From: Acidimicrobiia bacterium
GTDB lineage: Bacteria; Actinomycetota; Acidimicrobiia; Spongiisociales; ZC4RG35
Assembly (NCBI GenBank): GCA_965203555.1
Contig: CBDBCY010000004.1
Coordinates: 1,440,001-1,504,000, forward strand
DNA length: 64,000 nt
Direction of reading: 5' to 3'
Numbering within the stretch: position 1 is the first letter of the stretch; every line of letters begins with the position of its first letter. Below, one piece after another: positions 1-64,000 of the stretch. The notes beneath the pieces were generated by a model. It saw only the letters and a program-made list of their open reading frames with translations, searched no databases and was not told the origin of the DNA. The position numbers and the translations under genes are program-made.

Positions 1-140
1 GTATTCATGAACTACAACTCTGCCCACCTCCACCACACGCTGGAGGGCAAACTCGGCGATGGTTGCGGGGGTAGCGGATCATCGGTGGACCCACACCGAG
101 ATCATCGACCGCGTTGCCGGTTCCAACTGAAACCACTACC
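1..140 (+). mobile_element. 3' end of a degenerate IS1-family transposase plus terminal inverted repeat (partial at window edge)
   Basis: Reads FMNYN..H.H.TL, then after a frameshift AMVAGVADHRWTHTEII to TGA 128-130, resembling the IS1-type C-terminus (YNF..H.TL..TPAMAAG..DH.W). It is followed by ccaactgaaaccactacc (123-140), whose reverse complement begins GGTAGTGG as in IS1-family ends. Confidence 0.55.
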
Positions 141-262
141 CGGGTTTGCCCGCATTTGCGACAATGCAACCGGTCAGGTAAAGGTCATCCCCACCAGCAA
201 CAAGGTGGGAATGGTTGCGAGATCGGGATCGACCACCGGGCGGGAGGGGCCGGTGCCCGCGG

Positions 263-985
263 TCAGGTCAGGCGAGCCACCCGGACCTGTGCCTCGGCCA
301 TGTGGAGAGAGGCGACCACCGGATCGATGCAGAACGCGTCGATTTGATCAGCCACCTCGCCGACCAGACCTCCCCACAGCGTGCATCCGAAGAAGACGGC
401 CTCCACATGATCCCGTTCGATCATGGCTCGGGCGGATTCGACTCCCACCGCGTGGAGTTGGCGCCGGAACTGCTCCTCTACGATTTCGGCGGTGACCTCG
501 GTGTTGCCCACCAGCGACTCCTCACCCTCCACGTGCAGGGGCACGAAGACAACCGAAGTAAAGGCCCCCGCAAGCCCGTAGGCGCCGAGCAGGCGGTGAG
601 TCATGTTGGCGATCCGGCGCCGACCATGTTCGTCGGGTGACAGCATGCCGACGGTGGCCCCCCGGCCGGCGGCCAATGCAACCGCGGCCTGGAGCGGACC
701 GATCACCGGAATCTTGACGCAGCGCTGCACCTCCAGCAACGCCGGGTCCGCACAGCATCCGATGATGGCTGCGTCGGCGCCTTCGCGTTCCGCCCGGAGA
801 ACCTCGCCGATCAGTTCGTTCATGTACAGGGGCTCGAGGGGAAGCATGGGTCCGGCGAGTTCGGGGGGCAATTCCAAGTGGCGCACCTCGACGGACACAC
901 CGGCGGAGGCGTGCTTCTCCAAGATGGACAGCATCCGTTTGGTGTGAAGGTCACTTCCGATGGGTTCTATGTAGCGGATCAACAT
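263..985 (-). CDS. Asp/Glu/hydantoin racemase family protein
   Basis: Motifs ADAAIIGCCADPAL, IPVIGP and VFFGCT carry the two catalytic-type Cys. Start ATG 985 follows a GGAGG RBS. Confidence 0.8.
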   Translation of the reverse strand: MLIRYIEPIGSDLHTKRMLSILEKHASAGVSVEVRHLELPPELAGPMLPLEPLYMNELIGEVLRAEREGADAAIIGCCADPALLEVQRCVKIPVIGPLQAAVALAAGRGATVGMLSPDEHGRRRIANMTHRLLGAYGLAGAFTSVVFVPLHVEGEESLVGNTEVTAEIVEEQFRRQLHAVGVESARAMIERDHVEAVFFGCTLWGGLVGEVADQIDAFCIDPVVASLHMAEAQVRVARLT

Positions 986-1119
986 GTGCTCTTCCTCCTG
1001 GACTCGGCGCCTCGATGGCCGGTCGAATATCACACAGGGTTGATCCAGAATATAGTCAGGGCCTGCGGCGTCGCTCCTGGCGGACCGGGACATCCGGTGG
1101 CATCGGTCCCAGTCGACCC

Positions 1120-1908
1120 TCAGCGCAGGCCTGCGGGATAGTCACCGGGAGCGTCGGCTTGCCGGGAGGCTTGCGCGCCGGCGCGGATCAACAGCAGGGC
1201 CACCGTGGGCGTACCGGTCAGGGCCCCGCCGTGCCACACCCCCGCCGGTCTGTAGAAATACCCCTCTCTGTTAAGCTCCGCGACCTCCGGCCCGTTCTTG
1301 AGTTGGGAGGCCTGCCGCCACGTCCCCTCCAGGACGAACACCTCGGTGGGCTCATCATCCACGTACCAACGATCCAGGTGCAGATCGACCGCGGCGGTCT
1401 GCCAGAATAACCCACCCCGCAGCGACGGCCCCAATGGGCGTTGCCGGGAATTGGGCGGTGCCCCCGGCATCCGGGTCCACTCCCGCTCTCCCGCAGCCAC
1501 CGGCGCCGGTCGGTCGACCTCCTCGTCGCCCTCTCCCGGCACGAACCTGAGGGGGGCGCCGGAGAAAAGCAACACGGAAGCGCCTTTGCTGCTCCCCAAC
1601 CCGTTCACAATCGTTCCCCCCCGGGCGCCCCAGAGAGTGTGGGCGATCAAAATGCGGCCGTCAGCTTCTACCTCACCGGATAGAACGAACAGTTCCACAT
1701 CGCCGCTGAAGGAACCAGACCGCAACGTCCCCCAACCCGCAGGTAACTGCAGGAGCCGGGTGGAGGGCCCCGAACCATCGCGGCTCAGGATCCAGGTGGC
1801 CGGCCGGCCCTCCAGGCCGTAGATGGTCATTGGCCGGGACGGGAAATCCCGAGGGTTGGGAAGGGTAAGGGGTTGGAAGCGCCGATCGGCTACGCCGGGA
1901 TCATCCAC
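1120..1908 (-). CDS. Bicupin-fold protein (DUF4437/ChrR-cupin-like)
   Basis: Two cupin-like motifs, ELFVLSGEV and EVFVLEG...YFYRPAGVWHG. Start uncertain (GTG 1908 or ATG 1830). Confidence 0.6.
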   Translation of the reverse strand: MDDPGVADRRFQPLTLPNPRDFPSRPMTIYGLEGRPATWILSRDGSGPSTRLLQLPAGWGTLRSGSFSGDVELFVLSGEVEADGRILIAHTLWGARGGTIVNGLGSSKGASVLLFSGAPLRFVPGEGDEEVDRPAPVAAGEREWTRMPGAPPNSRQRPLGPSLRGGLFWQTAAVDLHLDRWYVDDEPTEVFVLEGTWRQASQLKNGPEVAELNREGYFYRPAGVWHGGALTGTPTVALLLIRAGAQASRQADAPGDYPAGLR

Positions 1909-1924
1909 CTTCCTGGAGTTGCCT

Positions 1925-2794
1925 CTATGAGAAGTCGAACAGTCGCATGGCGTTCCCACCCCGGATGGCGTCACGGTCTGCCGCTGACAGATCGGGCAGG
2001 TAGTTGTCCACCAACGCCAACTGTTCGGGATAGCCGGGTTCCACCGCGATCCATGGGTAGTCCGAGGCCCACATCATCCGGTCGGCGCCGAACATCCCGT
2101 ACACGGCGTCCACCGTCGACTGCAGGTCGGGATGGGGATAAGGTTCGTGGGTAAAGGCGTACTGTCCGGACAGATGTACGTACACGTTGGGGCGGGCGGC
2201 GATCACCTCTATGGTCGGCAGGGATTTGGGCGGAAGCGCCAGGCTGAACCGGGGACGGCCCCACTCGTCGGCTCTGATCTCATCCCAGATGCTGGGGCAG
2301 AACCCCAGGTGGTTGATGACCACGGTCAGATCGGGAATGTGATCCAGCACCCGATCCAGCAGCAATACCTGTTCTTCAGTCGCATAGAACCACAGCTTCA
2401 CCCCGTCGGCGGCCATCTGCTCCAGGACGGGAAACATCTCGATCCGGTCGGCAGGTTGAGTGGGATCGGGATCGAGGTTGAACAGTCGGAAACCCTGGAA
2501 GGGCGTGGCCCGGCGGCGTTCCCGGTAATTGGCGAGTTGATCTTCGGCAGTTACATCCTGCACTCCCACGATGGCGAACAGGTCCGGCCTGGTGGCCACC
2601 ACGTCCCGCACGTACTCATCGTGATGGGAGATCGACACGATAACCGCCTTGTCCACTCCCGCCCGCTCCATGTAACCGAAGTACTCGTCCATCGGCGCCC
2701 GACGCTCCGGCGGCGTCAAACCCGGAAACACATCGCGAGGAAATTGCTCGGAAATCGACTCGAACAGATGGAGGTGGGCATCGACCACCGTCAT
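1925..2794 (-). CDS. Amidohydrolase_2 family protein (lactonase/decarboxylase-like)
   Basis: N-terminal VDAHLH, VINHLG, PNVYVHLSG and RMMWASDYP motifs. Confidence 0.85.
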   Translation of the reverse strand: MTVVDAHLHLFESISEQFPRDVFPGLTPPERRAPMDEYFGYMERAGVDKAVIVSISHHDEYVRDVVATRPDLFAIVGVQDVTAEDQLANYRERRRATPFQGFRLFNLDPDPTQPADRIEMFPVLEQMAADGVKLWFYATEEQVLLLDRVLDHIPDLTVVINHLGFCPSIWDEIRADEWGRPRFSLALPPKSLPTIEVIAARPNVYVHLSGQYAFTHEPYPHPDLQSTVDAVYGMFGADRMMWASDYPWIAVEPGYPEQLALVDNYLPDLSAADRDAIRGGNAMRLFDFS

Positions 2795-3048
2795 GGGAGC
2801 TCCTTTCAAAGACCGTTAGAGATATCGTAACCTCACGCCACCACCGTCAGGCAGGTGGCATCGGGAGCCATGTGGAATACCACCGACACCCGCCTTCGTG
2901 GATTCGGCTGTTGCCCTGTTGTTGGCCCTTGTCTTCCTCTTGTCATTGGCCATCTGGGGACCAGTGGGCGAAACCCCGTCCTATGAATAAAATGCGTCCG
3001 ACCATAAACCTGCCACAAGAAACGTGCTGCTTATCGTAAGCTGAGATC

Positions 3049-3369
3049 ATGTTGCTTTCTACCACTTCTGAAGTTCCAGGACACACCGTCACCGGCTACA
3101 AGGGTGTAGTCATATCACAGGTCACTGCGGGTCGCCACCTCGGGAAAGATGTCCTGGCAGGCGTTCGGGACGTGTTCGGCGGCCGGAGCAAATCTCTGGA
3201 GAAAGACCTGGAGGCGGCCCGCCAGGAGGCTCTCTCGGAGTTGGCGGCCAAGGCGCAGAGGATGGGCGCCAACGCGGTGGTCGGCATCCGGCTCGACATG
3301 GAGAATGTGGGAGGATCGATGCTGCTCTTCGTCGGCCAGGGCACTGCGGTGACGGCCGTCCCCAACTAG
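3049..3369 (+). CDS. YbjQ/UPF0145 family protein
   Basis: 106 aa with DVFGGRS, ARQEALSEL and GANAVVGIRLD, typical of YbjQ. Confidence 0.9.
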   Translation: MLLSTTSEVPGHTVTGYKGVVISQVTAGRHLGKDVLAGVRDVFGGRSKSLEKDLEAARQEALSELAAKAQRMGANAVVGIRLDMENVGGSMLLFVGQGTAVTAVPN

Positions 3370-3430
3370 GGTCCCTTCCCACCGCCTGATTCTCCCGGGC
3401 CGTTCTCATCCACAGGGCGGGTACGCGCTA

Positions 3431-3787
3431 TCAACGGCGGAGCCGAGGCACGCAGTAGAACAGGGCGATCAGCGGAACCACCGAGAAAATCAAAGGCAGC
3501 CACCAGTCACCCCTGGTGACCCCCGCCCGGATCGCCAGGGAGATGAACGCGTCCGACGCCACACTGAGCAGCAGCAGCGCCACGGTGACCCTCACCAGTA
3601 GCCGGGACGCCTCGGCGCCGAACGCCAGAACCAGCAGTGCCACCGCCGCCGCCGGATGGACACCCACCAGGTTCAGCCGCTCCCACCACTGCCCCCCGTC
3701 CGCAAAGCTGCCCACCATAGCCGCCAGGACAACCAGCAGAGTATGCACCACCACCAGCACCCGCACGTACCCGGGAAACCTGCTCAT
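3431..3787 (-). CDS. Small hypothetical membrane protein (about 4 TM helices)
   Basis: Four hydrophobic segments; ATG at 3787. Confidence 0.6.
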   Translation of the reverse strand: MSRFPGYVRVLVVVHTLLVVLAAMVGSFADGGQWWERLNLVGVHPAAAVALLVLAFGAEASRLLVRVTVALLLLSVASDAFISLAIRAGVTRGDWWLPLIFSVVPLIALFYCVPRLRR

Positions 3788-3879
3788 AAACCCAGGGTAC
3801 ATCCCACAATCGATGCAAGCGATCCGCATCTGCTATCTGAGGCCAATCCCGTTCGACCGACCAGCTTCCCGGTGGCAAC

Positions 3880-3901
3880 TGTCACACCCTCTCCCTACCG
3901 T
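3880..3901 (+). promoter_or_regulatory. TGTCAC-N10-TAnnnT promoter motif (PafBC/WYL-activator type)
   Basis: TGTCAC accctctccc TACCGT; same geometry as the motifs at 43702-43723 and 43853-43874. Confidence 0.45.
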
Positions 3902-3979
3902 CCCAGAGAAACACATCAGGAGCAATCCTGGGAACGATACTGACCGTTGTACCACCTCCACACCTCGGAGGAAGTGCAG

Positions 3980-4323
3980 ATGTCGATGGTGGAAGATCAC
4001 TCCACCGCCCGGCGCGGATGGATGATCCCCCGCGCCGAGCAGTTCTTCCCGAGCGATCATCTGCGTACCGAACCGCTGAGGGCAACCCGCAGGACCGCCC
4101 TGGACCTGATGGACCAGGCGCGGGCAGTCCTCGACTCCCTGATGCTGGTTGCCATCTTCCTCATGTCGTTGACCCCGCCGGAGTACGGGAAGCCAAAACG
4201 TCACCACCCAAGCCTATGGGAAAATGGTTGGTGGAGACCCTGCCGGGCAAGATCGACCTTGAGACTCCCAGCCGTCGGGAACCCCCAAGAGAGATACCCT
4301 TTCTGATCCGCGCCGACGAATGA
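3980..4323 (+). pseudogene. Possible degenerate DinB-like gene fragment
   Basis: ATG after GGAGG; helical segment ending LMSLTPPEYGKPKRHHP, with apparent continuation in another frame (KWLVETL). The family call is weak. Confidence 0.25.
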
Positions 4324-4373
4324 GAGGTTCTGCTCGCCATGAAGGAGCGGAGATGAGGTGGCGGGTAAACTGC

Positions 4374-5039
4374 GTGAGGGCTTCCCGGCTTCTGCCCGAA
4401 ATAGCAAAACCGACCGAAAGGCTCAGGGCGATCTCCGACACGTTCATCGGGAAAGGCATATACGACCAGGTCGATGCGGCTCGATTGATCCGCAGGCACC
4501 CTGAAACAGTCGCCCGGTGGACAGATGGGAAGCAGTCGTTGCATCCTGTTTCCCCTTCCGCCTACCTGGAGTTCCTGGACGTGATCAGCCTCTACGTGAT
4601 CTCCCAGCTGCGGGAGCGGGAGGTCTCCCTGAACGACATTCGCCGGGGCCGGGAGTATCTCACCGAGAGGTTGCAAACTCCATATCCTTTTGCGCACCGA
4701 CGGTTGGCCACCGTCGGCACAGCATTCTTCGGCGAGATCGAACAGTGGGTCGATGTTGGCCGGCGAGGCCAAGGGGCCTTCAAAACCATGATCACGGATG
4801 TCCTGGCACCGATCGGATACGGCTCGGACGGACTGGCGAGTGTGTGGAAACCGGCCCCAGGTGTGTGGATCAACCCCCTCATCCAAACAGGCTCACCCTG
4901 TATCGAAGGAACCAGAGTGCCCACTCGGGTGCTGGCGGAGATGGCCGCAGCCGGAGATGATCCCGCCGAGATAGCCGACGACTACGCCTTGGAACTCATC
5001 CAAGTGGAAGCCGCGCTGGCCTACGAACAGGCAACCTGA
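4374..5039 (+). CDS. HTH + DUF433 antitoxin (VapB45/Rv2018-like)
   Basis: IY...DAARL...ETVARW HTH, LEFLDVI, PYPFAH and the DUF433 motif INPLIQTGSPCIEGTRVPT. Start uncertain (GTG 4374, or ATC 4431 after GAAAGG). Confidence 0.85.
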   Translation: MRASRLLPEIAKPTERLRAISDTFIGKGIYDQVDAARLIRRHPETVARWTDGKQSLHPVSPSAYLEFLDVISLYVISQLREREVSLNDIRRGREYLTERLQTPYPFAHRRLATVGTAFFGEIEQWVDVGRRGQGAFKTMITDVLAPIGYGSDGLASVWKPAPGVWINPLIQTGSPCIEGTRVPTRVLAEMAAAGDDPAEIADDYALELIQVEAALAYEQAT

Positions 5040-5050
5040 GCAGAAGTTGC

Positions 5051-5161
5051 GTGGCGAGGGCAGAGTCTTCGTTCAGCTTGCTGTTCGACGAGAGTCTCCC
5101 GTGGAAGGTGGCTGCTGAAAGGGTGATGATCATGGATCCGTCGCGTCAGGATACCGCTTAG
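5051..5161 (+). pseudogene. Truncated PIN-like toxin (VapC45/DUF5615 type), 36 aa
   Basis: MARAESSFSLLFDESLPWKVAA is the PIN N-terminal strand with catalytic Asp, directly after the DUF433 gene; stops at TAG 5159-5161. Confidence 0.65.
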
Positions 5162-5255
5162 CCGCCCACAAGGGGCGTTCCGACTTCCTGGTGAACTCGG
5201 CACACCGAACCGCGCCACCCACTCCCCAACCGTCCATCCGGCGTCAGAACCGTGC

Positions 5256-5867
5256 CTAGCTCAGTTCGGCGGTAGCGAAAAGAACGTGGAAGGGTTTGCA
5301 GTAGATGACCACGGTCAGTTGGTCGGGGATCCGGTAGCCGGCGGGGAAGTCATAGTTCTGCGAACCGATGTTTCCCTTCAGCGGACCCAACTCTATGTAA
5401 CCGGCCGCCTGCAGGGTGGTGCGATCGGTGATCCCGTGCCTCGGGGCAACCAGCACCCGGAGGTCGGGACCGTTGGTCACCTCGATGTCTTCCAACCGAA
5501 GGACTTGGGAGCCGTCTTCCAGTCGGTACGCGGTAACCCCTCCCGAGCCTCTGTGGAAGTCGTCGGCGTCCATGAGGTTCCCCGTCGCCAGGGCCACCGG
5601 TCCCGTGACTTCGGGTTCCTCCGATGCGGGCATCTCCTCGGTGACCATCGTCTCGACGGTCTCGGCTTCCATCATCGCTTCCTCGACCTCCTCGGAGGTC
5701 ATGTCATCGGGGATCACCGCCATGGCCGCGCGGGGGAAGTCCTCCACCACAACCTCGTCTATGAAGAGGGGAGAGATCAGCCACCATGCCGCAACCAGAA
5801 CGGCGACAGCCACGATGGCCGCCACGACCTGTGCCGGTCGCCGTTTGTAGAAGGGGGAACGGTTCGT
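5256..5867 (-). CDS. DM13 domain membrane-anchored protein
   Basis: DDFHRGSG, LRLEDIEVTNGPDLRV, LKGNIGSQNY and VVIYCKPFHVLFATA motifs plus an N-terminal TM. The best-placed start is ACG at 5867 (see findings); fallback GTG 5825. Confidence 0.85.
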   Translation of the reverse strand, partial: TNRSPFYKRRPAQVVAAIVAVAVLVAAWWLISPLFIDEVVVEDFPRAAMAVIPDDMTSEEVEEAMMEAETVETMVTEEMPASEEPEVTGPVALATGNLMDADDFHRGSGGVTAYRLEDGSQVLRLEDIEVTNGPDLRVLVAPRHGITDRTTLQAAGYIELGPLKGNIGSQNYDFPAGYRIPDQLTVVIYCKPFHVLFATAELS

Positions 5868-5920
5868 TTTGCACCTCCTTTGCTCTAGTCCCCGAATCTA
5901 CGGGGATGGCTGTTCTTCTG

Positions 5921-6586
5921 CTAGGAGGTTTCCGCCGTCTCTGCTTCTTTGCGGTTGATCCAAGCCATGTTGATTGGCGCCAGGTAGTACCGAAAGAACT
6001 GCGCCATGTCCTCCAGAATCGAGGGGCGAAGGGTGGCCAGCCCAACCCCGGTCTCCGCCGTTCCGGCCACCGTCATCATCATCCGCTGCCCAGGGAGGTG
6101 GTCGTGAGCGGCCTTGGCGGCGGCGTGCCCGTTCTCGTCGGTTCCACCCGCCATGATCATGCGCATGGCCCTCTCCCCTCCTTTGAGGACATCGGTTCGC
6201 AGCTCCGGCGGCGACAGGAGAATCTGTACCGGTGCGCCTTGGGCGGCCCCCACTCCCACCGCTCCTCTACAGCTGTCACCGTTGACCACCAAACCGCAGG
6301 GGCCCCACACCCGGCTGGTGTGAACGACCATACTCCGCACATCCTCTGCAATTGTGGACGGGTCAGGGTCGCCATCGGACAGACCATGGCCTGACAACTC
6401 CAGGCTCACCACCCGGTAGCCGGCTTCGGACATTCCGCTCGTCAGCGACTCCCACTGGTCCAGGTCGGCGCCGTAGTCATGGACGAATATCACCGGGGGT
6501 CCGGGAGTGGGCCACTCCAGCCCGCGAAGACTCACTCCGCTCTCCCCGACCACCTCGACCGGGATCGGCGTCTCGCTCAGGCCCAT
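5921..6586 (-). CDS. Alpha/beta hydrolase fold protein, atypical nucleophile elbow
   Basis: GPPVIFVHDYG and GYRVVSLELSGHGLSDG; overlaps the stop of the upstream ATPase. Confidence 0.75.
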   Translation of the reverse strand: MGLSETPIPVEVVGESGVSLRGLEWPTPGPPVIFVHDYGADLDQWESLTSGMSEAGYRVVSLELSGHGLSDGDPDPSTIAEDVRSMVVHTSRVWGPCGLVVNGDSCRGAVGVGAAQGAPVQILLSPPELRTDVLKGGERAMRMIMAGGTDENGHAAAKAAHDHLPGQRMMMTVAGTAETGVGLATLRPSILEDMAQFFRYYLAPINMAWINRKEAETAETS

Positions 6587-7557
6587 GTCAAGGGTTGGGG
6601 ATTGAAACAACGCAGGTCCCGCCCGTTCTCCGACACCAGATCCGGATGCTCCTCCCAGCAACGAACCAGCGCCTGGGAGCAACGGGGACTGAACGGACAG
6701 CCCGGTGGGATGAACTGGGGCGGCGGAACCCGGCCCGGGATGGTGTGCAGGGCGCCGCGCTGGTGGCGGGTCTGGGGAACCGCCTGCAGAAGACCCTGTG
6801 TGTAGGGGTGTTGCGGGTCGGCAAACAACTGCTCGACCGTGGCCTGCTCCACGATTTCTCCCGAATACATGACCGCGACCCGGTCCGCAACCGCCGCCAC
6901 CACTCCGAGATCATGGGTGATGAGCAACATCGACATATCCCTGCGCCGCTGCTGGCCCACCAAACGGTCGAGGATCTGAGCCTGCACGGTGACGTCCAAA
7001 GCGGTGGTGGGCTCATCGGCGATCAGAATGTCGGGATCCAACATGAGCGCCATGGCGATCATCACCCGTTGCCGCATGCCGCCCGACAGTTGGTGCGGGT
7101 ACTGGTCCATCCGGGTGTCGGCGTCGGGCAACTCCACTTCTGTCAGCGCCTGAAGGGCGATGGCCCGGGCTTCGGATCGCGTGACCGGACGATGACGCCG
7201 GATCACCTCGATGAGCAAATGCCCGATGGTGAACATGGGATCCAGCGAAGTGAGCGGGTCCTGGAAGATCATGGAAATGTCATCTCCCCGCACCTCCCGC
7301 ATCTGCCTCTCCGGCAGGCTCACGAGGTCCTTGTCGCGGAACATGACCTCACCTCCGGCGATACGGGCGGCCGGGGCGGGTATCAACCCCATCACGGAGA
7401 GAGCCGTCATCGTCTTGCCACAACCGGACTCCCCCACCAGGCCCAGGATCTCATTGGGATACAGGTCGAACGAGACCCCCCTCACCACTTCGAATTGGAT
7501 GCCCTCGGTGCGGATTACGGTGGTGAGATCCCGAACGGAGAGTACCGGCGTCGCCAT
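6577..7557 (-). CDS. Peptide/nickel ABC transporter ATP-binding protein (DppD/OppD-like)
   Basis: GESGCGKT Walker [22 protein letters not shown] and a C-terminal Cys motif. Confidence 0.95.
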
Positions 7558-8474
7558 CAGGTTTTCCGCAGCCGCGGATTGGCGGCGAGGTATCCCAGAT
7601 CAGCAAGCCAGTTGCCCAACACCACCATTACCACCAATACCAGCGAGAAGAACTGCGCCACCGGATAATCACGACGCAGGACTGCGTTGACCAGCACCTG
7701 GCCCAGTCCCGGCCAACCGAAGATCACTTCGACGATCAGGGCGTATCCCACGATCTGACCGATACGCAGCCCGGCCAGGGAGATGATCGGGATCAGGGCG
7801 TTGCGGAACACGTGCTTGCCGATTACCCGGGCCTCGGAGAGGCCCCCGGCCCGCAGGGTCCGCACCCAGTCGGAGTCGAGGTTCTCCAACATGGCGGAGC
7901 GGGTCATCCGCACCGTCAGAGCCGTGCCTTCCGCCGCCAGGACGATAGCCGGCAGGATCAGCTGCCTGGGCTCGCAGCACCCCGCCGAGGGAAGCCAGCC
8001 CAGCACGCTGGCGAACAGCCAGATGCTCAGCAGGGCAAGCCAGAAATTGGGCACGGCCATGCCCGCCACCGAGAAGGTCATGATCCCCTGGTCCAGGAAG
8101 CGGTTTCGTCTGACCGAGGCCAGCATCCCCAGCGGCACACCCACCAGGAAAACCAGGAGAAAGGCGGCCGCTCCCAGGATGATGCTGTTCCGTCCGTGCT
8201 CGATCACCATCTTGGAAATCAGGGCGTTGTTGGTGAGAGAATTGCCCAGGTCCCCGCTGAGCAGCCGTCCCATGTAGGTGAAATACTGCTGGTAGATGGG
8301 ATCGTTGAGTCCCAGGACCTCCCGCAGGGTTTCCCGGTCGGCCTCGGTGGCCGAGGCCGGCAAACGGGCGGCGGTGGCGTCCCCACCGGACAAACGGATG
8401 GCGTAGAACACCGCCACCGAGGAGATCGCCAGGATGATCAGCATGTAGACGGTGCGGCTGGCCAGGTACCTCAT
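7557..8474 (-). CDS. Peptide/nickel ABC permease (DppB/OppB-like)
   Basis: LGLNDPIYQQY, GDLGNS, HVFRNALIP and RRDYPV motifs. Confidence 0.95.
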   Translation of the reverse strand: MRYLASRTVYMLIILAISSVAVFYAIRLSGGDATAARLPASATEADRETLREVLGLNDPIYQQYFTYMGRLLSGDLGNSLTNNALISKMVIEHGRNSIILGAAAFLLVFLVGVPLGMLASVRRNRFLDQGIMTFSVAGMAVPNFWLALLSIWLFASVLGWLPSAGCCEPRQLILPAIVLAAEGTALTVRMTRSAMLENLDSDWVRTLRAGGLSEARVIGKHVFRNALIPIISLAGLRIGQIVGYALIVEVIFGWPGLGQVLVNAVLRRDYPVAQFFSLVLVVMVVLGNWLADLGYLAANPRLRKT

Positions 8475-9514
8475 GAGTCGATTCCCTTGGCCTCATGCCG
8501 CAGGCGGGGATCGAACACATCCCGCAGGCCGTCTCCGATCAGGCTCACCGACAGCACCATCACCACCAGGGTCAACCCGGGAACCGTGGTCTCCCAGTGG
8601 TTGAGTTGCAGGAAATTGCGCCCCTCCGCCACCATCTGCCCCAGGCTGGGAAGGGGAGGCTGGGCGCCCAAGCCGATGAAGGAGAGAGCCGCTTCCGCGA
8701 TGATGGCCACCGCTACGTAGTAGGAGGCAAGCACCAGGGCAGGCGCCAGGATGTTGGGAAGGAGATGCTTTCGGATGATCCGCCAGTTGGAGAGTCCCCC
8801 CGCCCGGGCGGCTTCGACGAATTCCCGCTCCGACAGCGCCAGCACCTCGCCGCGCACCACCCGGGCGATGGCGGCCATGTTCACCAGTCCCACCGCCAGG
8901 ATCACCGAAGGCAGGCCTTCGCCCAATCCTCCGGCAAACAGCACCGCCACCAGTATCAGGGGAAATCCCCAGATGAAGTCCATCACGCCGCCCAGCGACC
9001 GGTCGGTCCACCCACCCCGGAACCCGGCGAGAGTACCCAAGGCCAATCCCACCACCAGGGCCAGGGCGGTCACCCCCACCGCCACGGCCAGGCTCACCCG
9101 GATGGCGACAAACAGCCTGGTGGCGGTGTCACGCCCCAGATGGTCTGTTCCAAGGACCGCCTCCCCGCTGCGAAGGTGGTCGACCATTTTCGAGAAGGCC
9201 TCGCCGGTTTCCCCCAACTTCGAGATGTCCCTCGTCACGACCGCTTCTCGAAACACCTCGAACGGGGGATCCCAGAAGGGCTTGGCGTGGATGTTGGAGA
9301 AGTTGATCAACTCGTAGTCTCCCCCGATGATGATCGGCCCCACCAGCCCGGAGCCCACTACCAGCACCCCCAGAATCACCCCGGCCAGCAGCAGACGGTT
9401 GCGCACCAGATTGTGCATCCCGCGCCGGAAAACAGAGACGTGTTGACTTTCCTCAAAGTCCAAGAGCCGCTGGTTCCACTCGGCCAGGTAGGACTCGGGA
9501 GTGGAAGCTGACAT
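8471..9514 (-). CDS. Peptide/nickel ABC permease (DppC/OppC-like)
   Basis: LGTDHLGRD, EFVEAARAGG, HLLPN, EAALSFIGLG and GDGLRDVFDP motifs. Confidence 0.95.
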   Translation of the reverse strand: MSASTPESYLAEWNQRLLDFEESQHVSVFRRGMHNLVRNRLLLAGVILGVLVVGSGLVGPIIIGGDYELINFSNIHAKPFWDPPFEVFREAVVTRDISKLGETGEAFSKMVDHLRSGEAVLGTDHLGRDTATRLFVAIRVSLAVAVGVTALALVVGLALGTLAGFRGGWTDRSLGGVMDFIWGFPLILVAVLFAGGLGEGLPSVILAVGLVNMAAIARVVRGEVLALSEREFVEAARAGGLSNWRIIRKHLLPNILAPALVLASYYVAVAIIAEAALSFIGLGAQPPLPSLGQMVAEGRNFLQLNHWETTVPGLTLVVMVLSVSLIGDGLRDVFDPRLRHEAKGIDS

Positions 9515-9551
9515 TACGGGTTCAGTGTAAATACCGATGTCCGGGAAATTG

Positions 9552-9600
9552 AACAAAAGAGAAATCCCCGCCCCCGGCGGCGGGGACGAGGAGTTCTCTC
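9552..9600 (-). terminator. Stem-loop with U-tract after the substrate-binding gene (attenuating or stabilising)
   Basis: Minus strand reads tccccgcc-gccggg-ggcgggga followed by tttctcttttgtt. Confidence 0.6.
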
Positions 9601-9619
9601 AATCGTCGGATCGGGTCTT

Positions 9620-11422
9620 TTAGGCCTCGATCCAGGTGTCGTTGTAGTAGGGATAGAGGAGCCACACGAACGGCGACCAGCCGTGTACCCGGTTGTTCTT
9701 CACGAACGTGGAGTTCTGGTTGATGAAGGACATGTTGGGCAGCGTCTCCGCCCAGGCGATCTGGAAATCGGACTGCGCCTTGGCGGCTGCCTCGACCGTT
9801 CCGGCGTTCTGCCAGTCGGAGATCGCCTGGTCGATGCGAGGCTCGTTGGCGTGGGACCAGTTCGGGACCGGGATGGTGTAGCTGGCGCAGAACAGCGTCA
9901 GGACGTCGATCGGTATGGGCCACAGCCACATGAACAGACCGGCGGCCACTTCCGGACCTCCGGCCCTCTCGAACCACACCGCCCGGTCGACCACGTTCAC
10001 ATCCGCCTGTGCGCCCACCTGGGCGAACTGCGCGGCGGCGGCGGTGCCGATAGCGGTCTGCAGAGACTCGTTCTCCACCATGAATTCGAACTGAAGCGGG
10101 ACCCCGTCACGTTCTCTCACCCCGTCGGAGCCCATCGACCAGCCGGCCGCGTCCAGCAACCGGTTGGCCTCGGCCACGTCGTAGTTGTTGTACTGCTCCA
10201 CCGCCGGGTCGTAGAAGCGGTCGGTGGTGGGGAAGGGACCGTAGGTGGCGGCGCCGTTGCCGAACAGCAGCGCCTGCACCATGCCCTCCCGGTCCACGGC
10301 GTGGGAGAGGCCGCGGCGGGTCTCGACGTCCCCGAAGATCTCCGGGAAGTTCTCCCGGTTCATGAACATGAAATAACCGGACCACTCGGCGTGCTGATAG
10401 ACGGTCAGGTCCGGATTGCCCTGCAGCCGGGCCAAGTCCTGGTGGGCGGGGTTCAGCAGCGTGTCGATATCCCCGTTCTCCAACTGGGTGGCCCGCTGGC
10501 CGGCCTCGGTGATCACCGTCCACCGGATAGCGTCGAGGTGAGCGGTCCCCTTGTTCTCGAAGTAAGGGACGTTGCTGCCGGGGTACTCGTCCCAGCGCTC
10601 GACGTAGGAGTGGCTCCCTGGTACCCATTCGGTGTGCTTGAACGGACCGGTGGCGTCCACGACCTCGGTGCCGTAGACCGAGGCAACGACACTCTCGCCC
10701 GCCAAGCCGGTCTCGTCGTCATAGCCGCCCACATCCTTCCAAGTGTTGATGTTGGCTATGCGCCAGTAGCCGGTGGCCAGGGGTCCGAGGGTGCCCACCC
10801 AGGCATTGTTCATCTTGGCGACCACCTGGTTCCCGTCCACCTCGTAGTGGCTGATCGGCGACGCCAGGCTGGCGATGAAGCTGAACTTCTGGATGCGGTA
10901 GAACTCGGCCACGTCGGCGGCAGTGATGGTGCCGCCCGAATGGGACTGACGGTCCTCAACCGTAAACCGGTACTCGAGACCGTCGTCGGATACGCTGAAG
11001 TCAGTGCAGAACTGGGGAACGAAGTCGCCGTCGGGTGAGACGGTGACGATCGCCTCGTAGATGGCGAAGAACGCCGGATCGTACCAGTTGGTGGTAATCG
11101 GGTCGTGCTTGGAGACGTCCCGGTTGTATCCCTCGCGCAGGGTGCCGCCCTTGGTGGGACCCATTGGTTCAGGGGCGGCCGTGGTCTCAGGGGCGGCGGT
11201 GGTCTCGGCTGCCGCGGCCGTGGTGGCAGGCGCCGCCGTGGTGGTAGGGGCCGCCGTGGTGGCCGCCGGCTCCTCATCGCCGCCGCAGGAGGCCAGGATT
11301 GCAGCCGCGGCCGTGGCCCCGATTCCGGCTGCACCCACCTTCTTGAGAAACTGGCGGCGGTTTAATTTCTTCTGCTGATAGTCATCCAGAATGCTCTGGA
11401 TCTCTGGACTGCTCTCCGTCAT
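9620..11422 (-). CDS. ABC substrate-binding lipoprotein, SBP_bac_5 family, Tat signal
   Basis: NRRQFLK twin-arginine motif, LASC lipobox, Ala/Thr/Pro linker, TGPFK and GDIDT motifs. Confidence 0.92.
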   Translation of the reverse strand: MTESSPEIQSILDDYQQKKLNRRQFLKKVGAAGIGATAAAAILASCGGDEEPAATTAAPTTTAAPATTAAAAETTAAPETTAAPEPMGPTKGGTLREGYNRDVSKHDPITTNWYDPAFFAIYEAIVTVSPDGDFVPQFCTDFSVSDDGLEYRFTVEDRQSHSGGTITAADVAEFYRIQKFSFIASLASPISHYEVDGNQVVAKMNNAWVGTLGPLATGYWRIANINTWKDVGGYDDETGLAGESVVASVYGTEVVDATGPFKHTEWVPGSHSYVERWDEYPGSNVPYFENKGTAHLDAIRWTVITEAGQRATQLENGDIDTLLNPAHQDLARLQGNPDLTVYQHAEWSGYFMFMNRENFPEIFGDVETRRGLSHAVDREGMVQALLFGNGAATYGPFPTTDRFYDPAVEQYNNYDVAEANRLLDAAGWSMGSDGVRERDGVPLQFEFMVENESLQTAIGTAAAAQFAQVGAQADVNVVDRAVWFERAGGPEVAAGLFMWLWPIPIDVLTLFCASYTIPVPNWSHANEPRIDQAISDWQNAGTVEAAAKAQSDFQIAWAETLPNMSFINQNSTFVKNNRVHGWSPFVWLLYPYYNDTWIEA

Positions 11423-11674
11423 CGGTCCACTCCTTCTTGCCAAACTCTTATCACAGCGGATCAAGGGCCGTCAAACCCCTACTCATGAACTTTGCGACTC
11501 AGAATAGCAATCCACTCCGAACGCGCTCGCTGATCCCATGGTAACCAATCCGCCCCAAGCCCACCCCGGTGAGGGACCTCGTGGATAGTGTCGAGGGGAA
11601 GCCGGGACCCGGCGCCGCCGGATCCCGGCTGGGGAACCCCTTAGCATTGCAGACCACGACCGATAGGAGCAGGC

Positions 11675-12481
11675 ATGTGTACCACCGGCGCCCTGCGTAC
11701 CGACAACGGATACCTACTGTTCAAGAACAAGGACTTCGGGCGCGCCAGTTTCGAGGATCTGCTGGTGATCGAGGAGGACGTTTTCGGAATAGCCGGGGTG
11801 GAGACCTGGGCCGGAACCGACCCCGACCTGGACCGATTCTCCGGATTCTCACTGGGCGCCAACCGCCACGGATTGCTGTGCTGCGATTCCAACGTGCGGA
11901 CCGTGGCGGGTTTGAACTACGACCGGCTGACGGAAATCGCCCTCCGGGAGGGAACCGACGTCCGGAGCGGGGTGGCAGCCGTGGAGCGGGCCATGAGTCG
12001 GCATCCCTACATCTGGGCGAATCTGGTGATGATCGATCAACATGAGCTGGCCACGGTGGAGGTGCGGGGGCAGGAAATGAAAGCCACCCTGCATGCCGAC
12101 GACCGGATAGCCCGGTCCAACCATCATGTGGAACTGGGCGCCACCCCCGACGACGACGACACCGTCACCACCGGTCCCCGGCTGCGGTCGGCTACCCGGC
12201 GCATCACCGACGCCCACCAATTGTCGGACATCTTCGGACTTCAGGAGTCCCACGACGACGGCGACTCGGGAATCTGCAACCACACTTCGTACGACACCGT
12301 CTACTCCTACGTGTTCGAACGCCGTGACGACGCCACCACTTTGCATGTGACCCAGGGCAAACCGTGCGAGAACCCCGGCCGCCTCGCCCTGCGCCTCCCC
12401 CTCGGATCGGAGTGGAACCCCGCCGCCGTCGGCGCCTTTCAGGACACCTACCCGTCGCAGCGGATTTCATCTCCGGCCTGA
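11675..12481 (+). CDS. N-terminal nucleophile (Ntn) cysteine hydrolase, peptidase C45/AAT-like
   Basis: Begins MCTT (Cys nucleophile); LFKNKD, GANRHGL and RSNH motifs; AGGAG RBS. Confidence 0.75.
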   Translation: MCTTGALRTDNGYLLFKNKDFGRASFEDLLVIEEDVFGIAGVETWAGTDPDLDRFSGFSLGANRHGLLCCDSNVRTVAGLNYDRLTEIALREGTDVRSGVAAVERAMSRHPYIWANLVMIDQHELATVEVRGQEMKATLHADDRIARSNHHVELGATPDDDDTVTTGPRLRSATRRITDAHQLSDIFGLQESHDDGDSGICNHTSYDTVYSYVFERRDDATTLHVTQGKPCENPGRLALRLPLGSEWNPAAVGAFQDTYPSQRISSPA

Positions 12482-12611
12482 CCCCTCGCCCTTCACGCGC
12501 ACAGGTCCCCTCCCATTCGGCGCCTGCCGCGGCGCTTCCCTACTGCAAGTTCCAGGAGGTGACGGCCGAGGAAAAACATTTACGAGGTAATTTCAGATCA
12601 AAACTGGCTCT

Positions 12612-12731
12612 ATTTATTAATATCTTTCCTCAATATATGGGACTTTAGGGGCGATTTGCCGAAAGATATTATAATCTTTTGGCAAAAGGGGTTAGAATCA
12701 ACTTTATAAAGGAAAGATATTACAATCTTTT
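12612..12731. repeat. Three AT-rich imperfect palindromes (AAAGATA-n-ATCTTT type) at 52 and 51 bp spacing
   Basis: ATCTTT half-sites end at 12627, 12679 and 12730. Confidence 0.75.
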
Positions 12732-12736
12732 CGCAT

Positions 12737-14377
12737 ATGGCGCTCCGGTCCAACTTCCATGACATACCAGATCAACTCACGGTTAAGGATTTCTGGGAGT
12801 TGTTCGGAAAGATCGAGCATGAGGAACTCGACTTCAAGAAGGGAGTCTCCGACAGCATCCTCACCACGATTCCAGCCATGGCCATGACAAATGGGGGAAT
12901 CATCATCCATGGCGTAACCGACAATCGGACCATCGTCGGTTGCCCACGGTCGCAAAAAACCGTGAACGGCATCACGCAACGCGCCTATGAATGCGGGGTC
13001 CAGGTCGAGACCCGTTCCATCATGGTTGGGAAAAAGCAACTCACCCTCACGTGGGTGCCGGAGATCAGGGGACGGATCGTCACGACCCCCGACGGCCGGT
13101 TGCTGAGACGCTCGGGTGAGCAGTCCCGGCCTCTCCGGGGAGACGCCCTCGGCTGGTTTGTGCGCGCTCGGACAGAACTTTCGGGAGAAGATGAACCGGT
13201 GGCGGGTTTCGGCCCGTCCGATCTGGATTTGGCTTCCCTCAATCAGGCCCTCGAAGCCGACGGCCATGCCGGCGCCAGCCATGACAATGCCCTGAGGGCG
13301 CTGTGCGATTTGCATGTGGCAGAGATGAAATCCACCTCTTCCGATCCCACCGTGCTGCGCGCCGCGGTCGTTCTCTTTGCTAAGGACCCTGGGCGATTCA
13401 TACCGCGAGGCACGGTACATCTGGTCCGTCGCGAAGGGGTGGGTCCCGGACCGGGCCCCACCTCGGAGCGAAAGGAGATTTCAGCGCCCTTGGCCGAGAC
13501 TCTCGAGCAGTGTTTGGAGTTCATTGCCCGGCACACCAAACAGTACGACATCGTTGTCGGCACAACCCGGGATGTCCTTCCTGAGTACCCGACCCCTGTG
13601 CTCCGAGAGGCGATAATCAATGCGCTGGCGCACCGAGACTATAACCTGACCGGCGCAACAATCGACATCACGATTTGGGATGACCGCATCGAGGTCCAAA
13701 GTCCGGGGCCTCTGCCCGCTCACATAACGGTTGAAAACATGCGGAACGAGCATTTCAGCAGGAACCATCGGATCATGCGTGTTCTGAAAGGCATGAAGCT
13801 GGTAGAGGAGTACGGCGAAGGGGTGGATCGCATGTTCAGGGAGATGGAAGCACGCCTCATGGAACCACCCATTTTTCTCGGCAGCGACAGTTCGGTGACT
13901 GTAACGCTACGAAACCGGTTTCTCGTCGATGTCGAAGACCAGGTTTGGCTGGCCTTGCTCGGGGGCTACCACCTGACCGCAGACGAACGTCGCATCCTGG
14001 TAGCGGCTCGAAAGGAAGGCGCTGTTACGCCCCGGCGGGTTAGGCAACTGCTTCCCAGTCGCGAAGTCACCAAGCTGCTGTCCGGAGGGGTGGCCAAGGG
14101 TCTGCTTACGCGAATCGGAAGGAGAGGAGGATCCCGGTATGTGCTGTCAGATGAGGTGCTCCTGAGGGTCGGCAGCACAGCCATGGAGGCGCAAAACCGC
14201 AAGAGGCAGATGCTTTTGGACGAGATAAACCGAGTTGGAAGCATCTCGACCGTAGAAGGAGCGCAACTCTTGGGCGAAGAGATGGCCATGGTGAGAAGCA
14301 TCCTGAACGACTTGGCTCGGGCAGGCCTGACTCGTGCAGAGGGCCGGACCAGGGCACGACGTTATTACCGCCCTTAG
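12737..14377 (+). CDS. AlbA_2/Schlafen domain + HATPase_c_4 (RecG-C-like) + HTH protein
   Basis: EHEELDFK..AMAMTNGGIIIHGVTD (AlbA_2); YPTPVLREAIINALAHRDY, IEVQSPG, SRN and GEGV (ATPase); C-terminal wHTH-like segments. Confidence 0.88.
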   Translation: MALRSNFHDIPDQLTVKDFWELFGKIEHEELDFKKGVSDSILTTIPAMAMTNGGIIIHGVTDNRTIVGCPRSQKTVNGITQRAYECGVQVETRSIMVGKKQLTLTWVPEIRGRIVTTPDGRLLRRSGEQSRPLRGDALGWFVRARTELSGEDEPVAGFGPSDLDLASLNQALEADGHAGASHDNALRALCDLHVAEMKSTSSDPTVLRAAVVLFAKDPGRFIPRGTVHLVRREGVGPGPGPTSERKEISAPLAETLEQCLEFIARHTKQYDIVVGTTRDVLPEYPTPVLREAIINALAHRDYNLTGATIDITIWDDRIEVQSPGPLPAHITVENMRNEHFSRNHRIMRVLKGMKLVEEYGEGVDRMFREMEARLMEPPIFLGSDSSVTVTLRNRFLVDVEDQVWLALLGGYHLTADERRILVAARKEGAVTPRRVRQLLPSREVTKLLSGGVAKGLLTRIGRRGGSRYVLSDEVLLRVGSTAMEAQNRKRQMLLDEINRVGSISTVEGAQLLGEEMAMVRSILNDLARAGLTRAEGRTRARRYYRP

Positions 14378-14384
14378 CTATCAA

Positions 14385-14626
14385 ACTTATTAATATCTTT
14401 CTATAACAAAAGGGGTAATCGACCTATATTCGGCAAAGATAAGAATATCTTTATTTCAAATCGCCAGAAGAAATCCGCTGATTCCACCCGTCTGCCCAAA
14501 TGCTCTGTTAGCCCTTTTGATCGCTAAGGTCCTTTACCCACTTTTATCGCCAATTTATTAATATCTTTCCCCCGAAAGGAGCATATAGCCTTTTATTCGC
14601 GAAAGATAGAAATATCTTTCGCGAAT
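14385..14626. repeat. Four more copies of the same palindrome, as two pairs spaced 52 and 51 bp
   Basis: ATCTTT half-sites end at 14400, 14452, 14568 and 14619. The last lies within a 14-bp perfect inverted repeat, attcgcgaaagata-gaaa-tatctttcgcgaat. Confidence 0.75.
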
Positions 14627-14630
14627 TCCT

Positions 14631-16085
14631 TCACAGATAGATCGCCGATTCGACCAGATTGAGGAGAGGCTGGGGAAAGATTCCGAGGATCACCGTGACG
14701 GCGGTGGCCACGCCCAGGGCCCAGAAAGTGGGGCGGTCGAACTCCACCGGGTCGTCGGTGGCGGGAGACTGCATGTACATGGTCACGATCACCCGCAGGT
14801 ACAGATAGATCGCCACCGCCGAGGCGAGCACTGCCACCACCACCAACCACTCGAGGTCTTCTCGCCAGGCTTGGAGGAACACGCCCAGTTTGGCCACGAA
14901 ACCGGTGGTGAGGGGAAGACCCGCCATGCCGAGCAGCGACACCGACAGGACCACCGCCAGAAACGGCGAGCGACGGTACAGGCCCCGATAGTCGGACAGC
15001 GCCGATCCGGAGGAGGCCGCTCCTCCCACCGCCGAGATGACCGAGAATGCCGCCACCAGTTGCACGGTGTAGACCGCCAGATAGAACCAGACCGAGGGCG
15101 ATCCCGGGGCGCCGGACGCCAGCCCTGTCAGAATAAAACCGGCGTGGGCCACCCCTGAGTAGGCCAGCAGGCGACGGATATCGGTCGAGATTATGGCCAT
15201 CACCGCTCCCACCAGCATGGAGAGGGCGGCGATTCCCGCCACCACCAGCGCCCAGTCGGCCCGGAAGGTCCCGAAGCCGGATAAAAGCACCCGGGCCAAG
15301 GCCGCGAATCCTCCCACCTTGGCCACCGCCGCCATGTAGCCCACTATCCCGGCCGGGGCGCCCTGGTAGACATCCGGCGCCCACACGTGGAACGGGGCGG
15401 CCGCCACCTTGAAGCAAAGACCCACCGTGATAAGACCGATCCCGATCAGAAGAACAGCCGGAGAGAGCACCAGGTACCGGGCGAGAAAATCTCCGATGGC
15501 CGTCAGTCCCAGCGAACCGGTCCCCGCAAACACCAGGGCGGCGCCGTAGATGAACACCGCCGAGGCCACCGCCCCCAACAACAGGTATTTGATGGCCGCC
15601 TCGTCCGAGCGAACTCCGTCTCCGGTGATGCCGGCCAGAATGTAGAGAGAGATGGAACCCATCTCCAGCCCCAGAAACATCATCACCAGGTTCTGGGAGG
15701 CGGCCATCAACACGAAGCCGGCCGCTGCCAGGAGCACCAGCGCCAACCCTTCCGCCGCCCGGTTGCCCAACTGGGCAAAGAGGCTGCGCCCGGCCGCCAT
15801 CGCCAGGATGGAGACCACCAGCACCACCAGGCGCGCAAAGGCCGCCGCCGGGTCGAAGACCAGCATCCCTCCGAATGCCAACTCCCCTCCAGGTTCGGTG
15901 ACCATCCACTGCCAGATTCCCAAAGCAAGGGCCGCCACCACGATCGCCATTCCGGATCTCCACAGGACCCCGACACCCGGCTTCATCTGGACGTCCAGCA
16001 AAAGCAAAAACACCGCCCCCAGCACCATTACCAACTCGGGGGCCAGGCCGGCCCAGGCGATATCGGGGAAGGCGCCCGGACTCAC
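14631..16085 (-). CDS. nuoN: NADH-quinone oxidoreductase subunit N
   Basis: EAAIKY, FKVAAAPFHVWAPDVYQGAP and RLLAYSGVAHAG motifs; last gene of the operon. Confidence 0.95.
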   Translation of the reverse strand: MSPGAFPDIAWAGLAPELVMVLGAVFLLLLDVQMKPGVGVLWRSGMAIVVAALALGIWQWMVTEPGGELAFGGMLVFDPAAAFARLVVLVVSILAMAAGRSLFAQLGNRAAEGLALVLLAAAGFVLMAASQNLVMMFLGLEMGSISLYILAGITGDGVRSDEAAIKYLLLGAVASAVFIYGAALVFAGTGSLGLTAIGDFLARYLVLSPAVLLIGIGLITVGLCFKVAAAPFHVWAPDVYQGAPAGIVGYMAAVAKVGGFAALARVLLSGFGTFRADWALVVAGIAALSMLVGAVMAIISTDIRRLLAYSGVAHAGFILTGLASGAPGSPSVWFYLAVYTVQLVAAFSVISAVGGAASSGSALSDYRGLYRRSPFLAVVLSVSLLGMAGLPLTTGFVAKLGVFLQAWREDLEWLVVVAVLASAVAIYLYLRVIVTMYMQSPATDDPVEFDRPTFWALGVATAVTVILGIFPQPLLNLVESAIYL

Positions 16086-17629
16086 TGTTCATCCTCCCCG
16101 GATGCCGAGGCGAACACATCCGCCAGCCGGCCGGGAGAAGGCGCCTGGTAATCGGTGGTCTGCTCGATACGATCCAAAATGGCCTCGACGGAGGGGGCGG
16201 TCCGGTCCAAGAGGATCCCCGGATACAGTCCCAACAGCACCACCAGAACCGCCAGCGGCGCCAGAATCGCCGTCTCCTTGGGAGACAGATCCACCAATCT
16301 TCGGTTGGCCACTCCGGTCAGAGGTCCGGTGAACACCCGCTGATAGGCCCACAACATGTAGATGGCGGCCAGCACCACCCCGAAGGCAGCCACCACCGCA
16401 AAGGCGGGCAGGGAGGGGAAACTGCCCACCAGCACCAGGAATTCCCCGACGAACCCATTCAAACCCGGCAGGCCGATGGAAGCAAAAGCCATGAACAGGA
16501 AGAACCCGGCCATCAGGGGCACCCGACTGGCCAGACCCCCGAAGTCAGCGATCTTCTTGGTGTGTCGGCGATCGTACAGCATCCCCACCAGCAGGAACAG
16601 CGCGCCGGTGGTGAGACCGTGGTTGACGTTCTGGATCACCGCTCCCTGCAGGCCGGCGGAGGTGAGAGCGAAAATGCCGAGCACCACAAAACCGAGGTGG
16701 CTCACCGAGGAATAAGCCACCAGTTTCTTCAAATCGGGTTGGACGATCGCCACCACCGCTCCGTAGATGATCCCCACCACCGCCAGAACAGCCAGAACGG
16801 GGACCAGGGAAACAGTGGCCTCGGGAAACAGGGTGAGATTGAAACGCAGCAGCCCGTAGGTGCCGAGTTTCAGCAACACCCCGGCCAGCAGCACCGACCC
16901 GGCCGTGGGGGCTTCCACGTGGGCGTCGGGCAGCCAGGTGTGGAAAGGAAACAACGGCACTTTGATGGCAAAAGCCAGGGCAAAGGCGCCGAACAGCCAC
17001 ATCTGGGCAGTCGGAGAGATTTGCAGGTTGAGCAGAGCAAGATAGTCAAAGCTGAACGCCCCGTCCAGGCTCTGGGACGCGTGCATGACCGCCAAGGCGA
17101 TGATCGCCGCCAACAGCAATGCCGAACCGAAGGCGGTGTAGATGAAGAACTTCACCGCCGCATAAACCCGACGTTCCCCGCCCCAGATCCCGATGATCAG
17201 GTACATCGGGACCAGGATCACCTCGAAGAACACGAAAAACAGCACCAGGTCCAGCGCCAGGAAGGTCCCGATCAGACCGGTCTCCAGGACCAGCATGGCC
17301 ATCACGAACGCCTTCCGGCGGTGGGTGATGGAGTCGGAGGCGGCCAGGCTCAGCGGGAACAACAGGGTGGTGAGCGCCACCAATCCCAGCGAGATCCCGT
17401 CCACGCCCAGGTGCCAGGAGATCCCCCACGGTTCCCACCAGACCATCCTCTCCACCATCTGGAAGGAAGCCTCTCCCTTCTCGAATGAGAAGAACACCGC
17501 CCCGGCCACGCCCAGCGGGGCCACCGACACAGCCATGCCCAGCGGCAGTTGAAGTTCACGGCGCCGGGCCGGGACAAGGGCGATGACCACCGCTCCCAAG
17601 AGAGGAGTCAGTACCAGGAGAGTCAGCAT
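16082..17629 (-). CDS. nuoM: NADH-quinone oxidoreductase subunit M
   Basis: LGVDGIS, AIKVPLFPFHTWLPDAHVEAPT and LPGLNGFVGEF motifs. Confidence 0.96.
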   Translation of the reverse strand: MLTLLVLTPLLGAVVIALVPARRRELQLPLGMAVSVAPLGVAGAVFFSFEKGEASFQMVERMVWWEPWGISWHLGVDGISLGLVALTTLLFPLSLAASDSITHRRKAFVMAMLVLETGLIGTFLALDLVLFFVFFEVILVPMYLIIGIWGGERRVYAAVKFFIYTAFGSALLLAAIIALAVMHASQSLDGAFSFDYLALLNLQISPTAQMWLFGAFALAFAIKVPLFPFHTWLPDAHVEAPTAGSVLLAGVLLKLGTYGLLRFNLTLFPEATVSLVPVLAVLAVVGIIYGAVVAIVQPDLKKLVAYSSVSHLGFVVLGIFALTSAGLQGAVIQNVNHGLTTGALFLLVGMLYDRRHTKKIADFGGLASRVPLMAGFFLFMAFASIGLPGLNGFVGEFLVLVGSFPSLPAFAVVAAFGVVLAAIYMLWAYQRVFTGPLTGVANRRLVDLSPKETAILAPLAVLVVLLGLYPGILLDRTAPSVEAILDRIEQTTDYQAPSPGRLADVFASASGEDEQ

Positions 17630-17639
17630 CTGAAAGCCC

Positions 17640-19541
17640 TCACGCCACGCCCCTCACCAGTATCCAGATCAAGAACGCCACCATGCCCAACCCGAACCAA
17701 AGCCCGTACTGACGAATGAGCCCACTCTGCGCCGGGCGGATCAGGCGCCCGGTGGCCTGCACCAGCCATGCCACACCGTTCACGGCGCCGTCCACCACCT
17801 TCATATCCACCCCGAAGGCGGCGTGTTCGGCGAGTCGCCGACCGGGACCTACCAGCATCGTCCCGTACGCATCATCCACCCGGTAGGCGTTCTCCCACCA
17901 TCCCCACACCTTTCCGAATCCCGACTGGAACCGGCGCCATCCGGCGGCGGGACGATGGTACGCGAAGAAGGCCATCGCCGCTCCCACCACCCCGGCGCCG
18001 ACCGCCAGGGCCGCCAGGATCAGCACCAACCCCACCCCTTCGGGAGGATGCCCGAGATGGACGCCTTCGAATGAAGGTTCCAGAAAGTGCTCCAAACCCA
18101 GCCGGAATGGCGTGTTGATCAACCCTCCGGCCACCGACAGCACTGCCAGGATGACCAGGGGAGCGGTCATCGAACGAGGCGACTCGTGCGGCGTCACGCC
18201 GTCAGGCCAGCGGGGTTTGCCCAGGAACACCATCACGAACTGGCGGAACATGTAGAAGGCGGTGAGCAGTGCGGTTATCAGTCCGACCAGCCACAGGACC
18301 GTGTACCACCCGCCCTGGTTGAAGACCACGCTGAGGATCTCGTCCTTGGACCAGAAACCCGCCAGCGGGGGGAAGCCGGCAATGGCCACCACCCCCACTC
18401 CCATCGTCACGAAAGTAACGGGCATGGCTTTGCGCAGGCCTCCCATCTCCTCCATGTCCTGTCGTCCACCCATGGCGTGAATAACCGACCCGGCGGCCAG
18501 GAACAGAAGGGCCTTGAAGAAGGCGTGGGTCATCAGGTGGAACACGCCGGCCACATAGGCGGTGGCCCCCACCGCCAGGAACATGTAGCCCAACTGGCTG
18601 ATGGTCGAATAGGCCAGGACCCGCTTGATGTCGGACTGGCCGATGGCGATGGTCGCCGCCCAGAGGGCGGTCAGCGCCCCCACCATGGCCACCACCCCCG
18701 ACGCCGCCGGGGCCAGGTCAAAGATCGGCGCCGAGCGGGCTATCACGTAAACCCCCGCCGTGACCATGGTGGCGGCGTGGATCAGAGCCGAGACGGGCGT
18801 GGGGCCCTCCATGGCGTCTGGCAGCCACACGTAGAGAGGTATCTGAGCAGACTTTCCGATGGCGCCGGTGGCCAGCATCAAACCTATAGCCGTGGGCGCC
18901 CAGCCGCTCAACTCCTGTGCGGCCCGGTCGAAAATTCCCGAATAGGACAGAGTCCCGAAAGTGCTGAATATCAGCATCAGGGCTATCAGGAATCCGAAGT
19001 CGCCGATCCGGTTGACCACGAACGCCTTCTTACCCGCCGACGCGGCCGACGGCTTGGTGAACCAAAAAGAGATCAGCAGATAGGAGCAGAGACCCACCAA
19101 TTCCCAGCCCACGAACAACATGGCGTAGTTTCCGGCCAGCACCAAAATGAGCATGGATGCGGTGAAGAGGTTGAGGTAGGTGAAGAAGCGGGCGAAGCGG
19201 GGGTCCCCGTGCATGTATCCCACCGAATAGATGTGAATCACCGAACCCACCCCGGTCACCACCAGGGTCATCAGCGCCGACAACGGGTCCCAGGAAATCT
19301 CGAAGGAAGCCCCCACCGCCGGCATCCACTCCCACAACAGGGACTGGGACGGGTGGCCGTCCCCGGTGAAGAACGGAACGGCGGCGACCCCTGCCACCAC
19401 AAAGGCGGCCAGTGAAGCGGCGACGGCCAGATATCCGGCCCGGGGCTCACCAACCAGCCGACCGGTGAAGTGGAGCAGCAACGCCCCACCGAGCGGGAGG
19501 GCGATTACCAACCACAGCGCCTCGGTGGGAAGCTCCATCAT
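17640..19541 (-). CDS. nuoL: NADH-quinone oxidoreductase subunit L
   Basis: [37 protein letters not shown] and HAFFKALLF motifs. Confidence 0.96.
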
Positions 19542-19846
19542 CCCCGAAGAGCCGCCAGTTCGTCAACCGAGGCGGTGGCCCGCCTCCGGAAGATGGCCAC
19601 GATGATGGCCAGGCCCACCACCACCTCCGCGGCAGCCACCACCAATACGAAAAAGACCGCCACCTGTCCGTCCAGCACTCCCAACGCCCGGCCGGCCGCC
19701 ACGAAAGTGAGGTTCACCGCGTTGAGCATCAACTCCACGCACATGAACATCACCAGGGCGTTTCGCCTGATCAGGACTCCGGTCATGCCCAGCACGAACA
19801 GCACGGCGGCCAGAGTCATGTACCAGCCGGGAGTGACTTCCAGCAT
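19538..19846 (-). CDS. nuoK: NADH-quinone oxidoreductase subunit K
   Basis: [20 protein letters not shown] and [11 protein letters not shown] motifs. Confidence 0.95.
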
Positions 19847-20379
19847 CACTTCTCCGCCGAAGCCTTCCCTGAACGACCGTAAAACGCCAACGCGATCGCC
19901 CCCACCGCGGCGATGGTCAGCAACAGGGCGGTGACCTCGACCCCCAACACCCAGGTTGTGAACAGTTCCCCTCCCAGAGCCTGAACGGTCCCGTTGGGAA
20001 TCGGTACCGATTCCGCGGCGGCCGGCGTCCAGGAGAACCTGCCCCTCCAAACCAGTACCGCAGCCCCCACGGCCACCGACAGGGCGAAGCCGGCCACCAG
20101 TTTCCGCTGCAGCGGGATGGTTTCCGAGGTGTCCTCGGCCCGATCCACACCGATGAACATGATCACGAACAAGAACAAGGTAAGCACCGCCCCGGCGTAG
20201 ACCACCACCTGCACCGCCGCCACCAGGTGAGCGAGGTTCACCACGTAGATCACCGCCAGGGAGACCAGGGCCGCCAGCATCCCCAGAGCGGATCTGACCG
20301 GGTTACGGGCCAGCACCACCGTCAGGCCCCCGGCCAGGGTACCCAAACCCATCAGCACGAAGACGACCAATTCAACCAT
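19846..20379 (-). CDS. nuoJ: NADH-quinone oxidoreductase subunit J
   Basis: RNPVRSAL and [18 protein letters not shown] motifs. Confidence 0.93.
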
Positions 20380-21010
20380 CGGCGGAGTCCCTGGTCTCCT
20401 GGTCCGGCTCCGGCTCCCAGGAAGCGGGGCCGGGCGTCGGCTGCCACATCGTCTCGCCTTCATAGGCCGCCACTCCGCTCGGCGCGGTGGCCCGCAACCA
20501 GCCGTCCGCGGCGTCCAGTTCGGAGAGATCGGCAAAGGGGTCCTCCTGGTAGATGTGCGGCACCGACCCGTCCTCGGTCATCAACAACTCGTCCCTGGTG
20601 TGGATTGCGTCACTTCGGTTGGTGACCGACATCTCGAACAAGTGGGTCATGGTGATGGCCTCGGTGGGACAGGCCTCCACGCACAGGCCGCAAAATATGC
20701 AGCGCAGCATGTTTATCTCGTACACGTATCCGAAACGCTCTCCCGGGCTTTTCGGATCATCAGCAGGATTGTCGGCGCCCCGGACGTAGATGCACCGGGC
20801 GGGGCACGCCCCGGCGCACAACTCGCATCCGATGCACTTCTCCATCCCGTCGGGATAGCGATTGAGTACGTGACGTCCGTGGAACCGCACCGGCTTTTCC
20901 CGCATCTGTTTGGGGTACTGGGTGGTGACGATGCCTTTTCCGAACAGTCCCCGCAGACCGATCGATCCGGTTACCTTGAAGCCTTTCCAAAAGTCGCTAA
21001 AAATCCCCAT
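20372..21010 (-). CDS. nuoI: NADH-quinone oxidoreductase subunit I
   Basis: RFHGRH and two 4Fe-4S motifs, [12 protein letters not shown] and [12 protein letters not shown]. Confidence 0.95.
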
Positions 21011-21018
21011 TTCTCTCC

Positions 21019-22134
21019 TCACCCGCTAAACGGCAGACCGAAGTGGCGGAACCCGATCACCACCGTGGAAATCACCAGCCACACCATCGACAGCGGAATC
21101 AACCGCTTCCAGCCCAAAGTCATCAACTGGTCGTAGCGCAGCCGGGGAAGGGTGGCTCTTATCCAATAGAAGACCACCACCAGCACATAGCTCTTCACCA
21201 TCAGCCATACCACCGGAAGTATGGCCGAAACCCAACTGGGAACCATCCCCTCCCACACCGGACCGTTCCATCCTCCCAGGAACAGGGTGGCGGCAATGGC
21301 GCACATGGAAAAAATGTTGATGTACTCGGCCAGAAAGAACATCGCAAACCGTATTCCCGAGTACTCGGTGTGAAACCCTCCCACTATCTCCTGCTCGGCC
21401 TCCACCAGGTCGAACGGCGCACGGTTGGTCTCCGCCACCGCCGCTATGAAGAAAATGACGAAGGCCACTGCCTGGGGAAAGATGTTCCAGCGGGGAATGA
21501 AACTCAGCGCCGGATCGAGAAAACCGACGGCGCCCTTCCAAGTGCCTGACTGTCTCTCCACGATCTCGGCCAGGGAAAGCGTCCCGCTGTCGGCCCCCGC
21601 GGCAGTGGCCGAGAACATCACCACGGCCACCATCGCCAGGCCCATGGCGGCCTCGTAGGAGATGGCCTGGGCGGTGGCCCTCACTCCTCCCAGCAACGGA
21701 TACTTGGAACCCGACGACCATCCGGCCAGCACCACCGCGTAAACCGCCATCGACGACATGGCCAGAATGAACAACAGCCCGATATTGAGATCGGCGCCCT
21801 GCAGCGGCACCGACCGGCCCGCAATCTCCAAGCCCGGACCGAGGGGCACCATCATGAAAATCAAAAATGCCGGCACCACCGCCAGGAAGGGGGCCAGCAG
21901 ATAGGCGCCCAGGTCCACTTTGCGGGGGGTTATGTGCTCTTTGAAGAAGAGTTTCAACCCATCCGCCAGCGTTTGCAGGATTCCCCAGGGTCCGGCCCGC
22001 ATCGGGCCCAGGCGATTCTGCATGTCCGCCACCACTTTTCGTTCCATCCAGATATTGACCACGGTCAACAGCAGCAACAGCACGAACACGCCCACCACGC
22101 GGGCGGCTACAAGTAAGAGATCTATCCAGTCCAT
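21019..22134 (-). CDS. nuoH: NADH-quinone oxidoreductase subunit H
   Basis: [28 protein letters not shown] and [10 protein letters not shown] motifs. Confidence 0.96.
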
Positions 22135-22322
22135 TGAAGGCTGTTCATCAGGAAAGAGAGCGCGGACACGGCCTAGGTGAGAGATTAGAAATGCCCATCT
22201 GTTTGACAAAAACCTCCCACTGTCGGGACGGCCCGTCCTGCATGTCCTCCGTCCTCACCGATCCACTGCCAATTTGGCCGACCCGAAGATGGCCTCTGAG
22301 CGCCGAAGGCCCTTCATCAAGG

Positions 22323-22337
22323 TTAACATTATGTAAA
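22323..22337. promoter_or_regulatory. Palindromic operator TTWACA-N3-TGTWAA upstream of fhs
   Basis: TTAACATTATGTAAA ends 54 nt before the fhs start; a matching site lies upstream of the FDH gene. Confidence 0.55.
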
Positions 22338-22391
22338 CACCCGGCGGTTTCATCCCCGACACCAAACCTCAGACCCCCCAGGAGGCGTCCC

Positions 22392-24158
22392 TTGAATTCG
22401 TCCCCCATCCCCTCCGACCTGGACATCGCCCAAGCCGCCCAGGTACTGCCCATCACCGAAATAGCCGACCGGGTGGGGATCAGAACCCGAGAACTGATCC
22501 CCTACGGGCATGACAAGGCCAAGGTCCATCTCGACATCCTGCAACGGCTTCGCAACCGTCCGAGAGGCCGTTACGTTGACGTGACCGCTATCACTCCGAC
22601 TCCCCTGGGCGAAGGCAAGACCACCACCACCATCGGCCTGACCCAAGGCTTGGGGGCCCGGGGCCGCAACGTCATGGCCTGTATTCGCCAACCCAGCATG
22701 GGCCCCACTTTCGGGATCAAGGGAGGAGCGGCCGGAGGAGGGTACAGCCAGGTTATTCCCATGGAGGAGTTCAACCTTCACCTCACCGGCGACCTGCACG
22801 CCATCGGGGTTGCCCACAACCTGGCGGCCGCCGCTATCGACGCCCGGTGGTATTTCGAGGAGAGGCTCAACGACGAGCAGATGGAGGAACGGGGCCTGCC
22901 GCGCCTGCGGATCGACCCTCACAACATCCTGTGGCGGCGGGTGGTCGACGTCAATGACCGAGCGCTGCGCAACATAGTGCTGGGACTCGGCGGTCGGATC
23001 GACGGGCTGCCCAGAGAAACCGGGTACGACATCACCGTGGCCAGCGAAATCATGGCCATCCTGGCCCTGGTGGACGGGCAGGACTACGCCTCCGCTCTCC
23101 GCAACCTGCGGGAACGCTGCGCAAGGATGGTGTTCGGCTACTCCAAGAGCGGGAATCCGCTCACCCTCGAGGACCTGGGGGTGGCGGGAGCGGTGACCGT
23201 GCTGATGAAGGACGCTCTCCATCCCACCTTGATGCAGACCCTGGAAGGACAGGGCGTCTTCGTCCACGCCGGACCTTTTGCCAATATCGCCCACGGCAAC
23301 TCCTCGGTGCTGGCCGACCGGGTGGCTCTCCAGTTGGCCGACTACACGATCACCGAATCGGGTTTCGGAGCCGACATGGGCATGGAGAAATTCTTCAACA
23401 TCAAGTGCCGCACGTCGGGACTGGCGCCGAACTGCGTGGTGCTGACCACCACCATCCGCGCCCTGAAAGCCCAGGGAGGGGGTCCGCCGGTCAAACCGGG
23501 ACGGCCGCTGCCCAGGGCGTATGTCGAAGAGAACCTCGGACTGCTGGGCGAAGGAGTGGTCAATCTCCAGGCGCATCTGCGCACGATTGAAAAGTTCGGA
23601 GTACCGGCGGTGGTGGCGGTCAACGTGTTTCCCACCGACACCCAGAGGGAGATCGAGTACGTCCAGGCGGCGGCTTCCGAGGCCGGCGCCCACGCTGCGG
23701 CGCCCACCACTCACTGGGCCGACGGAGGCCAGGGCGCGCTGCAAATGGCCGAGGCGGTGGAAGACGCCTGTACGGTGGAGAGCAATTTCCGGCTGCTCTA
23801 TCCGAAGGAATTCTCGCTCAAGGAGAAAATCGAGAGCATCGCCTGCAATGTCTACGGTGCGGCGGACGTTTCCTACACGCCGCTGGCCAATCGCCAACTC
23901 GCCCAGTACGAGAAGGCGGGATTCGGGGAGCTGCCGATCTGCATGGCCAAGACCCACCTTTCCATCAGCCACGACCCCAACCTGAGGGGTGCTCCCCAGG
24001 GATACACTCTCCCCATCCGGGAGGTGCGCGCCTCGGTGGGTGCCGGATTCATCTACCCGCTGGTGGGAGCGGTGCGCACCATGCCGGGCCTGTCATCGAC
24101 GCCCGCCTACCTCAACGTGGATATCGACTCGTCCGGCAAGGTGGTGGGGCTTTTCTGA
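22392..24158 (+). CDS. fhs: Formate--tetrahydrofolate ligase
   Basis: TAITPTPLGEGKTTT, GIKGGAAGGGYSQV, HAGPFANIAHG and CMAKT motifs; TTG start after AGGAGG. Confidence 0.96.
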   Translation: MNSSPIPSDLDIAQAAQVLPITEIADRVGIRTRELIPYGHDKAKVHLDILQRLRNRPRGRYVDVTAITPTPLGEGKTTTTIGLTQGLGARGRNVMACIRQPSMGPTFGIKGGAAGGGYSQVIPMEEFNLHLTGDLHAIGVAHNLAAAAIDARWYFEERLNDEQMEERGLPRLRIDPHNILWRRVVDVNDRALRNIVLGLGGRIDGLPRETGYDITVASEIMAILALVDGQDYASALRNLRERCARMVFGYSKSGNPLTLEDLGVAGAVTVLMKDALHPTLMQTLEGQGVFVHAGPFANIAHGNSSVLADRVALQLADYTITESGFGADMGMEKFFNIKCRTSGLAPNCVVLTTTIRALKAQGGGPPVKPGRPLPRAYVEENLGLLGEGVVNLQAHLRTIEKFGVPAVVAVNVFPTDTQREIEYVQAAASEAGAHAAAPTTHWADGGQGALQMAEAVEDACTVESNFRLLYPKEFSLKEKIESIACNVYGAADVSYTPLANRQLAQYEKAGFGELPICMAKTHLSISHDPNLRGAPQGYTLPIREVRASVGAGFIYPLVGAVRTMPGLSSTPAYLNVDIDSSGKVVGLF

Positions 24159-24164
24159 ATCTGG

Positions 24165-24712
24165 CCGCAGATCAGCCGTGTGACCTTCCAAACCGATCAG
24201 GGCGTCTCGGAGAACCACAACGAGAACATCGAGCACCTCGGTGTCGTCAATGCCGTGGTCGTAGGCGACCATGCTGATCGCCGCGTCGAACTCGCTGTCA
24301 GGCTGGTACTCCTGGTAGACAAAATCGAAGGCAAGTTTCTGGATCTGGTCGGGTCGCTTAGCGCCGGCCCTGTCCCGCAGAAGCTCGTCCGTGCGTTTCG
24401 CCCAATCCCAGGCTTAAAGTTCGTCGGCTGTCTTCTCGCCGAGTTCCGACAGTCGCAGCGGACTGTCCTTCACAACGGTAAAGACTGGACCCGCCGAAAA
24501 AGCCTACTCATGTCGTGGCGCATCGCCTCCAGTTCGTGGCATATCGCAGCCAGTTCGTGGCATATCGCCTCCAGCAGAGAACTATGGGACTCGAGCCGTC
24601 TGTCCACGCTTTGCGCCCACTTCCCTCCCTTGAATGCCAGCGTTCCGATAGCCTTGGCACCCGCCAGGACGGCCAAGGCCACAGCAAGCAGTTGCCCGGC
24701 ACCGGCAGTCAT
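24165..24712 (-). pseudogene. Disrupted hypothetical gene: TM + coiled coil + SPLRLSELG domain
   Basis: MTAGAGQLL...RLFRRVQS, a frameshift near 24480, then VKDSPLRLSELGEKTADEL*(TAA 24414-24416)AWDWAK...VVLRDAL. Includes a 21-bp tandem repeat encoding heptads. 3' end approximate. Confidence 0.55.
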
Positions 24713-25073
24713 GACGCTGAGAGGGACAGCGCACTGTGACTCGCCTGATGACCGACGTCGCGGGGACTCCCTCCGCCCTCCTTTCTTTGAACAAGCAGAA
24801 AGATAGCATCGGCGGGTGTGCGCCTCCACCACCTTCCGCAAAGTTCACCGGCTTGTTTTCGACAACAAGGGTTGATCGGGCCGCGACGGTGCGAGCGATG
24901 AAGCCGTCTTCGTCGGCCAAGGCGACCTCCTCAAAATACCGAACCCCCACCCGCCCGACCGTTCCTGCGCCAGGCGCCCCGCCAACCGTCCCCCGCCGCC
25001 GATGCCGGACCTTTTCCGTTCCACCTTGCCCGGGGACAGCCGACCTGCCGACCGCCTTTTGGGCTCAGGCCGC

Positions 25074-25088
25074 TTTACATTGTGTTAA
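25074..25088. promoter_or_regulatory. Second copy of the TTWACA-N3-TGTWAA operator, upstream of FDH
   Basis: TTTACATTGTGTTAA ends 51 nt before ATG 25140 and overlaps a TAAAAT -10-like hexamer. Confidence 0.55.
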
Positions 25089-25139
25089 AATGCAAGCCAC
25101 GGGACTCATGGCCCGTGGATATTTCAAGGAGAGTCGACT

Positions 25140-27041
25140 ATGGGAAAAAAGACCCGGCTGACCCATCCGCTGGTGCGCCGCGACGGCGTGCTGGGGAAAG
25201 CCTCTTGGACCGAGGCCCTCGGCAGGGCCGCTGACGGACTCGGCGCGGTCCGCGATGCTCACGGTGGTGAGGCCATCGGGATGTTTTCCTGCTCCAAGGC
25301 CACCAACGAGACCAACTTCCTGGCACAGAAGTTCGCCCGGGTGGTGATGGGCACCAACAACATAGATTCCTGCAACCGGACCTGACACGCTCCCAGCGTC
25401 GCCGGTCTGGCGGCGGTTTTCGGAGCCGGAGGGGGAACCAGTTCCTATCGGGAGATGGATGACGCCGAGGTGGTGATCCTGTGGGGGTCCAACGCCCGGG
25501 CGGCACACCCCATCTTCTTCCACCGGATCATCCAGGCGGTCCGGCGCGGCGCCCAGTTGTTCTGCGTGGATCCTCGCCACAGCGAATCCGCCCAGTGGGC
25601 GGACCTGTGGCTGGGTATCGACGTAGGATCCGACATCGCTCTGTCCAACGCCATGGCCCGGGAAATACTCGCCTCGGGATTGGAAAACCGCCGATTCATC
25701 GAGCGCTCGACTCTCAACTTCGACGAATACGCGCAAAGTGTGGAGGAGTGGACCCTGGAACGGGGAGAGCAGGTCACCGGGGTGCCCGCTCACGCCATCC
25801 GCACCCTCGCCCATGCCTACGCCAAAGCCGAACGAGCCCAACTGTGCTGGACGCTCGGAATAACCGAACACCACAACGCCACCGACAATGTCCTGGCTCT
25901 GATCAACCTGGCGCTCCTCTGCGGTCATGTGGGTCGCTACGGGTCGGGACTGGTGCCGCTCCGAGGCCAGAACAACGTTCAGGGAGGCGGCGACATGGGC
26001 GCCATCCCCAACAAACTGCCCGGATTCCAGGATGTCGAGTCCGCCGAGCTTCGCGCTGCATTCGAGGCCACCTGGGGCGTCTCCATACCTCCCCGCAAAG
26101 GGTGGCACCTCACGCAGATGTTCGAGGCCATGGAAGAGGGCCACCTGCGCGGCCTGTACGTGATCGGGGAGAATCCCGCCGATTCCGAGGCTGACGTCCA
26201 AAGAGCCCGCCACCTGATGGAAGGACTGGACTTCATGGTGGTCCAGGACATCTTCCTGACCCGCACCGCCCGCATGGCGGACGTGGTACTTCCCGCCGCC
26301 GCCGACTGGTGCGAAGCGGAGGGGACCGTAACCTCCAGTGAACGACGGGTACAGCGGGTTCGTCCGGCCCTGCGGCCGCCGGGACAGGCTCGCACCGACT
26401 CCTCCATCATCTCTTCCATGGCGGCCGCTTTGGGGCACGATTGGGGAATGCCCTCCGCCGAGGAGGTGTGGAACGAGCTGCGCAGCCTCTCACCCATGCA
26501 CAGAGGCATGTCCTACCGCCGCCTGGAAGACAACGGGGGGTTGCAATGGCCCTGCTATGACGAAGACCATCCCGGTGAGCTGTACCTGCACTCCCGCCTG
26601 TGGGAAGACCCGCCGGTCGGTCCGCTCGCCCCCTTTTTCGCAGTGGAGTGGGTTCCCCCGGTCGACCGCCTGACCGACCGGTACCCGACTCGTCTGACCA
26701 CCGGTCGTCACCTCGACTCCTATAACACCGGAGTGCAAAGCGGGGGCACCGACACACCGATACGCATCGGGGGAACTCTCGACATCTCACCGGAGGATTC
26801 ATCGGCCTGGGATATCACCGAAGGAGAAGACGTACGGGTCACCTCCCGGAGGGGTTCGATAACCGTCCCCGCCCGAGTGGACGAAAGCCTCCGCCCGGGT
26901 TTGGTGTTCATGTCGGTGCACTTTCCCGAGCAGGCCGACATCAACAAACTCACCATCGAGGCCTGGGATCCCAAGAGTGGCACCGCCGAGTTCAAGGCCA
27001 CCGCGGTGAGGGTCGAAAAAGCGCCGGCGTTGGTCGGGTAA
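25140..27041 (+). CDS. Selenocysteine-containing Mo/W-bisPGD formate dehydrogenase catalytic subunit (633 aa, in-frame TGA 25383-25385)
   Basis: NNIDSCNRT-U-HAPSVAGL matches the FdhF active site; LRGQNNVQG, QDIFLT and molydop-binding domain LTTGR...EFKATAV follow. The two ORF-track pieces are in frame. Confidence 0.92.
25397..25415 (+). promoter_or_regulatory. Bacterial SECIS hairpin
   Basis: cgtcgcc-GGTCT-ggcggcg starts 11 nt after the TGA, with the same apical GGUCU sequence and spacing as fdhF-type SECIS elements. Confidence 0.8.
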
Positions 27042-27065
27042 CCACCTTTCGATAGTGCCTGACTG

Positions 27066-28874
27066 ATGGACCTTCGCTTCACGGATGCACAGCCCACCGC
27101 CGCCGAGCGCAGAGCCGTGGAGCGAGCCACCGGAATAGCGGAATCGGAGACTCACGACCGGGTGCGCACAGCCGCCAACCTGCGTATCTTCCGAACCGGA
27201 CGCCAGAGCGTCGTCAACCGGCGCCACCTGTTGCTCCCCGCCCTGGAAACGGTGCAATCGGAGGTGGGCTGGGTTTCGGAGGGCGCCCTCATGCACATTT
27301 GCCGGGTCCTGTCGGTCCCGCCGGCCGAAGCATGGGGAGTAGCGACTTTCTACTCTCTGATATCGACGGACCCCTCCCCTCCGGAAGTCTGGCACATCTG
27401 CGACGACATCGTGTGCCGCCGCGACGGCGCCCTGGATTTGGTCGACAGATTCCAAGGGGGAGAATTCCAGTCCCCCGATGCCCGATGGGCGCCGTCACCA
27501 TGCCTGGGACAGTGCGACCGGACCCCGGCTGCCTACATACAGCGCGCCGGGAGGGATGACCTGGTCGTTGCCGGGGAGAACGTCTCCCGACTTAACGGGT
27601 CCTCCCCCGCGCCGTCCACATCGAATGGACATCCGGGCAGGCTCCCCATCCCCCAGTTCGGCCAACCTCATCTCCGGCTGCTACGCCGGGTCGGGGTGGT
27701 GGACCCGGGCTCTCTTGACTCCTACCTGGAGGCCGGGGGATACCGAGCGCTGGGCGCAGCCGTGGAGATGGGACCGGCGAAGGTGGTGGCGGAGGTCAAG
27801 GCGTCGGGTCTGCGAGGTCGGGGCGGGGCGGCTTTCCCCGCCTGGATCAAGTGGGAGACGGTGGCCAACTCACCCGAGCCGGTCCGCTACCTGATCTGCA
27901 ACGCCGACGAATCGGAGCCCGGCACTTTCAAAGACCGCGTTCTGATGGAAGACGATCCGTTCTCGGTGATCGAAGCGATGACCGTCACCGGGTTCGCCAT
28001 CGGCGCCCGGCGCGGCTACCTGTATATACGGGGCGAATATCCCCTGGCCACGCGGCGACTCTCCCAAGCCCTCGACGAGGCTCGTCAGCGAGGACTGCTC
28101 GGAGAAGGAGCCGAAACGGGCGTGGACTTCGACATCGAGATCCGAAGGGGTCAGGGCGCCTACATTTGCGGGGAAGAGACCGCCCTGATGAACTCGATCG
28201 AGGGCTTCCGGGGAGAGCCCCGCAACAAACCCCCCTTCCCCACGGTATCGGGACTGTTCGGCAAACCGACTGTCATCAACAACGTCGAGACGCTGTGCAA
28301 CGTGCTCGACATTGTCACCGAGGGAGGAGAGGCCTTCGCCGGGTTGGGGACCGACCAGTCCACCGGTCCCAAGTTGTTCTGCCTGTCGGGATCGGTCAAC
28401 CGGCCCGGTGTCTACGAGGTGGAGTTCGGCGCCACCCTGGGAGAGTTGATCGAAATGGCCGGAGGACTGCCCGATGGGCTGGAGTTGAAAGCCGTCCTCC
28501 TGGGAGGAGCGGCCGGCTCGTTCGTGTTACCGGACCTGCTGGAAATGCCCCTGACCTTCGAAGCCTCTTCAGAGGCCGGAGTCTCCCTGGGGTCCGGGGT
28601 GATAATGGCGTTCGACCAGCACACCGACTTCGCAGATATCCTGACCCGCATAGCCGCCTTCTTCCGGGATGAGACCTGCGGGCAGTGCGTGCCGTGCCGG
28701 GTTGGTACCGTTCGCTTGGAAGAAGCGCTGGCTCGCATCCGCCGCCAACCCACAGACGGAGACATGCACTTGATAGAAGAGATCGATCTGGCCATGCGGG
28801 ACGCCTCGATATGCGGGCTGGGTCACACTGCCGCCATCGCCCTGCGGTCTGCTCTCGAGTTGGGATTACTGTGA
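27066..28874 (+). CDS. NuoE-NuoF fusion (NAD-linked diaphorase subunit of FDH)
   Basis: CDDIVC...CLGQC (2Fe-2S), GLRGRGGAAF, NADESEPGTFKDR, YICGEETAL and CGQCVPC..C motifs. Confidence 0.92.
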   Translation: MDLRFTDAQPTAAERRAVERATGIAESETHDRVRTAANLRIFRTGRQSVVNRRHLLLPALETVQSEVGWVSEGALMHICRVLSVPPAEAWGVATFYSLISTDPSPPEVWHICDDIVCRRDGALDLVDRFQGGEFQSPDARWAPSPCLGQCDRTPAAYIQRAGRDDLVVAGENVSRLNGSSPAPSTSNGHPGRLPIPQFGQPHLRLLRRVGVVDPGSLDSYLEAGGYRALGAAVEMGPAKVVAEVKASGLRGRGGAAFPAWIKWETVANSPEPVRYLICNADESEPGTFKDRVLMEDDPFSVIEAMTVTGFAIGARRGYLYIRGEYPLATRRLSQALDEARQRGLLGEGAETGVDFDIEIRRGQGAYICGEETALMNSIEGFRGEPRNKPPFPTVSGLFGKPTVINNVETLCNVLDIVTEGGEAFAGLGTDQSTGPKLFCLSGSVNRPGVYEVEFGATLGELIEMAGGLPDGLELKAVLLGGAAGSFVLPDLLEMPLTFEASSEAGVSLGSGVIMAFDQHTDFADILTRIAAFFRDETCGQCVPCRVGTVRLEEALARIRRQPTDGDMHLIEEIDLAMRDASICGLGHTAAIALRSALELGLL

Positions 28875-29872
28875 TGAACCAGCCGCAGCAAAGCAACGGT
28901 TCGGCTGAAAAGGTTCGACTGACCGTGGACGGCGCCTCGGTGGAAGTGGAAAAGGGCGCCACTCTGCTGCAGGCGTGCCAGCAGATGGGAACCGAGGTCC
29001 CGACCCTGTGTTACCTCGAGACTCTCACTCCGGTCAACGTATGCAGGGTCTGCGTTGTGGAGGTGGAGCGCAACCGCACCCTGGTCCCGGCCTGCTCCCG
29101 GGTGGCCGAAGAGAGCATGGTGGTGGCCACCGACTCCGACCGAGTGCGTCACAGCCGGAAGATGGTGTTGGAATTCCTGGGTTCCTCGGTGGATCTGTCG
29201 GTCGCCGATGAAGAGGTCAACCACTGGATGGAGCGCTACGGCGCCGACCCGGACCGGTACGGGCCCCTGTCCGAACCCACCGCGGCGGGGGAGCGGGACG
29301 GACGCAAGCCCGGGCACCATCATGAGGTCAACGGGAAGACTGCCGAGGGGGTCCACCAACCCACCAAGGTCGACAACACGCTCTATGTCCGCGACTACTC
29401 TCGCTGCATCCTGTGCTACAAGTGCGTGGAGGCGTGCGGGATAGACGCCCAGGGGACCTACGCCATAGCCGTGGCAGGCCGGGGTTTCGATGCCCGCATC
29501 TCCACGGAGATGGACCTTCCACTGGGAGACAGCGCCTGCGTGTTCTGCGGGAACTGCATCGCAGTCTGTCCCACCGGCGCCCTGATGTTCCGCTCCGAAT
29601 GGGAACTGCGCCGGGCCGGCGTATGGGACCCGCAGGCCCAAGCGGTGACCCGCACGGTCTGTTCCTACTGCGGAGTGGGTTGCAACCTGGAACTGCACAC
29701 CCAGGACAACCGGATCGTCAAGGTCACCTCCCCCCAGGACCACGAAGTCACCAGCGGCAATCTGTGCATCAAAGGCCGGTTCGGCTACGACTACGTGCAG
29801 AACCTGGGCGACCTGGAGCAAAACACCATCGACGAGGTTCTGCAGTCCGCCCGCCGGCGCTCCCCCGAATAA
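28874..29872 (+). CDS. NuoG-N/FdsA-N-like iron-sulfur subunit ending in the Molybdop_Fe4S4 domain
   Basis: PTLC..CRVC..C (2Fe-2S), CILCYKCVEAC, CVFCGNCIAVCP and TVCSYCGVGC...LCIKGRFG motifs. Confidence 0.9.
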   Translation: MNQPQQSNGSAEKVRLTVDGASVEVEKGATLLQACQQMGTEVPTLCYLETLTPVNVCRVCVVEVERNRTLVPACSRVAEESMVVATDSDRVRHSRKMVLEFLGSSVDLSVADEEVNHWMERYGADPDRYGPLSEPTAAGERDGRKPGHHHEVNGKTAEGVHQPTKVDNTLYVRDYSRCILCYKCVEACGIDAQGTYAIAVAGRGFDARISTEMDLPLGDSACVFCGNCIAVCPTGALMFRSEWELRRAGVWDPQAQAVTRTVCSYCGVGCNLELHTQDNRIVKVTSPQDHEVTSGNLCIKGRFGYDYVQNLGDLEQNTIDEVLQSARRRSPE

Positions 29873-30047
29873 CAGTCTGTCCCCTCGCCGGACTCCTGCC
29901 GCACACAGGCAAGATCGTCGGCAAGCCCGGCAGGCGGCCCCGGCCGGCTGATCGGAGTTGAATTCTTCTTCACAGCCCATGGCGCAGTGAAAGCCTGTCA
30001 TAACCGACTCGGGCGCTGTCGACTTCTTGGCGTTTGAGGCGTCTGTT

Positions 30048-30896
30048 CTATATCCCCACGGAAACCGACGGATTCTTCCTGAGGGCGTTTCGCACCCGGG
30101 ATCCGGTCAGCACCACGAAGAACATGACGACCGAGATCAACACGATGGTGGCGGAGGCGGCAGTGGAATAGTGGTAGCTGACCATCAAGCCGGACACCAC
30201 TGAGAAGATGGCGCAGACCGCCGACACGACCATCACCAAAACGACCCTCCGAACCATGATGATGGCGGTGGCGGGAGGGCCCACCAGCAACCCGAACACC
30301 AGGATTGCCCCCACCCCCTGGAAGAGGAGCACCACCGCTCCGGTGATGAGCGCCAGCAGGGCGAAATGCGCCACCTGGGGACGGAATCCCATCATCTCGG
30401 CTTTGTCGGCATTGAAGGCCAGAGCGAGGAACGGCCGGTACATGACAAAGGACAACACCAGGGCGACCACTAAACCGATCGCTTCCAGCACGACGACACC
30501 CCACGTGACTCCCAGCAGATCCCCGAAGAGGATGGCGGTGATGGAGCCTGAAAAGGTGGGAGTCAGGGAGATAACCACAACTCCCAGGGCAAGCATGCCC
30601 ACGAACAGCAGGCCGATCCCCACGTCTGCGCTGAGTTTGGTGTGCTGGTGGACCTGGTTGATCCCCAAGATCATGACCACGCCCGCCACCAGCGCTCCCC
30701 AAACCGGGTTGACTCCCAGCAGAATGGCGATCGCCACGCCGGGTATGACTCCGTGAGCCACCGCATCCCCCATGAAGGACATCCCCCGGATGACCACCCA
30801 GGCGCCCACCACCGAGGTGAGCACACCGGCAAGCGCTCCTCCCACCAGGGCCCGCTGCTGAAAGGCCAACTCGAAAGGTTCCACGATCCAGTCCAT
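30048..30896 (-). CDS. Zn/Mn ABC transporter permease (ABC-3 family)
   Basis: SFMGDAVAHGVIPG, ILFGD and GPPATA motifs. Confidence 0.92.
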   Translation of the reverse strand: MDWIVEPFELAFQQRALVGGALAGVLTSVVGAWVVIRGMSFMGDAVAHGVIPGVAIAILLGVNPVWGALVAGVVMILGINQVHQHTKLSADVGIGLLFVGMLALGVVVISLTPTFSGSITAILFGDLLGVTWGVVVLEAIGLVVALVLSFVMYRPFLALAFNADKAEMMGFRPQVAHFALLALITGAVVLLFQGVGAILVFGLLVGPPATAIIMVRRVVLVMVVSAVCAIFSVVSGLMVSYHYSTAASATIVLISVVMFFVVLTGSRVRNALRKNPSVSVGI

Positions 30897-30935
30897 GCCC
30901 ATCCAACCCTACCCAGCGTCATTATCGTGAGGGCA

Positions 30936-30976
30936 CGATAATCATTATCACAGGACACCGATGGCGATGATTATCA
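30936..30976. promoter_or_regulatory. Fur/Zur boxes in the divergent intergenic region
   Basis: cGATAATCATTATCA (30936-30950) is a near-perfect 7-1-7 box; a weaker tggcgATGATTATCA lies at 30962-30976. Confidence 0.8.
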
Positions 30977-30988
30977 TAAGACTCAGTT

Positions 30989-31426
30989 ATGGCCGGGGTG
31001 CACACCAAGGTAGAACAAAGCTTGCGTTCGCAGGGTATGCGCTACACGTCCAACCGCCGAGAACTCATCTCTGTACTTGAGCACACCCACGGTCCACTCA
31101 CCGTCGATGAACTGTATCGGGCTACCCAGCGGCGGGTCCCCTCCTCTTCCATCTACCGGGAGGTGCGCGCACTGTTCGAGGCCAAGGTGCTTTCCCTTAT
31201 CCGCTGCACGGACCGGTCGAATCGCTTCGAGTTGGCGGAATGGCTGTCGGGCCATCATCACCACATGGTGTGCAGACCGTGCATGGCGATTTCCGACATA
31301 GTCCTGCCCCCCGAGGCGGAACGCCGCCTCGCCGAATTGGTCGACCTAGCCGCCACCCACACCGGATACCTGGTCACCGAACACACCCTGGAGGTCGAGG
31401 GCATCTGCCCGGATTGCCGATCATGA
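30989..31426 (+). CDS. Fur family regulator (Zur-like)
   Basis: RYTSNR, SSIYR, HHHHMVCRPC and GICPDC motifs. Confidence 0.9.
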   Translation: MAGVHTKVEQSLRSQGMRYTSNRRELISVLEHTHGPLTVDELYRATQRRVPSSSIYREVRALFEAKVLSLIRCTDRSNRFELAEWLSGHHHHMVCRPCMAISDIVLPPEAERRLAELVDLAATHTGYLVTEHTLEVEGICPDCRS

Positions 31427-32175
31427 AATGGCCTGCAGGACCGGTCGGACCCGCGGTCGAGGCGCAAGACCTGGAACTGCGGTACGGCTCGCACGTTGTC
31501 ATGGAACCTTCTTCTTTCACCGCTCCCATGGGAGCGATCACCGCCCTGATCGGACCGAACGGTGCCGGAAAGTCCACACTGCTTCACACCATGGTCGGCC
31601 TGATCGCCCCGGCGGGTGGGGAGGTGAAGGTGATGGGCACCACCCCGCAGAAGGCCCGCAAGCAGGTTTCCTACGTGCTCCAGTCCAAGGACGTAAACCA
31701 GTCTCTCCCGCTTACCGTCGCCCAGATCGTGGCCATGGGCCGCTATCCGAAACGGGGCATGGTCCGGCCCTTCCGGATCGACGACCGCGCTCGGATCGCG
31801 GAAGCCATGGAGAGGATGGACATCACCCATCTCGCCAACCGGCATCTCACCGAACTGTCGGGAGGACAGCGGCAGAGAGTCTTCATGGCCCAGGGAATCG
31901 CCCAGGATCATCTCGTGATGCTGTTGGACGAACCGCTCACCGGCTTGGATGTCATCTCGGCGGAAACCGTGGACAGGATCATGCACGAAGAGAGGGAGCA
32001 CGGTTGCGGGGTGATTGTCTGCACCCACGACCTGGGCGAGGCCAACACCGCCGACCACGTACTTCTGCTTGGAGAAAAGCGGGTGGTCAGCGGACCTCCA
32101 TCGGAAGTGCTGACCAACGAAAACCTCCTGGCGGCGTTCGGTTTGGGACTGATGCACTTCTCAAACCACCGGTAG
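31423..32175 (+). CDS. Metal ABC transporter ATP-binding protein
   Basis: GPNGAGKST, LSGGQRQR, LLDEP and THDL motifs; ATGA overlap with the Fur gene. Confidence 0.92.
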   Translation: MKWPAGPVGPAVEAQDLELRYGSHVVMEPSSFTAPMGAITALIGPNGAGKSTLLHTMVGLIAPAGGEVKVMGTTPQKARKQVSYVLQSKDVNQSLPLTVAQIVAMGRYPKRGMVRPFRIDDRARIAEAMERMDITHLANRHLTELSGGQRQRVFMAQGIAQDHLVMLLDEPLTGLDVISAETVDRIMHEEREHGCGVIVCTHDLGEANTADHVLLLGEKRVVSGPPSEVLTNENLLAAFGLGLMHFSNHR

Positions 32176-32208
32176 GCTGCAGAATAGAAGACGACGAGAG
32201 AACCTCAG

Positions 32209-32673
32209 ATGAGCGTTAAAGACGAGATGCGCGCCGAGTTGGTGAACGCCATGAAGACGGGTGACCGCCCCCGCCGGGACGCCATACGCTCCGTCGAAGC
32301 GGAAATACAGACCCGAAAAACGGCCCGCGGTTTTTTGGGAACCGGGGAGGATGACGACTTTTACCGGCAGGTGATCGGAGGGTACGTAAAGAAGATGCGA
32401 AAGGCCGCCTCCGAGTATTCCAAGCTGGGTGAGCGCGGGGCGGACATGGCCCGAAAGCTCTCCTTCGAGGTGGACTACCTGTCCCGGTGGCTGCCTTCCC
32501 GTCTTGACGAGGACCAGAGCCGCCGGCTGGTCCGCCGGACCATCGCCCGGCTGGGGGTGGAGAGCCAACCCCGAGCACAGGGCAGGGTGATGGGACAGAT
32601 CATGAAGACCCACCGTCAAGAGGTGGACGGAGGCCTGGTGTCCCGACTGGTCAGAGAAGAACTGTCCTCCTAA
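32209..32673 (+). CDS. GatB/YqeY domain protein
   Basis: AMKTGD, WLP, GRVMGQIMK and VDGGLVSRLV motifs. Confidence 0.85.
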   Translation: MSVKDEMRAELVNAMKTGDRPRRDAIRSVEAEIQTRKTARGFLGTGEDDDFYRQVIGGYVKKMRKAASEYSKLGERGADMARKLSFEVDYLSRWLPSRLDEDQSRRLVRRTIARLGVESQPRAQGRVMGQIMKTHRQEVDGGLVSRLVREELSS

Positions 32674-32779
32674 CCCGCCCTGTTGCTCGCCTTGACCAGC
32701 CCTCTTGCTCGCCGAGCCTGTTCAACACACAGACCCACTCGATCACAAAGCATCTGAAAGTGGTAAAATCGGAGGCCTG

Positions 32780-33601
32780 ATGCGTCCTATCTGGAAGGGC
32801 GCCATCTCGTTCGGCCTGGTGAACATTCCGGTGGTGCTTTACTCGGCCACCGAAGATCGGCGCCCCAAGTTCAAACAGTTGCGTCAAAGCGACAAGAGTC
32901 CGATCCGCTACAAGAGGGTGGCGGAAGTGGACGGTCGAGAGGTGCCCTGGGGGGAGATCGTGCGAGGCTACGAGGTGGAACGGGGCGCCTACGTAGTGTT
33001 CAGCGACACCGAGTTGGCCGCGGCAGGGATCGGCAAGAAAGGCCTTCCCCTGATCGACGTGATCAGGTTCGTGGAGTCCGAAGAGATCGATCCGGTGTAC
33101 TACAAGTCTTCCTATTACCTGGCGCCGGAGAAGACGGGCCTGCGCGCCTACCGGATCCTCCGGGAGGCCCTCCAATCAGCGGGAAGGGTGGGGGTAGCCC
33201 GATTCGCGATGAGAGGAAAGGAACACCTTTCCACTCTCAGATGCCACCAGGACACCCTCCTGCTGGAGACCATGTTCTGGCCCGATGAGATCCGGGCTGT
33301 TCCCGCCGGCGAGGCTGACGAAGAGGTGGAGATAAGGCCCGAGGAGGTGGAGATGGCCAAGATCCTGATCGACACCATGAGCGGACCCTTCGTGGGAGAC
33401 GACTACCAGGACAAGACCAGGGAGAACATCGAGGCGGTCGCCCGGCAGAAGGTCGAAGGAAAAGAGATCGTCTCACTGGAGTCCCCCGACCAACCCGGAG
33501 AAGTAATCGACCTGCTGGCCGCCCTCAAAGCCAGCGTAGCGGCCACCAAGGCCGCGGTGGACAGCAGAGAGACCTCCGAACCACAGACAGCCGTCGGCTG
33601 A
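32780..33601 (+). CDS. ku: Non-homologous end-joining protein Ku
   Basis: MRPIWKGAISFGLVNIPV, YYLAP, WPDEIR and VIDLLAALKASV motifs. Confidence 0.95.
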   Translation: MRPIWKGAISFGLVNIPVVLYSATEDRRPKFKQLRQSDKSPIRYKRVAEVDGREVPWGEIVRGYEVERGAYVVFSDTELAAAGIGKKGLPLIDVIRFVESEEIDPVYYKSSYYLAPEKTGLRAYRILREALQSAGRVGVARFAMRGKEHLSTLRCHQDTLLLETMFWPDEIRAVPAGEADEEVEIRPEEVEMAKILIDTMSGPFVGDDYQDKTRENIEAVARQKVEGKEIVSLESPDQPGEVIDLLAALKASVAATKAAVDSRETSEPQTAVG

Positions 33602-33658
33602 CCCGCGAGAGTCGAAGCAGACCTCCCGTAGGGCAGCGGGGAGGCCGAGCCCGGGTGT

Positions 33659-34933
33659 TTACTCCACTTCCAGGCGGAACATGTCCTCGTATTCTTCCCG
33701 GCGCACTACCAGGCGGGATTGGCCGTCGGCTGCGAATACCACCGGGGGTCGGGGGACCTTTTGGTAGTTGGATCCCATGGAATGGCCGTAGGCGCCGGTC
33801 ACCGGAGTGGCGACCACGTCTCCGACTTCGACGTCGCCGGGTACCCAACCCGAATCGACCAGCCGGTCCCCGCTCTCGCAGTGCTTGCCCACCACCGTCA
33901 CCTCCCGCTCCCGGGGGGCGGTCACCGCACGGGGTAAGAAAACCTCGTAGCCGCTGCCGTACAGGACCGGCCGGGGATTGTCGCTCATCCCCCCATCCAC
34001 CGACAGGTAGGTGCGAACCCCCTCCACCTCCTTGATGGTCCCCACCCGGTACAGGGTCAGCGCCGCAGAGGCCACGATGGCCCTTCCCGGTTCGGCCGCG
34101 ATGGGACCGGTGACTCCTTCCTCCCGGCAGGTTCCCACCAGCGCCTCCGCCCACTCGGCAATGGCGGGCGCCGACTCCCCCTCCACATACGGCACTCCCA
34201 GCCCGCCTCCCAGCGACAGTTCCTCCAGACCGAACGGGACGGCCAGCCTCGCCACGATGCGAGCGGCCTCCCGGAAGGACTCCAGCCGGAAGACCTGGCT
34301 CCCGATGTGCGCATGGACGCCTCGGGCCCGCATGGAGGGGGAGTTCTTGGCTCGGCGCACCGCCTGGTCGGCGGCCCCGGTTGACACGGTGAAACCGAAC
34401 TTGGTGTCGTCATGACCGGTGGCGACAAACTCGTGAGTGTGAGCATCGACACCGGGAGTGATCCGGATCAGGACATCAACCGGCCCCATTGTCGACCGGA
34501 CGTACAGGTGGTCGATTCGATCCATCTCGTCGAAAGAGTCCACCACCACCCGGCCCACCCCGGCATCGATGGCCGTCACCAGTTCTTCCACAGACTTGTT
34601 GTTGCCGTGAAACACCAGCTTCTCGGGCGGGAATCCGGCGCGAAGCGCCATTGCCAATTCTCCGCCGGTCGCCACATCCATACCCAGACCTTCGGACTGC
34701 ACCAATCTGGCCATGGCCAAGCACAAAAAAGCCTTGGCCGCATAGACCACCTCTCCCCCGAACGCACCGGCGGCCTCCCGGCAACGATGTCGCAGGTGGA
34801 GCTCGTCGTAGACAAAAACCGGAGTGCCATATTGCTCGGCCAACTCTTCCAGATCGCATCCACCCACCACCAAACGCCCGTCGACCACCTCGGAGGTGTC
34901 GGGTAGCAGATGAAACGGTAGAGGTCCGGCCAT
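33659..34933 (-). CDS. lysA: Diaminopimelate decarboxylase
   Basis: YGTP, YAAKAF, HGNNKS, HAHIGSQ, EPGR, KHCESGD and TGAY motifs. Confidence 0.95.
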   Translation of the reverse strand: MAGPLPFHLLPDTSEVVDGRLVVGGCDLEELAEQYGTPVFVYDELHLRHRCREAAGAFGGEVVYAAKAFLCLAMARLVQSEGLGMDVATGGELAMALRAGFPPEKLVFHGNNKSVEELVTAIDAGVGRVVVDSFDEMDRIDHLYVRSTMGPVDVLIRITPGVDAHTHEFVATGHDDTKFGFTVSTGAADQAVRRAKNSPSMRARGVHAHIGSQVFRLESFREAARIVARLAVPFGLEELSLGGGLGVPYVEGESAPAIAEWAEALVGTCREEGVTGPIAAEPGRAIVASAALTLYRVGTIKEVEGVRTYLSVDGGMSDNPRPVLYGSGYEVFLPRAVTAPREREVTVVGKHCESGDRLVDSGWVPGDVEVGDVVATPVTGAYGHSMGSNYQKVPRPPVVFAADGQSRLVVRREEYEDMFRLEVE

Positions 34934-34999
34934 GTTCTTCCTAAGGGCGAGGGCGTCTGGTTTGCCGAAGCGTACCTGTGGCGCTCTACCATTCCGGCT

Positions 35000-36277
35000 A
35001 TGGAAATCGGCGTGGGCCTTCTTGGAGGAGGCACGGTAGGTGGCGAGTTGGCCAAACGGCTCCTCGAAGACCGCGACGCCATTCTGGCCAAGTCGGGAAT
35101 CGACCTGAGGCTGCGGGGCGTGGCCGTTCGCCAACCGGACAAGCCCCGACCCTTCCCCTCCCGATTCATCGTCGACCGTGCAGATCACCTGGTTTCGATG
35201 CCCGGGGTGGACCTGGTGGTGGAACTCATGGGAGGGGTCGATCCTGCCCGACAGTTGCTGCTGTCCGCTCTCGACCTGGGCAAGCCGGTGATCACCGCCA
35301 ACAAGGAACTCCTGTCTCTGCACGGACCGCAGTTGTTTGCGCGGGCGGCCGACAAGGGCGTCTCGCTGCTCTTCGAAGCGGCGGTGGGCGGAGGGATTCC
35401 TCTGATCCGTCCCCTGTCCGAGTCCTTGGCGGGCGAAAAGATCGAACGGGTCACCGGAATCGTCAACGGGACCACCAACTACATCCTGACCGCCATGGAC
35501 GCCGAGGGGATGGCCTATCAAAAGGCGTTGGCGGAAGCGCAAAGGCTGGGATACGCCGAGGCGGACCCCACCGCCGACGTAAGCGGCAACGACGCAGCCG
35601 CCAAGGCGGCCATCCTGGCCGGACTGGCCTTCGGCCAGTGGGTCGACATAAACCAGGTCTACCGGGAGGGAATCACCGAGATCTCCACCATGGACATGGG
35701 TTTCGCCCGCCAGTTGGGCTACGGCGTGAAACTGCTGGCGGTGGCAGACACTTCCTCGCAGGGTCCGGCGGTGCGGGTGCACCCGGCCCTGGTGCCGACC
35801 GGTCACCCGCTGGCCCTGATAAGGGGCGCCAACAACGGTGTCTTTCTGGAGGGTCCCTCCATCGGTGAACTGCTCTTTTTGGGACCGGGAGCGGGCGGAA
35901 GACCCACCGCCACCGCAGTGCTGGGAGACGTGATCCTCGCCTCCCGGGAATTCCTGGCCGGCACCAAGGTCGCCCCCCGGGTACGGTTCGGCAACGGCGC
36001 CGTGCGGGACTTCTCCGACGTGCAGACCCAGTGGTACCTGCGCCTGGAAGTGAAGGATGCCCCCGGGGTCCTGGCCCAGATCGCGGCGGTGTTCGGCGCT
36101 CACCAGGTGTCCATCATGTCGGTGTGGCAGGAGGGAAGGGGAGACGACGCAACCCTTTTGCTGATCACCCACCACGCACGGGAGGACCATCACCGGGCAG
36201 CGGTGCGGGACCTGGAAAAACTGCAGGTGGTAGGCCAGGTGGCGGCCACCATCCGGGTGATCGGCTCAAGCCCCTGA
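35000..36277 (+). CDS. hom: Homoserine dehydrogenase with ACT domain
   Basis: GLLGGGTVG, TANK, FEAAVGGGIP, NGTTNYIL and GPGAG motifs. Confidence 0.95.
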   Translation: MEIGVGLLGGGTVGGELAKRLLEDRDAILAKSGIDLRLRGVAVRQPDKPRPFPSRFIVDRADHLVSMPGVDLVVELMGGVDPARQLLLSALDLGKPVITANKELLSLHGPQLFARAADKGVSLLFEAAVGGGIPLIRPLSESLAGEKIERVTGIVNGTTNYILTAMDAEGMAYQKALAEAQRLGYAEADPTADVSGNDAAAKAAILAGLAFGQWVDINQVYREGITEISTMDMGFARQLGYGVKLLAVADTSSQGPAVRVHPALVPTGHPLALIRGANNGVFLEGPSIGELLFLGPGAGGRPTATAVLGDVILASREFLAGTKVAPRVRFGNGAVRDFSDVQTQWYLRLEVKDAPGVLAQIAAVFGAHQVSIMSVWQEGRGDDATLLLITHHAREDHHRAAVRDLEKLQVVGQVAATIRVIGSSP

Positions 36278-36308
36278 TGGACTCTCCCACCGAAGCCCGG
36301 GTCCGGCC

Positions 36309-37685
36309 GTGAGATATATCTCGACCCGGGGAGGGACCCCTCCCGCCTCTTTCGACGACATCCTCCTCCAGGGACCGGCGCCCGACGGGGGCCTGTACGT
36401 CCCGCAGCGATGGCCTTCCGTCCCGCCGTTGCCTGCGGACATCTCCTACCACGAGATGGTTGCCACGGTGGCGGCGCCCTTCATGGAAGGAAGTCTTCTT
36501 CTCGAACATCTTCCCCGGCTGGCTGCCGAAGCCTACGCCGGTTTCGGCCCCCAGGGACCGGCGCCGCTCAGGCAGGTGGCGGAGAACCGGTGGCTGCTGG
36601 ATCTCACCCTCGGCCCCACCCTCTCTTTCAAGGACTACGCCCTGCAATTGCTGGGAAGGCTGTTCGACCAACTCCTGGCGTTGCAGGGCAGGCGGATAAT
36701 GGTGCTGGGCGCCACCTCGGGAGACACCGGTTCGGCAGCCATCGAGGCCTGCCGCGACCGCCCCGCCATCGACATCGTCATTCTCTATCCCCAAGGTCGG
36801 GTATCCGACATCCAGCGTCGCCAGATGACCACCGTGGATTCATCCAATGTCCATGCGGTGGCCGTGGAGGGGACCTTCGACGACTGCCAGGACCTGGTGA
36901 AAGCGGCCTTCGCCGACCCGAGCATACGCCGCCGACTGGCCCTGGCGGCGGTCAACTCGATCAACTGGGCGCGGATAGTGGCCCAAGTCGCCTACTACCT
37001 TTGGGCTGGGCGCCGGCTGGGGCAGCCGGTCAGCTTCTGCGTGCCAACCGGCAATTTCGGCAACGTGCTGGCCGGGTGGGCCGCCCGGCGGATGGGGGGG
37101 CCCATTGACAAGTTGGTGGTGGCCAACAACCACAACCACGGACTCACCCGACTCATCTCCGAAGGGCTTCTTCCCATTGGCGAGGTGCGTCCCACTCTCG
37201 CTCCGGCCATGGACATCCAGATCCCATCCAACCTGGAGAGATACCTGTTCGAATTGGGTTCCAGGCGGGGTGAGTGGATGTCACAGATGATGAGCGACTA
37301 CCGACGGCTGGGCGAACTGCGGCTCGACGAGGACCTGCACTCTCGCCTCCAACAGGACTTCAGCGCCGGGTGGATGGGAGACACCCGGATTGTCGAGGTG
37401 ATCGCCCAAGCACATCGCGAGCACGGATTGCTGCTCGACCCTCACAGTGCGTTGGGATGGGCCATGGCGCAGCGCGTGGGCGAGACCGGCGAGCAGATCG
37501 TCAGCATCGCCACCGCCCATCCCGCCAAATTCCCCGAAGCGGTGACCGAGGCGGTGGGTTTTTCTCCCCAACTTCCGTCCCGGCTTGCCGACCTGTCCGC
37601 CCGGCGGGAGCGCACCACCGTGATTCCGGCTCGGCTTGACCGCCTGGTGGCGGTGCTGGAGAACGCCCGAGCGCAAACGGCTTGA
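36309..37685 (+). CDS. thrC: Threonine synthase (long type)
   Basis: YISTRG, DGGLYVP, GPTLSFKD, ATSGDTG, NSINWAR and VPTGNFGN motifs. Confidence 0.95.
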   Translation: MRYISTRGGTPPASFDDILLQGPAPDGGLYVPQRWPSVPPLPADISYHEMVATVAAPFMEGSLLLEHLPRLAAEAYAGFGPQGPAPLRQVAENRWLLDLTLGPTLSFKDYALQLLGRLFDQLLALQGRRIMVLGATSGDTGSAAIEACRDRPAIDIVILYPQGRVSDIQRRQMTTVDSSNVHAVAVEGTFDDCQDLVKAAFADPSIRRRLALAAVNSINWARIVAQVAYYLWAGRRLGQPVSFCVPTGNFGNVLAGWAARRMGGPIDKLVVANNHNHGLTRLISEGLLPIGEVRPTLAPAMDIQIPSNLERYLFELGSRRGEWMSQMMSDYRRLGELRLDEDLHSRLQQDFSAGWMGDTRIVEVIAQAHREHGLLLDPHSALGWAMAQRVGETGEQIVSIATAHPAKFPEAVTEAVGFSPQLPSRLADLSARRERTTVIPARLDRLVAVLENARAQTA

Positions 37686-37906
37686 GCGCATCGCCCACAT
37701 TCAAACCATGGAAGCGATATCCGTTTTGGCACGCGGTTTTGTCTTTGTATAATGGCGTTTGTCTGGTTCGTCGCCCTCATAGCCCCGGCGGCGGGCACCC
37801 GAGAAATCTCTCCAAGGCGGTCTCGTATAGCACGGTTACGCCCTTCGCCCCATAAGGAAGGTGAGAGGCTATTCGGAAATAACTCCGAGAGCACGAGGAA
37901 TCCTCT

Positions 37907-39448
37907 ATGACTATTCAAACCGAAAACGGCCAGCTTCGAACCAAGTCGGTTGAAGATCTGCGAAAGATCGCCAAGGCGATCGGCATCAACTCCGGCGGAA
38001 TGGGTAAGGAGCAGTTGATCGTCGCCATAACCGGCGGCGCCAAAGGTGAATCCGACGCCGGCAAGGCAACCCCTCCGCCGAAGGCAAAGGGCGGACGCCA
38101 GCAGGCCCCTCCGGCGCCCGTTCCTCCCTCTCCCTCCCGTCAAAAGACCCAAAGCGGCAGCAGCTCTGGAGGCGGCAAAAAGGAGAAAAACCCGAAGCCG
38201 GACTTTGAATTCCGGGCTACGGAGCCTCCCAGTCCCCCGCGCCCAGGCGGTGGTCGCCGTCGCCGCGGCAGGGGTCGAAGGCAACCGTCCCACGCCAACA
38301 TTCCCGAGAGCGAATTGGAGGTCCGGGAAGGACTGCTGGACATTCTCCCCGAGGGCTACGGATTCCTGCGGGTGTCCGGGTACGGTCCCGGCGACAAGGA
38401 CGTCTACGTTTCCGCCGGTCTGATCCGCCGCCTGCAACTGCGCAAGGGCGATCTGGTGGGTGGGCCGATCCGGCCGCCTCGCTCGCAGGAGAAGTATCCG
38501 GGAATGGTGAGGGTCGAGCATGTCAACAAGGTCGACCCGGGCCAAGCGATGCGCAGACCCAAATTCGAAAGGCTCACTCCCCTGTTCCCGGATCAGCGGC
38601 TCCGCCTGGAGTTGGACGGGATGCCTCAGCGGACCCTGGCCCGCCTCATCGACCTGATCTCCCCGGTCGGCAAGGGCCAGCGAGGACTGATCGTCTCCCC
38701 GCCCAAGGCAGGAAAGACCACCGTTCTCAAGGAGATCGCCCAGTCGATCACCGTGAACAACCCCGAGTGTCATCTCATGGTGGTGCTGGTGGATGAACGG
38801 CCTGAAGAAGTGACGGACATGCAGAGGTCGGTGAGAGGTGACGTGGTGTACTCCACCTTCGACCGTCCGGCGGAACAGCACACTCAAATCGCCGACCTGG
38901 CCTTGGAGCGCGCCAAGCGAATGGTGGAAGCCGGGATGGACGTGGTGATCCTGCTTGACTCCATCACCCGGCTGGCCCGCGCTCACAACCTGGCAGCCCC
39001 CGCTTCCGGACGCATGCTCTCGGGAGGGATCGACGCTACGGCGCTTTATCCGCCCAAGCGGTTCTTCGGCGCCGCCCGCAACATCGAGGAAGGCGGGAGC
39101 CTGACCATCTTGGGAACCGCGTTGGTGGAGACCCGGTCCAAGATGGACGAGGTGATCTTCGAAGAGTTCAAGGGCACCGGAAATATGGAATTGCGGTTGG
39201 ATCGCAAGCTGGCCGACAAGCGGATCTATCCGGCGGTCGACATTGAGCTCTCGGGCACTCGCCGTGAAGAGTTGCTGTTCACTGTGGACGAACTGCCCCA
39301 GGTCTGGAAACTGCGGCGGGTGCTGCTGTCGCTGGATCCGAGTGCGGCAATCGAATTGCTGATAGATAAACTGCAAAGTTCACCTTCCAACAAGGTGTTC
39401 CTGGCCGAGGTGGCCAGAAACACCGGGGATCGAGTCAGATCGGTATGA
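37907..39448 (+). CDS. rho: Transcription termination factor Rho
   Basis: [28 protein letters not shown] and [10 protein letters not shown] motifs. Confidence 0.97.
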
Positions 39449-39702
39449 AAACAGATATACACCCCCAATACGGCCTAACAACGGTTACCTGCTCATGCGG
39501 CGCCAGCTTCGTCACCAGGACCACCAGACCTCCCGCCATGACGGTGGAACTGTGCAACGAGTGCCATCCCTTTTACACCGGCGAACAGAGACTGGTGGAT
39601 ACCGGTGGTCGGGTCGAGCACTTCCAGAGGCGCTACGGGGAGGCCGCCGAAGTCCGTTCGAAGCGGTATCAAAAGAAGAACCCGGGCAACTCCCCCGCCT
39701 AG
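39445..39702 (+). CDS. rpmE: 50S ribosomal protein L31 (Zn-binding type)
   Basis: [23 protein letters not shown] and DTGGRVE motifs. Confidence 0.95.
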   Translation: MKTDIHPQYGLTTVTCSCGASFVTRTTRPPAMTVELCNECHPFYTGEQRLVDTGGRVEHFQRRYGEAAEVRSKRYQKKNPGNSPA

Positions 39703-39815
39703 CCGCCAGAGGGTCCGGCGCTGTCAATTCTTGGACACCGGTCACCGGAGAGCGCTCTCCGCAATCAAGAATCGGATGATCTGAGGTTGGCCGTGCACAA
39801 GCGGAGGCGACGGCA

Positions 39816-40799
39816 ATGAGCGGCCAACCTTCTACCGATAATCAGAATCCCTCGGACCCGTTGGCAGTAGGAGGACAAGCCCTGATCGAGGGGGTGATGA
39901 TCCGGGCCCCGGAAGCCTGGGCGGTTGCGGCTCGGCGCATGGACGGCGCCATAGTGGCGGAACGCCGACCGCTTCCCCGTCTCTCCACCCGCACCTGGGC
40001 CGCCAAGGTTCCCTTCCTGCGGGGCATCCTGGTGCTGGTTGAATCTCTCAATCTGGGCTTTCGATCCCTGGCGTGGTCCGCCGAGGTCGCCACGCAGGAA
40101 CCGGGAGAAGAATCCGGGACCATAGAGGGCCCGCAGGAGTCGTTGGGCTGGAAGATGTGGCTGTGGATGGGCCTGGCCCTCGGCTTCTTCGTGGCTTTCT
40201 TCATGGTGGTACCGGCCACCGTGGCGCGCTGGACCGCAGGAGAGTCCGGTCTGCTGTTCGGTTTCTTGGAGGCGGTCATCCGGTTCGGACTCTTCATCGG
40301 CTACATATGGGGAATAGGCCGGATGGCGGACATCAAGCGGGTGTTCGCCTATCACGGCGCAGAACACATGACAATTCACGCCTACGAACAACAAGAGGAT
40401 CTGTCCGTGGAATCGATCGCCAAGTACCCGCCCGAGCATCCACGCTGCGGCACCAACTTCCTTCTGATCGTGGTCATAATCTCCATCATCGCCTTCGCCC
40501 TGGTGGGCAACCCGGGCTGGTTGGTGCTGATCGCCAGCAGGATCCTGTTTATACCCGTGATCGCCGCCATCGCCTACGAACTGCTCAAATTCGCCGGTAA
40601 GCGTCAATCCCAAACCCTCGGCAGGTGGCTGGCCGCGCCTGGAATCTGGCTGCAGAAGCTCACGACCAACCAACCGGATATTTTCCAGATCGAAGTGGCC
40701 ATGACCGCTTTGCTCTCTGCAGTGGATCCATCCGAGGCCGCCCGACTGCTGGAGGCCGGGACCTTTCCTGCTTCGGTGGTAAAGGCGGTGGCCCGATGA
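39816..40799 (+). CDS. DUF1385 membrane protein
   Basis: VGGQALIEGVM, YHGAEH and HPRCGT motifs. Confidence 0.9.
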   Translation: MSGQPSTDNQNPSDPLAVGGQALIEGVMIRAPEAWAVAARRMDGAIVAERRPLPRLSTRTWAAKVPFLRGILVLVESLNLGFRSLAWSAEVATQEPGEESGTIEGPQESLGWKMWLWMGLALGFFVAFFMVVPATVARWTAGESGLLFGFLEAVIRFGLFIGYIWGIGRMADIKRVFAYHGAEHMTIHAYEQQEDLSVESIAKYPPEHPRCGTNFLLIVVIISIIAFALVGNPGWLVLIASRILFIPVIAAIAYELLKFAGKRQSQTLGRWLAAPGIWLQKLTTNQPDIFQIEVAMTALLSAVDPSEAARLLEAGTFPASVVKAVAR

Positions 40800-41893
40800 G
40801 CACTCCGGTATGGCGAGATCGTATCCCGGAACTGGAGAGGCAGTTGGCCGAGATCGACAGGGAGATGTCCTCCCCGCAAGTCCTTTCCGATCACCGCCGG
40901 CTGGCTGATGCAGGAAGAAGGCGAGCCGAGCTATGGCCGATCGTAAAGACCGGTCGCGCCTGGGTGGCCGCCCGCGAGGATGCCCGGGAGGCTGAGGATC
41001 TGGCGGCGACCGACCCCGATCTACGGGCCGAACTCTTGGAATGGGCAGAAGAGAAGCACCGGGAAGCCGCCCAGTTGGAAAAAGACCTGGAGGTGCTGAT
41101 GGTTCCTCCCGACCCCGACGACCACCGGGATGTGATCATGGAGATCCGGGCGGCGGCAGGTGGTGACGAAGCGGCGATCTGGGCGGGAGACCTGTTCCGG
41201 ATGTACCAAAAATTCGCCGACCGGCGCGGCTTGCGAACCGAGGAAATGGAGGCTTCTGCATCCGGGGTGGGCGGATACAGCAAGATCTCCTTGGCGGTGA
41301 AAGGCCGCGGATCCTATGGCATGCTTCGTTACGAGGGCGGCGTCCACCGGGTGCAAAGGGTGCCGAGAACCGAGTCCCAGGGCAGGATCCACACCTCCAC
41401 GGCCACCGTGGCCGTACTTCCGGAAGCCGACGAGGTGGAGGTTGAAGTGAGTCCCGACGAGGTGCGAGTGGATGTCTTTCGCTCCTCGGGTCCAGGGGGC
41501 CAGTCGGTCAACACCACCGACTCGGCGGTGCGCATCACCCATCTTCCCACCGGATTGGTGGTCAGTTGCCAGGACCAAAAGAGCCAATTCCAGAACAAGG
41601 AGAAGGCGTTCCGGGTGCTGCGAGCCCGGCTTTATCGGCTGGAAGTCGAGAAGCGCCAGGAGGGAATCGCCGGAGAGAGGCGCTCGCAGGTGGGCGGAGG
41701 GGGCCGCTCGGAGAAGATCCGCACCTACAACTTCCGGGAGAACCGGGTCACCGATCATCGCATCGGATTGACGCTCAAGTCATTGGATCGGGTGCTGGAG
41801 GGCGAGATCGACCAGCTGAGCAATGCCCTGACCGCCCAGGATCGCTCCGAGAAACTGGTTTCATCACTGGTCGGGAAATCCCCGAACGACTGA
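40796..41893 (+). CDS. prfA: Peptide chain release factor 1
   Basis: GVHRVQRVPRTE (PxT), GGQ and RTYNF motifs. Confidence 0.96.
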   Translation: MSTPVWRDRIPELERQLAEIDREMSSPQVLSDHRRLADAGRRRAELWPIVKTGRAWVAAREDAREAEDLAATDPDLRAELLEWAEEKHREAAQLEKDLEVLMVPPDPDDHRDVIMEIRAAAGGDEAAIWAGDLFRMYQKFADRRGLRTEEMEASASGVGGYSKISLAVKGRGSYGMLRYEGGVHRVQRVPRTESQGRIHTSTATVAVLPEADEVEVEVSPDEVRVDVFRSSGPGGQSVNTTDSAVRITHLPTGLVVSCQDQKSQFQNKEKAFRVLRARLYRLEVEKRQEGIAGERRSQVGGGGRSEKIRTYNFRENRVTDHRIGLTLKSLDRVLEGEIDQLSNALTAQDRSEKLVSSLVGKSPND

Positions 41894-41910
41894 CCCGTTC
41901 GCCTTCGACA

Positions 41911-42735
41911 ATGACCTCGGCCTCTCTCACTCCACTACAGTTGTCCCGCCGCAGCCGCCTCCCCTACCACGAGTTAGAGAGACTGATCGCCACGGTCACC
42001 ACGGATACAATCCATCCCGGTTTGCCGCTGGCGGCTGAGATCGCCGATCGGACATCTCTTCTCCTCGGCATGCGAAAGGCGGGAGTACCGCTGCAGTACC
42101 TGGAAGGGCACGTCGACTTCGGCCCGGTGCGGGTGGGGGTGGATCGGAGGGCACTCATACCCCGGCCCGAGACCGAACAACTATGGGAACTGGTGGTCCG
42201 GTCGGTTCCGGTCTCTGTGCCGTCGGTGATAGTGGACATCGCAACCGGCTCGGGTGCGCTGGCCCTGGCCCTCGCTCACTCCTATCCGCAAGCGGAAGTG
42301 GTGGCCACCGACATCTCTTCGGAAGCTCTGGAATTGGCACGGGAGAACATGCGGGCCAACCGCTGGGTGGGGGGACGGATCGAGTTGCGAGAAGGCGATC
42401 TCTTTGAGGCTTTGCCGTCCTCGCTTCGGGGTGAGGTGGATATTCTGGTCTCCAATCCGCCCTACGTTACGGAGTCCGAATGGCCGGAACTTCCGTCCGA
42501 CGTGAGAGCCGAGCCCTATCAGGCCCTGGTGGCGGGCCCCCGTGGCACCGAGATACTGGAGAGACTGGCTGCCGGTGTGTCGGACTGGCTGAGACCATCG
42601 GGGACGGTAGTTGTTGAAGTCGGGGAAACCCAGGCCGCGGAGGTGCAGGAGGCTTTCCGGGCCGGAGGCATCAACGCCAGGATCAAACACGACCTGGCCG
42701 GTCGACGCCGGTTCGTATGGGGAAGCGTGATCTAG
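41911..42735 (+). CDS. prmC: Release factor glutamine methyltransferase
   Basis: LIPRPETE, DIATGSG and SNPPY motifs; follows prfA. Confidence 0.92.
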   Translation: MTSASLTPLQLSRRSRLPYHELERLIATVTTDTIHPGLPLAAEIADRTSLLLGMRKAGVPLQYLEGHVDFGPVRVGVDRRALIPRPETEQLWELVVRSVPVSVPSVIVDIATGSGALALALAHSYPQAEVVATDISSEALELARENMRANRWVGGRIELREGDLFEALPSSLRGEVDILVSNPPYVTESEWPELPSDVRAEPYQALVAGPRGTEILERLAAGVSDWLRPSGTVVVEVGETQAAEVQEAFRAGGINARIKHDLAGRRRFVWGSVI

Positions 42736-42739
42736 GTTC

Positions 42740-43291
42740 ATGACCCTCCCACTTCTGACTCAGGCCTGCGCCATGCTGGCCGAAGGAAAGGCAGTGGGAG
42801 TGCCGACCGACACCGTCTACGGGCTTGCCACCCATCACTGGGCGCAACAGGAGCTTTTCCGGCTGAAGGGCCGCCCGGCGGACAAGGCCATTCCCGTCCT
42901 GGTGGGGTCGATCGACGATGCACTGAGCATTGCCGTGTTTCCTCCCATAGCCCGGGAACTGGCCGAAGGCCACTGGCCGGGGCCTCTCACTCTGGTTCTG
43001 GCGGTTGAAAACTCTGACGGGAACCGGAGCGGCAACACAGTCGGCCTTCGGATGCCCGACTATCACCTCACCCTGGAACTGCTGGACCTGTGCGGTCCGC
43101 TGGCTGTCACATCCGCCAACCGGTCGGGGGGTTCACCGGCGCGATCGGATCGGGAAGCCCAGGAAGTCTTCGGCGCCCAGGTCGAGGTCTATCTACCGGG
43201 AGTGTGTCCGGGAGGACTGGCCTCCACGGTGATCGAAGCGCTGCCCGGCCGAGATCCCCGTATCCTTCGAACCGGCCCTGTCACCCTGTAG
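42740..43291 (+). CDS. tsaC: L-threonylcarbamoyladenylate synthase (YrdC/Sua5)
   Basis: PTDTVYGL, KGRP, WPGPLTLV and TSANRSG motifs. Confidence 0.92.
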   Translation: MTLPLLTQACAMLAEGKAVGVPTDTVYGLATHHWAQQELFRLKGRPADKAIPVLVGSIDDALSIAVFPPIARELAEGHWPGPLTLVLAVENSDGNRSGNTVGLRMPDYHLTLELLDLCGPLAVTSANRSGGSPARSDREAQEVFGAQVEVYLPGVCPGGLASTVIEALPGRDPRILRTGPVTL

Positions 43292-43350
43292 GTATCTTCG
43301 TCAAAAAGCCGACATTCCATTTGGTTGGGCAGGCCTGTTCGGATGGCCAG

Positions 43351-43692
43351 CTACCACCAACCTCTTGGGCGACTCTTTCGACCACCGCTTCTCGTCCTGT
43401 TGTAGCGGGGATTCCTCCCCCCGGATCTCCTGCGGTACTTCGCCAGCCTCGCCCCTTCCCAGCGTCGGGCCCCTTTACGAGAAAGGCGTCGGGTTTCCAC
43501 CCGCATCCTGCCTCGTTTGCCGGCCCGCCGGTGCTGTGCTGCCCTCCGCCGGGGGTTGTTGGTGATCCCCACATACTTCACTCGCCCCCGTCGGCCTCGG
43601 AGCGTATAGCCACGAACCCCTTTAGCCCTGGTGGTTCTTCTCCGAGATCCGCCTCTCGTCCTCCGATATCGCTTCTTTCTGTATCTGCTCAT
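43351..43692 (-). CDS. Extremely Arg-rich minimal GIY-YIG-like nuclease
   Basis: GYTL...KYVGITNNP.RR..QH...WE...PRYN retains the Tyr/Tyr-Gly, Arg, Glu and Asn pattern of GIY-YIG domains. Confidence 0.65.
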   Translation of the reverse strand: MSRYRKKRYRRTRGGSRRRTTRAKGVRGYTLRGRRGRVKYVGITNNPRRRAAQHRRAGKRGRMRVETRRLSRKGARRWEGARLAKYRRRSGGRNPRYNRTRSGGRKSRPRGWW

Positions 43693-43701
43693 AGGAGTTG
43701 A

Positions 43702-43723
43702 AATCTATCGACATCCGGTGACA
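43702..43723 (-). promoter_or_regulatory. TGTCAC-N10-TAGATT promoter motif of the GIY-YIG-like gene
   Basis: Minus strand TGTCAC cggatgtcga TAGATT, 9 nt before the ATG. Confidence 0.55.
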
Positions 43724-43852
43724 CCCCGTGGTTGCCACCATGCGATTGGATGAACCGGGGAACCTGTCTCAATACCCTTACCGATTTGAGATCCTCTCGG
43801 TTGGCCTTCTCTTAGTGTTTGTTTTAACAACTTAGTATTATACGGTGTTGTT

Positions 43853-43874
43853 TGTCACACCCATGGTGCATACT
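43853..43874 (+). promoter_or_regulatory. TGTCAC-N10-CATACT promoter motif of the HNH gene
   Basis: TGTCAC acccatggtg CATACT, 7 nt before ATG 43882 (leaderless geometry). Confidence 0.5.
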
Positions 43875-43881
43875 GGTATGT

Positions 43882-45093
43882 ATGAACAGAAAAGATGTGA
43901 ACGGAACATCGGTGGTCAACCGGGTGCGTCTGTTGGCACCCACTCTGCCGGTTTCTCAGGCTTCGTCTGAGCAGTTGCGACAGCGGTTGAAGTCGACGGT
44001 CCGCGTTCAGAACCAGGCGGCGGCGATCCGCGCCGAGGTCCTGTCCGAGTTGCGCCGACGCAAAGGCGCCGAGGTGGTGGAAACCGTTTTGCAAAAGGAC
44101 GGTCTGCTGCCCCGACGGAAGGCCCGGTCAGAGGTGGAAACCGCCAAAGAATTGGAGGAACTGCCCAAGACGCGGGAGGGTTTCCAAAAGGGAGAGATCT
44201 CTGCTGACAACGCCCGGATCATCGCCGGCGCCAACCAGCGGGGAGAGATCGACGAAAATGAACTGTTGGACGGTGCCCGTTCCCAGTCTCCTGACAAGTT
44301 CGCGGCCACGGTCCGCAAACACGAACAAAAGCGTGCTCAGGATGATGGTGTTTCGAAGTTGGAGCATCAGCGGTCGCGGCGGTTCGCCAGGATCAAGACC
44401 GACCTTGAGGACGGGATGACCGTGCTGTACGGGCGGTTCGATCCGGTGACGGGTGCTCGGGTCGAGACTGCAGTGTCACGGATGATGAAACAACTGTGGC
44501 ATGAGGAAGACCCCCGGAACCGGGCCACTTCGGGTCAACGGATGGCCGACGCCCTGGCCGAACTTGTCACCCGTCAGGGAAAAGACGGCCGGTCCCAGGA
44601 TGTGCGGATGTTGCTGATCGCCGACTACCACGCGGTCAGCAAGGAACTTGGAAACCCCCGCCTGTCCGATGGAACCCCCATTCCCGCCCGGACGTTGCGG
44701 CATCTGGCCTGTGATGCTCAGATCCTGCCCGCCGTGTTCGCGGGGTCTTCGATACCCCTGGATTTGGGAAGGGCCCGCCGCAAGGCCAGCGGAACCCAAC
44801 GCGCTGCTCTCATTGCCCGCGACAAGCACTGTGTGGGCTGCGGCGCCAAAGCCTCCTGGTGTCAGGCGCATCACATCGTCCACTGGGCCGACGGAGGACC
44901 CACCGATCTGGACAACATGTGTCTTTTGTGCAGCAGATGCCACCACAAAGTACACGACAACGGCTGGACAGTACACCAGTCCCCACAGGGAAGATACTCC
45001 CTCCGCCGCCCACCGAACAGCCTCGGCCGCCCACCCCGCCGCCAGGCATCTCACCGGTACCGGCGCAGGCGAACTGTCCGACAACGCAAATGA
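43882..45093 (+). CDS. DUF222 + HNH endonuclease (13E12-repeat family)
   Basis: QRMADAL, LACDA, LDLGR, RDKHCVGC, CQAHHIVHWADGGPTDLDN and LLCSRCHHKVH motifs. Confidence 0.92.
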   Translation: MNRKDVNGTSVVNRVRLLAPTLPVSQASSEQLRQRLKSTVRVQNQAAAIRAEVLSELRRRKGAEVVETVLQKDGLLPRRKARSEVETAKELEELPKTREGFQKGEISADNARIIAGANQRGEIDENELLDGARSQSPDKFAATVRKHEQKRAQDDGVSKLEHQRSRRFARIKTDLEDGMTVLYGRFDPVTGARVETAVSRMMKQLWHEEDPRNRATSGQRMADALAELVTRQGKDGRSQDVRMLLIADYHAVSKELGNPRLSDGTPIPARTLRHLACDAQILPAVFAGSSIPLDLGRARRKASGTQRAALIARDKHCVGCGAKASWCQAHHIVHWADGGPTDLDNMCLLCSRCHHKVHDNGWTVHQSPQGRYSLRRPPNSLGRPPRRQASHRYRRRRTVRQRK

Positions 45094-45266
45094 ACCCATC
45101 CGAACCCCTGCTTCTCGACAACTAACCCGCGAAAACGACCGACACACTCTTAACCCGTTGCGCCCCTTGCCCACCCCAAAGTTCTCTTCGCGAACCCGCT
45201 GGAACGCAGGAAATAGTCAGCGCTATTACCACCATCCCAGCCAAACGGGGGGTAGTGTGAAAGCAA

Positions 45267-46340
45267 TCTTGTGATTGATGTGAGCAGTCCGAGTCGGGTT
45301 GCTCGCTGAATACCATAGCCCGCCAACAGGTCGGGGAGTAGCTACCGCCGACCTTGGGTGAATAGGCGAGGCCATCTGTGTCCTCACGTCAATCACAGGA
45401 ACAACCCGATGACGTGAGGACAACCATGAAAGCGTGTGGAGGAACCCTACGAGGTTCTCGTCCAGGTAGGCACCCGCCCGACCTACTACCACAAGCGGGT
45501 GGCTTACACCGTGACCATCCCATACACGCCAAGTTGCCCACACCGTGGAGACACAGTCCCAGGTGTGTCGATGACCCGAGGCCGATAGCCCGAACCGAAG
45601 GATGGGGAGGCCCGAGCAAATCAGGCCTCCCCATCAATCTTCAGTCGAGTGATAGCTGGAGGCGAGGGCAGTCACGGGGGCCGCTGGGCGGAGCCCGGAC
45701 TCCAAATCCGAGCCTGGCGGGTTCGATTCCCGCTCCCCGTGCCATAGATGAGAGAGAAGCACTTCGCCGCCGAGCCCATCGAAGCGTATGGCGACGAAGT
45801 GGCTTTGGGCGAGCGGACGGTGTTCGGTTGGGAGATTCCCGCCCAGGAGACAAGGCGCGACTCTATGTGGAGTTGATGGCGATCAGAGTCGGATGGTCTA
45901 TGCCGGCTGTGCGGCAAGAAGGCCGGGTTAGACCTACCTCCTCCCAGGCCGAAGCGCGAGTCTGGCCGCCCAAACAGTGTGAACGGGGCGGGTGCGGGAC
46001 GTTGGCTTACCACTCGGCAGGTGCGCTGGTGTTCACGTCTGTGCTGGGCGCTGGGCAACGGGAAGATGCCGTGGATGTGGCAGATGCTTCACGATTCGGC
46101 AGGAGGGGCGTGTGGAGCCTGCGGGATCGAGAGGTTCGTGCCCCAGCGGACCAAGCCCTTCGTGGTCCGTAACCGACCGGTCCTCGGACCGAATGACTGG
46201 CCCAAAAGCGAAACGCCAAGGAGGACGCCAAGAGCCTTCAGCAACAGTGGAGGGCAGAACCCCGAGTCCGGAAGCCCCGGCATGACGAGAGGAGGTCGCT
46301 ATGAGCGGCAACGATGATCAAGCAGTAAAGCTGCGGAAAA
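45267..46340 (+). ncRNA. Candidate large, highly structured non-coding RNA (about 1.07 kb) containing a tRNA-like domain
   Basis: No credible protein ORF; many nested long-range helices with G-U pairs (see findings); a TAGTGT -10-like hexamer at 45253-45258. Boundaries approximate. Confidence 0.65.
45674..45744 (+). tRNA. tRNA-Trp(CCA)-like gene with a shortened, non-canonical D-arm
   Basis: Acceptor stem ACGGGGG/TCCCCGT, discriminator G, encoded CCA; anticodon arm CGGA-ctCCAaa-TCCG; T-arm GCGGG-TTCGATT-CCCGC. Confidence 0.8.
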
Positions 46341-46364
46341 CACGAGTTTTGAAAGGATCGAGAC

Positions 46365-47592
46365 ATGGGAGCCTGTAAGCGAATTATCATCGCCGCTGTT
46401 GCCTTTCTGTGGCTTTTCGGCGTCATGGCCGGGTTCGTAACCCGCCCGACGCCAGCCGTAGCGGCAGGGTGTACCAAGACGACCAACACGCAAGGTCTCG
46501 ATGTGTGGAACTTCGCCGGGAACACTCGCGGAGGCTGGGCGGGGAAACCCGGTGGGGCGAGCAACTACGCCAAGACGCTTTGTGAGCAGGCAGCGGAAAA
46601 GCATGCCGCCACTACAACTACCGTGCCCGGCACGACCACGACCACGACCACTCTACCTCAGGACGATAATGATGCCGTCACGAGTGGGAGAACTGGGGGC
46701 GTGAACACCAATTCGGTTAAAACCACCACGGGTGGGACGACAGGTGTGAATGAGAACAGCCACAACCAGGCCTCGGCTTTGCCGAAGGCTTGGATTGAGG
46801 CCGCAGGGTTCATCCAGAAGCGCGGCCAAACCTTCGCGAAGTTTCTCGTAAAGGTGTCGCCCGCCAACACCAATCGCATCTACGTGAGGTATAAGGTGAC
46901 TCAGTCCGGGGGGCCCGTTGCCAAACGGGCATATCTTACCTACCGTGGCTCCTCTAACTACGCTGAGGTCGATAACGGTCAAGGGCCTATTGAAGTAGGT
47001 GTCCTGGAAGAGGTCGCCACTGAAGGCAGGATCTGGGCCCAGATCCTGCCGGCCGATGAGACGGGTGGCATCTCGTACACCCTGGCGAAGACATCCAGTA
47101 GGCCCGACAAGGTCTCCATCCGTGTGGCCGCCACCGTAACTGACGATGAGTGCGCCGAGGGCAAGGAGGATATCGACGAATATGACCTACCAGATGTGAC
47201 GGTCGGGAAGCGCACAATCAGCCCTGGGACAATCGAGGTGGACCGGTGCAAGGACGTCACCGGGAATATCGCGGCGAACGCGGCGAGCAAAATAGTGGCG
47301 AAACTTCTTCAACACTTGCCTACCGATGACTCTGAGTGCCTACACGCGTCGTGCTTTCGCCAGATCCGACACTATGAGGCGGTATACGCTTGCTTCGAGG
47401 CAAGGGTTGCGGATGCGATCGAGCATACGATCAACGTGGTTCTTGTGAATGCCCCAGGTGAGATCGAGTGGTCCGATTGTGTTATCCCGGAGGACCCCGC
47501 CTGGCCGATAATTAGCGTCGCAAAGGAAGGTAATGTCGATATCGGCGCCGATGAGATCGTCTTCAAGTTCCCAATCCAACCGGATACTTGGA
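46365..47592 (+). pseudogene. 5' part of a large secreted Calx-beta-type repeat protein, interrupted by IS21
   Basis: Signal peptide (KRIIIAAVAFLWLF...AVAA), Thr-rich linker; joins in frame to 49884 once the IS is removed. Confidence 0.8.
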
Positions 47593-47657
47593 TGATGACG
47601 ATCATCGAAAGTACCCAGAGTCGATCAGCGAAAGTTCCCACCCTGGGTTGGGTGGTT

Positions 47658-48443
47658 TTAGGCTAGCAGGTCTCCTTTCGGTCGGTGTTTTCGGGCTTGG
47701 GCTTGGTAGCTTCTCAGGCGGTAGCTGTCGCCGGTGATGGTGAACACCACGCTTTTGTGGAGCAGCCGGTCGAGCATGGCGGCGGCGATGGTGTGGTCGG
47801 AGAAGATCTCTCCCCACGACGCGACACCGAGGTTGGTGGTGAGAATGATCGATCCTTTTCCGTACCGTCTGGAGATGACTTGGAACAGGGTGGCGGCGTC
47901 TTCTGCCGGCATGGGCAGATAGCCCAGTTCGTCGATGATCAACACTTTGGGGGTGTTGAAGAACCGCAACGTTTGGGCCCATCGTCCTTGTAGGGCGGCT
48001 TTGCGGCACCGCGCCGCCAGGTCCGCAGCGGTGGTGTAGTACACCTTGTGACCGGTGTCTACCGCGGCGCGGCCGAGGATGACCGCCAGCATGGTTTTGC
48101 CCACGCCGGGCGGTCCGATGAACAAAACGTTGGAGGCATCGGCCAGGTAGGCCCCGGTAACCAGCTCTCTTACCAGTTTCTCGTCGACGCTGGGTTGGGC
48201 GGTGAAGTCGAAGTCTTCCAGTTGCCATCTGGTGGGGAAGTTCGCCAGTTTGAGACGGGTTTCCCATCGCCGTTGTTCGGTGGTCTCGACTTCTACTCGA
48301 AGTAGACCTTCAAGGAACTCGGTGTGGCTTTCACGGTTGGTTCGTGCCTGTTCGAGGTGGGTGGGGAGCGCCTCGGCGGCGGCGGGTAGGTTGAGGTAGG
48401 CCAGATGGCCTCGCAGCTGTTGGTACACCGATTGGTTCATCAC
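47658..48443 (-). CDS. istB: IS21 helper AAA+ ATPase
   Basis: GPPGVGKT, LIIDELGY, ILTTN, LDRLLH and GDSYRL motifs. Confidence 0.95.
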   Translation of the reverse strand: MMNQSVYQQLRGHLAYLNLPAAAEALPTHLEQARTNRESHTEFLEGLLRVEVETTEQRRWETRLKLANFPTRWQLEDFDFTAQPSVDEKLVRELVTGAYLADASNVLFIGPPGVGKTMLAVILGRAAVDTGHKVYYTTAADLAARCRKAALQGRWAQTLRFFNTPKVLIIDELGYLPMPAEDAATLFQVISRRYGKGSIILTTNLGVASWGEIFSDHTIAAAMLDRLLHKSVVFTITGDSYRLRSYQAQARKHRPKGDLLA

Positions 48444-49738
48444 AGCCCCGCTTTTCGGTTTTGTTGGTCGATGTGCCGCTGGTACACCTCCAGATCGATC
48501 ACCGTTTCGGTGTACAGGTCTCCGATACCGGCGGCGATAGCCAAAGCCGCGTCTGATGGCGGACGGTTGGGTTTGGGTTTGCAGGGTGGTTTGGTGGTGA
48601 ACTCGGCTAGGACCACGTTCTCCAAAGCGGCGGTGTGTTCGGGTAGCCGAACCACCCGTCCCATACCGCGGGGTGCCTGCTGGTGGGTGGCGACCAGCCG
48701 GCCACTGGCCGAGAACATGCTGATAGTGGGGTCACCGAGCCTCCATCGGACGGTGACCTGGGTTCCTATCACCCCTGGTGGCACCGAGTATCGGTTACCG
48801 CGTACCGATACCAGCCCGTTGGATGTCACCCTGCGCTCCAAAGTCCCTTCTGCCGGGTAAGCCACCAGGGGCAGCTCGAGGAGAGGCTCGGTCTTGGCCA
48901 GCTCACCCACCGTGCTCTCACCCCGTGGGCGAAGATCGCCCACGGTCTGGCAGAATCTGTCCAGACTGTGCTGTGCTTCGGCGATGCTGGTCACCGCTGC
49001 GGTGCGCCACCACCGCTGAGAGACATAGTGGATGGCCTTTTCCACCACGCCTTTCCGTTGAGGACGGCGCGGTGGGCACGGGTCAACAACCACCCCATAA
49101 TGTTTGGCTACCCCAACGAACGACGGCTGGATACGACCGGTGGCGGCGACCACGGTCGCCATCCGATCCACCCTCCACCGCCGCGGGGTACCCTCCAGTC
49201 GTCTCAACACCTGGTCAAGACCCTCCACCAAATGGGGTTGGTCCTGGCGGGACGTGATCCACGCCCGAAAAGCGCCCGAGTGCGACAGCACACCCACCAG
49301 CACATGAGCGGTGGCTCCCCACGGCGTGTCACGTAACTCCACCCAGTCCCACTGGCACTCCTCACCCGGTGGATGATCGATGATCGCCGTGGCCCGGCCC
49401 CTGGTACCCGCACAGGCGCCACACAACGGCCGCAGGCCCCGAAGACGGACCTTCCGCACGAACGTCGGGTAGCTCTGCTCATAGCCCAAAGCCACCACCT
49501 CGTCGAACAACGCCGACCCCCACACATGCGGATCATCAGACAACCGCTGCCGCACATACGCCTCGAACTCATCAAACAGATCCGCCCCCGCCCGGGCACG
49601 CTGACCGGGCACCCGATCGCCCGACAGATACGCTCGCACGGTACGGCGGCTCTTACCAACATGACGGGCGATAGCCGAGATCGACCACCCCCGCCTCCTC
49701 AAAGCATGAACTTCCACGCACTCCTCCAGTACCAACAT
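48440..49738 (-). CDS. istA: IS21 DDE transposase
   Basis: GWSISAIAR HTH, QWDW, VDRM, RKGVVE and NRYSVP motifs. Confidence 0.95.
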   Translation of the reverse strand: MLVLEECVEVHALRRRGWSISAIARHVGKSRRTVRAYLSGDRVPGQRARAGADLFDEFEAYVRQRLSDDPHVWGSALFDEVVALGYEQSYPTFVRKVRLRGLRPLCGACAGTRGRATAIIDHPPGEECQWDWVELRDTPWGATAHVLVGVLSHSGAFRAWITSRQDQPHLVEGLDQVLRRLEGTPRRWRVDRMATVVAATGRIQPSFVGVAKHYGVVVDPCPPRRPQRKGVVEKAIHYVSQRWWRTAAVTSIAEAQHSLDRFCQTVGDLRPRGESTVGELAKTEPLLELPLVAYPAEGTLERRVTSNGLVSVRGNRYSVPPGVIGTQVTVRWRLGDPTISMFSASGRLVATHQQAPRGMGRVVRLPEHTAALENVVLAEFTTKPPCKPKPNRPPSDAALAIAAGIGDLYTETVIDLEVYQRHIDQQNRKAGL

Positions 49739-51277
49739 AAAGGGCAGGGCTCCTCTCCACAGCTAGGAAATGTGACAATCCCTTAGCTTGGAGAGAGCCC
49801 TACCCAACAACGGGCATTTACCCCCAGGAGGTGGGAACTTTCAGTGATCGAGACTGGGAACTTTCAGTGATCGCCAACATGGAGGTACGAAGGCTCCCTT
49901 TTCGACCTGGATAATGCCCCAAAGTTGCGTGTCTCTATCGTTCAATTCGGCAATGTACTGACGAAGGATGCCCCCACTACCGCACCAATAGCCGCTAGTG
50001 AGGGCAAGCTGAAATTGGGTATACACCCTAACCGCTCTGGGTGGGTAGACCTCCAACTTCATCCCGGGTCCTGGTATAGCCGGACGGATCCCTACTCAGC
50101 CAGAATACAAATCAATGACAACAGGCCGGCGGCCTCCGTCAGCGCCAACTCTCCCGATCCTGGTAAGGATGTCGTCTTCACGGTGACCATGGATACCTCG
50201 GGCAATTTCGACGTGGTTCTGAAGATTGAGCAGGAGGGGGGTGTCCTCTCCCGGACCGTCACTGAAAGGACGGTGTATGTAACAAACGGCACTGGGTCCA
50301 TCAACCTTGGCACCAAGGCCAAGACTGCTGGAACCGTGACCGCCAAGATCCGGGATGATGATTGGAACCCCTTTCGGGTCGCCACCAGGTCGGCTACAGC
50401 GGCGGTCGGTAGCCTCCCAGAGCTTTTTGTCTACAAATACCAAACAGGCACTGTGACTGAAGGCCAAACCGCCTACTTTGTCATTGCTTCCAAAGACTGG
50501 ACTCCGGTCCCGTGGGATGTGACGGCGAAATTCTTCCGGGTGCAATACGGGTCGTTCGCCAACTGGAGTGGTAAGGGACAGATCACCATCCCTGAGGGCT
50601 CGTCATACTCCAACTGGATCCGGGTCACCATTCAGAAGGACAACTGCAAGGAGTCCGATGGTTGGGTCGGCATCATCCTTGATAAGGACGACAAGTACGA
50701 ACTGGCCGAACCCTCCGCCGACAAAGTGGATGTGGTCGATAACGACGGGTCCTCGGCGGATTGCTCTAGCGTATCGACAACATCGCTTTCAACCAATTGG
50801 GCTGACACGGTGAGGATGGTTAGGACTACGGGTAGTGTGGGCGGAGGGACCACCACGACGACCACCACGACCACGACGACCACCACAACTACCACGACAC
50901 CCGTGACTACCTGCTCGTCTGGCCAGTCGAAGAAGAATGGCGTTTGTGGCTACCCGGTGCTGACTATTGAAAGGGTCTCATCGAGCGTTACCGAGGGTCA
51001 GAAGGCTGAGTTCCGCATTCGCTCGGACCGCGATCTTCCAAGGGGTACGAACGTAGGAGTACGCCCCTCGCCGAGCGGCAACTACGGTATTGGTACTGCG
51101 GTTACGTCCGTCAGGATTGACAACGGCCGGTCATGGACCTTCGGTTGGTACACCACTGATGACTCCACGGACGAGGCGAACGGTTCGGTCACCGCTACCC
51201 TGGGCTCTGGCCATGGTGATTACACGGTGGGGTCGCCTAGTTCAGCCACGGTAACGATAAGGGACAACGACGAGGCT

Positions 51278-51935
51278 CCGGTGTTGTCGGTTTCTCGGCA
51301 CTCGTCGAGTGTGACCGAGGGCGGCACTGCTTATTTCCGGGTGACCTCGGATAGGTCTGTGCCTTCCACTATTTCGGTGGGTTTTTCCCGGTCGCAGAGT
51401 GGGTCGTTCGCGAGTTGGAGCGGCAGCGGAACGGTCACCATTAGCAGCGGTAACACCCGGTCGGGGTGGATCAGCGTGAGCACTGTCAATGACAGCACAG
51501 ACGAACCGAACGGTTCGCTCACCCTCACTCTGAACAGCGGAACCGGTTACACGGTGGGGTCGCCGTCGTCTGCTTCGGTGACCGTCAACGACGACGATGT
51601 TGCGCCTTTGCCGGTGTTGACGGTTTCCCGGTATCAGTCGAGTGTGACCGAGGGCAGCACTGCCTATTTCCGGGTGACCTCGGATAGGTCTGTGCCTTCC
51701 ACTATTTCGGTGGGTTTTTCCCGGTCGCAGAGTGGGTCGTTCGCTAGTTGGAGCGGCAGCGGAACGGTCACCATTAGCAGCGGTAACACCCGGTCGGGGT
51801 GGATCAGCGTGAGCACTGTTGATGACAGCACGGACGAACCGAACGGTTCGCTCACCTTGACTCTGAACAGTGGTACCGGTTACACGATCGGGTCGCCGTC
51901 GTCTGCCTCCATCACCGTCAGGGACAATGATGAGG
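51278..51935 (+). repeat. Near-identical intragenic tandem duplication, 333-bp unit
   Basis: Units begin ccggtgttg at 51278 and 51611. Confidence 0.9.
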
Positions 51936-52333
51936 CGCCCGTCACCTGCTCGTCTGGTCAGGCTGAGAAGGATGGCGTCTGTGGCTACCCCGTGCTAACT
52001 GTCCATCAGGATGACCGATCCTCGGTTACCGAGGGTTCCTATGCCGATTTCAGGATTCGCTCTGATCGGCCGTTGCCGGGCACCCTAAAGGTGGAGGTTC
52101 TCCGGTCACAGCGTGGAGACTTCACCACCCAGACTGGTGTTACCTACTGGGAATTGGGAACGGGTAGTACCTCCGGAAGTGGGAGGATTTCGACCGTAAA
52201 TGACTCGACGGATGAGACGGATGGCAGTGTTACGGTCACGATCCGAACCCACTCTGGGTGGCGCTCTGAGTACAGGGTTGGAACACCCAACTCCGCTACG
52301 GTCACCGTCAGGGACAATGACGAGTCGGTGGTC

Positions 52334-53067
52334 ACCTGCTCGTCTGGTCAGTCGAAAAAGAATGGTGTCTGTGGTTACCCGGTGCTGACTATTCGGACTA
52401 GTTCGTCGGACATCACCGAGGGCCAGATAGCCTCCTTCCAGATCCATTCTGACCGTCGCGTTCCGAGGGTGGCCCCAGCCGCGTGGCGAATGGCAGGGGC
52501 GTGGACCGTGAGAAACTGGTCCACCACAATCTCCGGAGGCGATGGACCCTGGCGCATCCTTCGGTGGCGTACTCCCGATGACTCCACCGATGAGCCGGAT
52601 GGTTCGGTGGAGATATCCTTGCGGAGTGGCTCCGGCTACAGAATGGGGTCACCATCGTCCGCTACGGTGACAATCCGGGATAATGACGAACCTACCTGCT
52701 CGTCTGGTCAGTCGAAAAAGAATGGTGTCTGTGGTTACCCGGTGCTGACTATTCGGACTAGTTCGTCGGACATCACCGAGGGCCAGATAGCCTCCTTCCA
52801 GATCCATTCTGACCGTCGCGTTCCTGGATCCCTCAGGGTGGCCCTCAGCCGCGTGGCGAATGGCAACTATGGGGCGTGGACCGTGAGAAACTGGTCCACC
52901 ACAATCTCCGGAGGCGATGGACCCTGGCGCATCCTTCGGTGGCGTACTCCCGATGACTCCACCGATGAGCCGGATGGTTCGGTGGAGATATCCTTGCGGA
53001 GTGGCTCCGGCTACAGAATGGGGTCACCATCGTCCGCTACGGTGACAATCCGGGATAATGACGAACC
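52334..53067 (+). repeat. Near-identical intragenic tandem duplication, 360/375-bp units
   Basis: Units begin acctgctcgtctggtcagtcg at 52334 and 52694; the first is 15 nt shorter. Confidence 0.9.
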
Positions 53068-53739
53068 CGCCGTTGTTCCAGTGGTCAGCATCAGTGGTGG
53101 TAGGTCTGTCACTGAGGGAGGAAACGTGGTGTTTACCCTCACCGCTACTCCGAAGCCCACGAAGACGATATCGGTCAAGGTGCATATTGCGGACCCCTAC
53201 AACGATGATCCGGGAATAACCATTTTCCTCACCGATTACAGCGAAAGGACCGTGCGCATCGGCACCAGCGGTAGGGCCACACTCTCCCTTGCCACCGATG
53301 ATGACCAGACGGAGGAGTCGGACGATGATGTGGTGGCTACCATCAAGTCGGGGACCGGGTATCGCATTGGTACTGCCTCAGCCTCGGTTCGGGTGAGGGA
53401 CAATGATGCCCCGGCCACGCCACGTGCTCGGGTTGGTAGTTATGGCAGTGTCGCCGCGGGAAATAGGTTGGGTGCCTGGGTTGGGTTCTACAATGTGGAT
53501 AACCCTCCGACCAGGGTGCGGGTCAAGATAGAACGGCCAGGGTACACCACCGTATACAGGTGGATAACCACGAGCAGCGACTCGAATGGCTGGAAGTTCG
53601 GTCGTATCTCGGAAACCACCTGGAAGGCGGGGTGGGCCAAAATCACGGTTGTGTCGGGAACCGGATACACCTTTGGGGCGACCGTCTCAATCCGAATCTA
53701 TCCCCGAAATTGATGGTGGGTAGCCGATCCCCAATCAAC

Positions 53740-53776
53740 GAAAGGGAGGCTGGGCAACCGGCCTCCCTTTCACTTG
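53740..53776 (+). terminator. Intrinsic terminator-like hairpin after the surface-protein gene
   Basis: gaaagggaggctgg-GCAA-ccggcctccctttc. Confidence 0.75.
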
Positions 53777-53794
53777 CCAAAATATTCCCACACG

Positions 53795-53974
53795 GAAAAC
53801 TGATGGCCATGGCCGACGCGCTCGGTCTCGACCCGGAGTGGATACAGGCCGAGGGCTTCCCCCAGGAACATTTTCGATATCGGTCTCGCTAAGCGGCGTG
53901 ACGCTGTCGCGTTGGGCGCCAAGGAGGTGACCATGAAAGTGTTGGGCCGGATGATGTTCTCACGTCCCGTGTGA
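53795..53974 (+). pseudogene. 5'-truncated, frameshifted DUF4031-like phage gene
   Basis: KLMAMADALGLDPEWIQ....EHF, then after one extra T in cattttcgat, DIGLAKRRDAVALGAKEV; matches the recalled DUF4031 pattern (L.AMA..IG...W.Q...HYD....R..A...GA.E). Confidence 0.6.
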
Positions 53975-54186
53975 GCCTTCCCATCGTCTTTCCGGGCGTT
54001 CACCAGATTCCCATCGCTTCGCGTGTTCCGCGACGCATGATCAACGTCAACATTCTGGAACGCCGATCGAGTGACTTCCAAACCGGCCCTTGGATTATGA
54101 ACTCGGGTGCCTTCACCCGTATCATTTCGGGGGAGGGGCATTTGGCGCCGGGTATCCGAGTAGGACGCAAGGGTGGAACCAGCTGA
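53971..54186 (+). pseudogene. N-terminal remnant of a phage TGT/DpdA-like gene
   Basis: FPGVHQ...INVNILERR.SDF...WIMNSGAFT resembles the (I/L)DSGAF motif region of queuine-tRNA-ribosyltransferase-like proteins; only 71 aa, and Asn stands in place of Asp. Confidence 0.5.
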
Positions 54187-54249
54187 TGCGCCTGGCGCAC
54201 ATAGTGGGCATCACCCGCCGAAAGACCACCTACCCCCATGTTTATTCCT

Positions 54250-55932
54250 TCAAGTATGCGAAACCCGCTGGGACAGTTTTCGATGAAATGTCTCGACTTT
54301 CCCGATTCGCCTTCTTTCGCGATCTCCTTCTGGTGACCCGAAGCGATCCTCCTGCGAGGGGCGAAGCGCCCGTCGCATGATCTTGCCGGTGGTGGTGCGG
54401 GGCAGTTCGTCGAGGAAGGTGACCTTGCTGGGGGTTTCATGAGCAGCCAGCCGGGTGCGGACATGGCTTTGTAGCTCGGAAGCGAGTTTTTCTGAAGGTT
54501 CGAAACCGGGGCGCAAGACTACGAACGCCGCAGGCACGTGTCCGCGGATCTCGTCCGGAACCCCCACCACCGCACACATCGACACCGCCGGGTGGGCCAT
54601 CAGGCTTTCTTCGATTTCCCCAGGGCCGATCCGGTAGCCCCGAGAGGTGATCAGGTCGTCCTTTCGGCTTCGGAACCACAGATAACCGTCGGAATCCTCG
54701 ATTCCCAGGTCGCCGGTGAGCAGCCAATCGTCCCGGTACTTCTCGGCGGTGGCATCGGGACGATTCCAGTAGGCGAGCATCATCACCGGATCGGGAGAGC
54801 GAACGCATATCTCTCCCTCCTGGTCGATCAGGCGGTTGCCCTGTTCATCTTGGACCTCCACCCTGTGTCCCGGGAGTGCCCGGCCCATCGACCCGGGCCG
54901 CACCGGCCAGACGGAGGCGCAGTTGCCTACCACCAGGTTGGCCTCGGTCTGCCCGTAACCCTCGTTGATATGGCACCCCAGAGTCTGCTCAGACCACTCC
55001 AACATCTCCGCTCCCAGGGGTTCGCCACCCGTGAAGATCGCTCGCAAAGACAGGTCAGGACGGTTGACTCCGGAGGCCCGCATCATCTTCAGAGCGGTAG
55101 GCGGCAGGAAAGCCAGCGTTACCCGATGCTCGGCCATCAGGTCGAAAGCAGCGCCCGGATCGAACCTCTCCTCGTCGGAGGTTAAAACCGGTATCCCGTA
55201 GTACCAGGCGGGAATCAGTGCATCCATCAGACCACCCAGCCATGCCCAGTCGGCGGGGGTCCACATGACGTCGTCCGGCTGGGGAGGGAACTCGTAATAG
55301 CACTCGAACCCGGTCAGATGCCCGAACAGGGAGCGGTGCGCATGAAGAGCGCCCTTGGGCGGTCCGGTGGTGCCCGAGGTGTAGATCAGATAGGCGGGAT
55401 CCTCTCCCACGGTGTCGACGGGCGCCATTGCAGGACCGGAACACAATTCATCGAACTGAGGACCGGTCTCGATCGCCGGCAGGTGAGGCGCCGCTTCCTC
55501 CAGTTTGGCCCGGCTGTCGGGATGCACGATGGCTGCCTTGGCGCCTGAATCGGAAAGACGGTAGGAGATGGCATCGGGTCCGAACAGCGTTGCCAGGGGA
55601 AGCGACAAGGCGCCCATTCTCCACAGGGCAAGATGGGCCAGACCGACCTCCAATGACTGGGGGGCGATGATGGCCACCCGATCACCGCGCTCGATTCCCA
55701 TCCCGGCCAGGCCTGCGGCAAGGCGTGAGGAAAGGTCGGTCAGTTGCCCGAAGGTGTACCGGGACGCCGCCCCCGACCGGTGAGCGACCACCAATGCAGT
55801 GGAAGAGGGGTCTTGTTCGTCGGCACACGCCACACCCAGATTGAACCGTTCCGGAATCTGCCAACTGAAGCTACTGACCAGCGACTCGTATGTCATTCCC
55901 ACGTATGGGTTCAGCATCCGTCGCCCGCTCAA
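54250..55932 (-). CDS. Acyl-CoA synthetase (AMP-forming)
   Basis: YTSGTTGPPKG, GYGQTE, TGD, RKDD and LPRTTTGKI motifs. Confidence 0.93.
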   Translation of the reverse strand: MSGRRMLNPYVGMTYESLVSSFSWQIPERFNLGVACADEQDPSSTALVVAHRSGAASRYTFGQLTDLSSRLAAGLAGMGIERGDRVAIIAPQSLEVGLAHLALWRMGALSLPLATLFGPDAISYRLSDSGAKAAIVHPDSRAKLEEAAPHLPAIETGPQFDELCSGPAMAPVDTVGEDPAYLIYTSGTTGPPKGALHAHRSLFGHLTGFECYYEFPPQPDDVMWTPADWAWLGGLMDALIPAWYYGIPVLTSDEERFDPGAAFDLMAEHRVTLAFLPPTALKMMRASGVNRPDLSLRAIFTGGEPLGAEMLEWSEQTLGCHINEGYGQTEANLVVGNCASVWPVRPGSMGRALPGHRVEVQDEQGNRLIDQEGEICVRSPDPVMMLAYWNRPDATAEKYRDDWLLTGDLGIEDSDGYLWFRSRKDDLITSRGYRIGPGEIEESLMAHPAVSMCAVVGVPDEIRGHVPAAFVVLRPGFEPSEKLASELQSHVRTRLAAHETPSKVTFLDELPRTTTGKIMRRALRPSQEDRFGSPEGDRERRRIGKVETFHRKLSQRVSHT

Positions 55933-55985
55933 AGAGATCCCCTTCTACTCAGCAGGTTCTGCCATCGTCATCGCCGCGCCACCCT

Positions 55986-56717
55986 TCACGAAGAGTCTGC
56001 CGCATCCGATCGTCGAAGGGCCCAAACCAGCTTCACCGGAGTGCCGTCCACGCGTTCATCCCCGGCACGGTCGACAGAGAAGCCCGCCTCCTCAAGAAGT
56101 CGAGCCAATCGATCCGTGTCAACTTCGTGGAAGAAGCCCGGCTGACCTCGCCGGCTGCTGTCGTATGAGTCATGACGAGGGTGGGTCGGATCGCTGAATT
56201 GCTCATCGAGGAGGACCAGCCGGCCACCCGGTCGCATCACCCGGCCGAGTTCTCGGCATGCTTTCTCATCATCTCCCCAGTGATGAACGCAATTGATGGA
56301 CCACGCCGCGTCGATCGAAGCGCTGTCCAGTGGCAGATCCTCGGCCTTGCCTTTGAGGACGACCATCCGCTCCCTCAGGCCCCGGGAGGTTCGCCTCATT
56401 CTCATGATTCCTCTCATCAGAGGGGAGGGATCCACGGCAAAAACCCGCCCGTCGCCCACCCGGTCGGAGGCGGATAGGACCGCCGGCCCCATGCCTGCCC
56501 CAATATCCAATACCTGCTCCCCGGGGATTGGATCGATCAGTTCCACCAAGGCCTCGTTCATCGGCGCCTTCCACAGTTGGGGAGCGTGTTTCAGGTATCT
56601 GAGCTGATGCAACCAGCCTTCATGGTGGTGGCCGTGGGCGTGGCCCTCGCCCCCGCCGGAATGGTCGGGAGACGAATGGTGGTGGGACTGTCCTGCAGAT
56701 TCTTGTTGATGTTCCAT
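55986..56717 (-). CDS. Class I SAM-dependent methyltransferase with His-rich N-terminus
   Basis: VLDIGAGMG, AVDPS, AEDLP, HHW and RVMRPGGRL motifs. Confidence 0.88.
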   Translation of the reverse strand: MEHQQESAGQSHHHSSPDHSGGGEGHAHGHHHEGWLHQLRYLKHAPQLWKAPMNEALVELIDPIPGEQVLDIGAGMGPAVLSASDRVGDGRVFAVDPSPLMRGIMRMRRTSRGLRERMVVLKGKAEDLPLDSASIDAAWSINCVHHWGDDEKACRELGRVMRPGGRLVLLDEQFSDPTHPRHDSYDSSRRGQPGFFHEVDTDRLARLLEEAGFSVDRAGDERVDGTPVKLVWALRRSDAADSS

Positions 56718-56745
56718 AACCCGTCTTTCGATTGTTCTTTCCTGT

Positions 56746-58053
56746 TCACTCCCCGTTTTCCATCTCAGCCAGCACCTGGGCGGCGGCGGTCAACGCCCTC
56801 TCCACATCCGACCCGGTATGGGCCGCCGACAGGTACCACAGGCCTCTCCCGATCAGTCTTATTCCTCGACGATGCATGCCCGCCACAAAGCGCCCGTATT
56901 GGGCGGTGTCATAGGAGAGCGTGTCGCGATAGTCCCTGATCCGCTCGGCGTCGGTGAAACCGGCATGGAACATAGGTCCGGGACCCTCCACCCGGAGGGG
57001 ACGTCCCATCCGCTCGGATACCCGGCGCAGACCCTCGGCCAACTCGCCGCCCAGCCTGAAGAGACGGTCGTGGACCTGCTCTCGCTCCAGGATCCGCAGG
57101 GTTGCAACCGCCGCCGCCACGGTGGGATTGCCGGCGTTCATGGTCCCGGCGTGCAGGGCGGTCCCTTCCGCCACATGGGCCATCAGTTCCTCCCTGCCCA
57201 CCAGGGCGCTGATCGGAAACCCGTTGGCCATGGCCTTCCCGAAAGTGGCGAGATCAGGCTCCACCCCGAAATACCCCTGTGCGCCCGACATGCCCAGCCG
57301 GAACCCGGTGATCACCTCATCAAAGATCAACGCCGCCCCATAAGAGGAGCAAAGCGAACGAAGCCCTTCCAAGAATCCCTCAGACGGCATGATGCACCCG
57401 CTGTTGCACATCACCGGCTCGGTGATCACCGCCGCAATCCCTTCGGGGTCGGAAGCCAACGTCCTTTCCACCGCCTCCAGGTCGTTCCAGCAGGCGATGG
57501 CGACCTCGGTGTCCGAAGAGGGTGGACGCCCCTGCGTCCAGGGAAACGGCCGAGGGCCAAGCCGCGATCCCAACGAATCGGCAGAGGGGGCGGAGACACT
57601 CACCGCCACATTGTCAAACCAGCCGTGATAATGACCCTCGAACTTCAGAAACCGGGTCCTTCCGGTATGAACCCGCGCCGCCCGCAATGCGGCATGCACC
57701 GCCTCTGAACCGCTCAGGCTGAAGCGGACCAACTCTGCGCAGGGAACCAAACGCTTGAGGCTTTCGGCCAATTGCAGTTCGGCAAGATGCTGACCGGCAA
57801 AAATCTGACCGGACGAGGTCGCCCGGGCCACCGCCTCCACCACTTCCGGATGGGAGTGGCCCAGGATCAGGGGGCCCTGGCTGAGGGTGAAATCCAGGTA
57901 GGTGTTTCCATCCACGTCAGTGATCCGGCTACCCCGACCCGACTCGTAGAACAGAGGATGGGGGTGCTCGAAAGAGCGGAACTGGCTGGAAACTCCCCCG
58001 GCCAAGGCCATGCAAGCCCGCTGGTAGTACTCCGCGGATCTGTGATGCTTCAT
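56746..58053 (-). CDS. Class III aminotransferase, glutamate-1-semialdehyde aminomutase-like
   Basis: GGVSS, DVDGNTYLD, SGSEA, FEGHYHG, FDEVITGFR and FGKAMANG motifs; substrate not determinable. Confidence 0.88.
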   Translation of the reverse strand: MKHHRSAEYYQRACMALAGGVSSQFRSFEHPHPLFYESGRGSRITDVDGNTYLDFTLSQGPLILGHSHPEVVEAVARATSSGQIFAGQHLAELQLAESLKRLVPCAELVRFSLSGSEAVHAALRAARVHTGRTRFLKFEGHYHGWFDNVAVSVSAPSADSLGSRLGPRPFPWTQGRPPSSDTEVAIACWNDLEAVERTLASDPEGIAAVITEPVMCNSGCIMPSEGFLEGLRSLCSSYGAALIFDEVITGFRLGMSGAQGYFGVEPDLATFGKAMANGFPISALVGREELMAHVAEGTALHAGTMNAGNPTVAAAVATLRILEREQVHDRLFRLGGELAEGLRRVSERMGRPLRVEGPGPMFHAGFTDAERIRDYRDTLSYDTAQYGRFVAGMHRRGIRLIGRGLWYLSAAHTGSDVERALTAAAQVLAEMENGE

Positions 58054-58096
58054 CGCCGCCCAATCTTACGACTGTTGCCCGTATGGGTCCCCATGC

Positions 58097-59371
58097 CTAC
58101 CCGGTCACCAACCACAGATCACCGACATTGGCGCCGGTGGGACCGGTGGTGATCAGGTCTCCGCAGGCTTCCAGGTACGATGACGAGTCGAAACCATGCA
58201 GGTGTTGCGACCAGTCCAGACCGGCGGCGCGACCGCGAGCCATCGTTTCGGCGTCCACCAGGCCACCGGCTGATTCACTCTCTCCATCGATCCCATCGGT
58301 GGCAAAACCCCCAAAGGCCCCCCTGCCGCGCCGGTCAAGACATGCAGCGGCGACCAGGGCGGCATGCTGGTTGCGGCCTCCCCGGCCGGGAGCATCTATA
58401 TTGATTTTCACCGTCGTCTCACCCCAATAGACATCCACCAGGTCGGGAACAGACCTCCTCACGGCCATGCGCGCCGCTTCCTCAGCCTCGCCCACCACCG
58501 GAGAAGCCACGGTCCGAGCCTTCAACCCGTCAGCCTCCAACCGGCGTCGGGCGGCCCGGGCCGCACCCAAACCGTCGGCGAGCACTTCGTAGCAGTGATC
58601 TTCCGGCCCGGGGAGCGAAGAGGCCCGAGCCCGGAGATATCTCATCACCGCGGGCGGCGCCCGGTGCTCCAGGCGGTAGTCGGACAGCACCGCCCGGGCG
58701 TCGGCGGCGGTGGTGCCGTCGGGCAGAGTAGGCCCGGAGGCGATGGCGGAAGCAGGGCCATCCAACACATCGGAGATCAGCAGGGAAACCATACGGCATC
58801 CACTGGCATTGCGAGCGATGCCCCCGTTCTTGACTTCGGACAGATGCCTTCGCACGATATTCATCTCTGCGATCGGGACCCCACCGGTGACCAGCAGCCG
58901 TCCCACCTCCTGCAAATCTCCAAAGCTGATGCCCGGCGCCGGGACCTCCATGAGAGCCGATCCCCCTCCCGACACCAGCGCCAGCAACCATTCACCGGGC
59001 TTCCCTGCCGACGCCAGCCGCAGGGCGGCCCGGCCTGCTTCCAGACTGGCCCGGCCCGGATAGGGATGATCTCCGACCATCACCCTGATCAAAGGATGGG
59101 GGGCAGGCCGATGATGATCGGCGATGATCAGGCCTCCCACCAACCGTTTCCGGAGAGTCTCCGCCGCCGCGGCAGCCATCCCGTGAGCCCCCTTTCCCAC
59201 CGCCAGCACGCGGACTCCCGTCCCGTCGTCGGGCCCTGCTCCCCCGACCTCCAACCGGTTTGCTGGTTCGCAAAGGCGCCGGCGCGTCACCAGATACGGG
59301 TCGACGGATCGCAGCGCCGCCCGGTAGGCGTCCAGAAAGGCCGTTCTGAAGGTATGAGTGTCAGCCGTCAA
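58097..59371 (-). CDS. Glycerate 2-kinase (DUF4147/MOFRL)
   Basis: VGKGA, SGGGSAL, SDV, IASGPT, GRGGRN, TDGIDG and TGPTGANVGD motifs. Confidence 0.9.
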   Translation of the reverse strand: MTADTHTFRTAFLDAYRAALRSVDPYLVTRRRLCEPANRLEVGGAGPDDGTGVRVLAVGKGAHGMAAAAAETLRKRLVGGLIIADHHRPAPHPLIRVMVGDHPYPGRASLEAGRAALRLASAGKPGEWLLALVSGGGSALMEVPAPGISFGDLQEVGRLLVTGGVPIAEMNIVRRHLSEVKNGGIARNASGCRMVSLLISDVLDGPASAIASGPTLPDGTTAADARAVLSDYRLEHRAPPAVMRYLRARASSLPGPEDHCYEVLADGLGAARAARRRLEADGLKARTVASPVVGEAEEAARMAVRRSVPDLVDVYWGETTVKINIDAPGRGGRNQHAALVAAACLDRRGRGAFGGFATDGIDGESESAGGLVDAETMARGRAAGLDWSQHLHGFDSSSYLEACGDLITTGPTGANVGDLWLVTG

Positions 59372-60096
59372 GGTATGACGATCTTGAAGGCCTCGGCTGC
59401 CTTCAGCCCGGCCGGCCCACCCGCCTCGACAGCCCGGCGGTTGATCTTGTCGGCGAACCGCTCACGGTGGACCGCCGACAGGTCGGCGTCATCCATGGTG
59501 GTCTCGGCCTGACTGGAATGACAGAGCAAAGCCGCCACTTTCTGATCGACGTGTCCGCTGATGTCCTCCCGGTGGTCGGGCTGGTCGGTCGCCCAGTAGA
59601 GAATCGCATCCGGTCGGTGCTTGTTCATCCCTTCCGACAGTTGGTCGGGATAGAAGAGGTGATCCCGGGCCGCCACCACGCCGTCGCTGGCGGCCATTCC
59701 GGTTACCCGATGATCGGGGTGCAGCAGATAGCGCTTCCACGGATCGTGGGTGAGCACGACATCGGGCCGCAGTTTCCTGATCCACCAGCACAGCGTCTCC
59801 CGCAGTTTCATGGAGTACTCCAACTCTCCGTCCACCTTCCCCAGCATCACCACTTCACCCGTGACGCCCAGCGCCGACGCCGAGCGAAGCTGTTCGGCCC
59901 GGCGAGTCTCGATCAACTCGGCGGGGTCGGCGCCCGGATCCCAGCTGCCCTTCGACCCGTCGGTCATCACCAACATCGATGCCCGGCACCCCTTCGCCGA
60001 CCACTTGGAAAGCACTCCCCCCGCTCCGAACTCGGCATCGTCAGGATGAGCGCCGATTGTCAAAGCACGGGCGGGAGTGGAGAGTTGTTTGCTCAC
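59368..60096 (-). CDS. PIG-L family deacetylase
   Basis: AHPDDAE, HPDHR and HSSQ motifs. Confidence 0.92.
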   Translation of the reverse strand: MSKQLSTPARALTIGAHPDDAEFGAGGVLSKWSAKGCRASMLVMTDGSKGSWDPGADPAELIETRRAEQLRSASALGVTGEVVMLGKVDGELEYSMKLRETLCWWIRKLRPDVVLTHDPWKRYLLHPDHRVTGMAASDGVVAARDHLFYPDQLSEGMNKHRPDAILYWATDQPDHREDISGHVDQKVAALLCHSSQAETTMDDADLSAVHRERFADKINRRAVEAGGPAGLKAAEAFKIVIP

Positions 60097-60172
60097 TTTG
60101 ATCCGTCCTTTCCCCGACCACGCATCTGCGGTTTCCTTCCGTATTCAAGCATGGTTCTCAACCCGGAATGCG

Positions 60173-60337
60173 TCAAATGCTTACCCGTTCGCCGACGTAG
60201 CGAAGCCACTCTTCATCGGGCGCCTCCTGACCGAGTGGCCAATCCGAGTGCCCTGGATAAATAATGCGCTCATCATCCTCTTCCAGGGCGCGCGCAACAC
60301 CTATCAGACTCGCGTCAAAAAATATGCGTCGGCTCAC
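60173..60337 (-). pseudogene. Truncated VapC45-type PIN toxin, 54 aa
   Basis: MSRRIFFDASLIGVARAL...PDEEWLRYVGERVSI*; GTGA overlap with the antitoxin stop; ends before the T.D..IR motif. Confidence 0.75.
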
Positions 60338-61053
60338 GCCGCCCGGCGTGACCAGAGTGACGATTCGAAGCGAACGGCTTCCTCTATGTCCCGGCGGGTC
60401 AGGCCATAGTCACCGTATACCTTTTGAAGGGTGGAGATGGACTCACCCGCGGTGCGCAGTTCAGCAATCATCTCCGTACGCACTCCATTGATATGCGGCA
60501 AGCCCAAGACAACGCGAGAATCCAAAACGATCCTTCGGTATCCCGGCCACGGATACCACTTGGCGGCGACTCCCCCTTCAACGCCCGGCGGCTCGAACTC
60601 AACCCGTTCGAAGAACTGTTTCGCGACAGGCGCCAAAACAAGCTGATAAGGATCGCTGGATGACCCCTCCACCACGAGAAACAGATCCCGGTCGATGTCG
60701 AGGCTTTGCTGCTCGCGCCACAGTAATTGCAGGCCGTCGGAGTAGAGAGGCCTGGCTTGGGCAAGCGGGTAAGAGGTCTGGAGGCTCTCCCGCAGGGCGA
60801 CAATCAGGGGTCGCAGTCTCTCGATTGGGAGCCTTCGATTCCTGCACTCTCCCAGGAATCCTGCTTCCACGAACTCGCCCCACGTGACATCGGTGTCACC
60901 CGTGCGCTCCGGTCTGATCAGAGGCTTGATCACCCTATCGAACCGGCGGTCGCCATCCAGCCACCTGCGCAGCGTCTTGTCCGGAATACCAAGCAGCCGA
61001 GCCGCCTCGTTCATTTGATAGACAGGACGATCCAATGGTGGCGGGTCTTGCAC
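60334..61053 (-). CDS. HTH + DUF433 antitoxin (VapB45/Rv2018-like)
   Basis: VY..EAARLLGIP..TLRRWL, VTWGEFVEA, YPLA and LDSRVVLGLPHINGVRTE motifs. Confidence 0.88.
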   Translation of the reverse strand: MQDPPPLDRPVYQMNEAARLLGIPDKTLRRWLDGDRRFDRVIKPLIRPERTGDTDVTWGEFVEAGFLGECRNRRLPIERLRPLIVALRESLQTSYPLAQARPLYSDGLQLLWREQQSLDIDRDLFLVVEGSSSDPYQLVLAPVAKQFFERVEFEPPGVEGGVAAKWYPWPGYRRIVLDSRVVLGLPHINGVRTEMIAELRTAGESISTLQKVYGDYGLTRRDIEEAVRFESSLWSRRAA

Positions 61054-61116
61054 CGTTACCTCCTCGCAGCCTCTGTGAGTGCCTGAGGGCTGCCGTTCAT
61101 CGTAGCCTACTTCTCT

Positions 61117-61746
61117 TCAGGTCATCAGCTTTCCCCACTCCGACTCTGCCAGAAAACTTGTCAGCCAGGCACCCCGTGGATGGGTCAGCGCGGCTTGCAG
61201 ATCGGAGGGCCGGTCGAGGTCGAGGGCAAAGCCGAGGCGATAGACCACCTGAGGAGAGTTGTGCCGGAGCCGGGAGAGGTGCCGGTGAAAACTTGCCTTG
61301 CCGTAGGCGAAGTCGAAGCCGGCCCCGACAGGGCCACCTATTACCGAAGTCCCCCCGTCGGAGGAAGGCGCCAGTACCCATCCTCCCGGCGCCATTGCTT
61401 TCATGGCGGCCGTGATGTCCGCCGCAGCCAACAGCGGGAGGTCGGCGTGTATCACCATCCACGGTACGTGGAGTCGAGCAGCCAACTCCAATGCCCCGGC
61501 GGCTGCCGCGTTCAGGGACGGCTCACGGTCCGCGATCGCCTCCCAGCCGTGCTGCTCCGCCCAATCCATCACCGTTCCGTCAGCGGCCAGAACCAGTGGA
61601 CGAGCCCCGGCCTCCGCAATGGCCCCCAAGACCCTGGAGGCCATTTGCAAACTCAGGATTCTTCTGGTTTCGGCTGAGAGAACTGAAGCCAGCCGAGATT
61701 TGGGCGAGATCGACTGTCTCGCCGGGACCGCCGCCAGGACCTCCAT
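61117..61746 (-). CDS. cofC: 2-phospho-L-lactate/phosphoenolpyruvate guanylyltransferase (F420 biosynthesis)
   Basis: KSRL, LNAA, HADLP, DGGT, YG..SFHRH and LDLDRPSDL motifs. Confidence 0.85.
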   Translation of the reverse strand: MEVLAAVPARQSISPKSRLASVLSAETRRILSLQMASRVLGAIAEAGARPLVLAADGTVMDWAEQHGWEAIADREPSLNAAAAGALELAARLHVPWMVIHADLPLLAAADITAAMKAMAPGGWVLAPSSDGGTSVIGGPVGAGFDFAYGKASFHRHLSRLRHNSPQVVYRLGFALDLDRPSDLQAALTHPRGAWLTSFLAESEWGKLMT

Positions 61747-61754
61747 CACCGCGA

Positions 61755-62240
61755 TCAGGAGGAGTCGATCGACAGTCCGGCCAGAACCTCCTCCAGTGTG
61801 TACCCGACCCAAACATCCTCCTCCCATTGGGCGAGTTGGATCAGGACCCCGTTTGTGCTGCGAGGATGCAAAAAGGCCTCGTTCCAATGATCGCCGAAGT
61901 GCAGACCGGTGACGAAAAAGCCCCCTTCCTCAGCTTTCTGCACGGCCTCGGCCAAGTCCTCGACCTGGAAAGTGAGATGGTGCAGACCCTCTCCCCGCTG
62001 CTTCAGGAATCGGTGGAGAAAGGATTCCTCATCCAGCGGCGACATGAGTTCCAGCGATCCCTGGGGCAGGTGGAATTGGACCCATCGAAACCTGTTGCGG
62101 GGGTGATCGGCGCCCTGATAGAAGCGGCCTCCCAGTAACTCGACCAAAGGAAGGGCAGCGCGGATGTCATGGACCGCCCAGGCAACGTGGTCAAGCCGCT
62201 TGACTATCCCGCTCAATCCCAAAGTCGCCTCGGCATCCAT
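61755..62240 (-). CDS. VOC family protein, methylmalonyl-CoA epimerase-like
   Basis: LDHVAWAV, LELMSP, GEGLHHLTF and AFLHP..NGVLIQL motifs. Confidence 0.85.
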   Translation of the reverse strand: MDAEATLGLSGIVKRLDHVAWAVHDIRAALPLVELLGGRFYQGADHPRNRFRWVQFHLPQGSLELMSPLDEESFLHRFLKQRGEGLHHLTFQVEDLAEAVQKAEEGGFFVTGLHFGDHWNEAFLHPRSTNGVLIQLAQWEEDVWVGYTLEEVLAGLSIDSS

Positions 62241-62304
62241 AGCCGGAGGAGGCTACCAGCCGCTCCGGACCGCCAAACCCACCGACTTCGGGCCTTTGAT
62301 GGAT

Positions 62305-63495
62305 TCAGCCAGCCGCAGGCGCCCACCAGTCGGAGAGGACCTCATTGAAGGACAGGGTGGGAACCAGCACCTGCGCCCCTTCCGCAGATCGATAATCCTC
62401 CACCGGGATACTGAGCTGGGACACCTGCGAGGGACTGAGATCTCTGTATCGCCAAGCCCAGTCAACCGCCTCGACGACCGACCAGCCCCTGTCCAGGCGA
62501 AGGGTATGGGACAGGTTCCGCAGTCTCGCCACCAACTCGATATGAGAGGAACTTTGCAGGCCGCCGGCCAGTTTCAGCAACAACTCCCGCTGGTGGCGCT
62601 GGCGAGCAAAGTCAGATCTCCAGGCCTGCTGCCACTCTCCTTCCACCAATTGCCGGGCATTCCGGGACCGGGCGTAGGCCAGGGCGGTGGCTCCGTCCGA
62701 ATAACAACCGGGCTCGGTGATGTCAAGATGGGCTTTTTCGTCGCGCGTGGGGTGCTCGAAGCAGACTTCGACTCCCCCCAGGCCGTCCACCAATTCCACG
62801 AAACCCTCGAAGTCCACCCGTGCAAAGTGGTCCACCTCCACACCGGTGAAGTCAGTGATGGCCATAGCCAAAAGTTCAGGACCGTTGGCAAACCCGGTAC
62901 ATCCGCCCAGATTGGCGTTTACCCGACGAAAGTCCTCGGAGCAGAAGTTGTACAGGTAAAGATCGCGGGGAATCGAAACCATTGCCGGTGGCGCGCCGCC
63001 CTCCGGAAAGAGCGCCAGGATGATGCTGTCAGCCAGATATCCGGTGGCGTCAGCGCCCATCAACAGCACCGTATCGAACATTCCGTCCGGCAACTTGACC
63101 GGACTCCGGGCGAAGGACACCGGCTCGGGGGCCGCCTCCGGTTCTTCCTCCATTGCCTCTGCTTCCTCCTCGCCGAGGTCGAGCGACGCCTCTTCAACTT
63201 CCTCTGCCGGATCTTCGACAACCGGCGACGGCTCTTCGGGGGGCGGGCTGTCGGTTTCCTGCAACTCCTGCTCGGAGATCTCCCTGCGACCCTCCTCCAC
63301 CTCGGCCGGGGTTCGCTGTTCCAAGGCGGCCCTGGCCTCGGGAGGAGAAAAAGGCACGTCGGCGGCAGCTTTGAAGCCGAAGTACAGCCGTAGTCCCACC
63401 ACCGCGAATCCCACCAGAAACACCAGGCCCACCCCGATCCAGATCCGTCGTTGCTTCCTGCGGCGTATTGTTCTGAGCGCAATCCTGCTGGTCAA
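62305..63495 (-). CDS. LytR-CpsA-Psr (LCP) family protein
   Basis: N-terminal TM, acidic linker, ADSII, SIPRDL, ALAYARSR and DFARQRHQ motifs. Confidence 0.92.
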   Translation of the reverse strand: MTSRIALRTIRRRKQRRIWIGVGLVFLVGFAVVGLRLYFGFKAAADVPFSPPEARAALEQRTPAEVEEGRREISEQELQETDSPPPEEPSPVVEDPAEEVEEASLDLGEEEAEAMEEEPEAAPEPVSFARSPVKLPDGMFDTVLLMGADATGYLADSIILALFPEGGAPPAMVSIPRDLYLYNFCSEDFRRVNANLGGCTGFANGPELLAMAITDFTGVEVDHFARVDFEGFVELVDGLGGVEVCFEHPTRDEKAHLDITEPGCYSDGATALAYARSRNARQLVEGEWQQAWRSDFARQRHQRELLLKLAGGLQSSSHIELVARLRNLSHTLRLDRGWSVVEAVDWAWRYRDLSPSQVSQLSIPVEDYRSAEGAQVLVPTLSFNEVLSDWWAPAAG

Positions 63496-63594
63496 GTGAC
63501 TGTTGTTCCTACTGAAGAGCGGTTCCGATACCCCTAACCGAGGGAGGCTACCAGCGTTGCGGTGTCAAGCAGCGCCGCGCCGAGCCGAAGGGCG

Positions 63595-64000
63595 TCAACG
63601 GGCAGCAGGTTCCCACCATTCTGACAGGATCTTGTTGAACGGGCGGGTGGGAACGACCACCAGTTCGCCAAATGGCGTCTCGTATCCGTCCACCGCCACT
63701 CTCAGTTGCGTCACGAGGGAGAGATCCACATCGTGGTATTTCCATGCCCATCCCACCGCTTCGGCGATCGACCACCCGCTGTCCAGGCGGAAAGCGTGAG
63801 AAAGCGCCTGGAAGGAAGAGAGCAGTTCCGCAAGCGAGGACTCTCGCAATTGGTCGGCCAATTGCAATAGAAGTTCCCTCTGGTGCTGTTGACGAGTGAT
63901 ATCGGATGCCCAGGCCCGCTGCCATTCTCCATTCACCAGTTGACGAGCGTTGCGAGACCGGGCGTAGGCCAGAGCGGTTTTACCGTCCACCATTCGACAA
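63595..64000 (-). CDS. Second LCP family protein, C-terminal part (runs off the window)
   Basis: TALAYARSRNARQLV.GEWQ..W.SD..RQ.HQRELL, closely similar to the neighbouring LCP. Confidence 0.88.
   Translation of the reverse strand, partial: CRMVDGKTALAYARSRNARQLVNGEWQRAWASDITRQQHQRELLLQLADQLRESSLAELLSSFQALSHAFRLDSGWSIAEAVGWAWKYHDVDLSLVTQLRVAVDGYETPFGELVVVPTRPFNKILSEWWEPAAR

Follow-up and report, generated by a model that had tools for sequence, protein, structure and literature searches.

The window, a 64,000-nt stretch of DNA from an Acidimicrobiia bacterium, contains at 45267-46340 a region that the first-pass annotation had read as one large ornate non-coding RNA with an embedded tRNA, lying in a phage-derived island. 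No such island is seen. The neighbouring genes are rho, DUF1385, prfA, prmC, sua5, a multi-copy DUF222-HNH gene, an IS21-type istA/istB pair and a gene for a Calx-beta protein. The region itself is a mosaic rather than a single RNA. Its only conserved structured RNA is located at about 45265-45427 on the + strand, and constitutes the 5' leader of a gene. The following features can be distinguished:

45253..45258, + strand: -10-like hexamer TAGTGT, implying a predicted transcription start at about 45264-45266
45267..45284, + strand: 5' strand of helix P1, pairing with 45383-45400 in 18 bp that include 2 G-U
45293..45301, + strand: 5' strand of helix Pa, GUCGGGUUG, pairing with 45402-45410 and crossing P1
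45302..45307, + strand: 5' strand of helix P2, CUCGCU, pairing with 45365-45370
45308..45317, + strand: internal-loop strand starting GAAUAC, opposite GAAUA at 45360-45364; its unpaired letters are near-invariant in the 44-copy consensus
45318-45321/45356-45359, + strand: helix P3, enclosing the optional P4
45328-45354, + strand: optional P4 hairpin inside P3, loop AGUAGCUA
45360..45370, + strand: internal-loop strand GAAUA and 3' strand of P2, GGCGAG (covariation and 44-copy consensus)
45383..45400, + strand: 3' strand of P1, pairing with 45267-45284
45402..45410, + strand: 3' strand of Pa, CAACCCGAU, pairing with 45293-45301
45379-45391/45410-45422, + strand: alternative hairpin of 13 bp, 100% complementary, which takes up the 3' strand of P1
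45436..45588, + strand: 50-codon frame, by homology either what is left of the 3' end of a secreted-protein gene or a miniature of it
45601..45635, + strand: terminator-like hairpin of 12 perfect bp with no U tract (repeat search and fold)
45672..45744, + strand: non-canonical tRNA-Trp-like element (ARAGORN tRNA-Trp(cca) at 45674-45744)
45745..46172, no strand: unconstrained spacer, with chance-level folding and absent from the paralogous locus
46173..46364, + strand: leader preceding the secreted-protein gene 46365-47666; the paralogous gene has a homologous one

The helices on which the single-RNA reading was built are real. All 12 quoted pairs (12/12) were found at or beside their positions, and a repeat search recovered the 18-nt arms 45267-45284/45383-45400 as well as the hairpin 45601-45635. 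Comparison with shuffled sequences divides the region in two. The 5' part folds far better than expected (45262-45650, z = -6.37, 0/100 shuffles as good), while the 3' part does not (45745-46340, z = -0.69, 26/100 shuffles as good). Sliding windows of 160 nt give the same result, with excess structure confined to the 5' part. The proposed 'multibranch domain' (45804-45974), now part of the spacer, and all later stems are located in the part that folds at chance level.

The Rfam covariance-model scan of the whole 64-kb window returned 0 families at gathering score. At E <= 10, Rfam 15 gave only chance-level matches and one sub-threshold tRNA-Sec match on 44800-46800. GOLLD, ROOL, HEARO, OLE, other large Rfam RNAs and group I/II introns had no covariance-model match at or near gathering, and the suggested GOLLD/ROOL-like identity is not supported. 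Conservation extends over about 100-160 nt, not over the 400-800 nt of multi-domain structure that would mark a GOLLD or ROOL RNA; a 1265-nt query found relatives by its window 45277-45378 only. The earlier call of a structured RNA outside the Rfam families stands for 45265-45427, at a length of about 160 nt and not 1.07 kb.

The claim that the region holds no credible open reading frame is nearly correct. A 264-codon frame at 45378-46172 crosses the tRNA-like element, and neither this frame nor those at 45979-46317, 45992-46285, 45672-46058(-), 46033-46311(-) and 46238-46564(-) has a Pfam family above threshold. Blastx of 45100-46400 against every genomic open frame of 80 aa or more returned only self-matches and the paralogous motif region. 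What the claim missed is the 50-codon frame, which matches the C-terminus of a paralogous secreted protein: over 36 residues only, it shares 44% identity with positions 744-779 of an 804-aa protein, the product of the gene behind a paralogous motif copy (E = 7.3e-4 in a genome-wide search, 2.6e-6 when only the two proteins are searched). It has no Pfam or PHROG match. The paralogous gene, too, is followed by a comparable G-rich hairpin of 12 bp, about 35 nt past its stop, and, judged by sequence, 45436-45635 appears to be a gene 3' remnant followed by its terminator hairpin.

The tRNA-like domain is present, as ARAGORN indicates, yet it is not embedded in a structured RNA. It combines a CCA anticodon, a canonical T arm and an encoded CCA with a 3-nt D loop. 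Its best Rfam match, tRNA-Sec, scores 36.2 bits where 47 are required; the gathering score of RF00005 (tRNA) is not reached, nor is that of any other tRNA family. A normal tRNA-Trp is encoded elsewhere in the genome. An 82% similar copy of the element is located 9 nt after the stop of another gene, and none was found in 16 other genomes of the genus. The element belongs to a stretch of about 640 nt (45531-46172) that is missing from the paralogous locus. Within this stretch, a contig of a related strain differs from 45745..46172 by about 35 substitutions and by indels of 16, 2 and 1 nt. Five listed substitutions fall into the stems proposed earlier; 4 of them break pairs and none is compensated. 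The 3' 600 nt have no homolog in 40 relatives except for one 53-nt match.

The 5' leader behaves differently from the 3' 600 nt, in that homologs with compensatory changes were found for it. We aligned 44 copies to a structure given by hand, since MAFFT misaligned the P1 arms and the first RNAalifold consensus missed P1. In this alignment, which was fitted to the structure and thereby favours pairing, 88.5% of the cells in the modelled helices are paired, as opposed to 36-43% in slid controls. Double changes are observed in 28/30 pairs, and the covariation score is 0.585 (0.08-0.10 when slid), a value that 0/500 shuffles reached. P1 ranges from 14 to 24 bp across copies, with 90.1% of cells paired and double changes in 14/14 modelled pairs. 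An alignment-free control supports it: the median is -25.5 kcal/mol for matched strands and -10.6 for mismatched ones, and in 32/43 copies none of the 43 candidate partners does better than the strand's own. P2 (94.5% paired, double changes in 4/6 pairs) and P3 (88.6% paired, double changes in 5/5 pairs) are likewise conserved as helices. P4 is paired in 73.5% of cells, gives way to a short hairpin in several copies, and has a palindromic AGCU as its loop core. Pa is paired in 94.5% of cells (27-45% when slid) and shows U-G/U-A/C-G exchange at three positions, with support coming mainly from conserved letters; double changes are seen in 4 cells. Since it crosses P1, Pa is either a pseudoknot or an alternative helix. 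Many unpaired letters of the core are near-invariant across five phyla.

G-U cells outnumber A-C cells by 153 to 28 overall and by 76 to 9 in P1. Nothing else explains this excess, which indicates selection on a + strand RNA. The preference for the + strand noted earlier is confirmed by both G-U pairs of the 18-bp helix in the window copy. A coding explanation for the motif was considered and is excluded by the compensatory changes and by the presence or absence of P4 among copies.

The leader lies in the 5' untranslated region, after a promoter-like hexamer, before the start codon and on the strand of the gene. TANNNT hexamers begin 10-18 nt before the first P1 pair at 36 places in the 44 copies, with a peak at -13 (13), over a background of about 0.4 per position further upstream. 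The predicted start in the window copy, set by the TAGTGT hexamer, agrees with the guess of an RNA beginning near 45265 on the + strand. An E. coli-type promoter scan returned none, and the one terminator-like site was at chance level. A Shine-Dalgarno sequence and a start codon follow within tens of nucleotides 3' of the leader in most copies.

In the window copy, the alternative 13-bp hairpin belongs to the single-sequence MFE fold and buries the Shine-Dalgarno GAGGA (45416-45420) upstream of the AUG at 45426-45428. Across copies, a crude test finds the P1 3' strand pairing better with downstream sequence than with shuffles (z < -2) in 9/43. In non-actinobacterial copies, the Pa 5' strand is mimicked by a sequence 2-10 nt past Pa. 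No U tract was seen after the post-Pa hairpin, and the expression platform is not uniform among copies.

The frame following the AUG at 45426 in the window looks non-coding, and the gene remnant lies in another frame. For this reason the window copy of the leader may be vestigial.

Rfam 15 contains no family over the motif at any of 16 motif loci at gathering, and no match over the motif coordinates at E <= 10. The leader belongs to an RNA family missing from Rfam 15. Full-text literature searches returned no description of the motif; one might stand in the supplementary motif lists of RNA-discovery papers. Passages of one preprint (10.64898/2026.09.22.753630) are unrelated to the motif.

The motif is present in 11/17 genomes of the window's genus, in 0/37 other genera of the family sample and in 0/150 other genomes of the class. 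It is also carried by MAGs titled Gamma- and Alphaproteobacteria, Acidobacteria, Nitrospirales and Rhodothermales. A pattern scan gave the motif at 23/114 loci among the matches listed, spanning five phyla by record title. Five genomes hold 1-6 dispersed copies each, and in one sampled order 20/101 genomes carry the motif, in as many as 26 copies. Identical copies, again up to 26, are found inside IS1595 transposons, where the motif shares a 2419-bp repeat with the IS1595 transposase and a GT25 gene. An IS1595 transposase is present in the fetched flanks of 8/60 loci; 52/60, including all copies of the window genome, are without it. A metagenome pattern scan was confirmed in 3/4 contigs. Similarity search of phage and plasmid collections with the motif gave no match, 3 viral contigs from the pattern scan had no model match, and a second viral pattern scan was empty. 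Blastn of 45430-46364 against the phage collection gave only one 49-nt tRNA match. If the favoured reading given below holds, the occurrence of the motif would track mobile elements, and perhaps habitat, instead of phylogeny. Sponge-metagenome-labelled runs contain close relatives of this stretch, and one record of a motif host is named as a sponge symbiont. Two further runs, labelled coral and marine, have small shares and do not enter the evidence.

Most of the genes that the motif precedes belong to the envelope or the cell surface. They encode CsgG, an OMP beta-barrel, DUF732, Bor, a TbpB-like lipoprotein, GT25, GT8 and GT2, and the downstream product has a hydrophobic N-terminus in 22/44 loci. 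A short-chain dehydrogenase (three related loci), a DNA methylase and a ResIII helicase are non-envelope cargo. No common pathway and no transporter or biosynthetic gene suggestive of a ligand was seen among the cargo genes.

We consider it fairly probable that the 160-nt element serves as a mobile cis-regulatory leader of riboswitch-like type. Its structure, strand, position and distribution are directly supported by the data, as is the mosaic make-up of the 1.07 kb; what we infer beyond them is a switch between folds, a ligand and an effect on translation. The leader runs from the promoter-like hexamer to the Shine-Dalgarno sequence, and the family shares a long 5'-terminal P1, a core of P2, the two-strand GAAUA loop, P3 and the optional P4, and Pa crossing P1. 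In a first fold, P1, with or without Pa, would leave the ribosome-binding site free. In a second, the P1 3' strand would pair with a downstream mimic and hide the site; in other phyla, the Pa 3' strand may do this pairing. A ligand or factor bound to the conserved core would set the balance between the folds. The family precedes envelope and surface genes and moves across phyla, in part as an IS1595 passenger module. At the window locus, the gene originally controlled would have shrunk to the 50-codon remnant and its terminator hairpin, followed by the tRNA-like 3' element, the unconstrained spacer and the next secreted-protein gene.

It is possible, although on the unlikely side, that the element is a real cis-acting leader that senses no small molecule. 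It could bind a protein or a small RNA, act as a 5' stabiliser or serve as an RNase III-type processing site; in the latter two forms, the long 5'-terminal P1 would protect or mark the mRNA. P1 stems of typical riboswitches are far shorter than 14-24 bp, and the unusual length of P1 at the very 5' end fits such a role, as does functionally diverse cargo with no common pathway. The palindromic AGCU of the optional P4 loop could make an RNA-RNA or dimer contact. The many unpaired letters that stay near-invariant over five phyla speak against this explanation, however. A protein partner would need conservation or co-transfer, and none is seen adjoining the motif, while mutually exclusive helices at the ribosome-binding site suit a switch.

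The riboswitch-like reading can be taken further, into speculative and rather doubtful territory. The leader would then represent a new riboswitch class that senses a host- or community-derived habitat signal and switches on surface-remodelling genes (lipoproteins, porin-like proteins, LPS glycosyltransferases), exchanged across at least 5 phyla as a sensor-plus-cargo module, partly on IS1595.

The element could instead cleave itself as a ribozyme, or be the 5' portion of a processed small RNA acting in trans, and owe its spread to mobile elements, like known small ribozymes. The patchy, multi-copy and transposon-carried distribution would agree with this, as would the compact, conserved, pseudoknotted core and the strong hairpin at which the window element and its remnant end, about 370 nt from the start. 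We regard it as quite improbable given the fixed place between promoter and Shine-Dalgarno or start codon in most copies; moreover, the motif matches no Rfam ribozyme family and no cleavage-site signature was recognised. Still less credible is a signal at the DNA level, in which the P1 arms would form the inverted repeats of a miniature transposon, of a site of recombination or of a segment that inverts in phase variation. Inverted repeats of 14-24 bp around about 100 bp, many copies, nearby IS elements and cargo typical of phase-variable surface genes speak for it. The G-U excess and the covariation of the short inner helices P2-P4 contradict it, the P1 arms vary between copies, unlike transposon ends, and the order of -10-like hexamer, P1 and start codon is reversed in none of the 44 copies of the alignment, which were read 5' to 3' on the strand that matched. 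As for the whole of 45267-46340 forming one large ornate RNA, GOLLD/ROOL-like or new, the existing helices, the tRNA-like element, the want of a convincing full-length gene and the near invariance of 45450-45758 between two strains leave it a negligible chance, and it is rejected because of the missing Rfam large-RNA match, the lack of homologs of 45531-46172 in 40 relatives, the gap at the paralogous locus, the stem-breaking substitutions and indels in the related strain and the chance-level folding, with 45436-45635 accounted for as gene remnant and terminator.

If the favoured reading of a mobile, riboswitch-like leader is true, a structured regulatory RNA family with strong covariation, and with the cell surface as its cargo, is missing from the curated catalogue. 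It would give RNA biologists an orphan switch to pair with a ligand, and symbiosis research a handle on co-regulated surface structures in unrelated symbionts. Within the searches made, it would also be a rare case of a regulatory leader inside a transposon passenger module. For annotation, the lesson is that dense helices in GC-rich intergenic DNA are no evidence of a large RNA, since 600 of the 1074 nt here fold at chance level.

GOLLD (RF01998) and ROOL (RF03087) are large ornate RNAs found in prophages near tRNAs. The window region resembles them in being non-coding, structured and close to a tRNA-like sequence and mobile genes. It differs in that its conserved unit is a 160-nt gene leader, the other 900 nt being neither conserved nor structured beyond chance. 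The tRNA-like element shares with a canonical tRNA-Trp the 7-bp acceptor stem, the T arm, the CCA anticodon in a 7-nt loop and the 3' CCA. Unlike tRNA-Trp, it has a 3-nt D loop, a 2-nt variable region and a sub-threshold Rfam tRNA score, and both of its copies are located just 3' of a gene or gene remnant. Passenger-carrying IS1595-family transposons are a described kind of element, and the motif and its cargo gene, placed beside the transposase in a repeat with up to 26 identical copies, conform to it. As far as examined, the motif belongs neither to the transposase gene nor to the repeat ends.

The c-di-GMP-I (GEMM) riboswitch class precedes very diverse envelope, pilus and uncharacterised genes. 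The motif departs from leaders of this type in having no Rfam riboswitch match, a P1 of 14-24 bp, a patchy phyletic pattern and transposon carriage. By analogy, it may nevertheless be likened to such pseudoknotted translational leaders in its 5' untranslated site between promoter and Shine-Dalgarno sequence. Competing helices at the ribosome-binding site, seen in some copies of the motif, may be a further parallel. Near-invariant unpaired core letters and covarying helices appear to be common to both, as do several dispersed copies per genome with heterogeneous, surface-rich cargo.

Better-than-chance folding is confined to the 5′ part of the region 45267-46340, which the first-pass annotation had proposed as one ornate RNA, either a divergent member of the GOLLD or ROOL kind or an undescribed large RNA. 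Every helix it quoted is present in the sequence. A repeat search recovered the 18-nt arms 45267-45284/45383-45400 and the hairpin 45601-45635, together with a perfect 13-bp hairpin (45379-45391/45410-45422) that was absent from its list, and arms at 45804-45818/45960-45974 that are 80% complementary. The stretch 45262-45650 scores z = -6.37, and none of 100 dinucleotide shuffles is equally stable, whereas 45745-46340 folds at chance level (z = -0.69; 26 of 100 shuffles equally stable), and 160-nt windows slid along the + strand from 45741 onward stay between z = -1.2 and +1.0.

A related strain (sequencing run X4) differs at five places in 45289-45450 among the differences listed, and the pair is kept in two of the three that fall within modelled pairs; one place differs in 45451-45758 among those listed. 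About 35 places differ in 45759-46270, along with indels of 16, 2 and 1 nt. Here four of the five listed substitutions inside the annotated stems break pairs and none is compensated.

Homology points to the same 5′ element, a leader RNA of about 160 nt (45265-45427, +). The 1265-nt intergenic stretch used as query matches four further places in its own genome. In 40 relatives, all matches of at least 49 nt to its first 300 nt fall on query positions 178-279, the motif core; the query's three other matches are short (28, 35 and 53 nt). The copy at C1:55400-55579 is truncated, with an intact 5′ half and a diverged 3′ half, and an IS1-family transposase gene separates it from a full copy 1.8 kb away.

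Features of the window and copies in the same genome
45672-45744: tRNA-like element; 7-bp acceptor stem, 4-bp D stem with 3-nt loop
47658-48443 (-): istB/DnaC-like ATPase
48440-49738 (-): istA-like transposase
49925-53713: Calx-beta protein, 1262 aa, after the IS21-type pair
C4:1005211-1005487: motif copy, 87% to 45211-45483
Contig C1: two copies of 45293-45373
C4:2564250-2564316: copy of the tRNA-like element, 82%

The rest of the region is homologous to the paralogous locus, a second motif copy with its downstream (cargo) gene, from 45420 to about 45530 and over 46173-46404; between these, 45531-46172 (~640 nt) replaces ~135 nt. The 804-aa secreted protein of the paralogous locus carries C-terminal repeats to which the frame 45436-45588 is 44% identical, and a similar G-rich hairpin of 12 bp comes after the gene for this protein. 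From this homology and the shared hairpin, 45436-45635 is best read as what is left of a gene's 3′ end, or as a mini-gene, together with its terminator.

For the annotated tRNA-like domain, ARAGORN calls a tRNA-Trp(cca) at 45674-45744. At E ≤ 10, Rfam matches in 44800-46800 are at chance level except tRNA-Sec over this element, but that match falls below threshold (36.2 bits against 47). The anticodon of the element is CCA, its T arm is canonical and its CCA end is encoded; a normal tRNA-Trp is present elsewhere in the genome. A second such element (C4:2564250-2564316), missed by ARAGORN, lies 9 nt past another gene's stop. Both have a short D loop and a CCA anticodon and are directly 3′ of a gene or gene remnant; no such element was found in the genus's 16 other genomes. 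Both may serve in 3′ processing or stabilisation.

The setting does not bear out a phage-derived island. Upstream are rho, DUF1385, prfA, prmC and sua5, and downstream an IS21-type istA/istB pair, the Calx-beta protein gene and an AMP-binding enzyme; no phage structural genes were seen in this neighbourhood. The IS21-type pair (47658-49738, -) directly follows the secreted-protein gene. More than 25 paralogs of the DUF222 and HNH gene at 43852-45093 (+), with ~77-84% nucleotide identity, are spread across contigs C1, C2 and C4; homology to this multi-copy gene ends at or before 45067.

Across aligned copies, the long outer helix P1 varies in sequence and always keeps its pairing. It encloses a conserved core in which GUCGGGUUG is followed by P2 (CUCGCU/GGCGAG), an internal loop with GAAUA on both strands, P3 and an optional P4 hairpin with loop AGUAGCUA. 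Immediately 3′ of P1, CAACCCGAU is complementary to GUCGGGUUG and forms helix Pa. A covariance model was built with P1-P4, and 44 copies from 45 loci were aligned. Standard pairs occupy 88.5% of cells, compared with 36-43% when partners are slid by 1-3 columns; the covariation score is 0.585 (0.08-0.10 slid), both sides change in 28 of 30 pairs, and 0 of 500 shuffles reach the observed values. Since this alignment is fitted to the structure, an alignment-free control was added for P1: the median pairing energy is -25.5 kcal/mol for the two strands of one copy and -10.6 for strands of different copies, and in 32 of 43 copies none of the 43 candidate partners does better than a strand's own. Pa is paired in 94.5% of cells (27-45% slid), mostly through conserved letters, with exchanges among U-G, U-A and C-G. 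There are 153 G-U cells against 28 A-C cells in all, and 76 against 9 within P1; the helices are therefore selected as + strand RNA, not as DNA. P1 and Pa cross, with their 3′ strands only 1-2 nt apart, and are either a strained pseudoknot or alternative helices.

Upstream of P1, TANNNT hexamers cluster 10-18 nt from its first pair: the 44 copies have 36 of them there, with a peak of 13 at position -13. Several copies also have a TTGACA-type -35. This pile-up of -10-like hexamers places the predicted start of the RNA at P1. In most copies, a Shine-Dalgarno sequence and start codon follow within tens of nucleotides. Two pairs of cargo proteins are orthologs, and one match across lineages is weak (36% identity, E = 4e-7); otherwise the cargo proteins are unrelated to one another. 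Pfam names include CsgG, OMP beta-barrel (two lineages), DUF732, Bor lipoprotein, TbpB-like lipoprotein, glycosyltransferase families 25, 8 and 2, a weak matrixin match, short-chain dehydrogenase (three related loci), DNA methylase and ResIII helicase. Most others are unnamed; a simple hydropathy count finds a hydrophobic N-terminus at 22 of 44 loci. The 804-aa protein (C4:1005774-1008188) has long Ser/Gly/Asp-Pro low-complexity runs and C-terminal 'PYTV.V' repeats, matches no Pfam family, and shares only its signal-peptide region with the window's 433-aa protein (46365-47666).

The motif occurs in 11 of 17 genomes of the window's genus. In a family sample it is found in 7 of 151 genomes, all in this genus and none in 37 other genera. 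A class sample of 150 further genomes, drawn from 81 other genera, has none. When one genome per species was scanned with a sequence pattern, at least 114 loci matched. Among the 114 matches listed, 23 are model-confirmed, in records titled as MAGs of Acidimicrobiia, Gamma- and Alphaproteobacteria, Acidobacteria, Terriglobia, Vicinamibacteraceae, Thermoanaerobaculia, Nitrospirales and Rhodothermales, one of them Candidatus Spongiihabitans. Some MAG labels presumably denote sponge or coral bins, judging by naming habits; the habitat link is drawn only from that one title and from runs labelled sponge metagenome, which contain contigs of a close relative of the window stretch.

Five genomes with confirmed loci have 6, 3, 2, 1 and 2 dispersed copies. 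In the order around one of these genomes (G174), 20 of 101 sampled genomes carry the motif, three of them in 26, 10 and 10 copies. Genome G329 has identical motif copies inside a 2419-bp repeat of IS1595 transposase, motif and family-25 glycosyltransferase (GT25) gene; the repeat is seen on its contig C1 (L194-L196; repeat at locus 1580-3998), and the 2.6-Mb genome has ~26 near-identical copies of it. In G332 the repeat combines the motif and an IS1595 transposase with a lipoprotein gene whose TbpB-like match is weak (22.6 bits, under the Pfam cut-off of 26). Related modules with a TbpB-like lipoprotein gene occur in 10 copies in G332 and G378. Fetched flanks contain an IS1595 transposase at 8 of 60 motif loci, two gammaproteobacterial among them and none in the window's genome. 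At gammaproteobacterial locus L080, tRNA genes (3374-3472 and 5072-5144) flank the motif-plus-cargo module. One of them ends ~80 nt ahead of the promoter of the motif, a hint of insertion beside a tRNA gene.

Rfam 15 gives no match at gathering score in the whole 64-kb window, neither to GOLLD, ROOL, HEARO, OLE and introns, the families named for checking, nor to any other family. At 16 motif loci, no family matches at gathering and none overlaps the motif coordinates at E ≤ 10. We found no description of the motif in full-text literature, a search whose scope was main texts outside subscription papers.

The 3′ strand of P1 has two possible partners in the window, the 5′ strand of P1 and 45410-45422. 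The latter holds the Shine-Dalgarno GAGGA five nt upstream of AUG 45426, and the single-sequence MFE chooses its pairing, the perfect 13-bp hairpin. The P1 3′ strand would alternate between P1 and a hairpin covering the Shine-Dalgarno. In 9 of 43 copies such pairing is stronger than in shuffles (z < -2), and it covers the Shine-Dalgarno in those read through. In both copies of L108, a U-to-C change in the downstream mimic accompanies an A-to-G change in the P1 3′ strand. Non-actinobacterial copies have a GCCGGG-like mimic of the Pa 5′ strand 2-10 nt after Pa, so the Pa 3′ strand could form a local hairpin instead, and would alternate between the two. The near-invariant unpaired letters suggest a binding pocket. 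The main rival is a leader that binds a protein or RNA, or acts as a stabiliser. Given the competing helices and the near-invariant unpaired letters, we infer from sequence that the element is a riboswitch-like switch on translation, responding to a putative signal.
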